Position numbers and translations under genes: made by a program. From assembly GCA_963703285.1 (NCBI GenBank), contig OY969807.1:928001-992000 (forward strand): a stretch of 64,000 nucleotides of DNA. Direction: 5' to 3'. The notes under the pieces are model-generated. The model saw only the letters and a list, made by a program, of their open reading frames with translations. It was not told the DNA's origin and searched no databases. This DNA comes from an uncultured Nitrososphaerota archaeon. GTDB taxonomy: Archaea > Thermoproteota > Nitrososphaeria > Nitrososphaerales > Gagatemarchaeaceae. This document shows, one piece after another, positions 1 to 64,000 of the stretch; the stretch's first letter is position 1; every line of letters starts with the position of its first letter.

Positions 1-325
1 CGTCTTCGTCGACGACGCGATCGACGCGATGGTCAGGCTCTGGCACCACGTCGAGAGAGGGGGGAGCCTCACGGTCAACGTCGGCTCGACGGAGGAGATC
101 ACCGTCGGGGACCTTGCCCGCAGGGTGATAGAGCTCTCGAAGAAGCAGATCCCGCTCAGGTTCGACCCGAGCAAGCCCACGGGGGCGCTGAACAGGATGC
201 CGGACATCGGGAGGGCCGAGCGTGTCCTCGGCTGGACACCCAAGACCGGCTTTGCGGATGGGCTCTCAGCGACCTACGGCTGGGCCGAAGAGAGGCTCGC
301 CGAGGGCACCCGACCTGCCCAGTGA
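1..325 (+). CDS. NAD-dependent epimerase/dehydratase, C-terminal part (5'-truncated by window)
   Basis: FVDDAIDA...VNVGSTEEITV...PDIGRAERVLGWTP..GL..TYGW is a typical extended-SDR C-terminus. Confidence 0.8.
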   Translation, partial: VFVDDAIDAMVRLWHHVERGGSLTVNVGSTEEITVGDLARRVIELSKKQIPLRFDPSKPTGALNRMPDIGRAERVLGWTPKTGFADGLSATYGWAEERLAEGTRPAQ

Positions 326-349
326 CGACAATTCCGGCGGCGGGAGGGC

Positions 350-1501
350 CTAGGATTCCCGAAGGGCCGCGAAGAAGCAGGCCGGGTCCGAGGAGAGGGG
401 ATTCCCGTAGGACGAGTAGGCGCGAGCCCTGCTGCCGCCGCAGACCTCCTTGAACTCGCAGACGCCGCACGGCCCGCGCAGCCTCCTTGCGCGAACGTCC
501 CTTAGGAGCTCGCTCCCCCTGTAGACCTCCACGAGGCTGTCTCTCTTGACGTTCCCGATGTCGACCGGGACCAGACCACCCGGATGGATGCTGCCGTCGT
601 AGGCGATGAAGATGATGCCGTCCCCGTCGAGCGTCCCTCGCGTGTTCAGGGTCGAGCGGTCGCCGGGTTCGCCCTCGGTGCGAAGAAGGTCGCCCCTGAG
701 CTTCAGGTAGTCTGCGTTGTCCCAGTAGTCGCCGAGCCGGGACCTCAGCTTCACGACACGCCTTATGAAGGGCGCCTCCACGCACCTTACCACGACGCCG
801 TAGTACGAGGCGTCAAAGAGGAAGTTGGAGACGCTCTCGCACTGCTCCGGGGTGAGGTCGTCGATCTCCGACCCCCTACCGACCCTGACCAGGAAGAAGA
901 GCTCCCACGTCTTGACACCGAGGCCCCTTATCAGGTCGAAGATCCGGGGGAGCTCCCTGAAGTTCCTCCGCATGATGGCCGTGTTGATCTGGGGGTTCAG
1001 CCCCAGGCTCACAGCGTCCTTGATAGCCTGGACGGTCCTGTCGAAGGTTCCGGGCTCTCCCCTTATGGAATCGTGGGTCTCGGCCGAGGCCCCGTCGAGG
1101 CTGAGCGAGACGGAGGTCGCCCCGGCCTCCTTGATCCGCTTCAGGGTGTCGAAGGTGAGGAGCTCGGTGACCGCGGGTGAGAGCGCGAACCTCACGCCGG
1201 CCTTGGTCGCGTAGGAGAGGAGCTCGAAGAGGTCCTTCCTGAGCAGTGGGTCCCCCCCGGTGAAGATGATCGTCGGGCTGGGCCTGCCGAAGGACGCCAC
1301 CTGGTCGATGAGGCGGAAGCCCTCTTCCGTCGTGACCTCCCCCGGCAGGGGTTCCTTTATCGCCGAAGCCCGGCAGTGGACGCAGGAGAGCAGGCAAGCC
1401 CTCGTCGTCTCCCAGAAGACGAGGACCGGCTTCTCGGCGAAGAGCTTGTAGATCCTGTCTGTCTGGTTCACCGTCTGCTGGGATGTCTGACTAGTTTCCA
1501 T
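350..1501 (-). CDS. Radical SAM/SPASM protein, AhbD/NirJ-like (putative coproheme decarboxylase)
   Basis: CxxxCxxC (CLLSCVHC), FTGGDPL, SPASM CGVCEFKEVCGGSRARAY..DPAC; last gene of the heme operon. Confidence 0.8.
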   Translation of the reverse strand: METSQTSQQTVNQTDRIYKLFAEKPVLVFWETTRACLLSCVHCRASAIKEPLPGEVTTEEGFRLIDQVASFGRPSPTIIFTGGDPLLRKDLFELLSYATKAGVRFALSPAVTELLTFDTLKRIKEAGATSVSLSLDGASAETHDSIRGEPGTFDRTVQAIKDAVSLGLNPQINTAIMRRNFRELPRIFDLIRGLGVKTWELFFLVRVGRGSEIDDLTPEQCESVSNFLFDASYYGVVVRCVEAPFIRRVVKLRSRLGDYWDNADYLKLRGDLLRTEGEPGDRSTLNTRGTLDGDGIIFIAYDGSIHPGGLVPVDIGNVKRDSLVEVYRGSELLRDVRARRLRGPCGVCEFKEVCGGSRARAYSSYGNPLSSDPACFFAALRES

Positions 1502-1507
1502 GTTCTT

Positions 1508-2410
1508 TCACCCAAATGATTTGCCGAGGACGATCGAGTGCAGGCAGTCCACGAGGTCGTCCGAGTCGTTGAGCGACTCGCACCTCTCGAGCTGGGCCCC
1601 CCTCTCCTTGGCCCAGCCCTTGCATTCGACGTCGATGTCGTAGAGAATCTCCAGATGGTCAGAGACGAACCCGACGGGCGCCATGAGGAAGCTTCTCTTT
1701 CCGCCGACGTAGAGCTCCTGAAGACGGTCGAGTATGTCTGGTCCGAGCCAGGGCTCCCTTGTCTGGCTGGCGCTCTGGAACGCGAAGGTCCACTCGCGAC
1801 GCCCCATCCTCTTCGCCGTCAGGTCGGAGGTCTCGAGGAGCTGGCTCCTGTACGGGTCGCCGGCGGCGAGGATGCTCGCGGGAAGACTGTGGGCCGAGAA
1901 GATGAGAGAGTAGGACACGGGCAGGTCGCTCTCCGCCTTTTGGATCCTTCGAGCCCACGCATCGATCAGCCTGGGCCTGTCGTGCCAGGAGAGGACGGAG
2001 GAGAGCTTCATCTTTTTCGGGAGCGCATCGTTGGCCAGTTCGACGGCGAGCGCGTAGGCTCCCGCGCTCATCTTCGAGTAGTGCGGGGCGAGGGCGATCG
2101 AGAGCAGATCGTCTGCCCCTTCGTCCGCAGCCCGCTTGACCACGTCAGCTATGAAGGGAGGGGAGTGCTTCATGGCCGCGTAGACCTTCGTATCCGACCC
2201 TCCGAGGCTGATTTTCCGCTGGAGTTTGTCCCTCACGCTCTCGGTGATCCCTATCAGGGGCGAGGTCCCTCCGATGGCCCTGTACCGCTCCACCAGGTTC
2301 GCCAGCTCGGCCTCCGATGGTTTCCGGCCGCCCCGTATGTGAGTGTAGTAGGCCTCGACATCATCGAGCGACCTCGGCGTGCCGTAGGCCATCAGGATGA
2401 CGGCCTTCAT
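1508..2410 (-). CDS. hemH: Ferrochelatase (coproporphyrin ferrochelatase type)
   Basis: LMAYGTP, IGGTSPL, FSAHSLP, FQS..WLGP, PVGFVSDHLEILYDID motifs. Confidence 0.95.
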   Translation of the reverse strand: MKAVILMAYGTPRSLDDVEAYYTHIRGGRKPSEAELANLVERYRAIGGTSPLIGITESVRDKLQRKISLGGSDTKVYAAMKHSPPFIADVVKRAADEGADDLLSIALAPHYSKMSAGAYALAVELANDALPKKMKLSSVLSWHDRPRLIDAWARRIQKAESDLPVSYSLIFSAHSLPASILAAGDPYRSQLLETSDLTAKRMGRREWTFAFQSASQTREPWLGPDILDRLQELYVGGKRSFLMAPVGFVSDHLEILYDIDVECKGWAKERGAQLERCESLNDSDDLVDCLHSIVLGKSFG

Positions 2411-3447
2411 CTCGCCGCACCCCCCGTCTTCTGATGGACGATGCTCACGATGGCCCGGAGGTTCTCCGGGTCCGTCTCCCGCCGGACACCGTGACCGAGG
2501 CTGAACACGTGACCCCTGTGGCCGTCGGCGCTCTCTAGTATCCTGGACACCCTCTTCATCATCTCGCTACCGCCGGCGACCGCCGCCGCCGGGTCGAGGT
2601 TTCCTTGGACCGCGGTCCTTCCGGAGCACCTCCTCCAGACATCACCTATGGGCAGCCTCCAATCCACGCTCAGGACGTCCGCGCCGGTGTCGTGGAAGCT
2701 CTCGATGAGCGCCGAGGAGTCCGCGCAGAAATGGATTCTCGGGACCCCGCTGATCCGGGAGAAGATCTCCCTGGTGTAGGGAAGGACGTACTGCCTATAG
2801 TCGTCCGGAGCGAGGCATCCGACCCAGCTGTCGAAGAGCTGGACCGCGTCCACCCCCAGTCGCACCTGAGCGTTGAGGTAGACGTCCACCATCCGCGTCA
2901 GCTTCCTCATCAGCGACCTCCAGGCATCCGGCCTGGTATACATCATCGACTTCGTTTTCTCCAGGTCCCGGCTCGGCCCGCCCTCGACGATGTAGGCCGC
3001 GAGGGTGAAAGGGGCGCCCGAGAAACCGATCAGCGGCACGGAGCCGTCCAGTTTGTCTATCGTCGACGTTATCCCTTCGGTGAGGTAGGGCATGTCCGTC
3101 GGGGGGTCGAGGGCGCCGAGCGCTTCCGCGTCTTCCAGCGTCGCAATCGGATGTGAGACGACGGGACCGACGTTCTCCTGAATCTTGAACTCCACCCCTA
3201 GGCCCTCCAGCGGCAGCATGATGTCGGCGAAGACTATCGCTGCATCAACGCCCAGCGCCGTCACCGCGCCGACGGCGGCCTCTGAGGCGAGCTCGGGGTC
3301 CTTCGCCAGGTCGACGATGCTCCTGGAGCCCTTGATCTTCCTGTAGCTCGGCAGGTATCTCCCGGCCTGTCTCATGAACCAGACAGGAGTGAACTCGCTC
3401 TCTCTGCAACGGCAAGCGTCGAGAAATGAGGCGTTCAGCGGCCTCAT
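2407..3447 (-). CDS. hemE: Uroporphyrinogen decarboxylase
   Basis: PVWFMRQAGRYLP, LIGFSGAPFTLAAY, VQLFDSW, QGNLDP, FSLGHG. Confidence 0.95.
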   Translation of the reverse strand: MRPLNASFLDACRCRESEFTPVWFMRQAGRYLPSYRKIKGSRSIVDLAKDPELASEAAVGAVTALGVDAAIVFADIMLPLEGLGVEFKIQENVGPVVSHPIATLEDAEALGALDPPTDMPYLTEGITSTIDKLDGSVPLIGFSGAPFTLAAYIVEGGPSRDLEKTKSMMYTRPDAWRSLMRKLTRMVDVYLNAQVRLGVDAVQLFDSWVGCLAPDDYRQYVLPYTREIFSRISGVPRIHFCADSSALIESFHDTGADVLSVDWRLPIGDVWRRCSGRTAVQGNLDPAAAVAGGSEMMKRVSRILESADGHRGHVFSLGHGVRRETDPENLRAIVSIVHQKTGGAAR

Positions 3448-4739
3448 CCGGAAGCCTCCCTGAAGGCCCGCCGCGCCGATGCGAGGGTCCGTTCGACGTC
3501 GACCTCAGAGTGGGCGGCGGAGAGGAAGATCGTCTCGAACGCCGAAGGAGGGAGGTAGACCCCCTCCTGTAGCATCATGTGGTGGAACCTCGCGTAGAGC
3601 TTGGACCTAGTGCTCTTCGCGTCATCGAAGTTGTGCACCGGGTTGGGGCCGAAAAATATCCCGACCATCGAACCTACTCTGTTGACAGTGATGGGGGTCC
3701 CTGCGGACTCCGCTGCTTCCTGCAGCCCTTCACCAAGGCGTCCCGCCCTCCGGTCCAGACGCCGGTAAGTCTCGGCGTCCAGGAGGGAGAGGGTGGCGAG
3801 GCCGGCGGCCATCGCGACGGGGTTGCCGGAGAGCGTCCCTGCCTGGTAGACGCCACCCTCGGGTGAGACCATGGCCATGATCTCTCGACGGGCACCGTAC
3901 GCGCCCACGGGGAAGCCTCCCCCGATGATCTTGCCGAGGCAGGTGATGTCGGGGACCGTCCCGAAGAGGGACTGAGCTCCCCCTGCAGCGACGCGGAACC
4001 CGGTTATCACCTCGTCGAATATCAGTAGCGACCCGTTGTCGGTGCAGAGCCTACGCAGCGTCTCGAGGAAACCGGGCAGAGGAGGGACGACACCCATGTT
4101 GCCGGCCACAGGTTCAACGATGGCGGCCGCGATCGCGCTTCCTCGCTCCCGGAAGGCGGCCTCGAGCGCCGCCGGATCGTTGAAGGGGATCGTTATCGTG
4201 TCGGCCCCGATGTATCCAGGGACGCCGGAAGAGGCGGGGAGGTCAAACGTAGCCAGGCCGGAGCCAGCGTGGGTCAGGAATGGGTCGGAGTGGCCGTGAT
4301 AGCATCCGTCGAACTTCAGGAGAGTCGTCCTGGACGTGTAGCCCCTGGCCAGACGGAGGGCCGACATGGTGGCCTCAGTCCCCGAGTTCACGAACCTCAC
4401 CTTCTCGATGGACGGGACGGAGGAGCAGATCTTCTTTGCAAGTCTCAGCTCGGGGACGCTGGGCGCCCCGTAGCTCGTCCCTCTCCTCGCGGTCTCCGTG
4501 ATGGCCTTCAGGATGCGCGGGTGAGAGTGCCCAAGGATCAGCGGGCCCCACGAGCAGACATAGTCGATGTAGGAGTTGCCGTCGACGTCCCACAGCTTCG
4601 AGCCCCGGCCTCGGGCGATGAACACGGGAGCCCCCCCGACCGCCTTGAAGGCCCTGACAGGACTGCTTACTCCCCCCACCATCACACGCTCGGCTTCCGC
4701 GTAGAGGGCTTCCGACTCCGTGGTCTTCAGTTCGGGCAC
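3444..4739 (-). CDS. hemL: Glutamate-1-semialdehyde 2,1-aminomutase
   Basis: GGVSSPVRAF, FVNSGTEAT, FDEVITGFR, GKIIGGGFP, YQAGTLSGNP; GTG start at 4739 preferred (ORF open to 4847). Confidence 0.95.
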   Translation of the reverse strand: MPELKTTESEALYAEAERVMVGGVSSPVRAFKAVGGAPVFIARGRGSKLWDVDGNSYIDYVCSWGPLILGHSHPRILKAITETARRGTSYGAPSVPELRLAKKICSSVPSIEKVRFVNSGTEATMSALRLARGYTSRTTLLKFDGCYHGHSDPFLTHAGSGLATFDLPASSGVPGYIGADTITIPFNDPAALEAAFRERGSAIAAAIVEPVAGNMGVVPPLPGFLETLRRLCTDNGSLLIFDEVITGFRVAAGGAQSLFGTVPDITCLGKIIGGGFPVGAYGARREIMAMVSPEGGVYQAGTLSGNPVAMAAGLATLSLLDAETYRRLDRRAGRLGEGLQEAAESAGTPITVNRVGSMVGIFFGPNPVHNFDDAKSTRSKLYARFHHMMLQEGVYLPPSAFETIFLSAAHSEVDVERTLASARRAFREASG

Positions 4740-4847
4740 CCGCACACGATTCCTACGGGCATCGTTGTGTCTGCGCCTGCGTTCCTCTAGAGCTGAAGCT
4801 TGCACCTGGGCGAACGCCCCCGAGCCGGTCGCCCTAGACTGCGCCAC

Positions 4848-5837
4848 CTAGGTCGCCTCCCTGAGCCACCCTGCGGCCTGCTCCGCGAAGTAGGTGATGA
4901 CGACGTCTGCACCCGCCCTCCTTATCGAGGTCAGGACCTCCATGGCCGCCCTTCTCTCGTCCAGCCATCCGTTCGCGCCGGCCGCCTTGATCATCGAGTA
5001 CTCTCCGCTCACGTTGTAAGCCGCCAGCGGCGCCCCGAAGCGGGACCTCGCCTTGGCGATGATGTCGAGATAGGCGAGCGCCGGTTTCACCATTATGATG
5101 TCTGCCCCTTCAGCCACGTCGGCCTCTATCTCCCTCAGGGCCTCCCTGGGGTTCGCTCCGTTCATCTGGTAGGCCCGCCGGTCCCCGAACGACGGCGTGG
5201 AGCCTGCCGCCTCTCGGAAGGGGCCGTAGAACGAAGAGGCGAACTTCGCAGAGTAGCCCATGACAAGCGTCCCGCGGTGGCCAGAATCGTCCAGAGCGGC
5301 CCTGATCGCCGCGACCTGATGGTCCATCATGGCGCTCGGCGCCACGATGTCCGCCCCCGCCCTCGCGTACTCCACGGCCGCCCTCGCCAGAAGGGGCAGG
5401 GTGGCGTCGTTGTCCACTTCGCCGTTGCTGACGAGGCCGCAGTGCCCGTGGGAGGTGTACTCGCAGAGGCAGACATCGGCAACGATGAGCATGGATGGGA
5501 ACGATTTCTTGATGCGTTCGACCGCCCGCGGTACTATGCCGTCCGGGGCATACGCCTGGCTCCCCGTCTCATCCTTCGACGCTGGTATCCCGAAGAGGAG
5601 GACCGAGCGGATTCCCGCATCCCAGAGGCGTGCCATGTAGGCGTCCAGGCGGTCCAGCGAGTAGCGATTCACGCCGGGCATCGCCTGGATGGGCTCCTCG
5701 ACGCCCTCTCCGTGACGCACGAACACGGGTGCGACGAGCCTGGAGGCGGTCAGGTCGGTCTCGCTCAGAAGCCGCCGAATGGTCTCCGTCGTCCTAAGCC
5801 GCCTGAGTCTAGTCCGCTGGTACTCACCGTCGATCAT
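4848..5837 (-). CDS. hemB: Porphobilinogen synthase (Zn-type ALA dehydratase)
   Basis: RLRRLR, DVCLCEYTSHGHCG, APSAMMD, YSAKFASSFYGPFREA, MVKP, YNVSGEYSMIKA; own ATG at 5837 directly after the hemD-frame TGA. Confidence 0.93.
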   Translation of the reverse strand: MIDGEYQRTRLRRLRTTETIRRLLSETDLTASRLVAPVFVRHGEGVEEPIQAMPGVNRYSLDRLDAYMARLWDAGIRSVLLFGIPASKDETGSQAYAPDGIVPRAVERIKKSFPSMLIVADVCLCEYTSHGHCGLVSNGEVDNDATLPLLARAAVEYARAGADIVAPSAMMDHQVAAIRAALDDSGHRGTLVMGYSAKFASSFYGPFREAAGSTPSFGDRRAYQMNGANPREALREIEADVAEGADIIMVKPALAYLDIIAKARSRFGAPLAAYNVSGEYSMIKAAGANGWLDERRAAMEVLTSIRRAGADVVITYFAEQAAGWLREAT

Positions 5838-5839
5838 CG

Positions 5840-6590
5840 TCACTCGGTTCCTATCGCTTCCAGAAGGGAATCGAAGGTCTGGACCTTCGGGAGGATGATT
5901 CGATTCGAATCCCCGCCGTCTCGCTGCCTTCGCCGTTACGGGGCCGATGCAGGCCGCGGGGAGGGATTTCAGCTCCTCTAGCTCCCCCGGCGTCATCCTC
6001 TCGCAGAACCCTTCCACGGAGGAGGGGCTAGCAAAGAGCACCAGGTCAGCACGGTCGGGAAGGGAGTAACTACCGCCACCGGAAGTCCTCGTCCTGTAGA
6101 TCGGGAACTCGGTCACTTCGAAGCCGCGGCTTCCTAGGGTCTTCGGCATCTCGGGGTCGGCGATGTCCGCCCGGAGCAGTAGGACCTTCTTCCCCGAGGT
6201 GAGGGGGAGCTCCTTCGCAAGGCTCTGTGTGAGGTAGCTCGATGGCGTGAAGACGTCGACAAACCCCAGCCTCGAGAGCGCACCGGCGGTCCCTTCGCCC
6301 ACCCCGGCCGTTCTGGGAGTCCCCTCCCAACGAATGCTGAGGGAGAGCGCTTTCATCCTCTCCGCGAAGAACTCCACGCCCGTCGCGGACGTGAATACCA
6401 ACCAGGAGTAGGAGGAGAGTTCCGCGAGGCTCCTGTCGGTCTCGGACCAATCCGTCGGGGGAAGGAACGATATGGTGTCGACGGACAGCGGGTTGAACCC
6501 CCGCTCCCGCAGTTTTACCGCGAGCTCGACGTTGCCTCTGTTAGAACGGGTGATCACAACGTTGCGGGCATGCTTCGTCTCCGCGGTCAA
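5840..6590 (-). CDS. hemD: Uroporphyrinogen-III synthase; 1-nt frameshift near 5900 fuses the as-read ORF to hemB
   Basis: VVITR, WLVFTSATGV, GVGEGTA, FASPSSV, ACIGPVTA; typical C-terminus IILPKVQTFDSLLEAIGTE* lies in the +1 frame, ending at TGA 5840-5842. Confidence 0.88.
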
Positions 6591-7510
6591 GGCACCAGGC
6601 CCCTGAGTATCCCTTCTCCCCCCATCTCGAGCATCTCTTCACCGAGCCTCCTCCCGAGCGACTCGACGTCCCCAGAGCCGGAGGAATGGAGAGCCTTCCT
6701 GATTAGCTGCCTGCCGTCGGGCGAAGCTATCACCCCCGTGATGGTAAGAGAATCGCCCTGGAGTCGGGCGCATGCCCCCACCGGCACGAAACAGTCTCCT
6801 CCGACGCTTTTCGTGAACGCTCTCTCGCAGGACGACTCCCGCCTCGCGGCGACATCGTCGATCCTGCCGACTATCTTCGAGGTCTCGGAATCGTCCCTCC
6901 TGACCTCCACCGCCAGTGCCGCCTGTCCAGCGGCTGGGATCATCTCGTCCAGGGAGAGAAGCTGGGTTATCCTGCCGGCCTCTGATATCCGCTCCAGCCC
7001 GGCGGCAGCGAGCACGATCGCGCCGAGGCCGAGCTGGCGCATCTTACCCAGCCGCGTCTCGACGTTCCCGTGAAGGTCGACGACGGCGAGGTCCCGCCTT
7101 AGGTTGAGAATCTGGGCCCTCCGTCTGAGGCTGCTCGTGCCGACCTTCGCGCCTTCGGGGAGCTCCCGAAGCGCCTCCCCGTTCAGAGAGACAAGCGCGT
7201 CCCGCGGGTCACCCCTCGGGGGCGTGGCTCCTATCCCCAGGCCGTCCCTGAGTTCGACGGAAAGGTCCTTCATGCTGTGGACCGCGGCGTCAACCTCCCC
7301 CTCCAGCAGCAGAGTTTCGATGTCGCCCGTGAAGGCCGTCTTGCCGTCGATCGCTCCCCGCTTCTCGGGCGGCAGCCTGTCGCCGGCCGTCTTTATGGGG
7401 ACCACCTGGACCTCCAGCCCTGGGACGCGGCTCGTGAGCATGTCGACCACAAGCTGGGTCTGTGCTCTAGAGAGCCTGCTCCCCCGGGCGCCGACCCTCA
7501 GGCGGGGCAA
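6587..7510 (-). CDS. hemC: Hydroxymethylbilane synthase
   Basis: GARGSRLSRAQ, AVHSMKD, VGTSSLRR, GNVETRL, PAAGQAAL, GGDCFVPVG. Confidence 0.95.
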   Translation of the reverse strand: MPRLRVGARGSRLSRAQTQLVVDMLTSRVPGLEVQVVPIKTAGDRLPPEKRGAIDGKTAFTGDIETLLLEGEVDAAVHSMKDLSVELRDGLGIGATPPRGDPRDALVSLNGEALRELPEGAKVGTSSLRRRAQILNLRRDLAVVDLHGNVETRLGKMRQLGLGAIVLAAAGLERISEAGRITQLLSLDEMIPAAGQAALAVEVRRDDSETSKIVGRIDDVAARRESSCERAFTKSVGGDCFVPVGACARLQGDSLTITGVIASPDGRQLIRKALHSSGSGDVESLGRRLGEEMLEMGGEGILRGLVP

Positions 7511-7511
7511 T

Positions 7512-8786
7512 TCAATCGGCCTCTGGATGAAAGACGCTTTCGAGAAGTCGCAGCTTCTCTGCCTGGGCTATCCCACGGCCATCCTGTTTTGCGAAGGCCG
7601 CTTCGGGCGCCAGGAGCTTGCCGACCAGGCTCCTGCTCATCGCTTCTATGACCCGACGGTCGTCCTCAGGGAGGTCGGGGAGCACCCTCAGCACCTCCTC
7701 CGTCTCCTTCTTGCGGATATCCTCGGCCCACCTGTATATCTCCGAGAGAATCGGGGACAACCTACTTGCGACGAGGCGCTGGGTAAACCTCTCGGCTTCT
7801 TTTTGGACCTCCGACTCGATCGCCGCTAAATCCTTCCCGGAGGGGACCGACCGTGCGTAGGTCGCCAGGTCATCCAAATCGTAGAGCCTGATGGAACGCG
7901 ACCTCTTGAACGCCGGGTCTATGTTCCGTGGGAAGGCGAGGTCCATCAGTACCAGTCTCCTTCCGGAGGGGAGGTCTCCCTTCTTCAGGACGTAGCCGGG
8001 ATGATTTGTGGCCGAGATTACGAGATCGCCCTCCCAGTTGAGGCCCCCCAGCTGCTCGGGGGAGATCACGGCGGCACCGGGGAAGAATTCGGCCGCGTCG
8101 TTGCGGCTCGAGACGAGAAGTATCTCCGCACCGCTGAGCCTTGACGCAGCGAGCTTCGCCGTCTTTCCTGTCCCTATGAGCATTATCTTCTTCGGGCGAC
8201 TCCCGAGCTTCTTGATTGCGAACTCGAGCGCCAGGGCGCTCACGGAGGTGTTCGATTGGCCATCCTGGAGGGATTGTCTCAGGCGCCGGCCCACGTGGGA
8301 AGCGGAAGCGAAGAGCGAGGAGAGGATGGGCCCGGTCGTGCCTGCCTCACCAGCCTTGGCGGCCGCGTCCCTGACCTGCTGGAGTATCTGGTCCTCGCCG
8401 ACAACCAGGGAATCAAGGCCGACCGCCACTCTGAAGAGATGCGCGACCGCTTCGGTTCCGACCGCTGTGAAGAGGCTATCTCGTTTTCGGTCCGCGACCG
8501 GCATCATGGCAAGGACGGAAGTTGCGGCCCTTTCCGGGTCGTCGGTAGCCACGTAGAGTTCTATACGGTTGCATGTGACGACCAGGCACTTCTCTAGAAT
8601 GTGCGACGGGCCGTCGTCGAACGAGGGCTCGCTCGCCTTCACGAACGTCTCGAGGACGCGTTCCCTGAATTGTATCGACGATGTCCTATAAGACGCGCCC
8701 ATCAGGACAACGGAGGACGGACGCGCATGTCCCGACTCGGAGGCAGCGGGGCGCCGCCGATGGACGGAAAGAGTCGAGTTCCCCAT
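7512..8786 (-). CDS. hemA: Glutamyl-tRNA reductase
   Basis: VTCNRIE, HLFRVAVGLDSLVVGEDQILQQV, IGTGKTA, DLAFPRNID. Confidence 0.93.
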   Translation of the reverse strand: MGNSTLSVHRRRPAASESGHARPSSVVLMGASYRTSSIQFRERVLETFVKASEPSFDDGPSHILEKCLVVTCNRIELYVATDDPERAATSVLAMMPVADRKRDSLFTAVGTEAVAHLFRVAVGLDSLVVGEDQILQQVRDAAAKAGEAGTTGPILSSLFASASHVGRRLRQSLQDGQSNTSVSALALEFAIKKLGSRPKKIMLIGTGKTAKLAASRLSGAEILLVSSRNDAAEFFPGAAVISPEQLGGLNWEGDLVISATNHPGYVLKKGDLPSGRRLVLMDLAFPRNIDPAFKRSRSIRLYDLDDLATYARSVPSGKDLAAIESEVQKEAERFTQRLVASRLSPILSEIYRWAEDIRKKETEEVLRVLPDLPEDDRRVIEAMSRSLVGKLLAPEAAFAKQDGRGIAQAEKLRLLESVFHPEAD

Positions 8787-8911
8787 CGCGCATCCCGCAA
8801 ACCGGTTCCTGGATTGTTTATTTAACGTTTGTTAGGTTCGCTACAATCGCGCACGGTGAAATCCAAACGCTTATTGAACGCTCGCTAAATGCCCTGCCGC
8901 AGGCAGTGGAG

Positions 8912-10414
8912 ATGTCACCAGGCGCATCCTCCCCCGGCAGCGCGCCGACCGACGTGGTCGCGGTAGTCGGGGGCGGAATCTCGGGGCTCGCGACGGCGTA
9001 TTTCCTGCAAGAAGAAGCAACGAGGCTCGGGGTTCCGATCTCCATCGTCATCGTCGAAGGTGGTGAGAGGCTCGGCGGGAGGATCCTCAGCGAGAGGGTG
9101 GATGGCTTCGTGGTGGAGGCGGGACCCGATTCGTTCCTGACTTTGAAACCCGAGGCGGTGGACCTATGCCAGCGCCTCGGCCTGGGCGACTCCCTGGTGG
9201 GGACGGACCCCGCGCGATCGAAGGTGTATGTCATGTGCGGGGGAAAGCTGCGGAGGCTCCCCGACGGTCTCACGTCCGTGGTCCCAAGAAAGCTAACACC
9301 GTTTCTCTCGACGGACCTTCTTACGCCTCGGGGCAAGGCCAGGATGCTGCTGGATCTCGTCCTCCCGAGGAGGGGCGATTCTGGCGATGAGTCGCTGGCC
9401 GATTTCGTCGAGAGGCGATTCGGGCGAGAGGCCCTTGAGAGGATCGCCGAACCTCTCATGGCGGGCATATACGCGGGCAACTCATCGAAGCTGAGCATGG
9501 CCACGAACTTCCCCCAGCTAGTGCAGCTGGAGCAGGGCCACAGGAGCCTCATCCTCGGCGCCCTCTCGAGCGGACGGAAGGCTCGGCCCCAGGGGACCGG
9601 TCAGGGTCCCAGGCCGACATTCATGGCGCTCCGCGGCGGCCTGGAACTGATGGTCGAGGCGCTCACATCGCGGCTCGGGGAGACGAGAATCCTGACCGGA
9701 AGCAGGGCCGTAGGTCTAAGGATGGCCGAGGACGGCTACGAGCTCGGTCTGGATGACGGGAGGGTCGTCCGCGCCCAATCGGTCGTGCTCGCTACCCCAT
9801 CCTACGAGTCGGCCAGAATCCTGAAGCAGCTGAACCCGGCGGCCGCTTCCACACTTGAGAGCATACCGTATGTCTCCTCCGCGACGGTGTCCCTGGCCTA
9901 TGACGCGTCAAGCTTTCCCCATCCGCTGGACGGGACGGGGTTCGTGGTGGCGCCTTCGGAGGGGAGGAAGATAACCGCCTGCACGTGGGTCTCGTCAAAG
10001 TGGCCTCCGCACTCGCCCCCGGGTCGCGTGCTGCTGAGATGCTTCCTCGGAAGGGCCGACCACGAGGAGGTTCTTCTGTGTCGGGACGCCGAGCTGTGCG
10101 AGATAGCCCGGGACGAGCTGCGTTCGATACTGGGGGTAACCGAGAAGCCGGTCCTCGAGCGGGTGTACCGCTGCGATAGGTCGCTGCCGCAGTACAACCT
10201 GGGGCACTCTGACAGGCTCTTCGACCTGAAGGAGGAGATGGCCAGCCTGCCAGGGGTCTTCCTCACGGGAGCGGCGTACAGAGGGGTCGGTCTCCCTGAC
10301 TGCATCAAGCAAGGCGCACTGACTGCGGCGGGGGTCGTGGCCATGTTCGCCTCGAGACGCAAGGGTGCGGGCGAGCTGCCCGGCATCAGGAAGAGCCTTG
10401 CCCAGACGACGTAG
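8912..10414 (+). CDS. hemY: HemY-type coproporphyrinogen/protoporphyrinogen oxidase
   Basis: VVGGGISGL FAD motif, EAGPDSFL, EPLMAGIYAG, LPQYNLGH, YRGVGLPDCI; ATG at 8912 preferred over the 8681 ORF start. Confidence 0.92.
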   Translation: MSPGASSPGSAPTDVVAVVGGGISGLATAYFLQEEATRLGVPISIVIVEGGERLGGRILSERVDGFVVEAGPDSFLTLKPEAVDLCQRLGLGDSLVGTDPARSKVYVMCGGKLRRLPDGLTSVVPRKLTPFLSTDLLTPRGKARMLLDLVLPRRGDSGDESLADFVERRFGREALERIAEPLMAGIYAGNSSKLSMATNFPQLVQLEQGHRSLILGALSSGRKARPQGTGQGPRPTFMALRGGLELMVEALTSRLGETRILTGSRAVGLRMAEDGYELGLDDGRVVRAQSVVLATPSYESARILKQLNPAAASTLESIPYVSSATVSLAYDASSFPHPLDGTGFVVAPSEGRKITACTWVSSKWPPHSPPGRVLLRCFLGRADHEEVLLCRDAELCEIARDELRSILGVTEKPVLERVYRCDRSLPQYNLGHSDRLFDLKEEMASLPGVFLTGAAYRGVGLPDCIKQGALTAAGVVAMFASRRKGAGELPGIRKSLAQTT

Positions 10415-10444
10415 CGCCCGATGGATGCCCTCCGCGAGGACCGG

Positions 10445-11722
10445 CTACTCCGACTTGGGCGTCACTGCCACGGGGTAGTGATGGACCGGCGGGGGCGGCG
10501 AAAGCGAGGGGAAGAGGGCTATCCCATACTCTTCGTAGGCGTCTCTCCTCCACTTGCCCGTGTAGATGTCATAGGTCTTGACCGAGATCTGGTTTGCTCC
10601 GGTATCGAAGGTCAGTATCGTGACCGTGGCTCCGCCGACCCTGTCTGAATCGAGGGTCGTGTCATCCGAATCGTCCGCGCCCCGGCCGGTGAGCGAATCG
10701 GGCATGTCCCTGCAATCCTGGCGGTCGAACATCAGCATGTTGCGATTCCATATCGGGTTGGGTGTGTTGAAGCCTTCGTCGGTGGCAAAGTGTCCGTTGA
10801 GTGTGAGGAACACGTTGGACGAGTGCGCGTTGAGGATGTTCGTCAGGCCGTTGACAAAATCGGCCAGGGTTGACCCCCACCTCGGGTCGTCGATGCTCCC
10901 CCATGCGTCTATGTACGCGTGGGGCGCGACTATGACCTTGTGGCGGGCGTAGGCAGGGTCGCTCAGGATGCTCTCAGCCCACGCGAGCACAGTATCGTCT
11001 CCATTCCACTCGAGGTTGATCACGAGGAAGTCGAGGCCGTTCGCTGAGAAGGTCATCGCGGTGTTCATGCCGTCGTGGTGGTCGCCCACCCAGTGGGTGT
11101 AGCCCAATGAGTTGATCACAGGCGCGACCGTCGGCGGATCGAAGGACTCCGTCCAGAGGTTCCCGCTCCAGCCGGAAGTCGGGTCTCCGCCGACGAAGTC
11201 GTCGTGGTTCCCGGCGCACCAGCTGTAAGGGATTTTGTTGCTCGTGAGTATCGACATGGCCTCGTCAGCGTTCTGCCACTCCAATCGGGTGGCGCCTGTC
11301 TCGACGACGTCGCCCGTGTGTATCACCAGCTTGCCGCTGTAAGCGGTCCAATTGTCCACTATCCAGCTGGTCAGCATCCTGTAGAGCGCCGGGTTCGACT
11401 CCGAGAGAAACTGCGTGTCGGTAATCCAGAATATGGAGAAACTGCCAGCCGGCACGAGGGGGGTCGACGAGACCGTCCCGCCCGAGGGAGAACCCTGAGT
11501 GGTCGACTGGGCGGTCGTCAGGGAGGTCGACTGTGAGACGCCCGTGTTGGCGGTTGCTGAAGCAGTCGTGGTGACGGCGGACGCGGCTCCGCCAGGCTTC
11601 AGGAACGTGTCCGCCGCGTAGGCCAGGCCTGCCCCTACTGCGGCGACGGCGATTGCGGCGCCGGCCACCTTGACGAATCGTCTTCTCGGGATCTTCTCTC
11701 CGCCGCTCTCCGGTCGCGACAT
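10445..11722 (-). CDS. Tat-exported calcineurin-like metallophosphoesterase
   Basis: PRRRFVK plus hydrophobic signal, Ser/Thr linker, DTQ, HTGD, AGNHD, PHAY, NGH motifs. Confidence 0.8.
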   Translation of the reverse strand: MSRPESGGEKIPRRRFVKVAGAAIAVAAVGAGLAYAADTFLKPGGAASAVTTTASATANTGVSQSTSLTTAQSTTQGSPSGGTVSSTPLVPAGSFSIFWITDTQFLSESNPALYRMLTSWIVDNWTAYSGKLVIHTGDVVETGATRLEWQNADEAMSILTSNKIPYSWCAGNHDDFVGGDPTSGWSGNLWTESFDPPTVAPVINSLGYTHWVGDHHDGMNTAMTFSANGLDFLVINLEWNGDDTVLAWAESILSDPAYARHKVIVAPHAYIDAWGSIDDPRWGSTLADFVNGLTNILNAHSSNVFLTLNGHFATDEGFNTPNPIWNRNMLMFDRQDCRDMPDSLTGRGADDSDDTTLDSDRVGGATVTILTFDTGANQISVKTYDIYTGKWRRDAYEEYGIALFPSLSPPPPVHHYPVAVTPKSE

Positions 11723-11935
11723 GGTGACAACCGGTAAGAGGGCCAGCCTATTACACGTAATAAAGCTAACGACGTTAACTGTAACATTAACTCCGAATAG
11801 TGCATTAAACCGCTACCCCAATCAGTTGGGGACCCCTCGAAACCGAGCGCCCGAGCGAAAAACATTAGGGGCCCGAATAGATTCGGGTAATTAGAGATAT
11901 ATTCGGCTCGCAATGCTCCCGTCAAGTGGTCTAGG

Positions 11936-12451
11936 TTGGATTTCTCAAGAGATGTGACTAGCGCCAGGAAGCGCGCAATAAGTGGGACCTCAATCGCCGG
12001 TGTGGTCCTCCTCGTAGTGGTCCTTGTGGTCGGGGCGGCTTACCTCTTTGCGAACCCCCCGGCGTCTGGAGCGACGGCTTCGTCAGGTCAGTACACCTTC
12101 ACAAACTACGGCCAAGTGACTTCGCCATCGACGGCTAGCACTTCAGCAGCGCCCACCTCTCCGACGATCACTGACGTGTACATACCCAACGACAATGGAT
12201 ACCCGTTCGCCCCGTTCCAGCCCCAGGTCGTAACTGTGGTCATAGGCGTCAACAACACGGTGGAATGGATCAACCAGGACGTTCTGGTCCACGACGTCAT
12301 CTCCAACGGCGGCTTCTTCGCCTCAGGGGATCTGACTCCGTTGACGGGGACCTACCAATTCACCTTCACACAGGCCGGGACCTACCCATACTACTGCTCT
12401 TACCATCCCAGCCACACGGGCGTGGTAGTTGTCCTGAACGCGGCCAGCTAA
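11936..12451 (+). CDS. Membrane-anchored plastocyanin/azurin-like cupredoxin
   Basis: N-terminal RKRAIS plus TM helix; VEWIN..HDV and YYCSYHPSHTG copper-site motifs. Confidence 0.8.
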   Translation: MDFSRDVTSARKRAISGTSIAGVVLLVVVLVVGAAYLFANPPASGATASSGQYTFTNYGQVTSPSTASTSAAPTSPTITDVYIPNDNGYPFAPFQPQVVTVVIGVNNTVEWINQDVLVHDVISNGGFFASGDLTPLTGTYQFTFTQAGTYPYYCSYHPSHTGVVVVLNAAS

Positions 12452-12606
12452 AACCCCAGGTCGACGCTTCGCGGGCGGTCACAGGCCACCCATGTTGGGA
12501 GAATGACACCGCCTAGCGGAGCTGAGGGAACGGCAGGAGTGGGCAGAAGCAGGGACCCGCATGGCGGATGCTGGCTCCTCCGTCTGCCGAAAACGTTGGA
12601 GAACCT

Positions 12607-12858
12607 TCAGGCGCTGCTTGCCTTAGCCTTGTAAGCCTGGGCGCACTCCCTGGCGTGGAAGGTCATCTCCTTCTTTCCTATCGTCTCCACGTAGGGCTCG
12701 TAGACTATGGCGCCGCCGCAATAACCGCATTTCCGCGCCTTGAAGGCCACGGCGCACTGCTTGGCATGGAACTTGTACTTCTTTCCTCCGATGGTCTCTG
12801 TATACGGTTCGTATGCTATGATGCCACCACAGAAACTGCACTTCGGCTCTTTTGCCAT
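12607..12858 (-). CDS. Small protein with two tandem TRASH/YHS-like metal-binding repeats
   Basis: two repeats of CxxCGG.I.YEPY.ETIG.K...FHA..CA.A(F/Y)KA; ATG at 12858. Confidence 0.7.
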   Translation of the reverse strand: MAKEPKCSFCGGIIAYEPYTETIGGKKYKFHAKQCAVAFKARKCGYCGGAIVYEPYVETIGKKEMTFHARECAQAYKAKASSA

Positions 12859-13028
12859 TGCGTATCGCGTCACCGGCACCACAGGTTCGAGCATATAAGG
12901 ATGAACGAGCTCCTTGAGCCCCAAAGTCAGTCAGGGCATCAGTGAGCGAGCCCCGCCGTCCGCTGGCGCGCGCACGGTCTTATACCGGCGACGGCCTCTG
13001 CGAGGGGCTGTAGCCGCTCGGTGAGAAT

Positions 13029-13493
13029 ATGGAGGAGAATCGGAATCCGGAAAGCCATACGTGGTCGGTGCGTGTCCGCCGCGTTGATGACCTCGAGTCG
13101 CGGGCCTACGCAGGAAAGAACGCCTTCTCGGTAGGGAAGCAGGCGAGCTTCTCGGGAGAGGAGGCGCTCCCGACCGCGGTGGAGTATCTCCTGGGCGCCC
13201 TAGGAGCGGACATGCTCAGCGGCTTTCAGCGTCAGGCGGCCAAGCGCGGCATAGCCATCCAGGGGGCTGAGATGGTAGTTTCGGGTCGCCTGGACAATCC
13301 TCTGGTCTTTCTCGGAGTGATCGGCGCGGAGGGCAAGCCAAGTTTCGCTTCGATCACCGCGACCTTCTACGTGGGCGCCGACGCCGACGAGCCCGTGCTG
13401 GAGGAGGCGTGGCGCGCCACAATCGCCCTCTCTCCTCTGGCCAGCACGCTGGAACGCTGCATTCCGCTCAAGCTCAGCATGCAGTTGACGTGA
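13029..13493 (+). CDS. OsmC/Ohr-fold protein lacking the canonical cysteines
   Basis: PTAVEYLLGALGAD and LSPLASTL occupy the positions of the OsmC Cys motifs. Confidence 0.7.
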   Translation: MEENRNPESHTWSVRVRRVDDLESRAYAGKNAFSVGKQASFSGEEALPTAVEYLLGALGADMLSGFQRQAAKRGIAIQGAEMVVSGRLDNPLVFLGVIGAEGKPSFASITATFYVGADADEPVLEEAWRATIALSPLASTLERCIPLKLSMQLT

Positions 13494-13662
13494 AAAACCC
13501 CCGGCCCAGCCCGTCGTGTTGCAACCACAAGCAGATGCGAAGACGCCCGCCGCGAATCTTTCGCCAATCTCGGACCGACCCTGCAAGAACTCGACTTCAG
13601 ATGGCACTTCTCTGCGCCTAGTGAGAGCTTTATAATAGGGTAAGCAGAATAGGTTACGTAAC

Positions 13663-14823
13663 ATGTCAGCATATCGATTGAATGCGAATCAGATGGCGGT
13701 GGTAGAGAAGGCGAGGAAGATCGCCGACGAGGACATCGCGCCGCACGCAGGGGAAGTGGACGCAGAGGGCCGCTTCCCCAAGGAGGGGATGGAGGCGCTA
13801 GGACGTGCAGGCTTCCTCGGTCTCAACATCCCGAAGGAGAAGGGGGGCATGGGCCAGGGCCTGCGCGTGGCGGCCGCGGTGCTTGACGAGATTGCCCAGA
13901 GGGACGCCTCCCTCGCAATGGTCTACAAGATGCACCTCTGCGGGTGCTCCGCTTATGTCGCATTTCCACAGGTCGGCGAGAAGTATTTCCCCCAGGTCGT
14001 CGCCGGAAAGCACCTCTCCACTCTTGCCTGGAGCGAGTATGGATCCCGCAGCCACTTCTGGGCGCCCGCAAGTCAGGCCGCCGAGAGGGACGGTCAAGTC
14101 GTGCTCAACGCTCAGAAGTCCTGGGTGACCTCGGCCGGCGTGGCCGACGGGTACATCGTCTCCACCCGCACGGCGGGAGGCACGGGAGCCACGGACACCA
14201 TGCTTTACCTGGTCCTGAAAGAAGACGGGGGGATGCGCGTCTCAGGCAAGTGGAACGGATTAGGGATGCGCGGAAACGCCAGCAACCCTATGGTACTGGA
14301 GAACTGCGCCATCCCGGCCGACCGGGCGCTCTGCAAGAAGAGCGAGGGGTTCCCTACCATGCTCGGGGTGGTCCTGCCCTGGTTCAACCTGGGAAACGAG
14401 GCGATATCGGTGGGTATAGCCGAGGCCGCCGTGGCTGCGACGACGACACACCTCACTGCGAGGCGGTTCTCGGACATGAACAACGCGCCCCTGTCAGACC
14501 TGCCCACCCTGCGGGCGAGGCTGGCGCAGATGCGAATATTCACAGACACCGCGCGGGCCCATCTCGTCTCTGTGATCGACTCCGTCGAGCAACCCGGCCC
14601 CCAGACGACGCTGTTGGTCCTCGAGTCCAAGGCCGTCGGCGCTGATGCAGCCCTCAACGTTACAGACTTGGCCATGAAGGCCTGTGGCGGCGCGGCCTTC
14701 AGCAAGCAACTCACCCTCGACCGAAACTTTCGTGACGCAAGGGCAGGGTACGTGATGGGCCCAACCTCGGACGTCCTGCAGGAGTTCATAGGCAGGGCAC
14801 TCACGGGGATGCAGCTGTTCTAG
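13663..14823 (+). CDS. Acyl-CoA dehydrogenase-fold flavoprotein (possibly a monooxygenase)
   Basis: GRFPKE, TLAWSE, KSWVTS, GLGMRGNAS, ACGGAAF, RNFRDAR; TATA-like TTTATAA about 30 nt upstream. Confidence 0.88.
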   Translation: MSAYRLNANQMAVVEKARKIADEDIAPHAGEVDAEGRFPKEGMEALGRAGFLGLNIPKEKGGMGQGLRVAAAVLDEIAQRDASLAMVYKMHLCGCSAYVAFPQVGEKYFPQVVAGKHLSTLAWSEYGSRSHFWAPASQAAERDGQVVLNAQKSWVTSAGVADGYIVSTRTAGGTGATDTMLYLVLKEDGGMRVSGKWNGLGMRGNASNPMVLENCAIPADRALCKKSEGFPTMLGVVLPWFNLGNEAISVGIAEAAVAATTTHLTARRFSDMNNAPLSDLPTLRARLAQMRIFTDTARAHLVSVIDSVEQPGPQTTLLVLESKAVGADAALNVTDLAMKACGGAAFSKQLTLDRNFRDARAGYVMGPTSDVLQEFIGRALTGMQLF

Positions 14824-14840
14824 GCCGGACGGCGACGCCG

Positions 14841-15668
14841 ATGAGCGCGCGAACCCGCGTGGGGGCGGTGGTCTACGACCCCAGGGTCGTGACCATATGG
14901 GACATCGTCAAGGGCTTCTTCGCCTCCCGGGGGTACGCGATGGACTGCGAGTTCTACGACACCTACGAGCTGATGACGGACGCCCTGCTGAATGGCAGCA
15001 TACAGATAGCATGGAACTCGCCCCTGGCTTGGGTGGACGTGGTCAGACGGACTCACGGTGGCTGTAGGGCCATCGCGATGCGCGATACTGACAGGGACAG
15101 GAGGACGTACTTCGTCGCACTGAGAAGTAGCGGCATGGAGAGGGTTGAGGACATTCGGGGGAAGGTCCTGGCGACCGGAGCGCGGGATTCACCGCAGTCC
15201 TACCTGATACCGCTACATCAGCTGTCGCAGCGGGGCCTCGTGGCGGACCGCGACTTCAAGGTTCGCCGCTTCGACCTGCTGGTGGGGAAGCACGGCGACC
15301 ACGTCGGTGGGGAGCTGGAGGCTCTGCGAAGCGTCCAGCGAGGCGAGAGCGACGCCTGTGCGGTCCTCGACCTCAACTGGGCACGGTGGCAGTCGGACGG
15401 GACGGCTGACCCTTCCGCCCTGGTCCCGTTGGGCACGACCGACCCCTTCGACCACTGCAACTTCAGCGTCCTATCGGCCTTCCCCGCCCACGAGGAATCG
15501 GGGTGGACGAAGACGCTGTTCTCAATGAGATATGACGTGCCTTCACACCGCGAGATGATGGACCTCGAAGGGCTGAAGGCCTGGCTCCCTGGCCGGACCT
15601 CCGGCTACTCCGCGCTTAGCGGCGCCGTCGAGGAACAGAATTTCTTCGGGGATAGCCTAGGTCGATGA
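14841..15668 (+). CDS. PhnD/SsuA-like PBP2-fold protein without signal peptide
   Basis: IQIAWNSPLAWV, LATGARDSPQSYLIP, DACAV; no hydrophobic N-terminus. Confidence 0.75.
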   Translation: MSARTRVGAVVYDPRVVTIWDIVKGFFASRGYAMDCEFYDTYELMTDALLNGSIQIAWNSPLAWVDVVRRTHGGCRAIAMRDTDRDRRTYFVALRSSGMERVEDIRGKVLATGARDSPQSYLIPLHQLSQRGLVADRDFKVRRFDLLVGKHGDHVGGELEALRSVQRGESDACAVLDLNWARWQSDGTADPSALVPLGTTDPFDHCNFSVLSAFPAHEESGWTKTLFSMRYDVPSHREMMDLEGLKAWLPGRTSGYSALSGAVEEQNFFGDSLGR

Positions 15669-16825
15669 CCAGGGACCGCCTCTTCCCCGTGACGGTGGTG
15701 GGCAGCTGGCCCCGTACCCCCCGAGTCCTGCAGGCGCTGCGGCGGAGGCAGATGGGAGCAATCCCGGAAGAGGCTTTCGACCTGGTGGCCGACGAGGCCG
15801 TGCTCGAAGCCCTCGAGTCGCAGGAGGCGGCGGGTATCGACATTGTCACGGACGGGGAGCAAAGGCGGGACAACTTCTATTCGTTCGTGGCGGGGAAGCT
15901 GGACGGCGTGAGGCTGATGACGCTCGCAGAGATGCTCGAGGTGGTCGAGGACAAGGCCGCCTTCGAGCGAATCCTACAGACTCTCGACGTCCCCGCCTTT
16001 ACGATGAGCACGGCGACGTGCGTCGGCGCGATAAAGCGGCGTCGGGCTCTCGCCCTCGAGGAATACAGGTTCCTTCGGAAGCACACGTCTCGTCAGATCA
16101 AGGTAACATTGCCCGGGCCGTACCTCCTGACACGGTCCATGTGGGTGAAGGAGCTCTCCCCGGGGGCATACGACTCGAAGGAGGATCTAGGGGAGGACGT
16201 CGTTCGCATCCTCAGGGAGGAGGTCTTCGCGCTCAGAGACGCAGGAGTGGACTTCATCCAGTTCGACGAGCCGGTCCTGACCGAACTCGTCTTCACGCAG
16301 GGTCAGACGCGCACATTCATGTGCGCGGCCCTCGCGGCCCGCCACGACCCCGCGGAGGAGCTCGAGTTTGCGACACGCCTCATGAATCGGGTCGTCGAGG
16401 GGCTCGACGGGGTGCGGGTCGGAATCCACATCTGCCGGGGGAACTGGAGCCGGAACGAGGACGTCCTCCTGAAGGGGTCTTATGCTCCACTCGTTCCCTA
16501 TCTCAAACGAATGAACGTGCGGCAATTCGTCCTCGAGTTCGCAACTCCGAGGGCGGGGGGGCTGGAGTCCGTCGCAGAGGTGCTCGAGGGAAGGGAGCTC
16601 GGGCTGGGAGTGGTCAACCCGCGCACACAGAACGTGGAATCGCCGGAGGAGATTGTTCAGAGGGCGCGGGAGGCCCTACGCTACGTGCCGGAGGAGCGGC
16701 TGTTCCTCAACCCCGACTGCGGGTTCGGGACCTTCTCGCGCAGGTCCCTCAACACCCCGGAGGTCGCAACCAAGAAGCTCGCGGCCATCGTGCTGGCGGC
16801 CGAGATGCTCAGGGCTGGGGCGTGA
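15665..16825 (+). CDS. Cobalamin-independent methionine synthase II (core MetE-like) family protein
   Basis: VVGSWPR, TDGEQRR, IQFDEP, Zn ligands HICRGN / LEF / NPDCGF. Confidence 0.88.
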   Translation: MTRDRLFPVTVVGSWPRTPRVLQALRRRQMGAIPEEAFDLVADEAVLEALESQEAAGIDIVTDGEQRRDNFYSFVAGKLDGVRLMTLAEMLEVVEDKAAFERILQTLDVPAFTMSTATCVGAIKRRRALALEEYRFLRKHTSRQIKVTLPGPYLLTRSMWVKELSPGAYDSKEDLGEDVVRILREEVFALRDAGVDFIQFDEPVLTELVFTQGQTRTFMCAALAARHDPAEELEFATRLMNRVVEGLDGVRVGIHICRGNWSRNEDVLLKGSYAPLVPYLKRMNVRQFVLEFATPRAGGLESVAEVLEGRELGLGVVNPRTQNVESPEEIVQRAREALRYVPEERLFLNPDCGFGTFSRRSLNTPEVATKKLAAIVLAAEMLRAGA

Positions 16826-16869
16826 AGGTCCGAGCCGAATCGAGATTCGAAAACTGGTCTGGAGCGGAG

Positions 16870-17529
16870 TCAGCGCCTGGGTGCCCTGCGCGGCTTCCCC
16901 ACGTGGTCCGCCACGATCTTGCCCTCCGCCCGCCGCAGGACTTCGTCCAGGGTGGATGGGGAGATGCCCAGCTTCTGGGAGACGTCCTTCAGGCTTGTCT
17001 CGCGCGGGAAGCGGTAGTATCCATCCTCCTCGGCCAAGCCGATGGCCCGCTCCTGCTCATAGGTCAGAGAACGACTCCCTGTCTGCTTCCCGACCTCCGT
17101 GACCGTCGCGGCTATACCGTCACGTTTGAGCTCGGCCATGAAGCTCTTGACTGAGATCTTGCCGGGGAAGACCACCTGCCATCTGGTCGCTTTGTCTTCT
17201 CCCGGGACGGCGACCATGGCGCAGTTCGTGCAGAAGCCCATCATCGACGATAGCGCCCTGCACACGGGGGAGGTCTTTGTGACTATTATCCCCGATGCCC
17301 TGTGCTTATCGAACACGGTGAAGCTGGTGTAGAGTATGTTAGGCTCGGCGCTTATGAGCCTGAGCACGTCCTTCACCGAGACGTGGCTCGTGATCTCTAT
17401 GAGCTCTATCATCCCCTTGCGACCATATGGGCGACAATCGACCATCTTGATGACAGCATTGGTTTTGCTCAGGACGGACGCAGCCCATTTGTCTACCTCG
17501 TCCTCAGCCTCGATCGTGACTTCTTTCAA
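16870..17529 (-). CDS. Bat/HTH-10 family transcriptional regulator
   Basis: C-terminal LTYEQ..AI.LA.E.GYYRFPRETSL.DVS.KLGISPSTL.E.LRRAE.KI. Confidence 0.85.
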   Translation of the reverse strand: MKEVTIEAEDEVDKWAASVLSKTNAVIKMVDCRPYGRKGMIELIEITSHVSVKDVLRLISAEPNILYTSFTVFDKHRASGIIVTKTSPVCRALSSMMGFCTNCAMVAVPGEDKATRWQVVFPGKISVKSFMAELKRDGIAATVTEVGKQTGSRSLTYEQERAIGLAEEDGYYRFPRETSLKDVSQKLGISPSTLDEVLRRAEGKIVADHVGKPRRAPRR

Positions 17530-17850
17530 GCGAGGGACCCACCAACCCCCTTCCCACTGGCCTTACTAACGTTCGCGCACACGCGGACACCGCCGTTGTG
17601 GTGATTCGACTTGCTCAATGAGGGTCCGGGGCCTGTTGAGAGGGTGGTGTCGGGAATCGTATAAAAACCCATCCCCAACAGATTGGGGGTCGTTCTTGCC
17701 GGACCGCAGAATGATTCCTGGATGAACTGCCCGCGAAGCGCCGAGCAGGTGCGGCCCCAGGGTATCTCCGGCCATCGGCAGAGGGTCGTGGTTCTCGGGG
17801 CACGAGGGGAAGAACAAGGAGGGACGCTAACCCCAGCAGAGTACCCCTTT

Positions 17851-18264
17851 TTACACTATGGACAGGTAACCCTTCCCTACGTCGACGGTGAGCTTGAAGT
17901 TCTTCAGGAATGACCGTCCGAGCACGAAGTCGAACGTGATGTGGCGAGGGTGCTCAAGCTCGAGGACGACGGCGTCCACGTTCCTCGCAACGAGGGGCCC
18001 TAGGGACACCCTGTTGAGGAAGACGTGGATTCCTCTGTCTATACCACGCATGCTCGTGAACCTGGTCACAAACTGCGGACGTGCCCTCTCCTCTTCCGGG
18101 TGCTTGTTTGCCGCCTCGGGGTAACCGAGGTCTATGGCATCCTGGTTGATTATGGTGCAGTATGGCGAGTTGAAGTCGAAGACACAGCTGAGCTCCCTTA
18201 CCGCGCCCCTCTCCCCCTCCACCCGGGCGCTCACAAGCATGGGGTCTTTTAGGGCGAACTTCAA
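17851..18264 (-). CDS. Retropepsin-like (clan AA) aspartic protease homolog with degenerate DFNS motif
   Basis: CVFDFNSPYCTI in place of DTG; DFVLGRSFL C-terminal motif; paralog of the upstream gene. Confidence 0.75.
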   Translation of the reverse strand: MKFALKDPMLVSARVEGERGAVRELSCVFDFNSPYCTIINQDAIDLGYPEAANKHPEEERARPQFVTRFTSMRGIDRGIHVFLNRVSLGPLVARNVDAVVLELEHPRHITFDFVLGRSFLKNFKLTVDVGKGYLSIV

Positions 18265-18653
18265 TGGCCGGCACCGCTCTTTGACATTTCCATCTTCACT
18301 TGACCACCGCCGTAGTCTATCTCCAGCTTCATAAACTGTAAGAGGCTCCGTCCGAGCACGACGTCAAATCCTGCCACTTGGGGCGTGTCGAACGCGAGGA
18401 ACTCGACCTTGCGAAACGTCGTCTTCCCGACCTCGACCTGCGCCATCTCTATCAGCGCAGCTTTCGCGTAGCCATCATAGCTCACGATGGTCGTCGTGTT
18501 GTCGGCCGGTGCAACGGGGTCATCGTTAGCAGCCTCCTGATAGCCCAGGGCGTAGGCGTCCACTTTCGGGATGATGCAGTATTCGGCGCCCGTGTCCACA
18601 AGGGCGTTGTATTCCCTGACGATGGAGGTTCTGCCTTTAAGCCTCACGAACAT
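18261..18653 (-). CDS. Retropepsin-like (clan AA) aspartic protease
   Basis: ALVDTGAEYCII and DVVLGRSLL. Confidence 0.85.
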   Translation of the reverse strand: MFVRLKGRTSIVREYNALVDTGAEYCIIPKVDAYALGYQEAANDDPVAPADNTTTIVSYDGYAKAALIEMAQVEVGKTTFRKVEFLAFDTPQVAGFDVVLGRSLLQFMKLEIDYGGGQVKMEMSKSGAGH

Positions 18654-18703
18654 GGTCGGGAGCTTCCAGACGACCTGTCCCGCCGCGGGCTCGGGCGGGG
18701 CGA

Positions 18704-18958
18704 CTACAGGAGCAGAGGATATGGCGGCTCACCAGCGAAGAGGATACAGATGTCCAGGTACTTGATCAGCTTTGGCCTGAGCATGTACCGGTCCATGTCG
18801 TCTGCAACCACCTTGCCCTTGGTGGGTTGAAAGTTCTTGTCCCTTGCGGTGACGACCATGCCCACCCATCTTCCCTTGTATCTCTCCTTGATTTCGCTGA
18901 TTGTAAGCTCCTCTGGTTCTTCTTTGCCCCTGCCTGGCGGGACCGTGGTCGAGCTCAT
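18704..18958 (-). CDS. Small DUF5678-like protein
   Basis: EIKERYKGRWVGM...GKVVA..D pattern; paralog at 36.8-37.0 kb. Confidence 0.65.
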   Translation of the reverse strand: MSSTTVPPGRGKEEPEELTISEIKERYKGRWVGMVVTARDKNFQPTKGKVVADDMDRYMLRPKLIKYLDICILFAGEPPYPLLL

Positions 18959-18991
18959 AGGAACCGTCCCTCCCCATGAGCTCTTGCTATT

Positions 18992-20104
18992 TCAACTTGT
19001 GCTGGCCGAGGTTGTGAACGTGGTCGGGTTGGTCGCGGTCGGGGGTTGGACACCGGGCGATGCGCTGGGAAGGCTACGAAGTGCGTTAGTGACGGCGCCC
19101 ACCAGGATGTACTGCCTGAATTTGTTGTTGCCAGACTCGTTCTGGTTGTTGCCGTTCGCCCCTACGGCCAGGTGCGTCAGAGGGCTCGAGCCATCGGTCG
19201 CGTGTGCCGCAGCCGCTCCGATGACAGACTCCGTTAGCGTCTTGCCGTTGATTGCGGACTCTACTGAACCCGCCCTGATTGGGTGGGTCGCCACGTGGCC
19301 CAAGACGACCTTGGAGCTGGAGACGGTGCTGCCGCTGAACTGCGCGACCACGGCCGCGCTAGCGAGCGGGAAGTCCACGGCAGTCCTGTCTGCGATTCTG
19401 AAGTACGACGACTCCGATCCCGAAGCCGGCGCGGGTACGTTGATCGACGTTATGATCTCGTTGTAGCGGAGGCTGTTTTCCTTGATGCGCCCGTCGACGA
19501 TGCTGACACCGGGGAGGAACTGCTCCATCGTCAGGGTGTGGGAACCACCGGGCCCCTGAACCGTCAGCGTCGCGCCGAGAGCCATGAGTGGTGCCGAGAG
19601 GTCGCCCGCGTGGACAGCGTAGCACAGGTTCCCACCGAAGAGGCTGTGGTAGTAGCGGTTGTCGCCGTTGACCGCGTAGCAGACGGTTCCTCCGTTCCTC
19701 CAGCAGTCGTAATTGTTGCGAAGGTACCAGCACCAGACCTCCTGGGAGATGTCTCCCCCGACGGTGGCCTGGTTTGCTATCTGGACCGGGTGGCCGCTCC
19801 CGGCCTGGGCTAGCGCCGGGTAGTACTGGATGACGTTTGGATCAGCCATCACCTGGCTCACGTTCGTGGTCGCGCCTATGGTCAGGCCGGAGCTCGAGTT
19901 GTAGGTCACGCCGTTGAGTCCGAGCTGTGTGATGTCGATGACGGTCGTTGGGGTGAGTAGCTCGATTTGGTTCTTCATCTGGTGGAGCAGGTCCGTCCCT
20001 CCTGCGATCACCCTTGCGCTTCCTCCGTACTGGGTCAGAAGTGAGACTGCGTTGTCGATCGAGGTCGGCTGCAGGTATCCGAATTTGTTTAGTTCGTTTC
20101 TCAT
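18992..20104 (-). CDS. FAD-binding subunit of a xanthine-oxidase-family molybdenum hydroxylase (PaoB/YagS-like, with [4Fe-4S] insert), copy 1
   Basis: IAGGTDL, IGATT, NQATVGGDI, CWYLR..DCWRNGG.VCYA...CYAVH; Ser/Thr-rich tail. Confidence 0.9.
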   Translation of the reverse strand: MRNELNKFGYLQPTSIDNAVSLLTQYGGSARVIAGGTDLLHQMKNQIELLTPTTVIDITQLGLNGVTYNSSSGLTIGATTNVSQVMADPNVIQYYPALAQAGSGHPVQIANQATVGGDISQEVWCWYLRNNYDCWRNGGTVCYAVNGDNRYYHSLFGGNLCYAVHAGDLSAPLMALGATLTVQGPGGSHTLTMEQFLPGVSIVDGRIKENSLRYNEIITSINVPAPASGSESSYFRIADRTAVDFPLASAAVVAQFSGSTVSSSKVVLGHVATHPIRAGSVESAINGKTLTESVIGAAAAHATDGSSPLTHLAVGANGNNQNESGNNKFRQYILVGAVTNALRSLPSASPGVQPPTATNPTTFTTSASTS

Positions 20105-20117
20105 TTCTATTCACCAC

Positions 20118-22595
20118 CTATAGAAGGCCCTTCGACTTCATATAGTTCAGGGCGTCGACTATGTCCTCCTTCCGTGCGGGCAGTTTGGTGAACCTGTAGC
20201 CACCGAGCGCGTTGGAGAGGGCATTGAGGATCATGGGGATGACGCTCATGAGCACGTTCTCGCCGATTCCCACCGCGCCGAATGGACCGTAGGGGTCGTT
20301 GTACTCCGTCCACAATGACAGAGCGCGTTCGGGCGCCTGGTAGATGGTCGGAATCTTGTTGTCGAGGTAGTTGGGGTTGAGTGTTGCTCCTGAGTACTTC
20401 AGACCGGTCGAGGAGTCGTTCAGGCTCTGTTCGAAGAGCGCCTCACCGATTCCCAGCCCGATCATGCCACCCTGGTTCTGGCCATCGGCGCCGAGGGCGA
20501 ATATGACGCGTCCGATACCCAGGGAGCTTACGTAGTCTATGACGCGCACGTCAGCGGTCTCGGTGTCGACCTCTACCTCGCAGATTTTGGTGCCACTTAC
20601 ACGGTACGCGGTCTTCGGCGGAGGCGTGTAGTTCCCGATTCCCGTCAGTCCGGCGGTTGGTAGGAGAGCGCACGCGGCAGCGAACGTAATCTGGTTGCTC
20701 GGATTGGTCTTGTCATAGATGATTCCGGACGGCTGGCCCGTGAAGCCGCCGCCGAACGCCAGGTTGGTCGCTTTGGTCCCTGGGGCCATCTTGGGCACCA
20801 GGAGAGGGAACCACTGAGTGGCCAGGTTCGCGGCTGCGGCCACTAGTCCCATGCCTCCGTTGCGAGTCATCCTGCTGCCCGCCGTGACTCCGGTGTCCGT
20901 CGTGAGCGTGGTGTCCGAGTAGACACCCTTCAGGTTGTTCATGTTCGGTTGGCCAAGGAGCTCGGCCGCGATGATTGCCAGGGACGTGACGGTGCCCCCG
21001 CCGTGGTCCATCCCTCCGGAGTACATGGTGATTGTGCCGTTCGGAACCACGTTGATCTGGCCCGTGTCCGGCGCTGAGAGAGAGCCCTTGGATCCCGAGG
21101 TGAGTGCCATCCCCACGCCCCTAAGCTTCTTCCCCGTCCCGACCGTCTCGCCGGAGTTGGTGAGCACGTTGCTGGGCGTGGCCCATCCCTTCCACCTTCC
21201 GCTCCAGTTGAACGCCTTGGTGGCGTTGAGGTGGTCTTGGGGTTGCCCGTACCCGCTGAAGGGGTAGCCCGTGCTGTGGTCGAACGCGGTGTTGGGGTAG
21301 ACGGTTGGAGGCGAGGTGGTGTTGTCGGTGTAGGCCGCGGTCCTCATGTTCTGGAGCCTGAATTGGGATGGGTCCATGTTGTACGCCTCAGCGAGCATGT
21401 CTACGGCCGTCTCCACGAAGTAGGAGTTCTGGCTCTCGCCGACGTCCCGCATCGGGCCGGCGAGGCCGTAGGCGTCGCTGTTGGAAGAGTAGCTGACCAA
21501 GTTGACGTTGTTGACGTTGTAGATGACGTAGAACTCTCCCAAGTCGGAGTTCGCGCCTCCGTTCGCGCCCACGTTGGCGAAGACCTCGCCTTTGAACGCG
21601 GTGAGAATGCCGTTCTTGCCTGCTGCGGTGATATAAGCGCGCTCCGGGAAGCGGTTGGACGTGGCGAGAGAGTTGGTGTATCTCGTCTGGAGGAACTTCA
21701 CGACGCCTCCGGCTTTCTTCGACATCGCTGTAGCGATGATGTACTCTTCTCCGGAAGATTTGTTGCCTAGTCCGTTGCCGATTGAACCGTTCTCGAAGCC
21801 GCCGAGAGAGGTCCTCACGTTGACGTTGGCCGCGGGGACGCCGAAGTAGTTCGCGACGGTGGTCTTGATCGAGGCGGCGTACTGGGTGTTGCCCCAGACG
21901 TTGATGATTCCCTCTGAAGTCGAGGCCCACTGCGCGATCAGGCCGCGGGGCTCGATGTCCATGTGCTGGATGAACTGGGTGTCGAGCCTTACGGTGACGA
22001 TCTGGTCGGCCGCCGCTATGGCTGCGTCCGCATCGCCGAACTGCATAACCGCCGTGGACGGCTGGGCGACGCCTTCCGTCACGGACCCGCCGGGCGAGTT
22101 CCCGCCGGGCCAAATCTGTGGGGCCGTCGATTGTAACGCCTCCTCGACGTCGAAGACATAGGGGATTGGAGTGAAGTCGACCTTCACTAGGCCAATCGCG
22201 TCGTTGAGCAGGTCGGGACTGTCCGCTCCGACCGCTACGACGGGACAGCCGGAGTAACGCGCCTGCGTCGTTGGAAGCGGGCCTCTGAACCTGTTCCCGG
22301 AGGTCGAGTAGTAGGTGTAGGGCGGGAGGTATTCGTAGTCATAGCCCGTGAGGGTCGTGGCTCCGGCGGCCTCCGCAGCGCTAACGTCTATGCTATTGAT
22401 CAGGGCGTTGGGGTAGGGGCAGGTCACGTAGCCCATGTAGACGAAGCCCGTTGTTGCCGCGATGCCGACGTCCGTGGGATGGATGTCCGATGTGAACTTC
22501 TTGGTTCCTTGGATCTTGGTCAGGGTATCGCGGGCGACGACGCTGGCGTTGCCGACCAGAGCAGGACCAGAAGTCGAACTCATCGCTCTAGGCAC
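20118..22595 (-). CDS. Molybdopterin-binding large subunit, xanthine dehydrogenase/aldehyde oxidoreductase family, copy 1
   Basis: QHMDIEPR, DHGGGT, TAGSR, EVEVDTET, GQNQGG, GPFGAVGIGE (catalytic Glu). Confidence 0.9.
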   Translation of the reverse strand: MPRAMSSTSGPALVGNASVVARDTLTKIQGTKKFTSDIHPTDVGIAATTGFVYMGYVTCPYPNALINSIDVSAAEAAGATTLTGYDYEYLPPYTYYSTSGNRFRGPLPTTQARYSGCPVVAVGADSPDLLNDAIGLVKVDFTPIPYVFDVEEALQSTAPQIWPGGNSPGGSVTEGVAQPSTAVMQFGDADAAIAAADQIVTVRLDTQFIQHMDIEPRGLIAQWASTSEGIINVWGNTQYAASIKTTVANYFGVPAANVNVRTSLGGFENGSIGNGLGNKSSGEEYIIATAMSKKAGGVVKFLQTRYTNSLATSNRFPERAYITAAGKNGILTAFKGEVFANVGANGGANSDLGEFYVIYNVNNVNLVSYSSNSDAYGLAGPMRDVGESQNSYFVETAVDMLAEAYNMDPSQFRLQNMRTAAYTDNTTSPPTVYPNTAFDHSTGYPFSGYGQPQDHLNATKAFNWSGRWKGWATPSNVLTNSGETVGTGKKLRGVGMALTSGSKGSLSAPDTGQINVVPNGTITMYSGGMDHGGGTVTSLAIIAAELLGQPNMNNLKGVYSDTTLTTDTGVTAGSRMTRNGGMGLVAAAANLATQWFPLLVPKMAPGTKATNLAFGGGFTGQPSGIIYDKTNPSNQITFAAACALLPTAGLTGIGNYTPPPKTAYRVSGTKICEVEVDTETADVRVIDYVSSLGIGRVIFALGADGQNQGGMIGLGIGEALFEQSLNDSSTGLKYSGATLNPNYLDNKIPTIYQAPERALSLWTEYNDPYGPFGAVGIGENVLMSVIPMILNALSNALGGYRFTKLPARKEDIVDALNYMKSKGLL

Positions 22596-23370
22596 CTCCT
22601 GCTAGGTTTGTAGCGGCGAGCTGTATCGCCGATATTATGTGCATATAGTTTCCACATCGACAGAGGTTCGAGCTGGTCGCCGTCTTAATTTGGCCGACCG
22701 TCGGGTTCGGGTTTGCCTTCAGGAGCGCAGTCGCAGCCATGATGAATCCGGGGCTGCAGTAGGCACACTGGCCTCCAAAATCGGTGACCCATGCCTGCTG
22801 GAGGGCGTTCACGACCGGGTCTTTGGCGTTCATCTCCGAGGTCCAGATGGTGTGGCCTACCGCCCGGATAGCCATCACTCCACAGGACTCGTGGGGGACG
22901 CCGTCGATAAGCACGGTGCACGCGCCGCACTCCATCCTGTTGCAGGGCCTCTTGGTCGCTATCAGGCCTATGGTATCGCTTATCACGTCGACGAGCATGC
23001 TCCTTGGTTCAACGTCGACCGTGTAGTTCGTGCCGTTGATGTTTAGGACGATTGTCCTGAATGCATCAGGGCTAGTCGCCAGGATCGGGGGCGATGCGCC
23101 GGCAGTGCCCGTGTTGGTCTGTATCGAGCTGGTAGAGGTCGACGCGCTCGCAGACGAGGAAGATGACTGCTCCCTGGGGGGCTTGAGCTGCATGCTCTGC
23201 AGTGAAACAGCCGAAACACCGACCACAGCAGCAGCGGTGGCGGTGCCCTTCAGCAGCGTCCTCCTGCTGACCTTCGCATTCACGACATCGGTTATCGCGC
23301 CGCTTTTTGACTCGGCCTTCTCCGCTTGCTTTGGAGAAGTGCCTTTCTTATGCTCCTTCTTGACTTTCAT
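22588..23370 (-). CDS. 2x[2Fe-2S] subunit with Tat signal (PaoA-like), copy 1
   Basis: SRRTLLK plus hydrophobic stretch; CNRMECGACTV, QCAYCSPG, NLCRCG. Confidence 0.9.
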   Translation of the reverse strand: MKVKKEHKKGTSPKQAEKAESKSGAITDVVNAKVSRRTLLKGTATAAAVVGVSAVSLQSMQLKPPREQSSSSSASASTSTSSIQTNTGTAGASPPILATSPDAFRTIVLNINGTNYTVDVEPRSMLVDVISDTIGLIATKRPCNRMECGACTVLIDGVPHESCGVMAIRAVGHTIWTSEMNAKDPVVNALQQAWVTDFGGQCAYCSPGFIMAATALLKANPNPTVGQIKTATSSNLCRCGNYMHIISAIQLAATNLAGGA

Positions 23371-23478
23371 GTTGGCCGGGTGAGCTGCCCCCCCGAACTA
23401 TATCTCCGATTCCCCGAACGTATTCGGGCAACTACTTTAAAGGAGAGTAGGGGGTCGTTTTGAGGAAGGTGGGGGACT

Positions 23479-24240
23479 CTGGCGACCGATTCCGATGAAG
23501 AAAGCACGACGGTCAGGAGGACGGCGCTGGCCGAAGGCCTAGGGTTCGTCATCAACTCCTACCTGCAGACTCGAAACCTGCTCAACCCCACGGGGATGGC
23601 GGCCAACGCGCTGAGCCAGTACGGGGATCAGCTCGAGAGCAAGGAGAAGGAGAGCAAGGAGAGACAGGAGTCCGAGATGAGGGCGCTGGTCAAGGACATC
23701 CAGAATCTCAGAGCGACGTTCGAGAACGGAAGACTCGTCGTGCACATGGACAAGGTCATGGTGCTCGAGCTTGTCGAGAACAGGCTGAAGAAGTCCCTCG
23801 CCAGACAGGAGGCGGGAACGACGGCCACCTTCAAGGTCGACCTTGCGGCTGTGGCGGAGACCGACCACGACGCCGAGCTCGTCCTGCCTACGCGCAGCAT
23901 ATTCCTGAAATTCGTCCCGGACGGGGCGTCGGTCGCGGCGCTTGCGGTCTCCTACCTCGAAAGGGCCAGGAGAGCGAATCCCTCTGAGTACTGGCTGCTG
24001 ACGCCTAGCGAGGAGGAGATCGATTTTCCCTTCGAGCCCATCTTCAGCGAGAACAGGATCGCGAGGGGCCGGCTAAGAACATTCAATCTCTCCAGCCTCC
24101 TCAGGGATCTCGTTGGCAAGGATTACGAAGTCGCGGCGACTCACGAACTCGGCGGAGCATTCAGGTTCGTCATCAGCAAGAAGCCACCCACGACGCCTCA
24201 AGGCGAAGGGTTGGCGACGGCCAGTCCTTCGGGACAGTGA
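23479..24240 (+). CDS. Hypothetical protein (frame open upstream of ATG 23596; possible CTG start at 23479)
   Basis: Coding-like ORF, divergent from the Mo-hydroxylase operon; no recognised motif. Confidence 0.55.
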   Translation: MATDSDEESTTVRRTALAEGLGFVINSYLQTRNLLNPTGMAANALSQYGDQLESKEKESKERQESEMRALVKDIQNLRATFENGRLVVHMDKVMVLELVENRLKKSLARQEAGTTATFKVDLAAVAETDHDAELVLPTRSIFLKFVPDGASVAALAVSYLERARRANPSEYWLLTPSEEEIDFPFEPIFSENRIARGRLRTFNLSSLLRDLVGKDYEVAATHELGGAFRFVISKKPPTTPQGEGLATASPSGQ

Positions 24241-24329
24241 GAGCGGTCCTGCCCCCGTGGCTGTGGGCGGGCGCCAAAGTGGCATCACTCAAGTAGCTTC
24301 TCTTGGCACCACTCTGGCAGAAGGGAAGG

Positions 24330-24971
24330 CTACTTCGTCTCGGGGTCTGGGGGGTCAGAGACGGCCGCGAGCCTTAGAAGGTCGGCCTGCCTGTCGACGT
24401 CCAGCAAGGAGGCTTCGGAAGTCTCGACCAGCCTTATCTGCGACCTGTGCTTCGATACGACGCTCTTCAGGCCCCTAGTCTCCTCCTTGATGCGCTTGAG
24501 CTCCCCGAAGATATACTTGTCGAAGAGAATCGGGTGGCCGGAGCTTCCGTGATATCCCGCGGTGACGATGGCAGAGTAACACGTCGAGTACTCGTCGATA
24601 ACGGCATCGATCATTTCACGGTTGACCAAGGCCACATCCCCGGGGAGCACCATGACGGCGTCGGCGGATGGGTTTACCATCGAGAGGCCCTTTCGAAAAG
24701 AGAAACTCTGTCCCTTCTCGAAATCCTCGTTGAAGACTATCTCGCAGCGATAGTCTTCTAGGATACGTTTGATCTTCTCGGAATCGTGGCCCGTGACGAC
24801 GATGACTTGGCTTGCCTTCGACTTAAGGCTCTCAGAGACGACGTGCTCTATCATCGTCTTCGATCCGATCGGCTCTAGGAGCTTGTTGCGACCGAACCTC
24901 GTGGACAGTCCGGCGGCGAGTATGATTATTGCTATGAAGTCATGGATCTTATCGCTCATCTCGCGTGTCAC
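24330..24971 (-). CDS. mocA: Molybdenum cofactor cytidylyltransferase (MocA-like nucleotidyltransferase)
   Basis: IILAAGLSTRFGRNKLL, GQS.S, LPGD, GHPILF, LDVD. Confidence 0.85.
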   Translation of the reverse strand: MTREMSDKIHDFIAIIILAAGLSTRFGRNKLLEPIGSKTMIEHVVSESLKSKASQVIVVTGHDSEKIKRILEDYRCEIVFNEDFEKGQSFSFRKGLSMVNPSADAVMVLPGDVALVNREMIDAVIDEYSTCYSAIVTAGYHGSSGHPILFDKYIFGELKRIKEETRGLKSVVSKHRSQIRLVETSEASLLDVDRQADLLRLAAVSDPPDPETK

Positions 24972-25171
24972 ACTCCGGATTGATCCGCTGTCTCCTCTGT
25001 GGCCAGTCGGCTTCGTCCTGCGGGAAACGCTCCCTGCGCTTCAGAGCCACAGTATCCTCCGCTTTGTGTCGGGTGACGAGGGTCGCCGATTGAGCTATAG
25101 TCCCTGGCCTGGTTCAAGTCGCATCCGCCCTAGCAAAGGCACTATGCGACTTGACCAAGCGCTACCTCACC

Positions 25172-25666
25172 CTAGTACTTCTTGCCCACGTAGCCGATGA
25201 CTGCGCCCCAGATGGCGAAGCAGATCGCCAGCGGGATGAGCAGCTCCAGCGAGGTGCTGAAGGGGAGGCTCGAGAGTGTCCCTGAGACCTGTGGTGCGGT
25301 GTTGAAGGTCATGTAGAGGACCAGCACGAACCAGGCGACCGCGCCGAAGGCGAGGCCCTGGTAGACGCTGTACCTCCGGAACGCGAAGGCGAAGATCAGG
25401 CCAGCTATGATGGACAGCGCCACGAACCAGGCTATGCCCGACTCTGCGAGCTGTGTCGGTGTTCCCGCAGCGCCGAAGACGGAGCCGAACCAGCTGAACC
25501 ACTGTATGGAGAAGAAGCCGTTCCACGCGGTGGAGACGGCCGTCACGAATATGACGGCGATGGACATCGCGACGGTGGCGAGGACGCCAGCCATCACTCC
25601 CATCCCTGCCTTTGCCGCTACATTCAAGCTCATCTTACTTCCGCTTGTTGTTGTCGTCATCTTCAC
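25172..25666 (-). CDS. Four-TM membrane protein, overlapping the cytochrome b stop
   Basis: Hydrophobic segments; 4-nt start/stop overlap with the upstream gene. Confidence 0.7.
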   Translation of the reverse strand: MKMTTTTSGSKMSLNVAAKAGMGVMAGVLATVAMSIAVIFVTAVSTAWNGFFSIQWFSWFGSVFGAAGTPTQLAESGIAWFVALSIIAGLIFAFAFRRYSVYQGLAFGAVAWFVLVLYMTFNTAPQVSGTLSSLPFSTSLELLIPLAICFAIWGAVIGYVGKKY

Positions 25667-26658
25667 TCACCTTTCTTCTCCGTCGCAGCTGTCGCAGGAG
25701 CCGCTGCAGGAGCCGCCGCGGGGGCAGCAGGAGCCGCGGGCGCAGGAGCCGCAGGAGGAGGAGTCGCCGTCTTCAGAGGCCACCTCTTGCTGTCGAAGTC
25801 GTGGTTGTAGGTCTCGCCGGAGATGGTGCCGGTCATGATGGACCGGAGCACCGGCCAGTTCACCGGCAGGACTGCGAAGTAGATGTGCCCCGCCAGGAGG
25901 CCGATGAGGAGGAAGGCGAAGACGTCGTGCCAGAGCCTGAGAGCGTTCTCGAAGCCAGGCCCTATCGCTGGCAGCAGCCCGTAGGGGTTCCAGAGGTAGA
26001 TGCCCGAGATACCGAGTACCACCAGACACAATACCAAGCCCCAGTGGAAGAGCTTCATGAACGCGTCGTACTTGCCGTGCCTCGGCTGTGTCTTGGGGCC
26101 GAAACCGAAGAAGCCGATGAGGCGGGTCCCCGTGTCGGTGATGTCAGCCTTGCCCGGGAGGATCCGCTTGCCCGTCCTCGTCACAGCGAGGTCCCAGCAG
26201 ACGTGTATCACTATCAGACCGAGCAGGAGCCAGAGCATGTCGGTGTGCCAGTTGAGCGCCACGAGCGTCGCGCTGGCGCTGGAGCCGCTGACTCCGAACG
26301 CCGCCATGACACCGTTGAACGTGCCCGGTGAATAAATCGAGAGGCCGCTCAGCGCTATCAGGCCGAGTATCATGAACAGTGACCAGTGAAAGAGGCGCTC
26401 GACGATGTCGAAGGCCTTCACCTTGTTACCAGGGACATCCACAGGCGTCCCGCCCGAGCGCGGGGGCTGCCTGTACGCCCTCCTCACGAAGTGTATCGCG
26501 AAGACGGCCGCGAAGAACAGTACTATCGCCGCGGCCCAGTCGGTCGGCAATCTGCCGCCCGTGGACACCGTCTGAGTGTTCGTCTGCAGAACGGTCGACT
26601 GAAGAACACCTAAAGGATTCAACCTACTATTTCGCTCTCCGTTTGTTCGAACCGCCAA
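25663..26658 (-). CDS. Diheme cytochrome b (FdnI/HyaC-like) with Ala/Pro-rich tail
   Basis: ERLFHW, WHTD..IHV, GKYDA.MKLFHW, LWHD..GHIYFA; true start may be downstream. Confidence 0.85.
   Translation of the reverse strand: MAVRTNGERNSRLNPLGVLQSTVLQTNTQTVSTGGRLPTDWAAAIVLFFAAVFAIHFVRRAYRQPPRSGGTPVDVPGNKVKAFDIVERLFHWSLFMILGLIALSGLSIYSPGTFNGVMAAFGVSGSSASATLVALNWHTDMLWLLLGLIVIHVCWDLAVTRTGKRILPGKADITDTGTRLIGFFGFGPKTQPRHGKYDAFMKLFHWGLVLCLVVLGISGIYLWNPYGLLPAIGPGFENALRLWHDVFAFLLIGLLAGHIYFAVLPVNWPVLRSIMTGTISGETYNHDFDSKRWPLKTATPPPAAPAPAAPAAPAAAPAAAPATAATEKKGE
25683..25761. repeat. Low-complexity GCAGGAGCCGC-type repeats encoding a PAAPAPAA tail
   Basis: Seen directly in the sequence. Confidence 0.7.
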
Positions 26659-26730
26659 ACGGCGTATATCTGTAATTACCCGTATCAGTTTGGGTAAGGT
26701 ATATAATGAACAGATAGTCGAAATACCCCA

Positions 26731-27141
26731 ATGGGTTCGGGTAATACAGATGTTTCAGCGTCATCCAAATCTCACAAACTGCAAGATTCAGGCCTCAGAC
26801 AGAATGTTTCACGCAGCCTCGTGCAGGTCGTCGGCAACCTGCTGGACAACGCCGCGAAGTTCGCCGGGCGAGAGATCCTCGTGACGGCGGGAGAGATGGA
26901 CGGGATGGCCGCGGTCGAAGTGAGGGATGACGGTCCCGGCATAGCGCCAGACCTGTTTCCTGTGCTCTTCACAAAGTTCAGTGGAAAATCGCAGGGTGGG
27001 ACTGGTCTCGGGCTGTTCATATGCAGGGGAATTATCGAAGCCCACAGCGGCAGCATCTCGATCTCCAACAGCGCACAGTACGGCAGCGGTGGAGCGACCT
27101 TTAGGTTCACGGTTCCGATGGCGCCCAAAGATTCGGCGTGA
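26731..27141 (+). pseudogene. Histidine kinase HATPase_c domain fragment
   Basis: N box VVGNLLDNAAKF, DDGPGI, GTGLGL; no HisKA or sensor domain upstream. Confidence 0.65.
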
Positions 27142-27192
27142 AAATCGGGTTTCAGAACCCCTAGGCCTGCCTAAGCGGGGGCGTGAAAAGGA

Positions 27193-27218
27193 TGGCCCAG
27201 GCGAGGTTTGAACCCTCG
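27193..27218 (-). other. Degenerate tRNA 3'-end fragment (possible att remnant)
   Basis: Reverse complement CGAGGGTTCAAACCTCGCCTGGGCCA gives a T-arm-like hairpin plus acceptor-like tail, with no 5' half. Confidence 0.45.
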
Positions 27219-27287
27219 TTAGAGTAACATTTCTCCATCCTGGCATATATACCGAGTAACCAAGTTGTTGCATAGGAAGCGTTTGCG

Positions 27288-27491
27288 TTGAGCATCGACG
27301 ACGATAGGGAATCAGAGGAAGAGAGTAGAGCGATAGCAGATGAACAGAAAGAAATCACCGAACCCGAATCCGAGACAAGAGAAGAAGCCAGCTCGGAAGA
27401 AGGAGAGGCTGAGATCGAAGAAGATGGCGCGGACGAATCGGAAGAATTGGAGGAAGGCACGGAGGCAAGCGTTCCAACAGAGATGGATTGA
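27288..27491 (+). CDS. Small highly acidic hypothetical protein
   Basis: 67-aa Glu/Asp-rich ORF. Confidence 0.45.
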   Translation: MSIDDDRESEEESRAIADEQKEITEPESETREEASSEEGEAEIEEDGADESEELEEGTEASVPTEMD

Positions 27492-27682
27492 CAAACGGGA
27501 AATGGTTCTCGAACGTTGGGCGTCCTTGAGATGGAGAAGTATCCGGATTAGTGAGCCTACCGATTTCCTGCAATGAAAAGCCAAGTGTCATTGGACAAAC
27601 TTTTTGTCATCGGTTTTTGGGTGAGGGGCTTGTTCGGACAAACACGTAAATCAAGCCCACCCATGGAAACTAACGATGTGCC

Positions 27683-27994
27683 ATGAAGGCCGCGGCGAGG
27701 CTTGCGTTGGGGCTGGTCGTCGTTATGGTCGTGGCTATCCTCTTCCTCCTTCCGATCGCGCCTATCCCAATAGGCCCCTCGACGGTACCCTCGTGTGCGA
27801 ACCCTCCTCCTGGATACCTCCCGTGCACGGTCTTCTTCTCGGGAGAGGCCAAGGCGTCTCTCGCATACGCCTACCTCGGTCTCGGAGCCGTCCAAGTGTC
27901 TAATTCGTCGGCAGGAGGCCGCGCTTACTGCTTCATGTATGGCAATCCAGGCGTGATGTGCGGGATGAGCTTGGAGCGGATGAACGGCAGATGA
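27683..27994 (+). CDS. Small secreted or membrane-anchored Cys-containing protein
   Basis: N-terminal hydrophobic helix, four Cys. Confidence 0.55.
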   Translation: MKAAARLALGLVVVMVVAILFLLPIAPIPIGPSTVPSCANPPPGYLPCTVFFSGEAKASLAYAYLGLGAVQVSNSSAGGRAYCFMYGNPGVMCGMSLERMNGR

Positions 27995-28099
27995 ACATGA
28001 GCCCCCCGTTTGGAGTCGCGAGAAGGTCTTCAGCGACAAAGGGTTTGTCCAATTGACAAAAGGTATGCCCATCCGCACCAAGATTCAAGCGAAGTTAGG

Positions 28100-28146
28100 T
28101 GCCCCGGGCGGGAGTCAGACTTTAGGTTCGAATCCCTTCCGGTCCC
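28100..28146. repeat. att-like junction: 14-bp copy of the tRNA-Glu 3' end plus a T-loop-like repeat
   Basis: TGCCCCGGGCGGGA is identical to 52675-52688; 28119-28146 matches 35757-35784 at 26/28 nt. Confidence 0.65.
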
Positions 28147-28455
28147 AGCCATCGGGGATGTGGAAGCCCGTCGACCTCCACATCGCAAAGCACAGGTGGG
28201 GCATAACTTCCACATACCGCACCGAGAAAAAGCAACGGTGCCATCAGCTAGCCTGCGAGAACTCCTTCAGCAGTTGGACCTTCTCTTTCGCACTCCTCTT
28301 GTGTTCCTTGGCAAAGTCAGCCCAGGTTGGTCGACACGCAAGCCAAACTTGTTGGGGCAAAAAGTTAAGGCGAAGATTAGGAATCGAGTTGCTATGGCCG
28401 GAAAGGACGTCCTATCAGTCGACGTCTATATCTGGCCCTGGCTAGCCTTGAAAGT

Positions 28456-28938
28456 TTGAACTATGCCCTAATCGCGCTGCTATCTGTTCACTTGCTCCTG
28501 GCGCTCGGTTGGCTTGGCGGGGAGCTGATGACGGCCTTCGTCATAGGACCGGGGCTGCAGAAGATATCCTTGCAATCCAGGCGCGAATTTGTCGCCAAAG
28601 TGACCCCGGGGGCAGTCAGATACGTGGAGTGGATGATCGTCGGAACCGGTGTCACAGGGTTTCTTCTGGCCTTCGTCACGCCGTCCCAAGTAGAGGCTAG
28701 CGGCGCCGTGGTAGCAGCCGGAATCGTGCTGGCGTTGATGGCTGCCGCCATCGAGGTGGTGGTGACCTCGCCCTCATTCAAGAAGATGGCGTCCCTGGCG
28801 GATGCCCTGCTGAAGAGCGGGCAGCAGACTCCTTCCCCAGAGATGGCCAGGCACGAGAAGAGGGCTCGCTGGGGCTCGTTGGCTGGCTCTGGCCTGCTAG
28901 TCGTCGTCCTCGTCTTGATGGTTATCACCGGCCTCTAG
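28456..28938 (+). CDS. Four-TM membrane protein (CopD/DUF2269/DUF4149-like)
   Basis: SVHLLLALGWLGG motif in TM1, four hydrophobic segments. Confidence 0.7.
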   Translation: MNYALIALLSVHLLLALGWLGGELMTAFVIGPGLQKISLQSRREFVAKVTPGAVRYVEWMIVGTGVTGFLLAFVTPSQVEASGAVVAAGIVLALMAAAIEVVVTSPSFKKMASLADALLKSGQQTPSPEMARHEKRARWGSLAGSGLLVVVLVLMVITGL

Positions 28939-29397
28939 TTCCGGGATTTGGAGAGAGAAACTCCATTACATTCCTTCTTATCATTGGGCTCGGTTTTGTT
29001 TGTCCTTATCAGGAAGTGCAGTCTTGCAACACATATCTCGAAGACATAATTATGGGACTGCGGCTTCATCTCAGAAGTTGTCCAATTCGGCGCAAGAGGA
29101 AGAGAAGCTGAGGAAGCTGTACGACCAAGCTCGCACACAGGGAAATAAGAAGAAGAAAAAGGAATACAAGGAGAAGATTGCCGAACTGAACCGACTCCGC
29201 AAGACCGTTCAGCGGGAAAGTAACAAGTCGAAAAGCTAGAGTTTCCCGGCACCTGTCTTCTTTCGTTGGTTCAGGATCAAGGCAGCGGAAAGTCTCCGGC
29301 TGATGAATGCGAAGATGTGACCCCGACCAGCCCAACGCTTGGCAGAGCTACTTCCAGACTGCAAACAATTTAAGCAAGGGTCGAAATCTTCAGCCAC

Positions 29398-29454
29398 ATG
29401 GCAAAGTCGAAGACGGTCAAGAAGAAGGCCGTCAAGAAAAAGGGAACTAGTTAG
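29398..29454 (+). CDS. Putative 18-aa Lys-rich micropeptide MAKSKTVKKKAVKKKGTS
   Basis: ATG about 25 nt after a TATA-like TTTAAG; below the ORF-track size cut-off. Confidence 0.35.
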   Translation: MAKSKTVKKKAVKKKGTS

Positions 29455-29644
29455 GGCGGGTCCAGCTACTCAACCTGCAACCTCGCTCAAAGTGCTCATC
29501 AGCGAGTGCAGTGACATCTTGGGGTTGAGAGAAGGGGTCCGCCTTCCGCTTTTTGTTAGATAGAAGAAGCGACGTAGATTAGCAAGCCGAACCGAATACG
29601 GCTGAAGAACAATGCATACTTGAGTCAGGAACTGGTAAAATCCG

Positions 29645-29953
29645 TTATTCTTCTAGATGAACCTGAACCACGCGGTCCATCTGCTCCCCCGCCTTCGTCA
29701 CCTTGAACTCAATCAAAAATATGGCTTTGCGAACAGGGATGGAGTGATGAGAAGTCGTACGCACTTCGCGATAGGTCTCTCCTCTATATGTCACCTTGAC
29801 CCCCTGCTTGGTCTTGGTCTTGCCCTTCGACTTCATGGCCGCTAGACAGAGGTTGTAGATGGTTCCTCTTGAAAACCCCAGTCCTTGATCGAGATGTTCG
29901 AGGTAGCCCTTTGAAGTGAGGTGTCCCTCCCTTGCACCTGAGCGGTAGCTCAA
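29645..29953 (-). CDS. Hypothetical basic protein
   Basis: 102-aa ORF with a GGTGG(A) SD-like sequence upstream. Confidence 0.45.
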   Translation of the reverse strand: MSYRSGAREGHLTSKGYLEHLDQGLGFSRGTIYNLCLAAMKSKGKTKTKQGVKVTYRGETYREVRTTSHHSIPVRKAIFLIEFKVTKAGEQMDRVVQVHLEE

Positions 29954-30392
29954 TTACTCCACCGGACCTTGCCAATCACATTAGGCTCCCTTCTGAACTT
30001 CGAGAAACTAATTGGCCGTTGGCGGACCTGTTGCCAATTTCCGTGACCCTAACTTTCATTAAATCATGCCCAACCGCTTTCTCAAATCTTGCAACTGAGA
30101 GCATAAGGGTGACGATTTCTACCAACCTGGAATCGTTGTGAACTTGGGAAAGGAAGACGTTCGCGTATGACTTCGCAAAGCAGACAACAACCAAGATTTC
30201 GTTAATCTGGACGAGTATCTAAAGACGTTCAAGCGTAACCCGAAGGCCAACAAAGTTAGAGAGCCCACCAAGTTAACACCCGTAAAAGATGTTATCTAGT
30301 CCAGCATTTAGTCTATCATAGCAACTCCTATCCGACTGAGAAGCCTATTAGGAGGCAGACAAGGGTCAGGGTCGTCAGATAGTGATAAAGGC

Positions 30393-32561
30393 GTGAGCCA
30401 GCAACAGGTCCAGCTCAAGGTTCTGGAGGCGTACACCCGCGATGTGGGTCGGGGTGTGGCGAGGCTGGACTATGCCGCGATGGGCACATTGACCGCGTCC
30501 ACGGGAGACGTAATCGAGGTCAAGGGAAAGAGACGGACGGTCGCGAAGTGCCTCCCTCTCTACCCCTCGGATGAAGGCAGAGGAATACTAAGGATCGACG
30601 GTGTCATCAGGAACAATGCTGGCGTCGCTATCGGTGACACGGTCATTGCAAAGAAGGTCAGGGCCCCGCCTGCTGAGAAGGTTGTGGTCGCTCCACTCGA
30701 CGCCGTACCGCCTATCGACGAGAGATACTTGGCGGATGCCCTCGATAGCGTCCCGGTAACGAAGGGGGACAACGTCATTGTACCCTACTTCGGTGGGAGG
30801 CTCACTTTCCAGGTTACTGGGGTAAGTCCTGTCGCAGAAGCGGCGCTGATAACCCAGAGAACGGTCTTCGTCATCTCTGAGAAGCGCGAAGCTCTGAGGG
30901 GAGTACCACAGGTCACCTACGAAGATATCGGCGGCATAAAGGGCGAGATCCAGAAGGTAAGGGAGATGATCGAACTCCCCCTGAGACATCCGGAGATTTT
31001 CGAGAAGTTGGGTGTCGAAGCACCAAAGGGAGTTCTCCTCTACGGCCCTCCGGGAACCGGCAAGACGCTCCTGGCGAAGGCCGTATCTACCGAGAGCAAC
31101 GCTCACTTCATCCCGATAGGTGGTCCGGAGATTATGAGCAAGTTCTACGGGGAGTCGGAGGCAAGACTCAGGGAGATATTCAAGGAGGCAAACGAGAAGG
31201 CACCCACCATCATCTTCATCGACGAGATCGACTCGATAGCTCCAAAGCGCGAGGAAGTAACCGGAGAAGTCGAGAGGAGGGTTGTCAGCCAGTTGCTCTC
31301 CCTGATGGATGGCCTCGAAGCTAGGGGAAAGGTCATAGTGATGGCGGCCACCAACCGGCCCAACGCGCTGGACCCAGCACTCCGAAGACCTGGCAGGTTT
31401 GACAGGGAGATCGAGATCAAGGTCCCAGACAAGAAGGGGAGATACGAGATACTGCAGATCCACACGCGCAACATGCCACTTCAGCCGGACGTCGACCTGG
31501 AGAGGCTCGCCTCGGTGTCGCACGGGTTCGTCGGGGCGGACCTCGAGTATCTCTGCAAAGAGGCCGCCATGAAGACCCTAAGAAGGATGCTGCCAGAGCT
31601 GAACCTCGGGGAAGAGACGCTGAGCCCTGAGACGCTCGACAAGCTGATCGTCACGGGGGACGACTTCGAGAAGGCGCTGAAGGACATCATACCATCGGCA
31701 ATGAGAGAGGTGTATCTCGAAACGCCGGACGTGAAGTGGTCTGAGATCGGAGGGCTGGAGGACGTCAAGAGGGAACTCCAAGAGGCTGTGGAGTGGCCGC
31801 TCAAATTCTCTGACCTGTACAAGGCGATAGGCTACAACATGCCGAAGGGCGTCCTTCTATTCGGCCCATCCGGGACTGGAAAGACGCTGCTCGCCAAGGC
31901 GGTAGCGACCGAGAGCGAGGCGAACTTCATCAGCGTCAGGGGACCAGAGCTGCTCAGCAAGTGGGTGGGTGAATCGGAAAGGGGGGTGCGAGAGGTCTTC
32001 AAACGAGCAAGACAGGCGTCTCCCTGCATAATCTTCTTCGATGAGATAGACGCCCTCGCTCCGGTGAGGGGAATGGGGGGAGGCAGCGATGTGACCGAGA
32101 GGGTAGTCAGTCAGCTGCTCACGGAGATGGACGGCATCCAGGCGCTGCTGGGTGTTGTGGTGCTCGCAGCCACGAACAGGATTGACATGGTCGACCCGGC
32201 CCTACTCAGACCGGGCAGATTCGACAAGATCGTCAACGTCCCGCTGCCCGACAAGGAAGCGCGGAGGGACATATTGCAGATACAGCTGAAAGGGAAGCCG
32301 ATCTCAAAGGAGGTGGAGGTTGAACGTCTAGTTGAGATGACCGAGGGACTCAACGGAGCAGACCTGGCGGCTCTGGTGAACACGGCACTCTCCATAGTTC
32401 TTCAAGCATACATCGCTAAGTATCCGAGGCCCGAGGACGCGAAGAAGCACCTCGATGAACCGATCGTGACCTACGAGCACTTCCGGGAGGCAGCGAAGAA
32501 AGTGAGGTCCTCCAGGGAGAGCAACCCGATGGAGAAAGTCGCGATGCCTTACTACAGGTAA
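30393..32561 (+). CDS. cdc48: Cdc48/VCP-like AAA+ ATPase
   Basis: N-domain RDVGRGVAR; two AAA modules GPPGTGKT / [13 protein letters not shown] / [13 protein letters not shown] / LLRPGRFD. Confidence 0.95.
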
Positions 32562-32962
32562 GGCCGTAGGAGATGTGTGGTAGAGATGGTTCGATGCAGC
32601 AAATGTGGAAAAAAAGTGGCGGAGATGAAAACCAAAGGAAGCATTGTTTTGGTTTGTACTGGTTGTAATAATTACACGAGTGAGTGTACTTGTTCGTCAA
32701 ACTAGGCACGGCACCTGGTTCGAGAACAATCTTTCCCAGAGGAAGTACCTAAGACTCAACGCCCACGTCGGACTAGTCGGCATTCGGGTTCTTTGCCCGC
32801 ATATTGATTACCCATCTTCATCCAGCGATTGCTGAAGTAATTTCCTTTGTTGAATCAAAAGTACCACCAGCGCGAGACGTAACCGAACTAACGCTTTTAG
32901 CGCTGAAGCGGTCTGCCGGATCGCCCTAGCTTCTTCCATCCCAATGGAAGGGAGCGGAATTG

Positions 32963-33520
32963 TCAGTAGATCATAAGCTTCTTTTCTTCGAGCATCACGT
33001 GCAGGTTGTTGACCGCCCTGTAGACCTCGCTCTCCCTCTTCGCCCCGGTGCAGACTAGCTTACCAGAGGCGAAGAGGAGTATCACCGTCTTGGGGTCGGC
33101 CATCCTGTGGATGAGGCCCGGGAACTGCTCGGGCTCGTACATCGATTTTGGCAGCTGCCTAGCAGCTTCCTCTAGGTGAATCTTCCCCCCAAGGTTCGCA
33201 GATGCCACGATGTTCTGTATCACTATCTCTGCCTCATTCTTGATGGGGATACCGCCCTTCTTCAATCTCCTGACGACCTCTTGAACGGCCTTTCTTGACT
33301 GGTCCTCCGATTTTGCACCCGTACAGACCATCTTCCCCGAGCTGAAGATCAGGGTAGCTGTCTTTGGGGTCTTCAGTCTGAAGACCAGTCCAGGGAACTG
33401 GTCGGGGTGGTACTCTACATCGATAAAGTTCTTGGTAATCTGGTTCAGGTCGACCCTCTGATTTATTGAGGCAGAAGCGACAACGTTTTCGATGCTTACT
33501 ATCGCCTTCGTTTGAGGCAT
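32963..33520 (-). CDS. tbp: TATA-box-binding protein
   Basis: Two TBP repeats: IENVVAS..YHPDQFPGL..LIFSSGKMVCTGAK and IQNIVAS..YEPEQFPGL. Confidence 0.97.
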   Translation of the reverse strand: MPQTKAIVSIENVVASASINQRVDLNQITKNFIDVEYHPDQFPGLVFRLKTPKTATLIFSSGKMVCTGAKSEDQSRKAVQEVVRRLKKGGIPIKNEAEIVIQNIVASANLGGKIHLEEAARQLPKSMYEPEQFPGLIHRMADPKTVILLFASGKLVCTGAKRESEVYRAVNNLHVMLEEKKLMIY

Positions 33521-33542
33521 TGCCTAGACGTGGAAATTTGCG

Positions 33543-33560
33543 CTATATATAGTATATAAA
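33543..33560. promoter_or_regulatory. AT-rich TATA-like element between divergent tbp and rps10
   Basis: CTATATATAGTATATAAA, about 25-40 nt upstream of the tbp ATG. Confidence 0.55.
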
Positions 33561-33736
33561 TGGACTGGGAAAGATTCCGATAGCTCGTCGTGTCATGCAA
33601 GGTTTCATATCGGGGTGGACGACGCATCTCAAACTACTCTCGATCCATCATCTATCGAAGGCAATCCATCTGACATGGTAGGGCAATGAGTGGTATACGT
33701 GTAAGTAGTCAGTCAAAGAGCGGCTCTCGAGGAATA

Positions 33737-34048
33737 GTGCCACAGTACGCCCGAATCAAGCTAACCAGCTCCAACCTTGAGCAGCTGGATGCCCTTGCCT
33801 GGGAGATCAAAGAAATCGCTGAGAAGACAGGGGTCAAATGCAAGGGCCCGCAACCTCTGCCAACGAAGAGGCTGAAGATTACTACGAGGAAAGCCCCTAC
33901 GGGGGAGGGTACGCACACGTTCGACCACTGGCAGCTCAGGATTCACAGAAGGATCCTTGACATCGAACCGAACGAAAGAACGATGCGACAGATAACGAAG
34001 CTCAGGATCCCCGAGGAGGTCAAGATAGAGATGACCCTGACCAGTTAG
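33737..34048 (+). CDS. rps10: 30S ribosomal protein S10 (uS10)
   Basis: ARIKLTS, GPQPLPTKRLKITTRKAPTGEGTHTFDHWQLRIHRRILD; GTG start at 33737. Confidence 0.95.
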   Translation: MPQYARIKLTSSNLEQLDALAWEIKEIAEKTGVKCKGPQPLPTKRLKITTRKAPTGEGTHTFDHWQLRIHRRILDIEPNERTMRQITKLRIPEEVKIEMTLTS

Positions 34049-34108
34049 AGCGCCTAAGCATTCCTTTCATCCCACTGCCCGGCTCTCATTCTCGGGGACC
34101 TTTGTCGA

Positions 34109-34537
34109 TTAGCCAACCTTCCCAAGTTTCCGGGTGCTTTGGGAGCGAAACTTGCGGCCGTCAATGAGGTTAAGATAGACGTCTGATAACTCTCGTTTGG
34201 CTTTCAATGAGAGGTCAAACTCATCCCTGTATGGACAGAACGCGTCCTTTACAGGATGGTCAAGGTCTACGTCGAAGATGATAGGATAAAGCCTGCATCC
34301 CGCGGGTCGATTTGAGTAGATAGTACACTGCTTTCCATCGTGGAAGACACATCTCCCGCTGCTGCTGTTCCTGAGCATCTTGAAGCCGTCGGATTCAACT
34401 GCAAAAGAGCCTTCTTTGAAACCCAGACTGACTATTCGTTGCACATCTTCCTCCAATAGAAGCATCTGTGTTCCATAGCAGCAACTCACACAGAGACGGC
34501 TCTCGCATACATTCTTCGAAGACAGGGGCGCCTCCAA
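34109..34537 (-). CDS. YkgJ-family Cys-cluster protein
   Basis: C....CVSCC, CVFH...CTIYSNRPAGCRLYP. Confidence 0.85.
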   Translation of the reverse strand: MEAPLSSKNVCESRLCVSCCYGTQMLLLEEDVQRIVSLGFKEGSFAVESDGFKMLRNSSSGRCVFHDGKQCTIYSNRPAGCRLYPIIFDVDLDHPVKDAFCPYRDEFDLSLKAKRELSDVYLNLIDGRKFRSQSTRKLGKVG

Positions 34538-34772
34538 TTAGCAGTCGCAAGAAGAAGTGAATGCGATCTTACTGAACCTTTCGGCTTTGAGACGTAACCG
34601 GATTTGAGCCTTCTGACGATGCCTCGTGACGACCGTTCCTATCGCCGCAGCTTCCGGGCCGAGGAGTAAACATGCAGGAAGGGTCGCGTTCGACAAGCAG
34701 ATGCTCGATAGAGCCAGTTGCCTACGCACTAGTCGTCAGCAAACTGTGACAGACACCTTTATCACTTTTCAC

Positions 34773-35258
34773 ATGGCTCGGATCATTGTGGGTGCCCCGT
34801 TCGTCCCGTCACCTGGATATGTGATAGAGAAGATGCTGACCCTGGGCGGTGTGAACTCGAATTCCGTTGTCTACGACCTGGGATGTGGGGACGGAAGCAT
34901 CGTTGTTGCTGCTGCCCGAGATCATCATGCGAAGAAAGTCGTGGGTATCGAACAGAAACAGAAGCTCTGTGTCATTGCGCTCGCGAAGGTAAGGCATCTC
35001 AAGAATACACTCATAGTGAACGCAAACTATGATGCCGTAGACATATCAGAGGCAAACATAGTAACGATTTATCAAAGCTCGAGTGAGAATGCGAGACTGA
35101 AACGAAAATTCCTCGATGAACTTTCGGAAGGCTCTACGATAGTATCGCATGATTTCGGGATTCCCGGATGGGGCGCCAAGGATTTTCAAACATTCAAGGA
35201 AAACCGCCATGGTTATCGAATCATCGTCTACGTTGTGGGTTTCCATACCCCTCCATAA
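34773..35258 (+). CDS. Class I SAM-dependent methyltransferase
   Basis: APFVPS, VYDLGCGDG, GIE, IVSHDF. Confidence 0.85.
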   Translation: MARIIVGAPFVPSPGYVIEKMLTLGGVNSNSVVYDLGCGDGSIVVAAARDHHAKKVVGIEQKQKLCVIALAKVRHLKNTLIVNANYDAVDISEANIVTIYQSSSENARLKRKFLDELSEGSTIVSHDFGIPGWGAKDFQTFKENRHGYRIIVYVVGFHTPP

Positions 35259-35394
35259 TCGCAAGAGTTGCGCTGACTTTTCCTAGAACCATCTTTCAAG
35301 AACTCATTGCAATATTCTTTGTGCTGACTGACGGCCTTTCTTCACTCGGGTACTGAGTAGGGCCACGCTCACCCTTCTTTCCGGAGGTGATTGG

Positions 35395-35538
35395 ATGGAA
35401 GACAAGCTGACAGACGACCAGTGGAGGACGATACGGCCGCTCATACCAAAGCAGACCGGTCCGGGGAAGCCGAGGGCCGACGACAGAGAGTTCCAATCAG
35501 CGCTCCTTTACATATCGCCCGACGTTGTAAACACATAG
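35395..35538 (+). mobile_element. IS5-family transposase N-terminal remnant
   Basis: MEDKLTDDQWRTIRPLIPKQTGPGKPRADDREFQSALLYI fits the IS5 LTD.QW..I.PL.P..GRP..DDR motif; GGAGGTGA SD; truncated. Confidence 0.75.
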
Positions 35539-35720
35539 CCATTTAGCGTGTGTCAACACAAGCGTATCAGGCCGTTAGTTCCAATAGCCCGCCCTCGATA
35601 AAGCCAAAAAACTACGATATCACCAATTTCAAACAATTCCCTTCCGGCCCATCATCCTGTTCATTCGATTCCATCTGATGGAAGAATACTTGACGATTGC
35701 CGTCGGCCGCGCTCACTCAG

Positions 35721-35784
35721 CTGAGTAGGGCACGTCACTGTATGTTCAAATCTCCAACTTTAGGTTCAAATCCCTTCCGGGCCC
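35721..35784. repeat. Dispersed repeat with tandem GTTCAAATC (T-loop-like) motifs
   Basis: 35721-35760 matches 52581-52620 at 35/40 nt; the tail matches 28119-28146. Confidence 0.75.
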
Positions 35785-35846
35785 GCCTCAAAAAGCAGCT
35801 AGAAATGCAAGCGGAATGGTTGATTGTTTAGCCACTAGACGCAACT

Positions 35847-36137
35847 TCAAAACCGCAGTATCAGACGCGCCGGCAGTCTAAGGGCGGTACCGCCTAACTT
35901 GTTACCTGGAAACTTATTCCTGTTGTCCGACAAGATTGCGACCCAACTGCTTCCATTGCAAACGAAAATCTCTCCCTTACCTGAGTCGTAGGCAAGCGTA
36001 CCAGGGGCGGCCACGATAGGCACGGTAGTCACAAGAGATTGCTCGTGAGCCTCGGGCACAGGCAGGTATTAGGGGCCGAAGAGTAGAATCAAGAGAGGAA
36101 GGAGGGCCAGGACAGCGCGTCTTGATGATGCTAACAA
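35847..36137 (-). pseudogene. YVTN/YncE beta-propeller surface protein fragment with an in-frame TAA
   Basis: MLASSRRAVLALLPLLILLFGP*YLPV...LAYDSGKGEIFVCN; truncated after one blade. Confidence 0.6.
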
Positions 36138-36141
36138 CGGC

Positions 36142-36726
36142 CTAGTGCCTCTCCCACATGCCAAGACGCAGAATCCTCGCATCCGAGAGCCTTACGAACT
36201 GCCGGCGCGAGCCGTACCTCTGTACCAGACTCTTGATTCCATCTGTAAAGTCCTTTGCGTCACCGAGCTCTCCGAGGAGGTTCTTGTCGAAGAGGATGGG
36301 ACGCAGAGGGCCGCCACGGTGCCTCTTGGCTACAATAGGTGCGTAGCAGGCGGAATACTTCCGGATTAGGTTGTTGATCATCGTGCGGTCCACCACCGAG
36401 ATGTCACCGGGCACGAGTATGACGGCGTCCGCGTCGCTTCTCACCTTCGAGAGACCCTCCTTGATCGAGCCGGTCTCCCCGAGCTCGAGGTTCTCGTCCA
36501 AGACAGTTTCGCACCGATAATCCTTCAGCTCGCTCCTGACCTTTTCAGAGTCCGGTCCGACCAAGACGATGACCTGTTTGGCCTTTGAGGTTTGACACTC
36601 GTACACCACGTGTCCTATCATTGTCCTTTCCCCTATCTGCTCGAGCAGTCTGTTCGTTCCGGACTTCGTGTAAAGACCCCGGGCCAATACGATAACAGAC
36701 ACGGTGACTGGGTATCCTCTGCTCAT
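36142..36726 (-). CDS. Divergent MocA-like nucleotidyltransferase (possibly decaying)
   Basis: Paralog of 24330-24971, but LAAG..RFG..K is changed to LARG..KSG..R and the terminal DVD is missing. Confidence 0.7.
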   Translation of the reverse strand: MSRGYPVTVSVIVLARGLYTKSGTNRLLEQIGERTMIGHVVYECQTSKAKQVIVLVGPDSEKVRSELKDYRCETVLDENLELGETGSIKEGLSKVRSDADAVILVPGDISVVDRTMINNLIRKYSACYAPIVAKRHRGGPLRPILFDKNLLGELGDAKDFTDGIKSLVQRYGSRRQFVRLSDARILRLGMWERH

Positions 36727-36791
36727 CTCTTCAACTCCGGCTCGATGACGGAACCTTCCGAACTCCCGCTCGATGACTGGAGCGGGCGCAG

Positions 36792-37033
36792 CTACAGAAG
36801 TAGGTGGAATGGCGATTCACCAGCATAGAAGATGCAGATGTCAGTGTACTTGGCAGTTTTCTCCCGATACTGAAACGGTCGACGTCGTTCTCCACTACCC
36901 GGCCCTTAAGGGGCTGGAAATCCTTGCCCCTGCTGGTCACCTCGGTTGCCACCCACCTGTCCTTGTACTTCTCAGAGATTTCAGAGAGAGTGAGCTCCTG
37001 CGGTTTGGTCCCACCTGACTCCCCAGATGTCAA
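36792..37033 (-). pseudogene. DUF5678-like protein, copy 2, with a 1-nt frameshift
   Basis: N-terminus aligns with 18704-18958; the matching C-terminus KYTDICIFYAGESPFHLLL* is in another frame after about 36855. Confidence 0.75.
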
Positions 37034-37053
37034 ATCGCCTCTCCTTCCTCATC

Positions 37054-38133
37054 CTAGGATGAACTACTAGCAGTGACCGTAGACTCACTAGTGGTGACCG
37101 AAGCGAGTGGGGTGAGTGAGGTGACTGGACCGATTAGGCTGCTGAGGGCCTTCTGCACGACCCCCTGAGCGATGTAGACCCGGAAGGCGTTCCCCGTGCC
37201 CGTCGTCAGCGGTGTGGCGCCAGAGAGGGCCTTGGTGGCAGCGGCCGATATCACGCTCGCGTTGAGCTGCTGGCCGTTCAGGTAGCTCTCTGCGGCCGTG
37301 GCGCGGATGGGCTTGTTGGCGACCCCTCCCAAGACCAGCCTCACGTTCGAGGCGGTGGTCCCGCTCAGGGTCGCGCTGACCGCGCAGCTGGCGAGTGCGA
37401 AGTCGATCGCGCTTCTGTCGCTCGCCTTGTAGAAGGCGCTGACCGAGCCCGACGCTGGGGCGGGGACGTTTATCGAGGTCACGATCTCGTTGTAGCGGAG
37501 GCTGTTCTCCTTGACGCGGCCGTCGACGATGCTGACTCCCGGCATGAAGGAGTCCATCGACTCGGTCGTCGAACCCCCTGGTCCCTGGATGGTCACGGTG
37601 GCGTTGAGGGCGAAGAGGGCGGGCGTTATGTCGCCCGCGTGCACTGCGTAGCAGAGGTTGCCGCCGAAGAGGCTGTGGTAGTAGCGGTTGTCGCCGTTGG
37701 GTGCGTAGCAGACGTTCCCGCCGTTGCGCCAGCAGTCGTAGTTGTTCCTCAGGTACCAGCACCAGACCTCCTGGGAGATGTCGCCCGCCACGGTCGCCTG
37801 GTTGGCGATCTGCGCGGGATGGCCGGAGACCGCGCCGTAGAGCGCACCGTAGTTCGCCTTGACGTCGGAGTTGTTGAGCAGGTCTGAGACGTTGGTGGTG
37901 GCTCCTATCGTGAGTCCCGAGCTCGAGCTGTAGCTTATGCCGCTCAGGTTGAGCCCGGTGATGTCGACGACATACTGCGGCGTGAGGAGGTCGATGTGCT
38001 CCTTCATCTGGTAGAGTAGGTCGGTACCTCCGGCGATGACCCTCGCCTGACCGCCGTACTTGGTCAGGAGCGAGACCGCGTCACTGACCGATGTTGGCTG
38101 TAGGTATCCGAATTGCGCTAATTCGTTTCTCAT
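37054..38133 (-). CDS. FAD-binding subunit (PaoB-like), copy 2
   Basis: IAGGTDL, CWYLRNNYDCWRNGG..CYA; close paralog of 18992-20104. Confidence 0.9.
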   Translation of the reverse strand: MRNELAQFGYLQPTSVSDAVSLLTKYGGQARVIAGGTDLLYQMKEHIDLLTPQYVVDITGLNLSGISYSSSSGLTIGATTNVSDLLNNSDVKANYGALYGAVSGHPAQIANQATVAGDISQEVWCWYLRNNYDCWRNGGNVCYAPNGDNRYYHSLFGGNLCYAVHAGDITPALFALNATVTIQGPGGSTTESMDSFMPGVSIVDGRVKENSLRYNEIVTSINVPAPASGSVSAFYKASDRSAIDFALASCAVSATLSGTTASNVRLVLGGVANKPIRATAAESYLNGQQLNASVISAAATKALSGATPLTTGTGNAFRVYIAQGVVQKALSSLIGPVTSLTPLASVTTSESTVTASSSS

Positions 38134-38146
38134 CTGTCTTCACCAC

Positions 38147-40531
38147 TTAGAGTTTCCCGTTCGCCTGCATCCACTGCAGCGCGGCCACAATGTCCTCCTT
38201 CCTCATTGGGACGCTCGTGAACCTGTAGCCGCCCAGGGCGTTGCTCATCGCGTTCGCTATCGCGGCCGAGGTGGCGCACAGGGAGTCCTCGCCCATCCCC
38301 TTGGCCCCGAACGGGCCCGTCGGGTCGAGGCTCTCGTAGGGGAGGCACGTGAAGCTGGAGGGTGCCTGCATGATGGTCGGTATCTTCATGTCGAGGTAGT
38401 TCGGGTTGAGGTAGCTTCCGGAACGGGCGAGACCAGTCGTCGGGTCGTTGAGCACCTCCTCGAAGAGCGCCTCGCCCATCCCGAGGCCGATGAAGGCGCC
38501 CTCGAGCTGGGACCGGGCTCCCTTCGCGAAGACGACGCGGCCTATGTCCAGCGCGCTCACGACGCTCACGACCTCGGCGTCGGCGGTCAGCGTGTCGACG
38601 GCCACCATCGCGATCTTCGTCCCGGAGTCGCGGTGCGTGAACGCGAGGCCCGGGAACTCCGAGGGGGGCCCGTACCCGGTGACTGTGAGGGGCGCGCTGA
38701 GGAGCGCCGCCGCCTGCTGGAAGGTCATCTGGTTGGAGGGGTTCGTCGTGTCGTAGATTATTCCCGAGGGCTGCGGCGAGACGCTCCCGCCGACGCCGCT
38801 GAAGCCGGCTCCGATGCCACCGCCGAACGCGAGGTTGGACGCCTTGGTGCCGGGGGCCAGGGCTGCCGCCACTATCGGGAACCACGCGCGTCCGAGGGCG
38901 GTGGCGGCGGATAGCACCCCGAGGCCGCCGGTCATCGTGCCCAGGCTGCCGAAGGTGCCGCCGGAGTCAGAGGTGACCGACGTGTCGCCAGAGTAGTATG
39001 TCACGTTCTCGAGCGAGCTGAGTCCGATGAACTGCGCCGCCAGCAGGGGAAGCGTCGTGGTGGTGCCCCCTCCCTGGTCGGACTGTCCGTTGTAGATGGC
39101 CACGCTCCCGTCGGGGTTGACGGTTATCTGGCCCCAGCAGACAGGCATGTAACCTCCCTTGTTGCAGCTCTCGAGAGCCAGGCCGACGCCGTAGCGGATG
39201 GAGCCGCTCGTCGAGCTCGGGACGCCCCAGCCCTTCCAGAGCGACGTCCAGTTGAAGGCGCTCGTTGCAGAGTTGAAGACCTGCGGCTGGGGGAGAGTGC
39301 TGTAGGGCGTGCCGGCCACGGGGTCCGTGGCTGTGGCGCTCGTCCTCATGTTGTTGAGCCTGAAGGTGACGGGGTCGATCCCGAGCTGATCCGCGAGCAT
39401 GTCTATGGTCGACTCCATCGCGAAGTGGGTCTGGCTCTCTCCGACGTCCCTCATTGGGGTGCCCATGCTGTACGCGTTGGTGCTTACGACGTACTGGTTG
39501 ATCTCGAGGTTCGGGACGACGTACGTGTTGTAGAAGTCGTCAGCGCCGTCCGTCATGCTGCCTCCGACGGCGCCCATGTTGTAGTACATGTTCACCTGCA
39601 TCGCTGTCAGGAGGCCTGCCTTCGTCCCGCCGAACGCGCAGTAGCACCTAGTGGGGAACCTGCTGTTTGTCGAGCGTGCGTCCGCGAAGCGAGTGCCAAC
39701 CCACTTGACGGGCGCGCCGACCTTCTGGGACATCGCAGCGGCGATGACGAGGTCGTTCGCGTTGGAGCTGTTGCCGAACATTCCGCCGTTGGCGGAGTGG
39801 GTTGTGCCTCCGAGGGCCACCCTGCAGACCACGTCCGAGACCGGGATCCCGAAGTAGCTCGCCAGGCTAGACTGGTCGCCGAAGGCGTAGTTGGTCCTCT
39901 CCCAGACGTAGAGCTGGCCTCCCGTCCACCAGGCGACGCAGCCGCTCGGTTCGATCTGGAAGTGCTGGAGGATTGGGTAGTCGAACCTCTGGGAGACCAC
40001 CGCGTCAGCCGCGGAGAGGGCCGACGCAGCGTCTCCGTAGGAGATCGTGACCGGCTCTGGGCCCGTCAGGCTGTTCCCTCCCGGGTAGAGCTGAGGTGCG
40101 CCAGGCTTGAGCGCCTCCTCCGGGTCGAAGACGTATGGCTGCGGCTCATAGGCAACGTCCACGAGGTCGATGCCGTCCTGGACGGTGTCAGGGTCGGTCG
40201 AAGCGACGGCCGCCACCGGCTGGCCGGCGTAGAGGACTGACCCCCTCGCCAGGGGCAGGAAATTTCGACCCTGGTTAATGAAGTTGTATGCAGGCAGGTC
40301 GGCTGCGGTCAGCACCGTGTATCCCGCTGCCTCGGCCTTGCTCACGTCGATGCTCTTGATCAGAGCGCTCGGATGGGGGCTGAGGACCCTGCCCATGTAG
40401 ACCATGCTGGAGGCCCCGATGTCGCTTGCCGAGATGTCGGCGGTCCAGTGTCTCGTCCCGTTGATCCTGTTCATGAGGTCCTGTCTCGTGACGCTGGCGT
40501 TGCCGACTAATGAGTAGGAGGAGGAAGACAT
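38147..40531 (-). CDS. Molybdopterin-binding large subunit, xanthine oxidase family, copy 2
   Basis: QHFQIEP, DQGGGT, GTFGS, SQLEG, GPFGAKGMGE; start at MSSSS preferred (ORF open to 40564). Confidence 0.9.
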   Translation of the reverse strand: MSSSSYSLVGNASVTRQDLMNRINGTRHWTADISASDIGASSMVYMGRVLSPHPSALIKSIDVSKAEAAGYTVLTAADLPAYNFINQGRNFLPLARGSVLYAGQPVAAVASTDPDTVQDGIDLVDVAYEPQPYVFDPEEALKPGAPQLYPGGNSLTGPEPVTISYGDAASALSAADAVVSQRFDYPILQHFQIEPSGCVAWWTGGQLYVWERTNYAFGDQSSLASYFGIPVSDVVCRVALGGTTHSANGGMFGNSSNANDLVIAAAMSQKVGAPVKWVGTRFADARSTNSRFPTRCYCAFGGTKAGLLTAMQVNMYYNMGAVGGSMTDGADDFYNTYVVPNLEINQYVVSTNAYSMGTPMRDVGESQTHFAMESTIDMLADQLGIDPVTFRLNNMRTSATATDPVAGTPYSTLPQPQVFNSATSAFNWTSLWKGWGVPSSTSGSIRYGVGLALESCNKGGYMPVCWGQITVNPDGSVAIYNGQSDQGGGTTTTLPLLAAQFIGLSSLENVTYYSGDTSVTSDSGGTFGSLGTMTGGLGVLSAATALGRAWFPIVAAALAPGTKASNLAFGGGIGAGFSGVGGSVSPQPSGIIYDTTNPSNQMTFQQAAALLSAPLTVTGYGPPSEFPGLAFTHRDSGTKIAMVAVDTLTADAEVVSVVSALDIGRVVFAKGARSQLEGAFIGLGMGEALFEEVLNDPTTGLARSGSYLNPNYLDMKIPTIMQAPSSFTCLPYESLDPTGPFGAKGMGEDSLCATSAAIANAMSNALGGYRFTSVPMRKEDIVAALQWMQANGKL

Positions 40532-40535
40532 TCTC

Positions 40536-41327
40536 TCACGCACCTCCCAAGTTCGTCGCCGCAAGCTGTACGGAGGCGATTATGTTCAGATAGTTGCCGC
40601 ACCGGCAGAGGTTGCCCGAGAGCGCCTGCTGTATCTGCGCCACCGTGGGGCTCGTGTTCTGCTTCAGCAGCGCCGCGGCGGCCATGATGCTGCCGGGCGA
40701 ACAGAAGGCGCACTGGCCTCCGTCGTTCTGGACCCAAGCAGCCTGAAGAGCGGCGATCACCGGGTCAGCCGGCACCGCAACTGTGCCAGTCGACGACATT
40801 GTTGGGAGGCCCCCCTCGGTCGTCAGTATCGTGTGGCCGCCTGCCCTTATCGCCGGGTACTGGCACGCCTCGTGGGCTTCGCCGTCTATCAGGACCGTGC
40901 AGGCGCCGCACGCCATCCTGTTGCACCCCATCTTGGTGCCGACGAGCCCGAGGTCTTCCCGGAGAACGGTGGCCAGCATGTCTCTCGGCTCGACCGAGAC
41001 GGTGTAGCTGGTTCCGTTGACCGTGAACGTCACCGTCTGGGCGGCGAACGGGTTGGCCGCTGCAGCCGCAGGCACAGCCGGCACCGACGAGGTCTGCTGT
41101 ATGCCGCTCCCCGAGGTCTGCAGGACACCCCCTCGCAGCGCCAGGGCGGATACGCCCACGACGGCGCCCGCCGCCATGGTGCCCTTGAGAAGCGTGCGTT
41201 TGCTTACCTTAGTTTCCAAAATCTTCTCGACCGGTCCTGCAGACTCGCCGACCTTCTGGGAAGGTATCTTGTTCGGAGTGCTTGCCTTCTTCCGAACGCG
41301 TTTCGTACTTTTGTCAGTATCTGTCAA
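40536..41327 (-). CDS. 2x[2Fe-2S] subunit with KR-variant Tat signal, copy 2
   Basis: SKRTLLK plus hydrophobic stretch; GCNRMACGACTV, QCAFCSPG, NLCRCG. Confidence 0.9.
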   Translation of the reverse strand: MTDTDKSTKRVRKKASTPNKIPSQKVGESAGPVEKILETKVSKRTLLKGTMAAGAVVGVSALALRGGVLQTSGSGIQQTSSVPAVPAAAAANPFAAQTVTFTVNGTSYTVSVEPRDMLATVLREDLGLVGTKMGCNRMACGACTVLIDGEAHEACQYPAIRAGGHTILTTEGGLPTMSSTGTVAVPADPVIAALQAAWVQNDGGQCAFCSPGSIMAAAALLKQNTSPTVAQIQQALSGNLCRCGNYLNIIASVQLAATNLGGA

Positions 41328-41360
41328 CGTCTGTCAACAATTGACTGTACTTGTCAACAT
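41311..41360. promoter_or_regulatory. 10-bp-phased TGTCA(AC) repeats over the operon start; putative operator
   Basis: TGTCA at 41312, 41322, 41332 and 41352, plus inverted GTCAA-caa-TTGAC. Confidence 0.45.
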
Positions 41361-42104
41361 AGACGTATTTGTCGAGTTCCCCGTATCCATTCGGGCCCCT
41401 CTCACAAATGAGACGAGAGGACTCGAGGACAACTAGCGGCAGGAGACCGTCGCGCGACCCGCTGTCTGGACGGAGCGCACCTGTATCCGAAGTCTGCGAG
41501 GGCAGCAACCGAATTGACCACTCCAAGCGAAAGGGCCTTCGTCTTGGTCTCAATCCTTAATCTGCCCAAATCGGCTCCCTTTGTGTCAAACGAGTCGCAA
41601 ATGGCCTTATCTTCAATTCCGAACACAAAAACCGAAAAAGGCTAAACACCGCCTAGTTTTCAAATCAGAGCTGTATCCTGGCTGTTTTCGAGTTTTCACC
41701 TAAACACATACCAAAGTTCTTGCCATCAACGAGCTTCTTCACCTTATCAGGTAATTCAATGGCGAAACATGAACCTCTTTCAAGAGCAGAGTTTTAGGAT
41801 TTGCGCTCCGGCATGTGCCATGTTCTGGTCGCCAACGAAGCGTAACGTTGGAAAAGAATGTGGGCCGGAACGGGTGTAAACTGTAGTAGAGCTTGGGTCT
41901 CCACTTCCAATTGCCAATCGTGCCACTGCTTGTCGACTTTCAGCGTCGGCCTCTCCTTGATGATTACTCTTGTAGGTTGGGTGCTCAAGCGCCGGCCGTC
42001 TCCTTCCCCCCTGCAACTCGCAAAATCGCCTACTGATTCTCAAAACTCTACGACACTTCGAAGGGGCCCGCCGGTGAACGACCTTCTTGAGGCGAACAGA
42101 CGAG

Positions 42105-42692
42105 CTATGAGACCTTTCTCCTTGAGGCTGTCATCATGATCGTCCCCCGGTTTATTTCGTGTTTGGCTACGTCGTAGCCGTAGCCGTTGAGAACCGACCG
42201 CAGGAAAGCAAAGGAGCACTCGGTTGATTCAATCTTCCTTCCAGCGCCGACTATGTTGATCTCCACCACGTCGTCGCCTTGCAGCTTGGAAACGGTGAAC
42301 CGTTTTATTGGGATCAGCAGGGTGAAGTCTCTTGCGAGGTCTGCGAGTTCGTTCAGGTCCTTGGCACCGGCCTTGAGGATACCAACGGTGTTACTCCCTA
42401 GCGCGGTGAACATAGCAAGCAGACCCTCCTTGTCCTCGGCGTACATCCTCGCGAGGATCTCGTCGACGAAGTCGGAAGGGAGGGTGATCACATCTATCTG
42501 CTTCATCAGGGAGACTGAACGCCATAGCCTGTAGAGCTCCGCGGGATCTCCGCCTTCTGCTGATATCTTTGACATCGTCGAGAGAGACTGGTTTGCGAAC
42601 GCAAACATGGTTCTCTCCCTTCGTTTTGCCTCGGAGGAGAACTCCTCAAAAATCTTGTGATCGATGAAGATGCTGGCACGCGACATGAACAC
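42105..42692 (-). CDS. Hypothetical protein with a putative N-terminal ribbon-helix-helix; paralog of 50554-51228
   Basis: Shared FEEFS..AKR...T.FAFAN.SL, ITLPSDFVD, IVGAGR.IESTECSF. Confidence 0.75.
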   Translation of the reverse strand: MFMSRASIFIDHKIFEEFSSEAKRRERTMFAFANQSLSTMSKISAEGGDPAELYRLWRSVSLMKQIDVITLPSDFVDEILARMYAEDKEGLLAMFTALGSNTVGILKAGAKDLNELADLARDFTLLIPIKRFTVSKLQGDDVVEINIVGAGRKIESTECSFAFLRSVLNGYGYDVAKHEINRGTIMMTASRRKVS

Positions 42693-43047
42693 TCATCACT
42701 CTGACACAAGGGATTAATGGTTATCCCTTTTAAAAACGCTTAGTTTTGTATTAAACCTTCTTTTTCTTCTTTCTTCAATTTCAGAAAAAGATATGTCTCC
42801 TTCTGTCCATCTATATGTTGCATCTTCACCGGTCCCTGTTTCCTTTTGCTCTGACGCCATACATCGTCAAATGTCTACGAACGTACACAAGCATAAACAT
42901 ATTATCCCGAATGGGTTCGAGTATGTTATCAAGAAATTACTTCACCCCTACTGAAGGCGAGTAAACTAGGCCAAAATCTGTGCTCGACTGGGCTCTGAGC
43001 TTCCGACCACTCCTCTTCTCCTCTTCTTCTACTATCTTATAGAAAGG

Positions 43048-43593
43048 ATGGGGAATCTTTCGGAGAATCTCTCGACCGTAATTGACCTTCTGGTAGCAGC
43101 GCTCTTCCTATCCGCTGGGGCTCTGGCGATAGAGCCAAGAATCCAAGACCGGAGGCAAGTGGGCGCTGTCGTCGACGACCTTAAGAGTCCGGAGGTGCGA
43201 TTGAACGTGCAACTCAAGTTGAAGGCAGAAGTAACGAAGCTGGTTTCGACTGAAGAGGCGAAGATGATTCTGCATAACTTCCCGACTCTTCTACCTATGA
43301 TTAACGGCCTCACGCTGATGAACGAGAACGAAGCCCTAAGTCGAGAACTCGAAGCGAGCGAGGCGATTCTCGTGGACACGATCGTCGGTGGAGGGTGTGG
43401 GGCATCCTCCTATCAATCTCGAGCACAGCAGTTAGCGATCGATGCCATAAGGACGATGACTCTTCCCAAGGATGCAAAGATGGTCAGGAGGCCCAAATCA
43501 CTGCCGGGCCCGCCTACGTTACTGTCAAAGTACGGACTTGCACCTCATCCGTCAATGCTGCCGCTGGACGAGGGGCCCGTAATCTACCCTTGA
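43048..43593 (+). CDS. Hypothetical membrane-anchored protein
   Basis: 181-aa ORF with a hydrophobic N-terminal segment. Confidence 0.5.
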   Translation: MGNLSENLSTVIDLLVAALFLSAGALAIEPRIQDRRQVGAVVDDLKSPEVRLNVQLKLKAEVTKLVSTEEAKMILHNFPTLLPMINGLTLMNENEALSRELEASEAILVDTIVGGGCGASSYQSRAQQLAIDAIRTMTLPKDAKMVRRPKSLPGPPTLLSKYGLAPHPSMLPLDEGPVIYP

Positions 43594-44052
43594 CGCCGTA
43601 AAGAGCCCATTTCACGGCCAAGGACTACCTCAGGAGGAGCATCGTTCAAGCCCGATAAACGAACTACATGTCTGTTCGGGCGCAAAGAGTTTGCCATGAG
43701 ACCAACGATCCGCGGCCCGGGCTCGAACCTCCGCACTATACCAAGACGCGGATTTGCACACCAAAGTGGTCGGATCCACCGGCCCTACCAACGATTCAGA
43801 CTTTCCGAAGAACGAATCTGGTGGTTGACCTATATAAGATGCCGTGACTGTCGCACGACTCTAATTGAGCTTTCCAGTCATTTTGTCCCCCGGTATGTTG
43901 ATCGCCCTTCCTTTGGAACAGATAGCCCTGGTTGGTTAATCGGTCTACAGAGATGATTACGGTATCCATCCAGGATCACTGATTCTCATATGTACGCGAT
44001 CCTAGCATGGGAACATTGGTCAAGCCTATCATCAGGACCCAAATGCTCTACT

Positions 44053-44469
44053 CTATCCGCCTGTCATCGACCCAAGGAAAGCCACAGTGTCTCCGTTCTT
44101 GAGCATTGGATTGCCTTGCGGAGGCGTTCCATTCAACAGAATCTGCATAGAATGCATGGTTTCTAATGCCGGGTGTTCCTGACAGACCTCTGTAATCAAC
44201 TGGGAAAGGGATGACGGGGCGGATATTTGCATGTTTTCCATGCTCGACCCAATTACACCCGCCATGCCAAGGTAGTAGACTTCGACGTTCAGGAAGAGTT
44301 GCGCGCTAAGGGGGGGACTCTTATCCGTACCTGATTGCGGTTGATGATTCTGTGAGAGGAAAATAAGCAGCCCCTTCGTGCCCAGCAGAGCAACGGATGC
44401 GCCGGCTGTTATGATGACCATCTTACCCAATGCTTCGCGCCTTGTTAACTTTGACAAGCTATGGGACAT
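44053..44469 (-). CDS. MoaD/ThiS/SAMP-like beta-grasp protein with an N-terminal Tat-like signal and C-terminal GG
   Basis: LTRREALGK plus hydrophobic helix; VEVYYLG...HPAL...ILLNG...LKNGDTVAFLGSMTGG*. Confidence 0.85.
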   Translation of the reverse strand: MSHSLSKLTRREALGKMVIITAGASVALLGTKGLLIFLSQNHQPQSGTDKSPPLSAQLFLNVEVYYLGMAGVIGSSMENMQISAPSSLSQLITEVCQEHPALETMHSMQILLNGTPPQGNPMLKNGDTVAFLGSMTGG

Positions 44470-44478
44470 CTCTCTCCG

Positions 44479-44979
44479 TTACAGAGTGAAAGTGCAATTG
44501 CCTTCGTTTGTGACCATCTGCACGATGAGTGACTGGTTGTTCGATAAGACGCCTAGGTACAGCGTGGCATCCTCACCTGGTAGAATAGTTGCACTACAAA
44601 GGCCGCCAGTGTCCATATTCCAATGCTGCGCCTGAGGGAATATGAGGCCGTTTGTGGGTGCTTCGCAGAAAGAGGAAGTGTTGTTGACCGCGAGCAACGG
44701 AACGCCCCCTCCGAGCACTCCTTGAATCAAGGGCTCCCCGTTCGAGATAACTTTGAGAATCGTCAGGTTCTCGTTTCCTAGGTTTGTCAGGGTCAGTGAA
44801 GGTTCGCTGCTGTTGCAACAATTGCCGTATCCCACTAGCTTGAGTTGTGGTGTGTTCTGACTCGCGGGTGGGTCCCCAGTGAAGTAAATCTGGGACAGCG
44901 TGATAGACGCGAGCAGCAATACCAGGGGCAGAACAACAACGAGCAGCTTTGCGAAGGCGCCAATCTTCTTATTTGTCAA
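44479..44979 (-). CDS. Membrane-anchored extracellular Cys-containing protein
   Basis: N-terminal TM; five Cys; Ig-like LTNLG..L.I..V..NG strand. Confidence 0.7.
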   Translation of the reverse strand: MTNKKIGAFAKLLVVVLPLVLLLASITLSQIYFTGDPPASQNTPQLKLVGYGNCCNSSEPSLTLTNLGNENLTILKVISNGEPLIQGVLGGGVPLLAVNNTSSFCEAPTNGLIFPQAQHWNMDTGGLCSATILPGEDATLYLGVLSNNQSLIVQMVTNEGNCTFTL

Positions 44980-45973
44980 CCTTAGCTCTCCTCTTTTTTG
45001 TTACAAGAACGTGTACCAGCGCGAACCCTATCACCCCGTAGACTGAAGCGAGGACCAAAATGAAAATGCTCACCACGACTGCGGTTGGGATGGGTGGTAC
45101 TCCTACCAGTCTGAGGTCGACGGAACTTCCCTGACCACTAACGTAGGGCGATGCGGAATCCGTCGCGGATGGATCGTTTTGAATGGCGGCAGTCACGTTG
45201 CTTGCCCCGTAGCTCTTGCTTCCCGAGTAGGAGGCGTAAAGGAGTCCTCCCCATTGGGAAGGCAACTGGTAAGTCAGATAGGCGGTGCCATTTGACTGAG
45301 TTTGGCTCGAGCCGATAGCCATTAGCCCGAAGTCGGTAGGTATGGAGAAGTCGACTTGAGCACCTGCAATGGGAGCCCCGTTGGAATCGGTCAGTCCAAC
45401 GGCAGCAAGAAGCTCGTCGCCATGAACGTTCATGGAAAGCGCGCTCAGTTTCGTACTGGTAGTCGTCGTACTGGTAGTACTGCTGGTGCTGGTGGTGCTG
45501 GTGCTCGTTGAGCTGCTGGTGGTTGTGCTGCTGCTCCCGGTTGAGCCGGATGAGCTAGTAGTGCTTTGTTGGGCAGGCGTTACGATGAACCAGCCGTTCT
45601 GCATGTTGGCCATTCCGAGACAGGGTATGATGCAGTGAATTCTGAATGTTCCCGCCGCATTCGCCGTAAATTGAACCACTGAAATCGGGCTCTGCGCGTT
45701 AAGAACCGCCGAGGTGACGTTGTATCCATCGACCTCAATTTGATGGGCGTTATACGGTACGTTGGTGTCGTTCCAGACGAATTTGATTATCACAGTGTCC
45801 CCTTGGGAGACCGGACCTAGCGTGAAGTTTCCCGATGTTCCGTTGAAGCCAGCTTCGCTCACGTAGACAGTGAAGCTATCCGTAGCGCTTGTCTTCTGAG
45901 CCGCGGTAAGATGCGAAGGCTGCATTACCAGCAGCAGAAGTACAAGCAGGGAGATTGTGAAGATTTTACGCGT
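44969..45973 (-). CDS. CuA-like cupredoxin + Ser/Thr linker + Ig-like domain + C-terminal TM; probable ACG start
   Basis: HQIE and HCIIPCLGMANM; signal peptide RKIFTISLLVLLLLV lies upstream of the first ATG (45925), behind GGAGG-N9-ACG. Confidence 0.8.
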   Translation of the reverse strand, partial: TRKIFTISLLVLLLLVMQPSHLTAAQKTSATDSFTVYVSEAGFNGTSGNFTLGPVSQGDTVIIKFVWNDTNVPYNAHQIEVDGYNVTSAVLNAQSPISVVQFTANAAGTFRIHCIIPCLGMANMQNGWFIVTPAQQSTTSSSGSTGSSSTTTSSSTSTSTTSTSSTTSTTTTSTKLSALSMNVHGDELLAAVGLTDSNGAPIAGAQVDFSIPTDFGLMAIGSSQTQSNGTAYLTYQLPSQWGGLLYASYSGSKSYGASNVTAAIQNDPSATDSASPYVSGQGSSVDLRLVGVPPIPTAVVVSIFILVLASVYGVIGFALVHVLVTKKRRAKVDK

Positions 45974-47924
45974 TTGTGTCCGCCTCCATGGAGTTTGCTA
46001 TCTTCATTAGCTTGGGAAGCGCGAGGTTCGCAAATATTGAGCATCTCCTTCCGTTCGACCACCACTGGAGCTGTCCGGGCTCGGCTGGTTGTCCGGCCTG
46101 TTTCGACGACGCTCGTGTGAAACCTGCGTGCCCTTCAACAGTTATCCTGTCATAGCCCTTTGGCAAAAAGGCGGGAGGACTATCGATGACATCCTCTTTT
46201 ATCTGAAGGATCGCGATATCCACACTGTCGGTGTAGATGTTGAGCGGTTCCATCGATTCGCTAGTGTAGAGAAGGCCGACCATGGCTCCGTCGGCGGAGA
46301 TTCTCGCTTCGTGAAGGGTAGCTCCTTCAGGAAGAGATGATGGAAAAGAAACGAAAAACGACGCCTTAGTCCTCGCTTCCTCCTGACTGATTAATTCGCC
46401 AATGCTGGACAGCTGCACCTTCTCTTGATTGATAGGCTCTTGACTGACAGAATTCGCGGTATCTTTGTTCTGCATATCAGAAGGAAGGAAGCTGAGAGCG
46501 GCGATCCCTGCGGTCAGCCCTACGGCAGCGACCAGGCCATTTCTGAGGAATGCTCGCCTTCCGGTGGATTGGGGCGCTTCAGGGTCGCTGCCTGAATAAG
46601 TTGCCAGCGCGGGTGGGATAATCGGCGCTCTAGCGACAGTGTCCCCGTCGCCCTCGTTGACCTCCCAGATTGAGATCATTGGTACTAGCCTGCTCACGAT
46701 AATCAACAGCAGAGCGACGCCCGCAAACCCAGCGGCGGTAACCGAGAGCTCCTCCCAAGAGGGAATGTAGCTCCCAACTGCATATGGCAACCCGAGCTGC
46801 GGAACAGCTAGGGCCGGAATCACTATCAGAAAACGTTCCAGCCACATCCCGATGTTTGCGAGTATCGCGGCCACGACTATCCAGCCAACTCTCCTCGTCA
46901 CAGGGAGCGATATGATTGCCGCGGGCAGGATCAACCCGCCCACCAACATGAACCAGAAGTAGGGAGCGTAGGCACCCGTGAACAACGACGTCAAGTATTG
47001 AACGTCCAACGTTTCAGAAGACCAAGAGGGTGCCATGTATTCACTCAGCGTGAGATAGATCATCGCCAAGTCCGCTGCAAGGAAGATGTATGCCAGATAC
47101 AGAAAGTGCTTAACCTCTATGTACCGCTCAAGGTGATAGAACCTGCGGAAAGCATAGACGACAATCAATATCGTCGCGAGGCCGGAGTAGACTGCACCCA
47201 TGACGAAGAATATCGGGAAGATTGTGCTGTGCCATTCGACCCTGAGGGTAACAGAAAACACCCAGGAGAGAACGGAATGCACTGTGACCGCGATTGGCAC
47301 GACGAGTATCGCCATAATCTTGATGGACTTGTTCAACCTGCTCGCCTGCTCGGCTCCGCCTGACCAGCCTAGAGAGAGCCTAGTGTAGAGCCAACCTCTC
47401 AGCTTTGAGACTTTCTTCAGGGAATCTCTGCAGATGGCGAGGTCTGGGATGAGTGGCAGGTAGAAGTAGAGCAAGCTCGCCACAAGATACGTAACTATTG
47501 CGATTGTGTCCCATGTTATGGGCGACTGTAACCTGGGGAAGATTAGGAGGTTGATTGCCCTCTGGGGCATGCCCAGGTCCAGTATTGGAAATAAGGCACC
47601 TATCGGGAGAGAGCAGATAGTTATCATCTCTGCGATTCGCGTTATTGGTCTCCTCCATGTTGCGTTGGAGAGCCTGAGGATTCCGGAGATTATTGTCCCT
47701 GCCATGCTTATCGCTATGAAATAGACGAAGTCGACTATGTTCAGGCCCCATGCTACAGGAAGCCTGTCTCCCGTCAACCCAAGACCGTAGACATACTCAA
47801 GGTAGAACGCGTAGAGGCCCCATCCTATCACCGCAACCAACGAGGTCACAATAAGGAAGAATCGAAAACCGTGGGACTTCAGAGGTCCCAAGATCGACTG
47901 TGTATCTTTCTCACTATCTGTCAT
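45966..47924 (-). CDS. NrfD/PsrC-family polytopic membrane protein fused to an internal Tat-like signal and an extracellular domain
   Basis: WGL.I.DFVYFI, I.RIAE, DLG.PQR, SPI.WD, VHSV, GMWLERF; then TGRRAFLRNG plus TM. Confidence 0.9.
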   Translation of the reverse strand: MTDSEKDTQSILGPLKSHGFRFFLIVTSLVAVIGWGLYAFYLEYVYGLGLTGDRLPVAWGLNIVDFVYFIAISMAGTIISGILRLSNATWRRPITRIAEMITICSLPIGALFPILDLGMPQRAINLLIFPRLQSPITWDTIAIVTYLVASLLYFYLPLIPDLAICRDSLKKVSKLRGWLYTRLSLGWSGGAEQASRLNKSIKIMAILVVPIAVTVHSVLSWVFSVTLRVEWHSTIFPIFFVMGAVYSGLATILIVVYAFRRFYHLERYIEVKHFLYLAYIFLAADLAMIYLTLSEYMAPSWSSETLDVQYLTSLFTGAYAPYFWFMLVGGLILPAAIISLPVTRRVGWIVVAAILANIGMWLERFLIVIPALAVPQLGLPYAVGSYIPSWEELSVTAAGFAGVALLLIIVSRLVPMISIWEVNEGDGDTVARAPIIPPALATYSGSDPEAPQSTGRRAFLRNGLVAAVGLTAGIAALSFLPSDMQNKDTANSVSQEPINQEKVQLSSIGELISQEEARTKASFFVSFPSSLPEGATLHEARISADGAMVGLLYTSESMEPLNIYTDSVDIAILQIKEDVIDSPPAFLPKGYDRITVEGHAGFTRASSKQAGQPAEPGQLQWWSNGRRCSIFANLALPKLMKIANSMEADTNA

Positions 47925-48712
47925 TGTGTATCACCCTTTGGAGGAAGATAGATGACCTGCGGAAGTGTACCATATTCTTCATTCAGTCTGTAAGCGCCCC
48001 GCTTCTCTATCATACCGCTCAGAGAGACAGCGACCTGTCCGTTGCTTATCACGTCCTGTGCTGCGTCTCCGAACCAGAGAGCGCTCATTCCTGCCGCGCT
48101 GCATGCGGCCACACACGCAGGGACGTCGCCTTCCGTGACCCTGTGTCTGCACCAAATACATTTTTCAGCTACACCCTTTCTGTGTGGGACGTTAGTGTCG
48201 GGCGAGTAGACAACGTTAGCTTCGTCCGGAGTCACGGGTGGGTCGAACCAGTTGAAGAACCTCCTTTCGTAGGGACAGGCTACAAGACAGTACCTACAGC
48301 CGACGCATCTGTCTTGGTCAATCAGCACGATATGGTCGTCACTGTAGAAGGTGGCTCCAACCGGGCAGACCTTGGCGCATGGGGCGTCTTGACAGTTCTG
48401 ACAAGGCACAGGCATGAATACACCACCGCCGACGTCGAAGACCTGAATCCATGCCTGTCTGCCATCATACTGCATTTCGCCATCCCACGCCGGTGGCACG
48501 TCCATTTCAGCCTGACAAGCTTCGGTACACTTGCTGCAACCATCACAGTTGTTAAGGTCTATGACAAAGACGTACTGCTTGCTCGCGTCTGAAGAGCTTT
48601 CGGAGACCGCTGCACTTGCTTTCGGGAGGAGACTACCGGACGCAGCGCAAAGCGTCAGACCTGCAGCGGCCGCCGAGGCACCGACCAAGAATTTCCTCCT
48701 TTCTGGATCCAA
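47921..48712 (-). CDS. Tat-exported multi-[4Fe-4S] protein (NrfC/DmsB-like)
   Basis: ERRKFL signal; CDGCSKCTEAC, CQNCQDAPCAKVCP, CVGCRYCLVACP, KCIWC..PACVAAC. Confidence 0.92.
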   Translation of the reverse strand: MDPERRKFLVGASAAAAGLTLCAASGSLLPKASAAVSESSSDASKQYVFVIDLNNCDGCSKCTEACQAEMDVPPAWDGEMQYDGRQAWIQVFDVGGGVFMPVPCQNCQDAPCAKVCPVGATFYSDDHIVLIDQDRCVGCRYCLVACPYERRFFNWFDPPVTPDEANVVYSPDTNVPHRKGVAEKCIWCRHRVTEGDVPACVAACSAAGMSALWFGDAAQDVISNGQVAVSLSGMIEKRGAYRLNEEYGTLPQVIYLPPKGDTQ

Positions 48713-48739
48713 GATCGAAAACCCGTTTGGATCGATGCA

Positions 48740-50272
48740 TCAAGCTCCTTGCTTGGTAGTCCCTCTGCGCAAAGCCATGAACGACGTGCCAATGGCAATG
48801 ATGGCTATGAGCGCGGCAATTGCACCAACAATCAGACCTGTTGTGTCAGTTGTGTCGGACGATGTTGTTGTCTGAGCAACGGTCGTCGTCACGAGCACAA
48901 ATGTTGTTGTCTGGGCTACGGTCGCTGTCTGAGTTATGGTTGTTGTCTGAGGTACGGTCGCTGTCTGAGTTATGGTTGTTGTCTGAGGTACGGTCGCTGT
49001 CTGAGTTATGGTTGTTGTCTGAGGTACGGTCGCTGTCTGAGTTATGGTTGTTGTCTGGGCTACGGTCGTTGTTGTTACGCTACTGATGGTAATCACTGTG
49101 CCGGAAATCGGAACTTTCACAGTCGAGTCCATCACGTTTCCGCCCACTGAGGTACTATTTGCATTGATTATGTCGATGCCGTAGTACTCGTTGTGGAAGC
49201 TGTTGTCAGTAATCAGTGAATTCACCACCGCAACAGACTTCAAGGTGGATTCTCCGCCCACGATTATTCCACTTAGCGTTGGAGCGGAGCCGTCATTGCT
49301 GAGCACATTCCCGCTGATGATCTCATCCTTGTTTACGGCTCCAGCCGCATTCGCATGCAGAATGATGCCGCCCTCCCCTGTGTTGACGACTGTATTCGAG
49401 AGGACACTACTGCCTGATACTTGTGTATTGGCGTCATCAGCCGCTACAACTATGCCCGCAATATCGTCTACTACCATGTTGTTGCTGATTATGGTGTTCG
49501 ATACTCCCTCGCCCGGGTCATAGGCAGAAAGGACGATGGAGCAGGCGCCGGTGTTGTCTATGTCCGAGTTGCCGGTGATGATGTTACCATTAGCTGGATT
49601 TGGAGTCCCGGTTGGAATGCCCGCGCTAGGTATTGCAGTACTGTTCCAGGAGGGGTCAACTGCCCCATCGTCGTCGACGCCTATTCCTCCGGCGTAATTT
49701 CCTATCACGGTGTTGTCAGCTACCGTGGAGTTCGAGGTGCCTGTCAGCTCGATCGCCTTATTTTCGTCAATCGTAGAAAGGGGAGTCACACCATTGCCAG
49801 TAACTACATTGTCTTGGATTGCTACACCAGAGCTATCCTGTACATAGACGCCATGGTTGTTTGCGTTCTCAACCGTAAGGCCTTGAATTACCGACCCGGC
49901 TGCCGTAGAACCGAATATGGCAATCCCATTAGGCTGACCAGCCGCGTTGATGATTGTATTTGATGGCTCTGAGCTTTGAGATTCGAGCGCAAGTTTCTTC
50001 GAAATCGTCACCATCTCGTTGTATGCGCCAGGAAGGACAATGATGGTAGCACCAGTAGGTGCGACCGAGACCGCGTGAGAAATTGTCGCGTAGGGGCTAG
50101 CGAGGGTACCCGTCCCACTTGTATTGCTGCCCGTCGTGCTTACGTACAGTACAGTTGCCGCAGCACTTGCGGGCCGGACAAGAAGAACGCCGGCCGAAAA
50201 AGCAAAGAGGAGAATTAAGCATACTACTACGGGCATTGTTGTGCGTATATGCGGCTTCACGTTCTGGTGCAT
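48740..50272 (-). CDS. Surface right-handed parallel beta-helix protein (NosD/pectin-lyase-like) with Thr-rich stalk and C-terminal anchor
   Basis: Signal peptide; YVSTTGSN..G....PYATISHAV, PGAYNE; Asn/Gly beta-helix repeats. Confidence 0.85.
   Translation of the reverse strand: MHQNVKPHIRTTMPVVVCLILLFAFSAGVLLVRPASAAATVLYVSTTGSNTSGTGTLASPYATISHAVSVAPTGATIIVLPGAYNEMVTISKKLALESQSSEPSNTIINAAGQPNGIAIFGSTAAGSVIQGLTVENANNHGVYVQDSSGVAIQDNVVTGNGVTPLSTIDENKAIELTGTSNSTVADNTVIGNYAGGIGVDDDGAVDPSWNSTAIPSAGIPTGTPNPANGNIITGNSDIDNTGACSIVLSAYDPGEGVSNTIISNNMVVDDIAGIVVAADDANTQVSGSSVLSNTVVNTGEGGIILHANAAGAVNKDEIISGNVLSNDGSAPTLSGIIVGGESTLKSVAVVNSLITDNSFHNEYYGIDIINANSTSVGGNVMDSTVKVPISGTVITISSVTTTTVAQTTTITQTATVPQTTTITQTATVPQTTTITQTATVPQTTTITQTATVAQTTTFVLVTTTVAQTTTSSDTTDTTGLIVGAIAALIAIIAIGTSFMALRRGTTKQGA
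48904..49075. repeat. 36-bp tandem repeat (about 4.5 copies) encoding TTTITQTATV(P/A)Q
   Basis: Seen directly in the sequence. Confidence 0.9.
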
Positions 50273-50553
50273 GGAAACGCATGCGGAACGTGCACTAAAA
50301 ACCTCATCCGTTTAGATGCGTACTTTCGCACAAAATTGTATGCAGACCCGCGCATTCCGAGTTGCAAACAACCCAAGGTAACTTCGAACTTACCCATCCT
50401 TTGAAAGTCAACCAACCTAGGGACAATCTCTGTACGTTTAATGGCGTTCTCGTGCGAGAAATCATGTGTTTAGGCGTTGGTTGGTGTAATTTCTTCACTC
50501 GATTGAACCACTCGATTGAACTGAAGACGGAGCCTCCGATGACAGCGAGGTGG

Positions 50554-51228
50554 CTAGGATAACCTTCTCTTGGAGGCCCTCACCATAATCGTGCCTATGT
50601 TTATGTCGTGGTTCGTCACCGTATACCCGTAACCATTGAGAATAGACTGTAGGAAGACGAATGAGCACTCGGTAGACTCTATCCTTCTTCCGGCCCCAAC
50701 GATCCCAATCTCTACGGAGTCATCTTTTTGGGACTGAGATATCTTGAACTGCTTTATGGGCAGGAGCGCAGTGAAATCTGTTGCGAGAGCCGCGAGTTCG
50801 CTGAGGTCCTTGGCGCCAAATTTGAGGACTCCAACCAACTCGCTCCCCAGGTCGCTAAACATCTTGAGGAGGCCTTCCTTATCCGATGCGTACTCCCTCG
50901 CAATCAGCCTGTCCACGAAATCTGACGGAAGGGTAATGATGTCTGTCTGCTTCAGCAGGGCGATGGAGCGCCAGAACTTATAAAGGTCTGAAGGCTCTCC
51001 CCCCTCTGCGGTTATCTTCGCCATCGCAGATAGTGACTCGTTCGCGAACGCGAACAAGGTCTTGTCCTTTCGCTTCGCTTGAGCGGAGAACTCTTCGAAG
51101 ACGGCTTGATCCACCGAGAGATTAACCCGCGCCACGAACCCCTTGTGTCGCGAAACCGTGGATTTATCGATATCCTCGCCAGTAGTTCCGGGTTCACCTT
51201 CCGATATTTGCCCGGCAACTTCGGTCAT
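50554..51228 (-). CDS. Hypothetical protein with a putative ribbon-helix-helix; paralog of 42105-42692
   Basis: ARVNLSVDQAVFEEFSAQAKR; high similarity to the paralog. Confidence 0.75.
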   Translation of the reverse strand: MTEVAGQISEGEPGTTGEDIDKSTVSRHKGFVARVNLSVDQAVFEEFSAQAKRKDKTLFAFANESLSAMAKITAEGGEPSDLYKFWRSIALLKQTDIITLPSDFVDRLIAREYASDKEGLLKMFSDLGSELVGVLKFGAKDLSELAALATDFTALLPIKQFKISQSQKDDSVEIGIVGAGRRIESTECSFVFLQSILNGYGYTVTNHDINIGTIMVRASKRRLS

Positions 51229-52073
51229 CTCAGAAGCTCCTCCGCCGTGACACGTTCAGACTCTCTCGGACGGACTACCACGCCATTAACCAGACACTGA
51301 GCCACGGACGCCATGCGTCCGAAGGATAACTCGTCGTCTGCAACGATGCACCCACCGCTTCTACCAATCTTGAAGGCACTCACGGAACAGAGGGAGGTCC
51401 AATCTCCTCTTCCGCTGCAGCATCCGAATTCGATGGCGGCCAGAGGGCAATCCGTAAGAGAAGGATGTACAGTTGGGCCGCTGAGACAGTGCGACTCTTT
51501 CGCGCTCCGACCTTCGGGTTCAGGCATTGCGACCTTGACTAGCGTTCTCCGCAATACGTGTATCCGTACTTTTGCCCGCATTTGTTCGCAGATGCGAGCA
51601 CCCACCTCCGCGTAAGCTGATAAGCGCTCACTTGGGAATAGTCCCGTGCTCCTGTTCATTCTTCTTAGTACAGGACAACAATTCTACGGGCAAGATTCAG
51701 AACGAACCCTGTTCTGCGGGAATGCGGTTCGACTTCCGGTCATTCATGGCATTTCCAATGTGAATCATCAGTAGATAGGGGTTGACGCCTTCGGCGGGGC
51801 TTCCCTCGGGGCACACCGGGCTACCTTGGAGCGAATTGCACGAGTCGGCGGCAGACCCGAGAGTTGGGCCCAACTCGCTTGCGAGCTTCAGCGTGACTGG
51901 GCTTAGAAACGAAGTCAGGGTGACTGAATACGCCAATGCCAGTCCTTGGACTCCTCGGCCTTGAGAACGGGGCGTAGCTCCCAAGCTTCGATTTCCTTCG
52001 GACCCGCTGCCGACAGGAGCCAGAGTCATCGCGGCGCTACGCTTCTCACCGTTGAGAATCATGTCAATGCATA

Positions 52074-52406
52074 TTGGTTCCGCAGACAGCAATCGCAATC
52101 GCGAAAAACACCAGGACGAGGTATATGTGCATCCGGAGGGCTTCGAGCTCCAGAGTACCGGAGGACAGGGAGGCCATAGTCAGGCGAGCCATAACGGTCA
52201 CTCAGGGAGGGCAGGAGGCCCTGAAGGCAGGCAGGCTGAAAGGGTGGGGAATCAGCCCCGACGGCAGGAAGGGATACGTAGTCTTCGGAGGAAGCGAGAC
52301 TGACCTCGCCAGGATAGCCTTTAGGGGAGTACCACTCTTCGAGTCGGAGATTTACCCGATCATGACGGCGAATCAATGGATGGAAGCTCTGAAGAGCTCG
52401 GCATAA
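52074..52406 (+). CDS. Small hypothetical protein (DUF3303-like)
   Basis: LKAGRLKGWG..DGRKGYVV..G.E.DL pattern; start uncertain. Confidence 0.5.
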   Translation: MVPQTAIAIAKNTRTRYMCIRRASSSRVPEDREAIVRRAITVTQGGQEALKAGRLKGWGISPDGRKGYVVFGGSETDLARIAFRGVPLFESEIYPIMTANQWMEALKSSA

Positions 52407-52580
52407 GCACTCCAAGAATTGGAATCCGGATTCGAGGGATGCCGGCATCCAGCCGTGATTTTTGGTTAAGTGGTTTTGTTGTCGTTCTTGCCTTGGAAAG
52501 AAGCAAAAGAGGGGGTCGCTGGAGAATCCACTTTCAGAGCCCATCTGGGGGCGAGCCCCCTCGGGCCTGCTCACAGTTGG

Positions 52581-52634
52581 CTGAGCAGGGCACGTCACTT
52601 TAGGTTCAAATCTCCGACCTTGTGGTTCAAATCC
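52581..52634. repeat. Second copy of the dispersed tandem T-loop-like repeat, 40 nt from the tRNA-Glu 3' end
   Basis: 35/40 identity to 35721-35760; overlaps the hairpin CCTGCTCA...TGAGCAGG. Confidence 0.75.
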
Positions 52635-52674
52635 GTTGCAAAAGCGGGAAACTTCGTTGTTGATCGAAAAGGGA

Positions 52675-52765
52675 TGCCCCGGGCGGGATTTGAACCCGCG
52701 CTCATCGACTCGAAAGGCCGACATACTTGACCGGGCTGCACGCACGAGCTCTGTACTACCGGGGC
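52675..52765 (-). tRNA. tRNA-Glu(TTC) with a 15-nt non-canonical intron at position 15/16 (52736-52750)
   Basis: Acceptor GCCCCGG/CCGGGGC, D stem GTAC/GTAT, anticodon arm TCGGC-CTTTCGA-GTCGA, T arm GCGGG-TTCAAAT-CCCGC; relaxed BHB GTAC-AG^A / GTGC-AG^C. Confidence 0.92.
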
Positions 52766-52789
52766 TGGCCACCCCTTCTGGCTCATGAA

Positions 52790-53503
52790 TTAGAGGCTTT
52801 TGGGGCCTTCCAGGTAGCACCACTCGCCGAGGTCTGCTCCAAAGGAGAACGCCGGTAACGACCCTGCCCCGACCCTCAGGACGGAGGACCTCGGCAGATA
52901 GGAATTCTTTGTGGAGCCCGAGGAGATGGTGCGCAACCGGAGGATGAACTCCTGGGCCGGGAGAATCGAACGGTAGTACTGCCGTTTTCCGAACTGAAGG
53001 ATGGAGCACCCGTCGGTCGGGTAGTCTGTCACGCACTCGGCCACCCTCTCGGCGTCCCGTAGGAGCCGGGAGATGGACTCTTTCTCGTCCGGCGTCAGCC
53101 CGCATTCGCCTGACCTTCGCAGCTCCAACCAGAGCCGGAGTCCTTCCATTCTAGGAAAGATTTGTGCCTCGAACCCTCCCGGTACCTCCTTCAGGGCGAG
53201 GTACGGGTTTGTCGGAGCAGGCTCCCTAGGGAAACGGAGGAGGTCGGGAATCGCGGGCGAAAGGACGTCGAGCATGTCGGACGGCGACCACGCCAGACCT
53301 GAGCGAGCGATCGTCGTCACTCCCGAGGCGTCCTCTGCCCTGAGCCGCTCACCTTGGTTACTGACCGAGAACCCTCTCCCGACGAGGCGGGACTCCAAGG
53401 CGTCCATTTGTGCCCTTGTCAGCTTTGGGAGAGGCAGGTAGTACCTGTCGAGCCTCTCAAGGTGTATCTGATGGAGCTCGAATTCTAGCAACGAGCTTAC
53501 CAA
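52790..53503 (-). CDS. Hypothetical protein
   Basis: 237-aa ORF with genome-typical composition. Confidence 0.6.
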   Translation of the reverse strand: MVSSLLEFELHQIHLERLDRYYLPLPKLTRAQMDALESRLVGRGFSVSNQGERLRAEDASGVTTIARSGLAWSPSDMLDVLSPAIPDLLRFPREPAPTNPYLALKEVPGGFEAQIFPRMEGLRLWLELRRSGECGLTPDEKESISRLLRDAERVAECVTDYPTDGCSILQFGKRQYYRSILPAQEFILRLRTISSGSTKNSYLPRSSVLRVGAGSLPAFSFGADLGEWCYLEGPKSL

Positions 53504-53575
53504 CCTGACGCCAGAGATAAAGCATCTTGGGGCATCTCGGAGGCGTAGTCACAGGGAGGGACCGGGAAGCCCATT

Positions 53576-54853
53576 TCAGAGGTTCTGTCGACTCTTCGGG
53601 TGATCGACGGGTGCGTTAACCGTCGGGCGACGAGCCAACTTCGAGGCATCGACTCTGAGGATTACCGTCTTCGTCGGGTTCCCCTTCATTGCTTCATCTG
53701 CCCCGCCTTTCTCCTCGGCGAGAACCAGCGGTCGTTGCTCGGGATTCTCTGGCTTTGGAAGGGAACTTGCGAGCCTTGCCAGCCCCCTGTCGGATAGGTT
53801 GATTCCGACATTCACATCTCTGTCTATCCACGCCTTACATGTCTGGCACCACAGCATCCTCCTGTGCACGGCATCTCCCCTCTCAGGGTCGTGGAGCTTC
53901 TCCCCACACGCCCAGTGCACCGATGAGGACCCCCTGGTTTCAGACTTCGTAAGCGATATTACAGCGACGCCCTTCCACGCTGCCTTGTACTCGATCATCT
54001 GCTTCGCCCTCCTGTGAGGCCACGAGTTTAGTCTGAACCTGTAATCCGGACCCTGCCCATTTCCTTTCCCGTACATCCTCCTGATGTTGGTGATGTCCTC
54101 GAGAGCCAACGCGGCGCCATCCCTCATCGCGGTATCGACCATGAAGTTCGTGGCGGCGTGGAGCAGCTGGTCAGTCCTATGTGTCGCCCTTCTCCAGCAC
54201 CTGCGAGCGAGGTTCCTCCTCACGCGCACATCGTTCCTCCTGAACGAGCTGACGATCTCTCTGGTCGTCCGCCTGATCTTCACGGCCTTGGTCATGTCGA
54301 CCTGCACGATTCCCCCTCGGTTTCCGAACGTCAGGTTCTTCTCGTTCCTGTCCACACCGAAGACGGTCCTGATCGGCACCTCTCCGACCTCCTCCGAATA
54401 GCAGAACGAGAGCGACCCGGGTGTTATCGTGAGACTTCTGAGCTTCTTCGCAGTAATCTTCGTTACGACATACCTGTTGAGCTGGATGTCGAAATACCTT
54501 TCGCGTCTGAGCGGGATGAAGAACCGACCTTTCATCGTGACGAAGAATCCAGAGATGATGCAGATCGTCGGCCTGAGAGGCTTCGGATGCCGTATCTGAG
54601 TTCCTCTGTCATCGCTCTTCTTCCTGCTCTTCACCACCGCGCAGGCCCTGGTAATCGCGGCGACCTTGTAGCAGGATGGAAGCTCGACATCCTTGAGCGA
54701 GCGATAGAATCTCTTCATCCCCTTCCGGTTCTCGATTCCTTTCTCCTTCGCGTAGGCGATTGCGTTGTAAGTGACCGTGAGACATTGGCAAAGGAGATTG
54801 TGCAGCCCGTCCCCTCCGTCATATGACTGCGCGACGCACTTCGTTCCGAGCAA
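53576..54853 (-). mobile_element. tnpB: IS200/IS605-family TnpB (RNA-guided nuclease), no tnpA
   Basis: RuvC I GVDRN, RuvC II LALED, IEYKAAWKG, Zn finger HWACG..CQTC, RuvC III DRDVN..INL. Confidence 0.9.
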
Positions 54854-54982
54854 CGCTCTGGACCGCCCTGGAGTATTTAAGGGCCCATGATAGTCACCCG
54901 ATGGTTAACAGAAAGACAGGTCACCCAGAGACTTGACAGTGCCTTTTCAGATAACCGTTAAATAACAACCGAGCAAGGTATC

Positions 54983-55858
54983 GTGAAAAGGTTCCAATTT
55001 TTGGTCGAGAGAGACCCGACGCTGGTCGAAGAGTTCATGCTGAAGATGAAGGATTATCTGGACAGGACGAGCATCGCGGTAGACCGGGAGCTCGAGCGGT
55101 ACTCCAACTCACGTTTCTTCGGTCCGCTGAGATACGCGCTCGAGGGCGGAAAGCGGATAAGGCCCGTCATCACGCTCCTCGCTGCCGAGAGCGTGGGCTC
55201 CAAGGACGACAGCGTGTTGGACGCCGCCGTTGCGGTCGAGCTCCTCCACGCGGAATCGATAATCCACGACGACATAATAGACCAAGAAGTCTCCAGGAGA
55301 GGAAAGGCGGCCTTCCACGTCAGGTACGGATACAGCTCGTCGCTCCTCACGGCGGACTTCGTATTCGCCATGATCCTCGCCGTGGCCTCGAGATACCAGG
55401 ATAGGCGGGTGGCGCACACGCTGAGCAAGGCCGCGCTGCAGATGTGCGAGGGCGAGTACATGGAGCTGACCATCGACCCAATCACGTACAAGCTGGAGTG
55501 GGAGGAGTACGTTGACATAATCTACAACAAGACGGGAGCTCTGTTCGAGACCGCGACCCAGCTTGGCGGCATCATCGGAGGGGGCACCAACGAGCAGATC
55601 GAGGCGCTCTCGAGCTACGGCAAGTACCTCGGGATCGCCTACCAGGTCCACGACGACCTGCTCGACTGGGGTACCAAGGACAAGGTCACTCTGGCGCTGA
55701 AGCAGGGGAACGAGGAGAGCTCCATTCTATCTGAGCTGAGGTCGCTGACGAGCAACTACTCGAGGAAGGCGATGGAGCAGCTCTCGTTCCTGCCTGACAC
55801 CAAGGCGCGGAGGCTCCTCGGGGAGCTCACCGATTTCTCCGTTCAACGAGAATTCTAG
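54983..55858 (+). CDS. Polyprenyl (geranylgeranyl) diphosphate synthase
   Basis: GGKRIRP, FARM HDDIID..SRRG, KTGALF, SARM DDLLD. Confidence 0.93.
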   Translation: MKRFQFLVERDPTLVEEFMLKMKDYLDRTSIAVDRELERYSNSRFFGPLRYALEGGKRIRPVITLLAAESVGSKDDSVLDAAVAVELLHAESIIHDDIIDQEVSRRGKAAFHVRYGYSSSLLTADFVFAMILAVASRYQDRRVAHTLSKAALQMCEGEYMELTIDPITYKLEWEEYVDIIYNKTGALFETATQLGGIIGGGTNEQIEALSSYGKYLGIAYQVHDDLLDWGTKDKVTLALKQGNEESSILSELRSLTSNYSRKAMEQLSFLPDTKARRLLGELTDFSVQREF

Positions 55859-55915
55859 TCGCCGGGAGGCGTCGACGGCTGCTGTCCCGCGACGGGGTCG
55901 TTTCTCAGTCTGCGT

Positions 55916-57616
55916 CTAGCCCAAGGAGGCGGCGAAATCTTCCAGCTTCTTCCTGTAGATGCTCCTCGGCGGGAACCCGATTCCGGTCAGGTATGTCGAG
56001 AACTTCACCTTCTTCCTCGGGTCGGTCAGACGGTCCTCGATGGCCCGAATCTCCTCGCCAACCACCGCATAGCAGGTCGCGTAGCCCGGGAACATCCCCT
56101 CGTGAGCGGGGAAGAGGTTGTAGTACATGTCCCTGCGCGAGACACCCGTGTGCTCGTGGGCCCACTCGAGGAACTCGAGTAGTCCCTGCTTGCCAGTGTT
56201 GACGCGGACGTCTCCGACGACCCGAAGAAACCTGATCAACCTGTACTTCCGCGTCTCGAACTCGATTTCCATGTTCACTAGGTCGACGCCCCCGTGCTTC
56301 TCCAGCAGGGCGATGTAGTTCTTCTCGGCCCTCGTGAGCGTCTGCTTCCCCTTGAGGGCGAGAGAGGCCTCGAGGAACTCCCGCTCCCTGTTGAACGACA
56401 GCCCCTCTGTGATGGGACCCGAGAGCAGCGTCGGCAGGAGCTCGAGGTCCGATGCCCTCCCGCCGAACCTGAGGGCGCTGTTCGAGTGATTGACGCAATG
56501 GCCGTACTCCTCGTGGACGAGCAGGTTGATGAGCCTGGAGACCGAGTTGGCTGGATTGCGCTTTGGGTCGGTCGTCAAGTAGTAGAGCTGGAAGGGCTTC
56601 TTCGTGAAGGTGTCCATGAACCCCGCCGCGCCTGTCGGTATCATCCCCGTCAGGAACGGCGGAGTCTCGATCACCTTCGTCTTGTAGCGCTTGTTTATCT
56701 TGACGAGCGACTCGTTGGCGAAGGCCTGCATCACCCTCCGGACCGCGTTGGTCGTCCGGAGGAGCTGGACGGGTTTGAGCTGCTCTCGCTCTCCGATCCT
56801 CTTGTCGACGGCCTCCGTCGTAGGGGCGCACCCATAGTGCTTTGCCAGCCTGTTGAGCGCGCTCCTGTACATGGGTAGCTCCTCCTCGATCCAGGCGAGC
56901 GCCCTGCGCTCGAGCTCGTCCGGGGTCTCGGAGTAGTCCAACCCAGCCTCGAGCGCGAGCCTGTAGAACTTCTCTCTGCCCAGGTCGAACCTGTACTTCT
57001 TGAACACCTGCTCGACCTCCTCGAAGGTCCCCTTCCCGAACCCGTTGAGCTGGAAGAGGTCTGCGAACCTCTTGGCCTTCTCGATCAGGCGGTCACACTC
57101 CTTCTTGAGCGCCTTGCTCTTGGTCTCACTCTTCACGGATTCGAGTATCTCTATGACACCGTCGAGGCGATAGAGGGTGAGCGCCCTGACCGCCATGGGT
57201 ACCTTTGCCGACCTGAACCTCTTCTGGGAAGCGTCGATTGCCTTGGACGCGTCGCTCAGCAGCGACGAGATGTGCTTCTCGTTGAGACCTTCCTTGGTGA
57301 GGTGGGCGAAGATGGCTCCGACGACCTCGTCCAGGACCGGCTGAGGCTCCGGGAAGAGCAGAGTGACCTCGATGCTATCGAGGACCTTGGCTTGGACATC
57401 GTTCTCCGTCCTCCGCCTGAGCGACCTCACGCTCTCGAGCGCGGCCTTGATGTTCTGGTCGCTCGGGATGAAGAGCTTTCCTGCATATTCGTCCCAACCC
57501 AGCGTGTACGCCCCGGACGGGCTGAGTTCCTTCCACAGAGTCACAATCTCGTTGTCGAGAGATTTTTGCATTCTATTCGGCCACTTCGACGGGCTTGAAC
57601 CGTTCGACCGTCTCAT
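55916..57616 (-). CDS. DUF885-like putative zinc metallopeptidase
   Basis: HEEYGH, EGL, PGYATCYAVVG. Confidence 0.7.
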   Translation of the reverse strand: MRRSNGSSPSKWPNRMQKSLDNEIVTLWKELSPSGAYTLGWDEYAGKLFIPSDQNIKAALESVRSLRRRTENDVQAKVLDSIEVTLLFPEPQPVLDEVVGAIFAHLTKEGLNEKHISSLLSDASKAIDASQKRFRSAKVPMAVRALTLYRLDGVIEILESVKSETKSKALKKECDRLIEKAKRFADLFQLNGFGKGTFEEVEQVFKKYRFDLGREKFYRLALEAGLDYSETPDELERRALAWIEEELPMYRSALNRLAKHYGCAPTTEAVDKRIGEREQLKPVQLLRTTNAVRRVMQAFANESLVKINKRYKTKVIETPPFLTGMIPTGAAGFMDTFTKKPFQLYYLTTDPKRNPANSVSRLINLLVHEEYGHCVNHSNSALRFGGRASDLELLPTLLSGPITEGLSFNREREFLEASLALKGKQTLTRAEKNYIALLEKHGGVDLVNMEIEFETRKYRLIRFLRVVGDVRVNTGKQGLLEFLEWAHEHTGVSRRDMYYNLFPAHEGMFPGYATCYAVVGEEIRAIEDRLTDPRKKVKFSTYLTGIGFPPRSIYRKKLEDFAASLG

Positions 57617-59045
57617 TTAACTCTGACAGGAGGACCTTCCTCCATTCGACGAAGCCCGCGGGCGTCTTCGGGTAGTCGAGGTTGTGCTGCACCAGGGTCT
57701 GGCTCTTCTTCGCTGTGTACCTCAGCCCCATTGCGAGGTCGCGCTCGCTGAGGGCCCTGAGGATGAGGATCGGGTTCATCATATGGACCCTGTTGAAGTC
57801 GGGGTGGCGCCTCTCGCTAATCGCCCTGACGTCGTCCTCCGAGAGGAAGTGCTTCATCCCGTAGTTGATCTGCTCGTTGGTGAGCGCCTGCAGGTACCTC
57901 CTCAGCACCTCGAAGCTCGCCATCTGGTACCCGTGGGTGGTCATGTACTCGACGTTGTAGTCCCAGAGCGCCTCCTGGCTGTAGTCCTTTGTCTCGAGGG
58001 CGCGGGCCACGGTCTTCCCCAGGATGACGCCGGCATAGATGGATGGCCCTATGCCTCCTGCGTCGAGCGGCCTGGGCATCCAAGCGGCGTCGCCGACGAC
58101 CGCGAACCCGTTCGCCACCATGCAGTCGTTCTGCCGGCGGACGGGGACCTGCCAGTTCCCCTTCGAGTTGCCGTCGTAGCCGGGGCCGGCGGAGAGACGG
58201 CCGTTCCTGATGGCGGGATTGTCCTTGACGTACTTCTCTATCAGGCTCTGTAGGTTGTCGTTCAGCTTGAACCTCTTGTTCCGTCGGGAGAGCCCGGTCT
58301 TGGAGACGCCGAGCCCGATATTGACTCTCGTCTTCCCCTTCGGAAAAATCCACGCGTAGCCCGAAGGGGCGATGAATTGGTCGAGGTGGATCAGGCAGTA
58401 GTCCGGCGTGAAGAAGGTCTCGTCCCGCTTCCCCTCCTCGAAGTCGAGGATGTAACGGCCCGTCACCTCTATGTCGTCCATGTCGATCTCCCGCTCTATG
58501 TAGCTCTCGATGGGGAGGAACTTCCGGAGCACTGACGAGGAACCGGTCGCGTCGATGACTATGTTCGCGCTCGCCTTGAAGGGTTTCCCGTCGTCATACC
58601 TCCCCGTTACCCCCGTTACGTAGCCGTTCTCAGAGGTGACCCTCTCTGCGCTGAGGTTGAACTTGAACTCGACCCCGAACTCCAGGGCATCCTTGACCTG
58701 CCTCTGAGGCAACAGCTTCCTGTTCAGGATGAAGCCCTCCCCCTCGAACCTGACCTTGGTCTGGTGGTCCGGCGAATAGACCAGCACCCCCTTAACGGGG
58801 TGCTCCAGTTCGGGTTCTCCGTATTTTATCCCGATGTTCTTCTCGAGGAACCTCAGGCTGTTCAGGCTGGTCGCGTCGCCGCAGGTCCACCCGTTGTTTG
58901 TCTTCTTCCCCGCCTCCTCTGGAGGGTTCCTGTCGACGACCAGAACCTTGGCAGACTTCTTCGAGTAGTAACCGATGGCGGCCGCCGTGATCAGCCCCGA
59001 CATTCCGCCACCCGCCACGATCACGTCATAGTCTCGAGAGGGCAC
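57573..59045 (-). CDS. Geranylgeranyl reductase family (digeranylgeranylglycerophospholipid reductase)
   Basis: VIVAGGGMSG, CGDA, GYAWIFPK, VGDAA..PLDAGGI. Confidence 0.9.
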   Translation of the reverse strand: MPSRDYDVIVAGGGMSGLITAAAIGYYSKKSAKVLVVDRNPPEEAGKKTNNGWTCGDATSLNSLRFLEKNIGIKYGEPELEHPVKGVLVYSPDHQTKVRFEGEGFILNRKLLPQRQVKDALEFGVEFKFNLSAERVTSENGYVTGVTGRYDDGKPFKASANIVIDATGSSSVLRKFLPIESYIEREIDMDDIEVTGRYILDFEEGKRDETFFTPDYCLIHLDQFIAPSGYAWIFPKGKTRVNIGLGVSKTGLSRRNKRFKLNDNLQSLIEKYVKDNPAIRNGRLSAGPGYDGNSKGNWQVPVRRQNDCMVANGFAVVGDAAWMPRPLDAGGIGPSIYAGVILGKTVARALETKDYSQEALWDYNVEYMTTHGYQMASFEVLRRYLQALTNEQINYGMKHFLSEDDVRAISERRHPDFNRVHMMNPILILRALSERDLAMGLRYTAKKSQTLVQHNLDYPKTPAGFVEWRKVLLSELNETVERFKPVEVAE

Positions 59046-59112
59046 GATAACACCAGATTATAGTTGCGAACGCTACTAAAACCCTATATAAGAGTTTCCC
59101 GAATCGGAACCG

Positions 59113-59811
59113 TTGGACGCGGGCATCCTCGACGAGCTCAGAGACCTCGGGCTGACGCGGTACGAGGGGATGTGCTACGTCTCGTTGCTGGGTCTAGGTC
59201 TGGCGGATCCAAGGGCAGTGGCCGAGGACGCGGGCATCCCGCACCCGAACGCGTACGAGGCGCTCAGGAGGCTCCAGGGCAGAGGATGGGTCGAGCTCGT
59301 GAGGAAAAGGCCCGCGACATACCGCGCCAGGAGGCCCGAGGTCATAAGGACGATGATAGCATCAAAGATGGAGGCCACCTTCAGCGTCCTGTCGCGGATG
59401 TACAGGGCTGTGCCGACGGCGGACGCCGAGATGGTTTACACGCTCAGGGGTAGGGAGAAGGTGCTCTCCAAGATGTACGAGATGATGGAGGGGGCAAGAC
59501 AGAGCATGATCCTCGTTACCCCGACGCTCGGGCTGGAAGAGAAGGTGCAGAGGCTGTTGAAGGAGGCGGTCGCAAGGGGTGTCAGGGTGAGGGCCATAGT
59601 CGACGAGGAAGGGGCGCGTCTCCTCCCCAAAGGCGTGGAGACTAGGAGCGGGAGCCTCATCGCAATCGACCTCCTCGCTGACGACAAGACCGCGATGATC
59701 TCGCTCCCCGACTACTCGGCCTGTGGGTGGGTCGACAGCCCCCAGGTCGCCAGTCACTTCAAGCAGTTCCTCGAGCTGATGTGGACGAGCTCGAAGGCGT
59801 CCGGCCGATAA
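59113..59811 (+). CDS. TrmB family transcriptional regulator
   Basis: LGLTRYE...Y..LL, GIP...AYEAL.RL..RGWV, RP..YRA; effector domain RGVRVRAI. Confidence 0.9.
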   Translation: MDAGILDELRDLGLTRYEGMCYVSLLGLGLADPRAVAEDAGIPHPNAYEALRRLQGRGWVELVRKRPATYRARRPEVIRTMIASKMEATFSVLSRMYRAVPTADAEMVYTLRGREKVLSKMYEMMEGARQSMILVTPTLGLEEKVQRLLKEAVARGVRVRAIVDEEGARLLPKGVETRSGSLIAIDLLADDKTAMISLPDYSACGWVDSPQVASHFKQFLELMWTSSKASGR

Positions 59812-59919
59812 CGGCGCTGAACGAGGGCGGGGTAGCCCCCTAACCGAGGAAAAATCTCATAATGATTATGGAATGATTATGGAGATTCTTCTTTAGGTGG
59901 CCCGAGAGAGGCCGGCCGT

Positions 59920-62259
59920 ATGCGCAGGCAGCGGGCGGTCGGAGGGTTGGTGGCGTGCTCGGTTCTAGCGCTGCTCTTGCTCGTCACCGTGACGAATGCC
60001 TTCGGCTCCACGTCGGTGGCTCGCACCGCGCCCATGCTTGTCCCCACGACGACCTGCTCCTGTGAGCAGGGCCCGCAGGCCGGGGGCTCCTCATCGCTGT
60101 ACCAATTGCAGAGGCACGGTCCGCCCAATATGGAGAACTACGACGAGCAGCTGGGAATCACCTTCTCGCAGAGTTTCACGTCCATCGAGTACAACGTCAC
60201 CGCGGTGGAGCAGACCGACCCCCAGCTGGACACCGGACCGGCCTACCTTCTCAACGGGCTCGCGAACAACGGTTACTGGTATCAAGTGGGCGTCTCGTGG
60301 AACTGGGGTCCAGGCTCAACGCCCGGCACGGGTTTCGATATGAACTATGAGGTCTTCGACACCCAAGGGGACTCCATCTATCCGCGCAACGGCGGGGGGC
60401 TCTCCGGTTTCTCGGGCCCCGTGAACGAAGGCGACACGATAACGCTGAACCTGTACATCGGAAACTCGAGCGACGTGGTGATGGTGGCAGAGGACACGAA
60501 CACGGGAGCGTTCGCCTCGCAGACCTACAGCTCGTTTGGAGCGACCTACTTCGCAGGGTTGCCGAGCGCCGTGGCGAGCTCGAACGGTTACTTCACGGGC
60601 CTGATGAACGAGTGGTATCACGGAGCCCCCTACTACGCCAACGGGGAGCAGGTAATCTTCTCGAACCCGACGTTCGCCCTATCGTCCGCATGGATGTGGA
60701 TGGACGAGTTCAACGCGAACACCATCCAGTCCCTCTTCACGGCAAACACGGCGTCGCCGGTCACCTACACCAACCCGAACTCCCTGCAGGAGTTCTCGTA
60801 CAACGGCACCGTGGAATACAGCGACGCCTACGAGTTCATAACGGGCAACGCGACCGTCTCCACGACCAACTCCACCGTTCCGCTGACGCTCAGCTACGCC
60901 GTCCTGGGTGGGGGGACGACCTATTCCTCGCCGGTGCTGACCTACGTCTCGGGAGGGTCTCAGAAGACGGCGACGCTCTCCATATCCTCGGCCACCTACC
61001 AGGCCGACATCGGCAGCACCTGGACCGTCACCGGGACCCTCGGAGGCTCGTCGTCCAGCGAGCGGTGGCAGACAGACCAGCCGACGACCGGAGTCGCCAA
61101 GTCGGCGGACACGGTCGTCCTCGAGTACTACCATCAGTTCTCGGTGAGCTTCGAATTCGCCGTCTCGGGCGGAGGGTCAGCCTATTCGGAGCCCACCGTG
61201 GCATACGACTCCTTCGGTTCCGCACAGTCCGCGGGTGGAACTTCTGCCCAGTTCCCGCTCGGCAGCGTGTGGGCGGACTCGGGGTCCCGCTACAACTACA
61301 CCGACCCGCTGCCAGGTTCCTCGTCGAGCGAGAGGTGGAACGCCGACCCTGCCACGGGGACGGTCGATTCGTCAGGGACAGCAACGGTCGACTACTACCA
61401 CCAGTTCCTCGTGACGGTGGACGCGTCCTTCGAGGGCAGCGTGATCTTCCCATCGGTCTCGCTGCGCTCGACCAGCGAGGGCAGGTCCCTCACGGGGACG
61501 GTCGCCCAGGGCGCGAACACGTTCTGGCTGGACGCAAGCGCGCAGTACTCGATCTCACAGACGGTATCGCTCCTCCAGGGAGAGAGGTGGGCGACCAACG
61601 CCACGACCACAGGAGTGGTCTCCGGGCAGTTCACGATCCCGCTGGCCTACCAGTACCAGTACTACGTCGGCATATCGACGAGCGGGACGAACGGGGGGAC
61701 GACGTCTGCGGAGATAGGGTGGTATCTTCCCGGGACGAACCTGCAGGTAACGGCGACCCCGAACTCCGGATGGCAGTTCGAAGGGTGGACGGGTGTCGGG
61801 GCGGGATCCACGACGAGCTCGAGCCCCGAACTGTCCTTGACCCTCATCGGTCCTGCGAACGAGACGGCGGCCTTCTACCCCGGGGTGACAGTGACGGCCT
61901 CAGGGCCGGTAGCCGTCTCGTACCAGGATGGGACCATCTCGGGGAGGGTCGCCGCCGGAACGAGTTCCGTCGTCTATGTCCCTGCGTCGTCTACGATGTC
62001 GCTCAGCGCTGGTTCCGCACCCCTCTTCTACTCGTTCACGGGGTGGAGCGGGGCTGTCTCCTCGAAGGGGTCTAGCGTCTCGCTCTCGGTTGACGCGCCA
62101 GAGAGCGTCATGGCGGGGTCGTCCTATGACTACGCCAGCATCGCGATAGTGTCGCTGGCCGCGATCCTGATAGTCGTGGTGGCCCTCCTTGCGTTAACAA
62201 GGTCGAGGAAGCCTAAGGTCGAGAATCGGGAGGAGACCGTAGGCAGCCCGGCTGCGTAA
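59920..62259 (+). CDS. Cell-surface protein with repeated beta domains and C-terminal TM
   Basis: Signal peptide, repeated SSERW/YYHQF units, ATPNSGWQFEGWTG (B-repeat-like), C-terminal anchor. Confidence 0.8.
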   Translation: MRRQRAVGGLVACSVLALLLLVTVTNAFGSTSVARTAPMLVPTTTCSCEQGPQAGGSSSLYQLQRHGPPNMENYDEQLGITFSQSFTSIEYNVTAVEQTDPQLDTGPAYLLNGLANNGYWYQVGVSWNWGPGSTPGTGFDMNYEVFDTQGDSIYPRNGGGLSGFSGPVNEGDTITLNLYIGNSSDVVMVAEDTNTGAFASQTYSSFGATYFAGLPSAVASSNGYFTGLMNEWYHGAPYYANGEQVIFSNPTFALSSAWMWMDEFNANTIQSLFTANTASPVTYTNPNSLQEFSYNGTVEYSDAYEFITGNATVSTTNSTVPLTLSYAVLGGGTTYSSPVLTYVSGGSQKTATLSISSATYQADIGSTWTVTGTLGGSSSSERWQTDQPTTGVAKSADTVVLEYYHQFSVSFEFAVSGGGSAYSEPTVAYDSFGSAQSAGGTSAQFPLGSVWADSGSRYNYTDPLPGSSSSERWNADPATGTVDSSGTATVDYYHQFLVTVDASFEGSVIFPSVSLRSTSEGRSLTGTVAQGANTFWLDASAQYSISQTVSLLQGERWATNATTTGVVSGQFTIPLAYQYQYYVGISTSGTNGGTTSAEIGWYLPGTNLQVTATPNSGWQFEGWTGVGAGSTTSSSPELSLTLIGPANETAAFYPGVTVTASGPVAVSYQDGTISGRVAAGTSSVVYVPASSTMSLSAGSAPLFYSFTGWSGAVSSKGSSVSLSVDAPESVMAGSSYDYASIAIVSLAAILIVVVALLALTRSRKPKVENREETVGSPAA

Positions 62260-62287
62260 GAATGCAACCGGGCTGGCCATTAGCAGC

Positions 62288-62926
62288 CTAACTGCTGAAG
62301 ACAGACTCGCTGGAGGCGGACGGAATCTCGGGGAACGAGTCGGACATCCGCTTCTCTGCCACCGCTGCAGCTTCTGCCATGATCTTCTCGGCCTCTTCGC
62401 TGCTCTCAGGGGTGAAGAAGTTGCCCCCGCTTATTCCGCCGACGTCGCTCATGAGCCCGGTAAGGGAGGCGCCGATGTCTCCGAGCGCCGACTGGGCGTC
62501 CGGCATCGCGGTGCCCAGGGTAGAGCGGATAGACCTGATGACCCCGATCGCCGGAGCGAGGGTGGCGGTGAAGTCGCCGATGTCGGTCACGGTCTGCAGT
62601 CTGGTGGTTATCTGTTCGAGCGCAATCTTGGACTGCGTGACGATCTTCGCCATCTTCCTCACCTCGGACAGCTCGTTCGAGTAGGCCTTGCTTGTCTGCT
62701 CGTCGTGCTGCTGGACGGCGGTCACGGTCTTCTTGAATATCGCCTGTTCCCTCTGCTTCAGGCGGTCCATCGAGCGGTCCAGGCGGGAAATCTCCTGCTG
62801 GAGCTGGCTCGTGGCCTTCTGGATCTGCGGCCTCATGGGCTGGGCGCCCCTGATGGCCTCCTTCGTCTTCTGGCTGAACGACCCTTGGTCCTGCTGCGGC
62901 TTCCAGTTCTTTTCGAACTTACTCAA
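62288..62926 (-). CDS. cdvB: ESCRT-III / Snf7-family CdvB-like protein
   Basis: YSNEL.EVRK..K.V.QSK.ALEQI..RL.TV.D.GD....L.PA; EEAEKIM.EAAAVAE..M..FPEIP. Confidence 0.85.
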   Translation of the reverse strand: MSKFEKNWKPQQDQGSFSQKTKEAIRGAQPMRPQIQKATSQLQQEISRLDRSMDRLKQREQAIFKKTVTAVQQHDEQTSKAYSNELSEVRKMAKIVTQSKIALEQITTRLQTVTDIGDFTATLAPAIGVIRSIRSTLGTAMPDAQSALGDIGASLTGLMSDVGGISGGNFFTPESSEEAEKIMAEAAAVAEKRMSDSFPEIPSASSESVFSS

Positions 62927-63069
62927 GTTAATCTCTCGCTATCACGTGCCTCTTGATGTGATGATACCGGCGTCAGGCAACAATTCTTGACAGGTTGCTC
63001 AACGCGGATGAGACATTCGCATCGGCGAAGGCATCGCTTTTTTAGGTACACACCATAGGCCGCACCGTC

Positions 63070-63780
63070 TTGGCTCTCGACCCGGCCATCTTCCTCGCTG
63101 CGCTCGGGATAACTCTCCTAGAGTTCACCGAGGCCTCGGCGGTCGCGCTCGCCCTCTACGCCGACTCGGGCCGGTATTCGGCGTTCCTGTACGTAGCCCT
63201 CGGGTCCCTAGTTGTCCTGCTCCCGACCATCCTCGTCGGGTCGCTCATCGGTCTGCTGCCCGCCGTCTATGTGAGGCTCGTCGCGGCAGTCCTCCTCCTC
63301 TACTTCGGTCTGAGGCTGGCCAGGAGCGCGAGGAGGTCGGTCCTGAGCGCGAGGAAGGGGAGCAAGCGCATCGAGCACTTCGAGAAGGGAATCATGGCGA
63401 CGGGTTTCTCGGTAGGCGCCATTGAGGCCTTCGAGGCGGCCATCGTACTCGTGGGTCTCCTGCCGAACGGCTTCGTCGCGACCATCAGTGGCCTGAGCGT
63501 CGGTATCGTCCTCGTGGTGGTCGCCACCTATCTCTTGCGGACCCAGGTCAGGAAGGTGAAGCAGGCCGATTCCAAGGTCGTCGTCTCGGCGCTCCTTCTC
63601 TCCTTCTCGAGCTTCTGGTTCGCGGAGGCTTTCTACTCGCCTTCGGACCTGCTCCTCATACCTGTCTTCGGCGTCTTCGCCGTGACGGTGTACTTCTTCG
63701 CCAACCGGCCCTCGCCCCCGGTCCAGGGCGGTTCATCTGAGCAGGCGTCCGAGACTCGGGGCGGCACCCCGCCCCCGTAA
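63070..63780 (+). CDS. Membrane protein, GDT1/TMEM165/FTR1-like
   Basis: Repeated E..EA motifs (LEFTEAS, IEAFEAA) in TM helices. Confidence 0.65.
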   Translation: MALDPAIFLAALGITLLEFTEASAVALALYADSGRYSAFLYVALGSLVVLLPTILVGSLIGLLPAVYVRLVAAVLLLYFGLRLARSARRSVLSARKGSKRIEHFEKGIMATGFSVGAIEAFEAAIVLVGLLPNGFVATISGLSVGIVLVVVATYLLRTQVRKVKQADSKVVVSALLLSFSSFWFAEAFYSPSDLLLIPVFGVFAVTVYFFANRPSPPVQGGSSEQASETRGGTPPP

Positions 63781-63849
63781 TCTACTATCCTTCCGCCCCG
63801 CGACGCTGACCCGTTCAGGTTATCAAGTACGTGATAACGGGCCAGCATC

Positions 63850-64000
63850 ATGGGGTCCGGTCGGCTGCACGAGTTCGCACAGTCCTTCGGGCCCGCCTGG
63901 ATCGTCATGATAGCGGACGTCGACGCCCCCAGCATACTGACCGCGGCGACGGTTGGGGCGACCTACGGCTACGGGCTGATCTGGTTCTTCATGCTGCTCA
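63850..64000 (+). CDS. NRAMP-family divalent metal transporter, N-terminus (truncated by window)
   Basis: FGPAWIVMIADVDAPSILTAATVGATYGYGLIW. Confidence 0.8.
   Translation, partial: MGSGRLHEFAQSFGPAWIVMIADVDAPSILTAATVGATYGYGLIWFFMLL

Follow-up and report, generated by a model that had tools for sequence, protein, structure and literature searches.

A MoaD-like protein with a twin-arginine signal and a free Gly-Gly end, encoded beside copper redox proteins, probably has an undescribed helper role outside the archaeal cell membrane

The window analysed here is a stretch of 64,000 nucleotides of DNA from an uncultured Nitrososphaerota archaeon. A tight cluster of genes runs on its minus strand from 50272 to 44053, and the last of these encodes a 138-residue MoaD-like protein (P0001). 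A previous sequence-only reading had described at 44053-44469 a Tat motif, a hydrophobic helix, a linker and a beta-grasp domain ending in MTGG. Translation of the open reading frame confirmed this layout, which comprises the following features.

44053..44469, minus strand: whole open reading frame of the MoaD-like protein, 138 residues plus stop
44422..44445, minus strand: twin-arginine motif TRREALGK, residues 9-16 (sub-range translation)
44356..44421, minus strand: hydrophobic segment, residues 17-38, an h-region or membrane anchor (sub-range translation)
44299..44355, minus strand: polar linker, residues 39-57, rich in Ser, Ala, Thr and Pro and variable in length across the family
44056..44298, minus strand: MoaD-type beta-grasp domain, residues 58-138 (translation, model and profile)
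44056-44061, minus strand: free Gly-Gly that closes the MTGG end, followed directly by the stop
44470..44477, minus strand: GGAGAGAG, a putative Shine-Dalgarno-like stretch (DNA reading)

The stretch GGAGAGAG begins 1 base past the stop codon of the upstream gene (44479-44481) and lies directly 5' of the ATG at 44469. G+C is lower in the region around the MoaD-like gene, and a TnpB-like gene lies nearby. Public soil-metagenome contigs match positions 44130-44436 and 44439-44589 without differences, and may derive from the window's own source sample. The sequencing runs listed as carrying the open reading frame were all soil-metagenome DNA, with no RNA run among them.

The possibility was considered that the frame is an annotation artefact, in which the N-terminal extension is untranslated or the gene is a decaying MoaD paralogue. 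The single-sequence Pfam score just below the cut-off (given below) and the lower G+C near the TnpB-like gene would be consistent with this. However, the frame is intact and preceded by a Shine-Dalgarno-like site, and dozens of divergent relatives preserve the N-terminal motif in their protein sequence; this conservation already contradicts an artefact. The sequence-only reading had itself allowed for a real start downstream of the hydrophobic segment. Inspection of the DNA from M17 to M69 showed that no ATG, GTG or TTG lies in frame between the two. In the AlphaFold2 model, M69 comes after strand beta-1 (residues 59-67), so that a start at M69 would remove this strand. Thus, a complete beta-grasp domain made from this frame includes the hydrophobic segment, and an artefact is scarcely credible.

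The assignment of the domain was evaluated with profiles and with a structural model. The Pfam ThiS model (PF02597; cut-off, 22.5 bits) matched residues 82-138 at 22.1 bits with an E-value of 2.2e-4, and in a six-frame search of the genome the same model scored 22.9 bits at this locus and was flagged above the cut-off. The NCBIfam moaD models were far under their cut-offs (TIGR01682, 20.6 vs. 66.15 bits; TIGR01687, 18.8 vs. 49.5 bits). When a profile of 63 family members was compared with solved proteins, it matched 1vjk (1.7e-12) and 6jbz (1.6e-10), followed by 6jc0, 5mpo and 2q5w at about 1e-7. The relatives carry only the public names "MoaD/ThiS family protein" or "molybdopterin converting factor small subunit".

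In the AlphaFold2 model, the pLDDT was above 90 over residues 59-133, with 73 residues of the protein at 90 or more, and the order of strands and helix was that of a beta-grasp. The N-terminal helix (residues 10-28) was modelled at low confidence and was followed by a disordered linker with a pLDDT of 53-59. The top Foldseek matches of the domain in the PDB were MoaD2 (6jc0/6jbz, TM on target 0.83-0.85), human MOCS2A, SAMP1 and 1vjk. The model and the sequence support, as predicted, a beta-grasp of the MoaD/SAMP type with a free Gly-Gly end, placed behind a Tat-type motif.

The conservation of the signal was then set beside that of the C-terminal end. Seven close relatives share 52-70% identity with the protein. 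The RR motif is kept in six of them, the seventh (on a contig of 1042 bases) starting inside the helix, and the Gly-Gly end is present in five, while in the remaining two the sequence departs close to its end in a manner that resembles a frameshift or truncation. A profile search of 1.84 billion representatives at E ≤ 0.001 recovered 122 proteins. An RR motif with a hydrophobic segment was found in 59 of these, 56 of which end in GG, and KR with a hydrophobic segment in 3, all ending in GG. A further 14, probably cut or mis-started, begin inside the hydrophobic segment (13 with GG), and the remaining 46 have no N-terminal signal or hydrophobic segment (42 with GG); the canonical representatives listed without a signal are about 80-125 residues long. 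The joint conservation of RR and GG, on which the sequence-only reading had made its proposal depend, was therefore found, the GG end being present in 59 of the 62 signal-bearing (RR or KR) representatives. Since the two features are kept together at only 22-50% identity, the architecture is not a matter of chance.

The 63-member alignment was assembled from full-length rows picked for an RR or KR motif and GG, both of which are fixed by construction. The first position of the pair is R in 61 of the 63 members and the second in all 63. The surrounding residues fit the Tat consensus, with S or T before the pair in 48/63, L at +3 in 56/63 and R or K at +4 in 49/63. The linker has a rough median length of 33 residues (range, 12-68), and the same signal-linker-domain layout was seen at seven loci in the relatives' genomes. 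A midpoint-rooted tree was calculated from the last 80 residues of 115 rows, and so from few columns. All 63 signal-bearing rows fell on one side of a branch with an SH-aLRT of 91 (not starred), and 19 of the 20 rows on the opposite side were short, canonical-looking MoaD proteins. The short rows on the signal-bearing side may be fragments. As judged from these sequences, the signal-bearing MoaD-like proteins are a conserved clade separate from canonical MoaD.

No fused form of the family was found among proteins of 304-2000 residues, which is weak evidence. Three long open frames with MoaD matches were considered as fusions and rejected, as they are ordinary MoaD genes that follow MoaA. Alignment of the close subfamily against genome and metagenome contigs gave either no relative or one weak, unrelated-looking match (L032).

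Full-length members occurred in 8 of the 37 genomes searched from the window's own family and, among the genomes searched, only in that family. Among 400 sampled genomes from elsewhere in the phylum, the matches listed outside the window's genome cover the domain only, with one exception, and this sole longer match held four stop codons. The window's genome is archaeal by its small-subunit rRNA (SSU model, 1487 bits). Records of relatives carry the label Thaumarchaeota archaeon palsa_1368, or else Nitrososphaerales, Nitrososphaeria or Nitrososphaerota archaeon. Two records (L026 and P0073) are labelled Acidobacteriota, which may reflect a binning error or gene transfer. Passages of a paper on the Gagatemarchaeaceae (PMC10640624) assign palsa-1368 to Group I.1c, that is, to the Gagatemarchaeaceae, and describe the Group I.1c Thaumarchaeota as abundant in acidic soils and non-ammonia-oxidising. 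The palsa-1368 contig belongs to a genome classed in one genus with that of the window, and the window's family is related to Group I.1c.

Several lines of evidence bear on export. The N-terminal region has the form of a Tat signal, a motif like S/T-R-R-x-F-L-K and an uncharged h-region, in that TRREALGK is followed by 22 hydrophobic residues. No match of the Pfam TAT_signal model (PF10518) to the protein was listed at E ≤ 0.1, and none of the NCBIfam Tat-signal models matched at 0.01. The genome encodes TatC (G000:C1:724443-725129, 107.7 bits). The mean net charge in the 63-member family is +2.65 for the flank on the N-terminal side of the hydrophobic segment and +0.62 for the flank on the C-terminal side, and in 46 of the 63 members the N-terminal flank carries the more positive charge. 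The sequence-only reading had named a cytoplasmic position of the domain as a ground for giving up its proposal; the flanking charges favour the opposite topology, with the N-terminus predicted inside and the C-terminus outside. From the charge bias and the Tat consensus, we infer that the MoaD-like domain is exported and lies outside the membrane.

Three kilobases from the MoaD-like gene, at 37054-41327, lie genes for CoxL, CoxM and a CoxS-like subunit whose Tat-like signal has KR. An alternative explanation is that the protein is a membrane-bound MoaD that faces the cytoplasm and serves molybdopterin synthesis near the Tat machinery on behalf of molybdoenzymes destined for export, the CoxSML-like one among them. 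The presence of these Cox genes and the clear likeness of the domain to MoaD fit this explanation, but the Tat consensus and positive N flank predict that the C-terminus is outside, the conserved neighbours are copper proteins and not molybdoenzymes, and a canonical MoaD-MoaE pair is present elsewhere in the genome. The Ser/Thr/Pro stalk, which is typical of archaeal surface proteins, also argues against it, and a cytoplasmic orientation is very improbable.

The ordinary MoaA-MoaD-MoaE set is located at about 699.5-700.1 kb, and the genome has a second MoaE-like gene. No MoaE, MoaA or other Moco gene was found beside the gene studied here, which is surrounded by genes for copper and electron-transfer proteins. 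At about 1057 kb, a ThiS-like gene next to a cupredoxin fragment was also considered; it has no signal and is unrelated to the MoaD-like family. The remainder of the cluster is as follows.

44479..44979, minus strand: 166-residue protein, directly upstream of the MoaD-like gene; its N-terminus bears a hydrophobic signal or anchor, and two of its Cys are invariant
44969..45925, minus strand: 318-residue cupredoxin-like protein (2dv6 alignment, Atlas cluster)
45966..47924, minus strand: NrfD/DsrP-like integral membrane protein, with an in-frame C-terminal domain that starts with its own RR motif
47921..48712, minus strand: DsrO/NrfC-like ferredoxin with 4Fe-4S motifs of the four-cluster type and an N-terminal Tat-type signal
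48740..50272, minus strand: 510-residue secreted beta-helix protein with NosD-like repeats, the first gene of the cluster

The stop codon of the 166-residue protein is 9 nt 5' of the MoaD-like ATG. This protein matched no known family in Pfam or NCBIfam, and its model had a mean pLDDT of 48, too poor for a fold search. One JGI contig of 1662 bases is the source of both a homologue of it (P0141) and a homologue of the MoaD-like protein (P0002), which suggests that the adjacency of the two genes is conserved. The 318-residue protein starts with a cupredoxin-like domain whose type-1 copper site is altered; a Ser/Thr stalk and an Ig-like region come next, and a membrane anchor forms the C-terminus. 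It aligned with the N-terminal (tethered) cupredoxin of the three-domain NirK 2dv6 with an E-value of 8.8e-5 and had an Atlas cupredoxin cluster score of 0.91. No canonical start codon precedes an in-frame, signal-like segment upstream of the cupredoxin gene, so the window's copy may be impaired, and its homologue in a related genome (G011) has a normal hydrophobic signal without an RR motif. In the same related genome, the NrfD/DsrP-like protein and its RR-motif C-terminal domain are two separate genes. The ferredoxin scored 175 bits with the DsrO model (cut-off, 200), and the beta-helix protein has Thr-rich repeats and a C-terminal anchor.

The loci of the relatives are dominated by a different copper protein. 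At seven loci (L014, L017, in which it is split by a frameshift, L018, L019, L020, L026 and L029), the gene directly upstream on the same strand encodes a NirK-type two-domain multicopper protein with a C-terminal plastocyanin-like domain. These are seven of the nine loci other than the window at which the upstream side is visible. The His/Cys/His/Met and His motifs of copper nitrite reductase are kept in the fusions, as judged by eye, and the fusions have the same anchor-stalk-domain layout as the MoaD-like protein. NirK-plastocyanin fusions in Thaumarchaeota have already been noted in passages of an archaeal fusion survey (PMC11237513). At L015, a degenerate cupredoxin-like gene lies directly downstream of the MoaD-like gene. 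At L016, the MoaD-like gene follows a paralogue of the window's 195-residue gene and adjoins a DsrO/NrfD/cupredoxin cluster and Rieske/cytochrome b genes. L021 is cut by the contig end. Counted by genome, the MoaD-like gene is directly downstream of NirK in five of the seven family genomes with a full NirK fusion; in the other two (G028 and G029), no such gene follows NirK directly. No NirK orthologue was found in the window's genome, and G011 has two copies of the MoaD-like gene without a full NirK. Prediction of a complex between the L018 NirK-cupredoxin (residues 75-451) and its own MoaD-like domain gave a score of 0.00, which provides no answer.

These neighbourhoods do not favour the two functions that the sequence-only reading had proposed. 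Sulfur delivery to extracellular Mo/Fe-S enzymes sits poorly with a conserved neighbour that is a copper enzyme, the NirK-type fusion, or a cupredoxin-like protein. A piggy-back export tag is at odds with the observation that the neighbours examined carry their own N-terminal hydrophobic signals or anchors. The 318-residue protein was considered as a possible passenger, its called reading frame having no signal; this was rejected because of the in-frame signal-like segment upstream and the normal signal of the G011 homologue.

The domain was examined for positions that set the signal-bearing family apart. The domain of the 138-residue protein has seven Met, including M69, M105 and M108, which are nearly fixed in the family. 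The mean number of Met per 78-residue domain is 4.43 in the signal-bearing family vs. 1.60 in the canonical clade. Met occupies position 69 in 58 of 63 signal-bearing members as compared to 2 of 20 canonical rows, position 105 in 60/63 vs. 4/20 and position 108 in 61/63 vs. 3/20. The canonical rows have mostly Gln at position 69 and mostly Leu, Ile or Val at positions 105 and 108. Y66, E78, H99-P100, L123, D127, V129, P133 and the GG end are common to the signal-bearing family and the canonical MoaD rows. A new site consisting of H99, M105 and M108 was therefore narrowed to the Mets, since H99 is shared with canonical MoaD. In the ubiquitin fold, the loop after strand 1, the loop from the helix to strand 3 and the start of strand 3 presumably meet where the C-terminal tail exits; if so, M69, M105 and M108 would lie near the tail.

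Given an export signal, an intact GG end and copper-redox neighbours, the MoaD-like protein probably has an undescribed helper role outside the cell membrane. The explanation that we prefer, tentatively and at somewhat less than an even chance, is that it serves copper proteins outside the cytoplasm as an exported or tethered accessory, possibly by handling Cu(I), and works without prior activation. According to this explanation, the Tat pathway would send the MoaD-type domain to the outer face of the cytoplasmic membrane, where the protein would be tethered by an uncleaved signal-anchor and flexible stalk, or released under the S-layer. The signal-bearing clade, of Group I.1c-type Thaumarchaeota, would have left molybdopterin synthesis and become an accessory of cupredoxin-type copper redox proteins outside the cytoplasm. 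Its partner would be the NirK-type nitrite reductase-cupredoxin fusion in most relatives and, in the window, the variant cupredoxin protein belonging to a quinone-linked module of DsrO/NrfD-like proteins. The Met-enriched surface at the tail exit and the slim Gly-Gly tail could bind Cu(I), dock into the partner, or both, and this may help to load or stabilise the partner's copper centre. We infer both the partnership with copper proteins and the copper handling from gene order and the fixed Mets. Counting against this explanation are the lack of a NirK orthologue in the window's genome, the two copies in G011 without a full NirK, the NirK genes of G028 and G029 that no MoaD-like gene directly follows, the possibly impaired cupredoxin gene of the window, the sharing of Y66, E78 and H99 with canonical MoaD, and the absence of the protein from the matches listed for the Tat-signal models.

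A structural role was also considered, in which the exported beta-grasp domain, as an adaptor or an assembly subunit that catalyses nothing, keeps copper enzymes in place at the membrane or within a supercomplex, with neither metal nor C-terminal chemistry. Synteny with the respiratory modules (Rieske/cytochrome b and DsrO/NrfD) and the anchor-stalk layout shared with the NirK partners are consistent with such an adaptor, and beta-grasp domains are often adaptors, according to passages on YukD in a survey of the fold (PMC1779556). However, an adaptor leaves the fixed Mets and the conserved free GG unexplained, and the partners already have anchors of their own. It is accordingly given a low probability.

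The preferred explanation of a copper accessory does not account for the use of Tat or for the almost invariable retention of GG. Both are best explained by the scheme of the sequence-only reading, in which the GG end would be adenylated in the cytoplasm, here by a MoeB-rhodanese E1, giving a thiocarboxylate or a lysine conjugate, and the folded protein would then be exported by Tat. The genome has a single ThiF-family E1, in which a ubiquitin-like domain ending in ITGG is joined to MoeB and rhodanese domains; just upstream of its gene lies one for a JAB protease. Since E1 and TatC are both encoded in the genome, cytoplasmic activation of the GG end of the exported MoaD paralogue before export is possible. 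GG followed by the stop in 59/62 signal-bearing representatives despite identities of 22-50%, and the retention of the MoaD-type positions Y66, E78, H99-P100, D127, V129 and the tail, are in keeping with this scheme. Furthermore, the 166-residue protein and the G011 homologue of the 318-residue protein have signals without RR; with neighbours secreted in this manner, Tat looks like a choice, fitting an obligate cytoplasmic step.

Against activation, no E1, E2-like or JAB gene was found beside the family at any locus inspected, and no extracytoplasmic partner that requires sulfur is evident. NirK and cupredoxins do not need inorganic sulfide. Moreover, a very stable, fast-folding beta-grasp domain could by itself require Tat, and the lack of fused forms among proteins of 304-2000 residues gives no hint, weak as that evidence is, of a conjugation partner. 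Activation before export is thus regarded as unlikely. The two schemes could also be combined, such that an E1-activated thiocarboxylate or conjugate is exported via Tat and, with the Met cluster, binds Cu(I) or delivers it, or sulfur, to NirK or cupredoxins; this combination is more doubtful still. The rest of the probability belongs to something other than the five readings.

To our knowledge, MoaD, ThiS and the SAMPs are regarded as strictly cytoplasmic, their chemistry being ATP-dependent, and we know of no dedicated accessory for archaeal NirK. No description of a signal-bearing MoaD/ThiS/SAMP protein was found in the literature searched, the supplementary gene tables of PMC10640624 lying outside that search. 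None appears in the relevant passages of the beta-grasp surveys PMC1779556 and PMC1949818, or in those of the archaeal fusion survey PMC11237513 and the Gagatemarchaeaceae paper PMC10640624. If the role of copper helper holds, the fold would have a new job that does not involve sulfur, for example as a copper-centre helper for archaeal NirK. If activation before export holds instead, the protein would be the first pre-activated ubiquitin-like carrier to be sent outside the cell. A conserved MoaD-like clade beside NirK also bears on nitrogen-oxide metabolism in Group I.1c Thaumarchaeota.

The protein can be compared with several known systems. SoxY of the Sox thiosulfate oxidation pathway is a carrier that is exported by Tat and offers enzymes of the periplasm a flexible, glycine-rich C-terminal arm. 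The likeness is a functional analogy only, since the fold of SoxY is immunoglobulin-like and its sulfur is bound to a cysteine of the arm, whereas the 138-residue protein has a ubiquitin-like fold and no cysteine near its end. The Rieske iron-sulfur protein shares an N-terminal twin-arginine motif and a long hydrophobic segment that is possibly kept as an anchor, and the Atlas features of the MoaD-like protein weakly resemble a cluster of Rieske Tat signals, with a score of 0.76 that amounts to no more than a lead. However, the passenger domain differs and has no known cofactor. CusF, PCuAC and CopC are periplasmic Cu(I) chaperones with Met or His sites, and by analogy a small, Met-rich extracytoplasmic domain beside copper enzymes may resemble them, although their folds are unrelated and copper binding by the MoaD-like family is putative.

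SAMP1 and SAMP2 of Haloferax (3po0, 4hro and 5lda) have the fold and the diglycine end in common with the 138-residue protein, and a UbaA/MoeB-type E1 and a JAB protease are present in the window's genome, at a distant locus. The similarity of the SAMPs to the 63-member family profile is weak (E 0.16-0.3), and they are cytoplasmic proteins without a signal. MoaD itself (PF02597; TIGR01682/TIGR01687; 1vjk and the mycobacterial MoaD2 6jbz and 6jc0) shares the beta-grasp fold, and the likeness extends to the C-terminal D-x-V-x-F/L-x-P...GG motif, Y66, E78, H99-P100 and the free Gly-Gly. Unlike MoaD, the protein has a twin-arginine motif, a hydrophobic anchor and a stalk, and the signal-bearing family to which it belongs forms a separate clade that is Met-rich, with Met fixed at positions 69, 105 and 108, and that adjoins copper proteins instead of MoaA or MoaE.

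The G+C content was 0.51-0.54 across the operon (window 42000-52000) as compared to 0.60-0.65 in most of the window. Just past this low-G+C region lies a TnpB-like gene. The region may be a transferred island. The genes considered here, within the window and elsewhere in the same genome, are listed below.

37054-41327, minus strand: CoxS/CoxL/CoxM-like molybdenum hydroxylase
42105-42692 and 50554-51228, both minus strand: members of a family of ~195-aa proteins
44969-46000, minus strand: 318-aa cupredoxin-like gene with upstream signal-like segment
45966-47924, minus strand: NrfD/DsrP-like membrane protein fused in frame to a C-terminal domain of ~200 aa
48740-50272, minus strand: beta-helix (NosD-like repeat) surface protein of 510 aa, with which the cluster begins
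53576-54853: TnpB-like gene (Cas12f1-like TNB domain)
Contig C1, 1057068-1057677 (outside the window): ThiS-like gene without a signal, ending AVAGG
Contig C1, 1428588-1430026 (outside the window): sole ThiF-family E1 of the genome

No canonical start precedes the in-frame signal-like segment of the 318-aa cupredoxin-like gene. This segment consists of basic residues followed by a Leu/Val-rich stretch and overlaps the end of the NrfD-like gene. The homologue in a relative's genome (G011, locus L016) starts with an ATG and then a normal signal peptide; in place of this ATG the window has ACG, which could be a non-canonical start, the loss of a start codon or an error. When the protein was aligned to the three-domain NirK structure 2dv6, the expected ligand position was found to lack His and a second Cys was present one residue ahead of it; the type-1 copper site thus looks altered.

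In the NrfD/DsrP-like fusion, the C-terminal domain has an RR motif and a hydrophobic segment of its own at its start. G011 encodes the two parts as distinct genes (L016:258-2374), the second bearing a normal Tat-type signal. The beta-helix protein contains Thr-rich repeats arranged in tandem and has an anchor at its C-terminus. The molybdenum hydroxylase was read from translations only; in its CoxS-like small subunit, a KR Tat-like motif and a hydrophobic segment are part of a long N-terminal extension, suggesting that the enzyme is exported or membrane-bound.

The ~195-aa family has no match in Pfam or NCBIfam. The genome holds six copies, including C1:777255-777839 and three more places, and one of the copies outside the window shares 90.8% identity with that of the window. 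Judged by eye, the N-terminus resembles a ribbon-helix-helix, so the protein may be a regulator. In G011, a family member lies directly upstream of a Tat-MoaD-like gene.

Two members of the MoaD-like family are filed under Acidobacteriota, namely locus L026 (record title Candidatus Acidoferrum sp.), where the same NirK-cupredoxin gene is directly upstream, and protein P0073 (named Terriglobales bacterium). These labels may reflect either a binning error or gene transfer.

The ThiS-like gene ending AVAGG comes just after an apparent cupredoxin domain fragment. In the E1, a ubiquitin-like domain ending ITGG is fused to a MoeB and a rhodanese domain, and a JAB protease gene is located directly upstream; MoaD-MoeB fusions of Thaumarchaeota are mentioned in PMC11237513.
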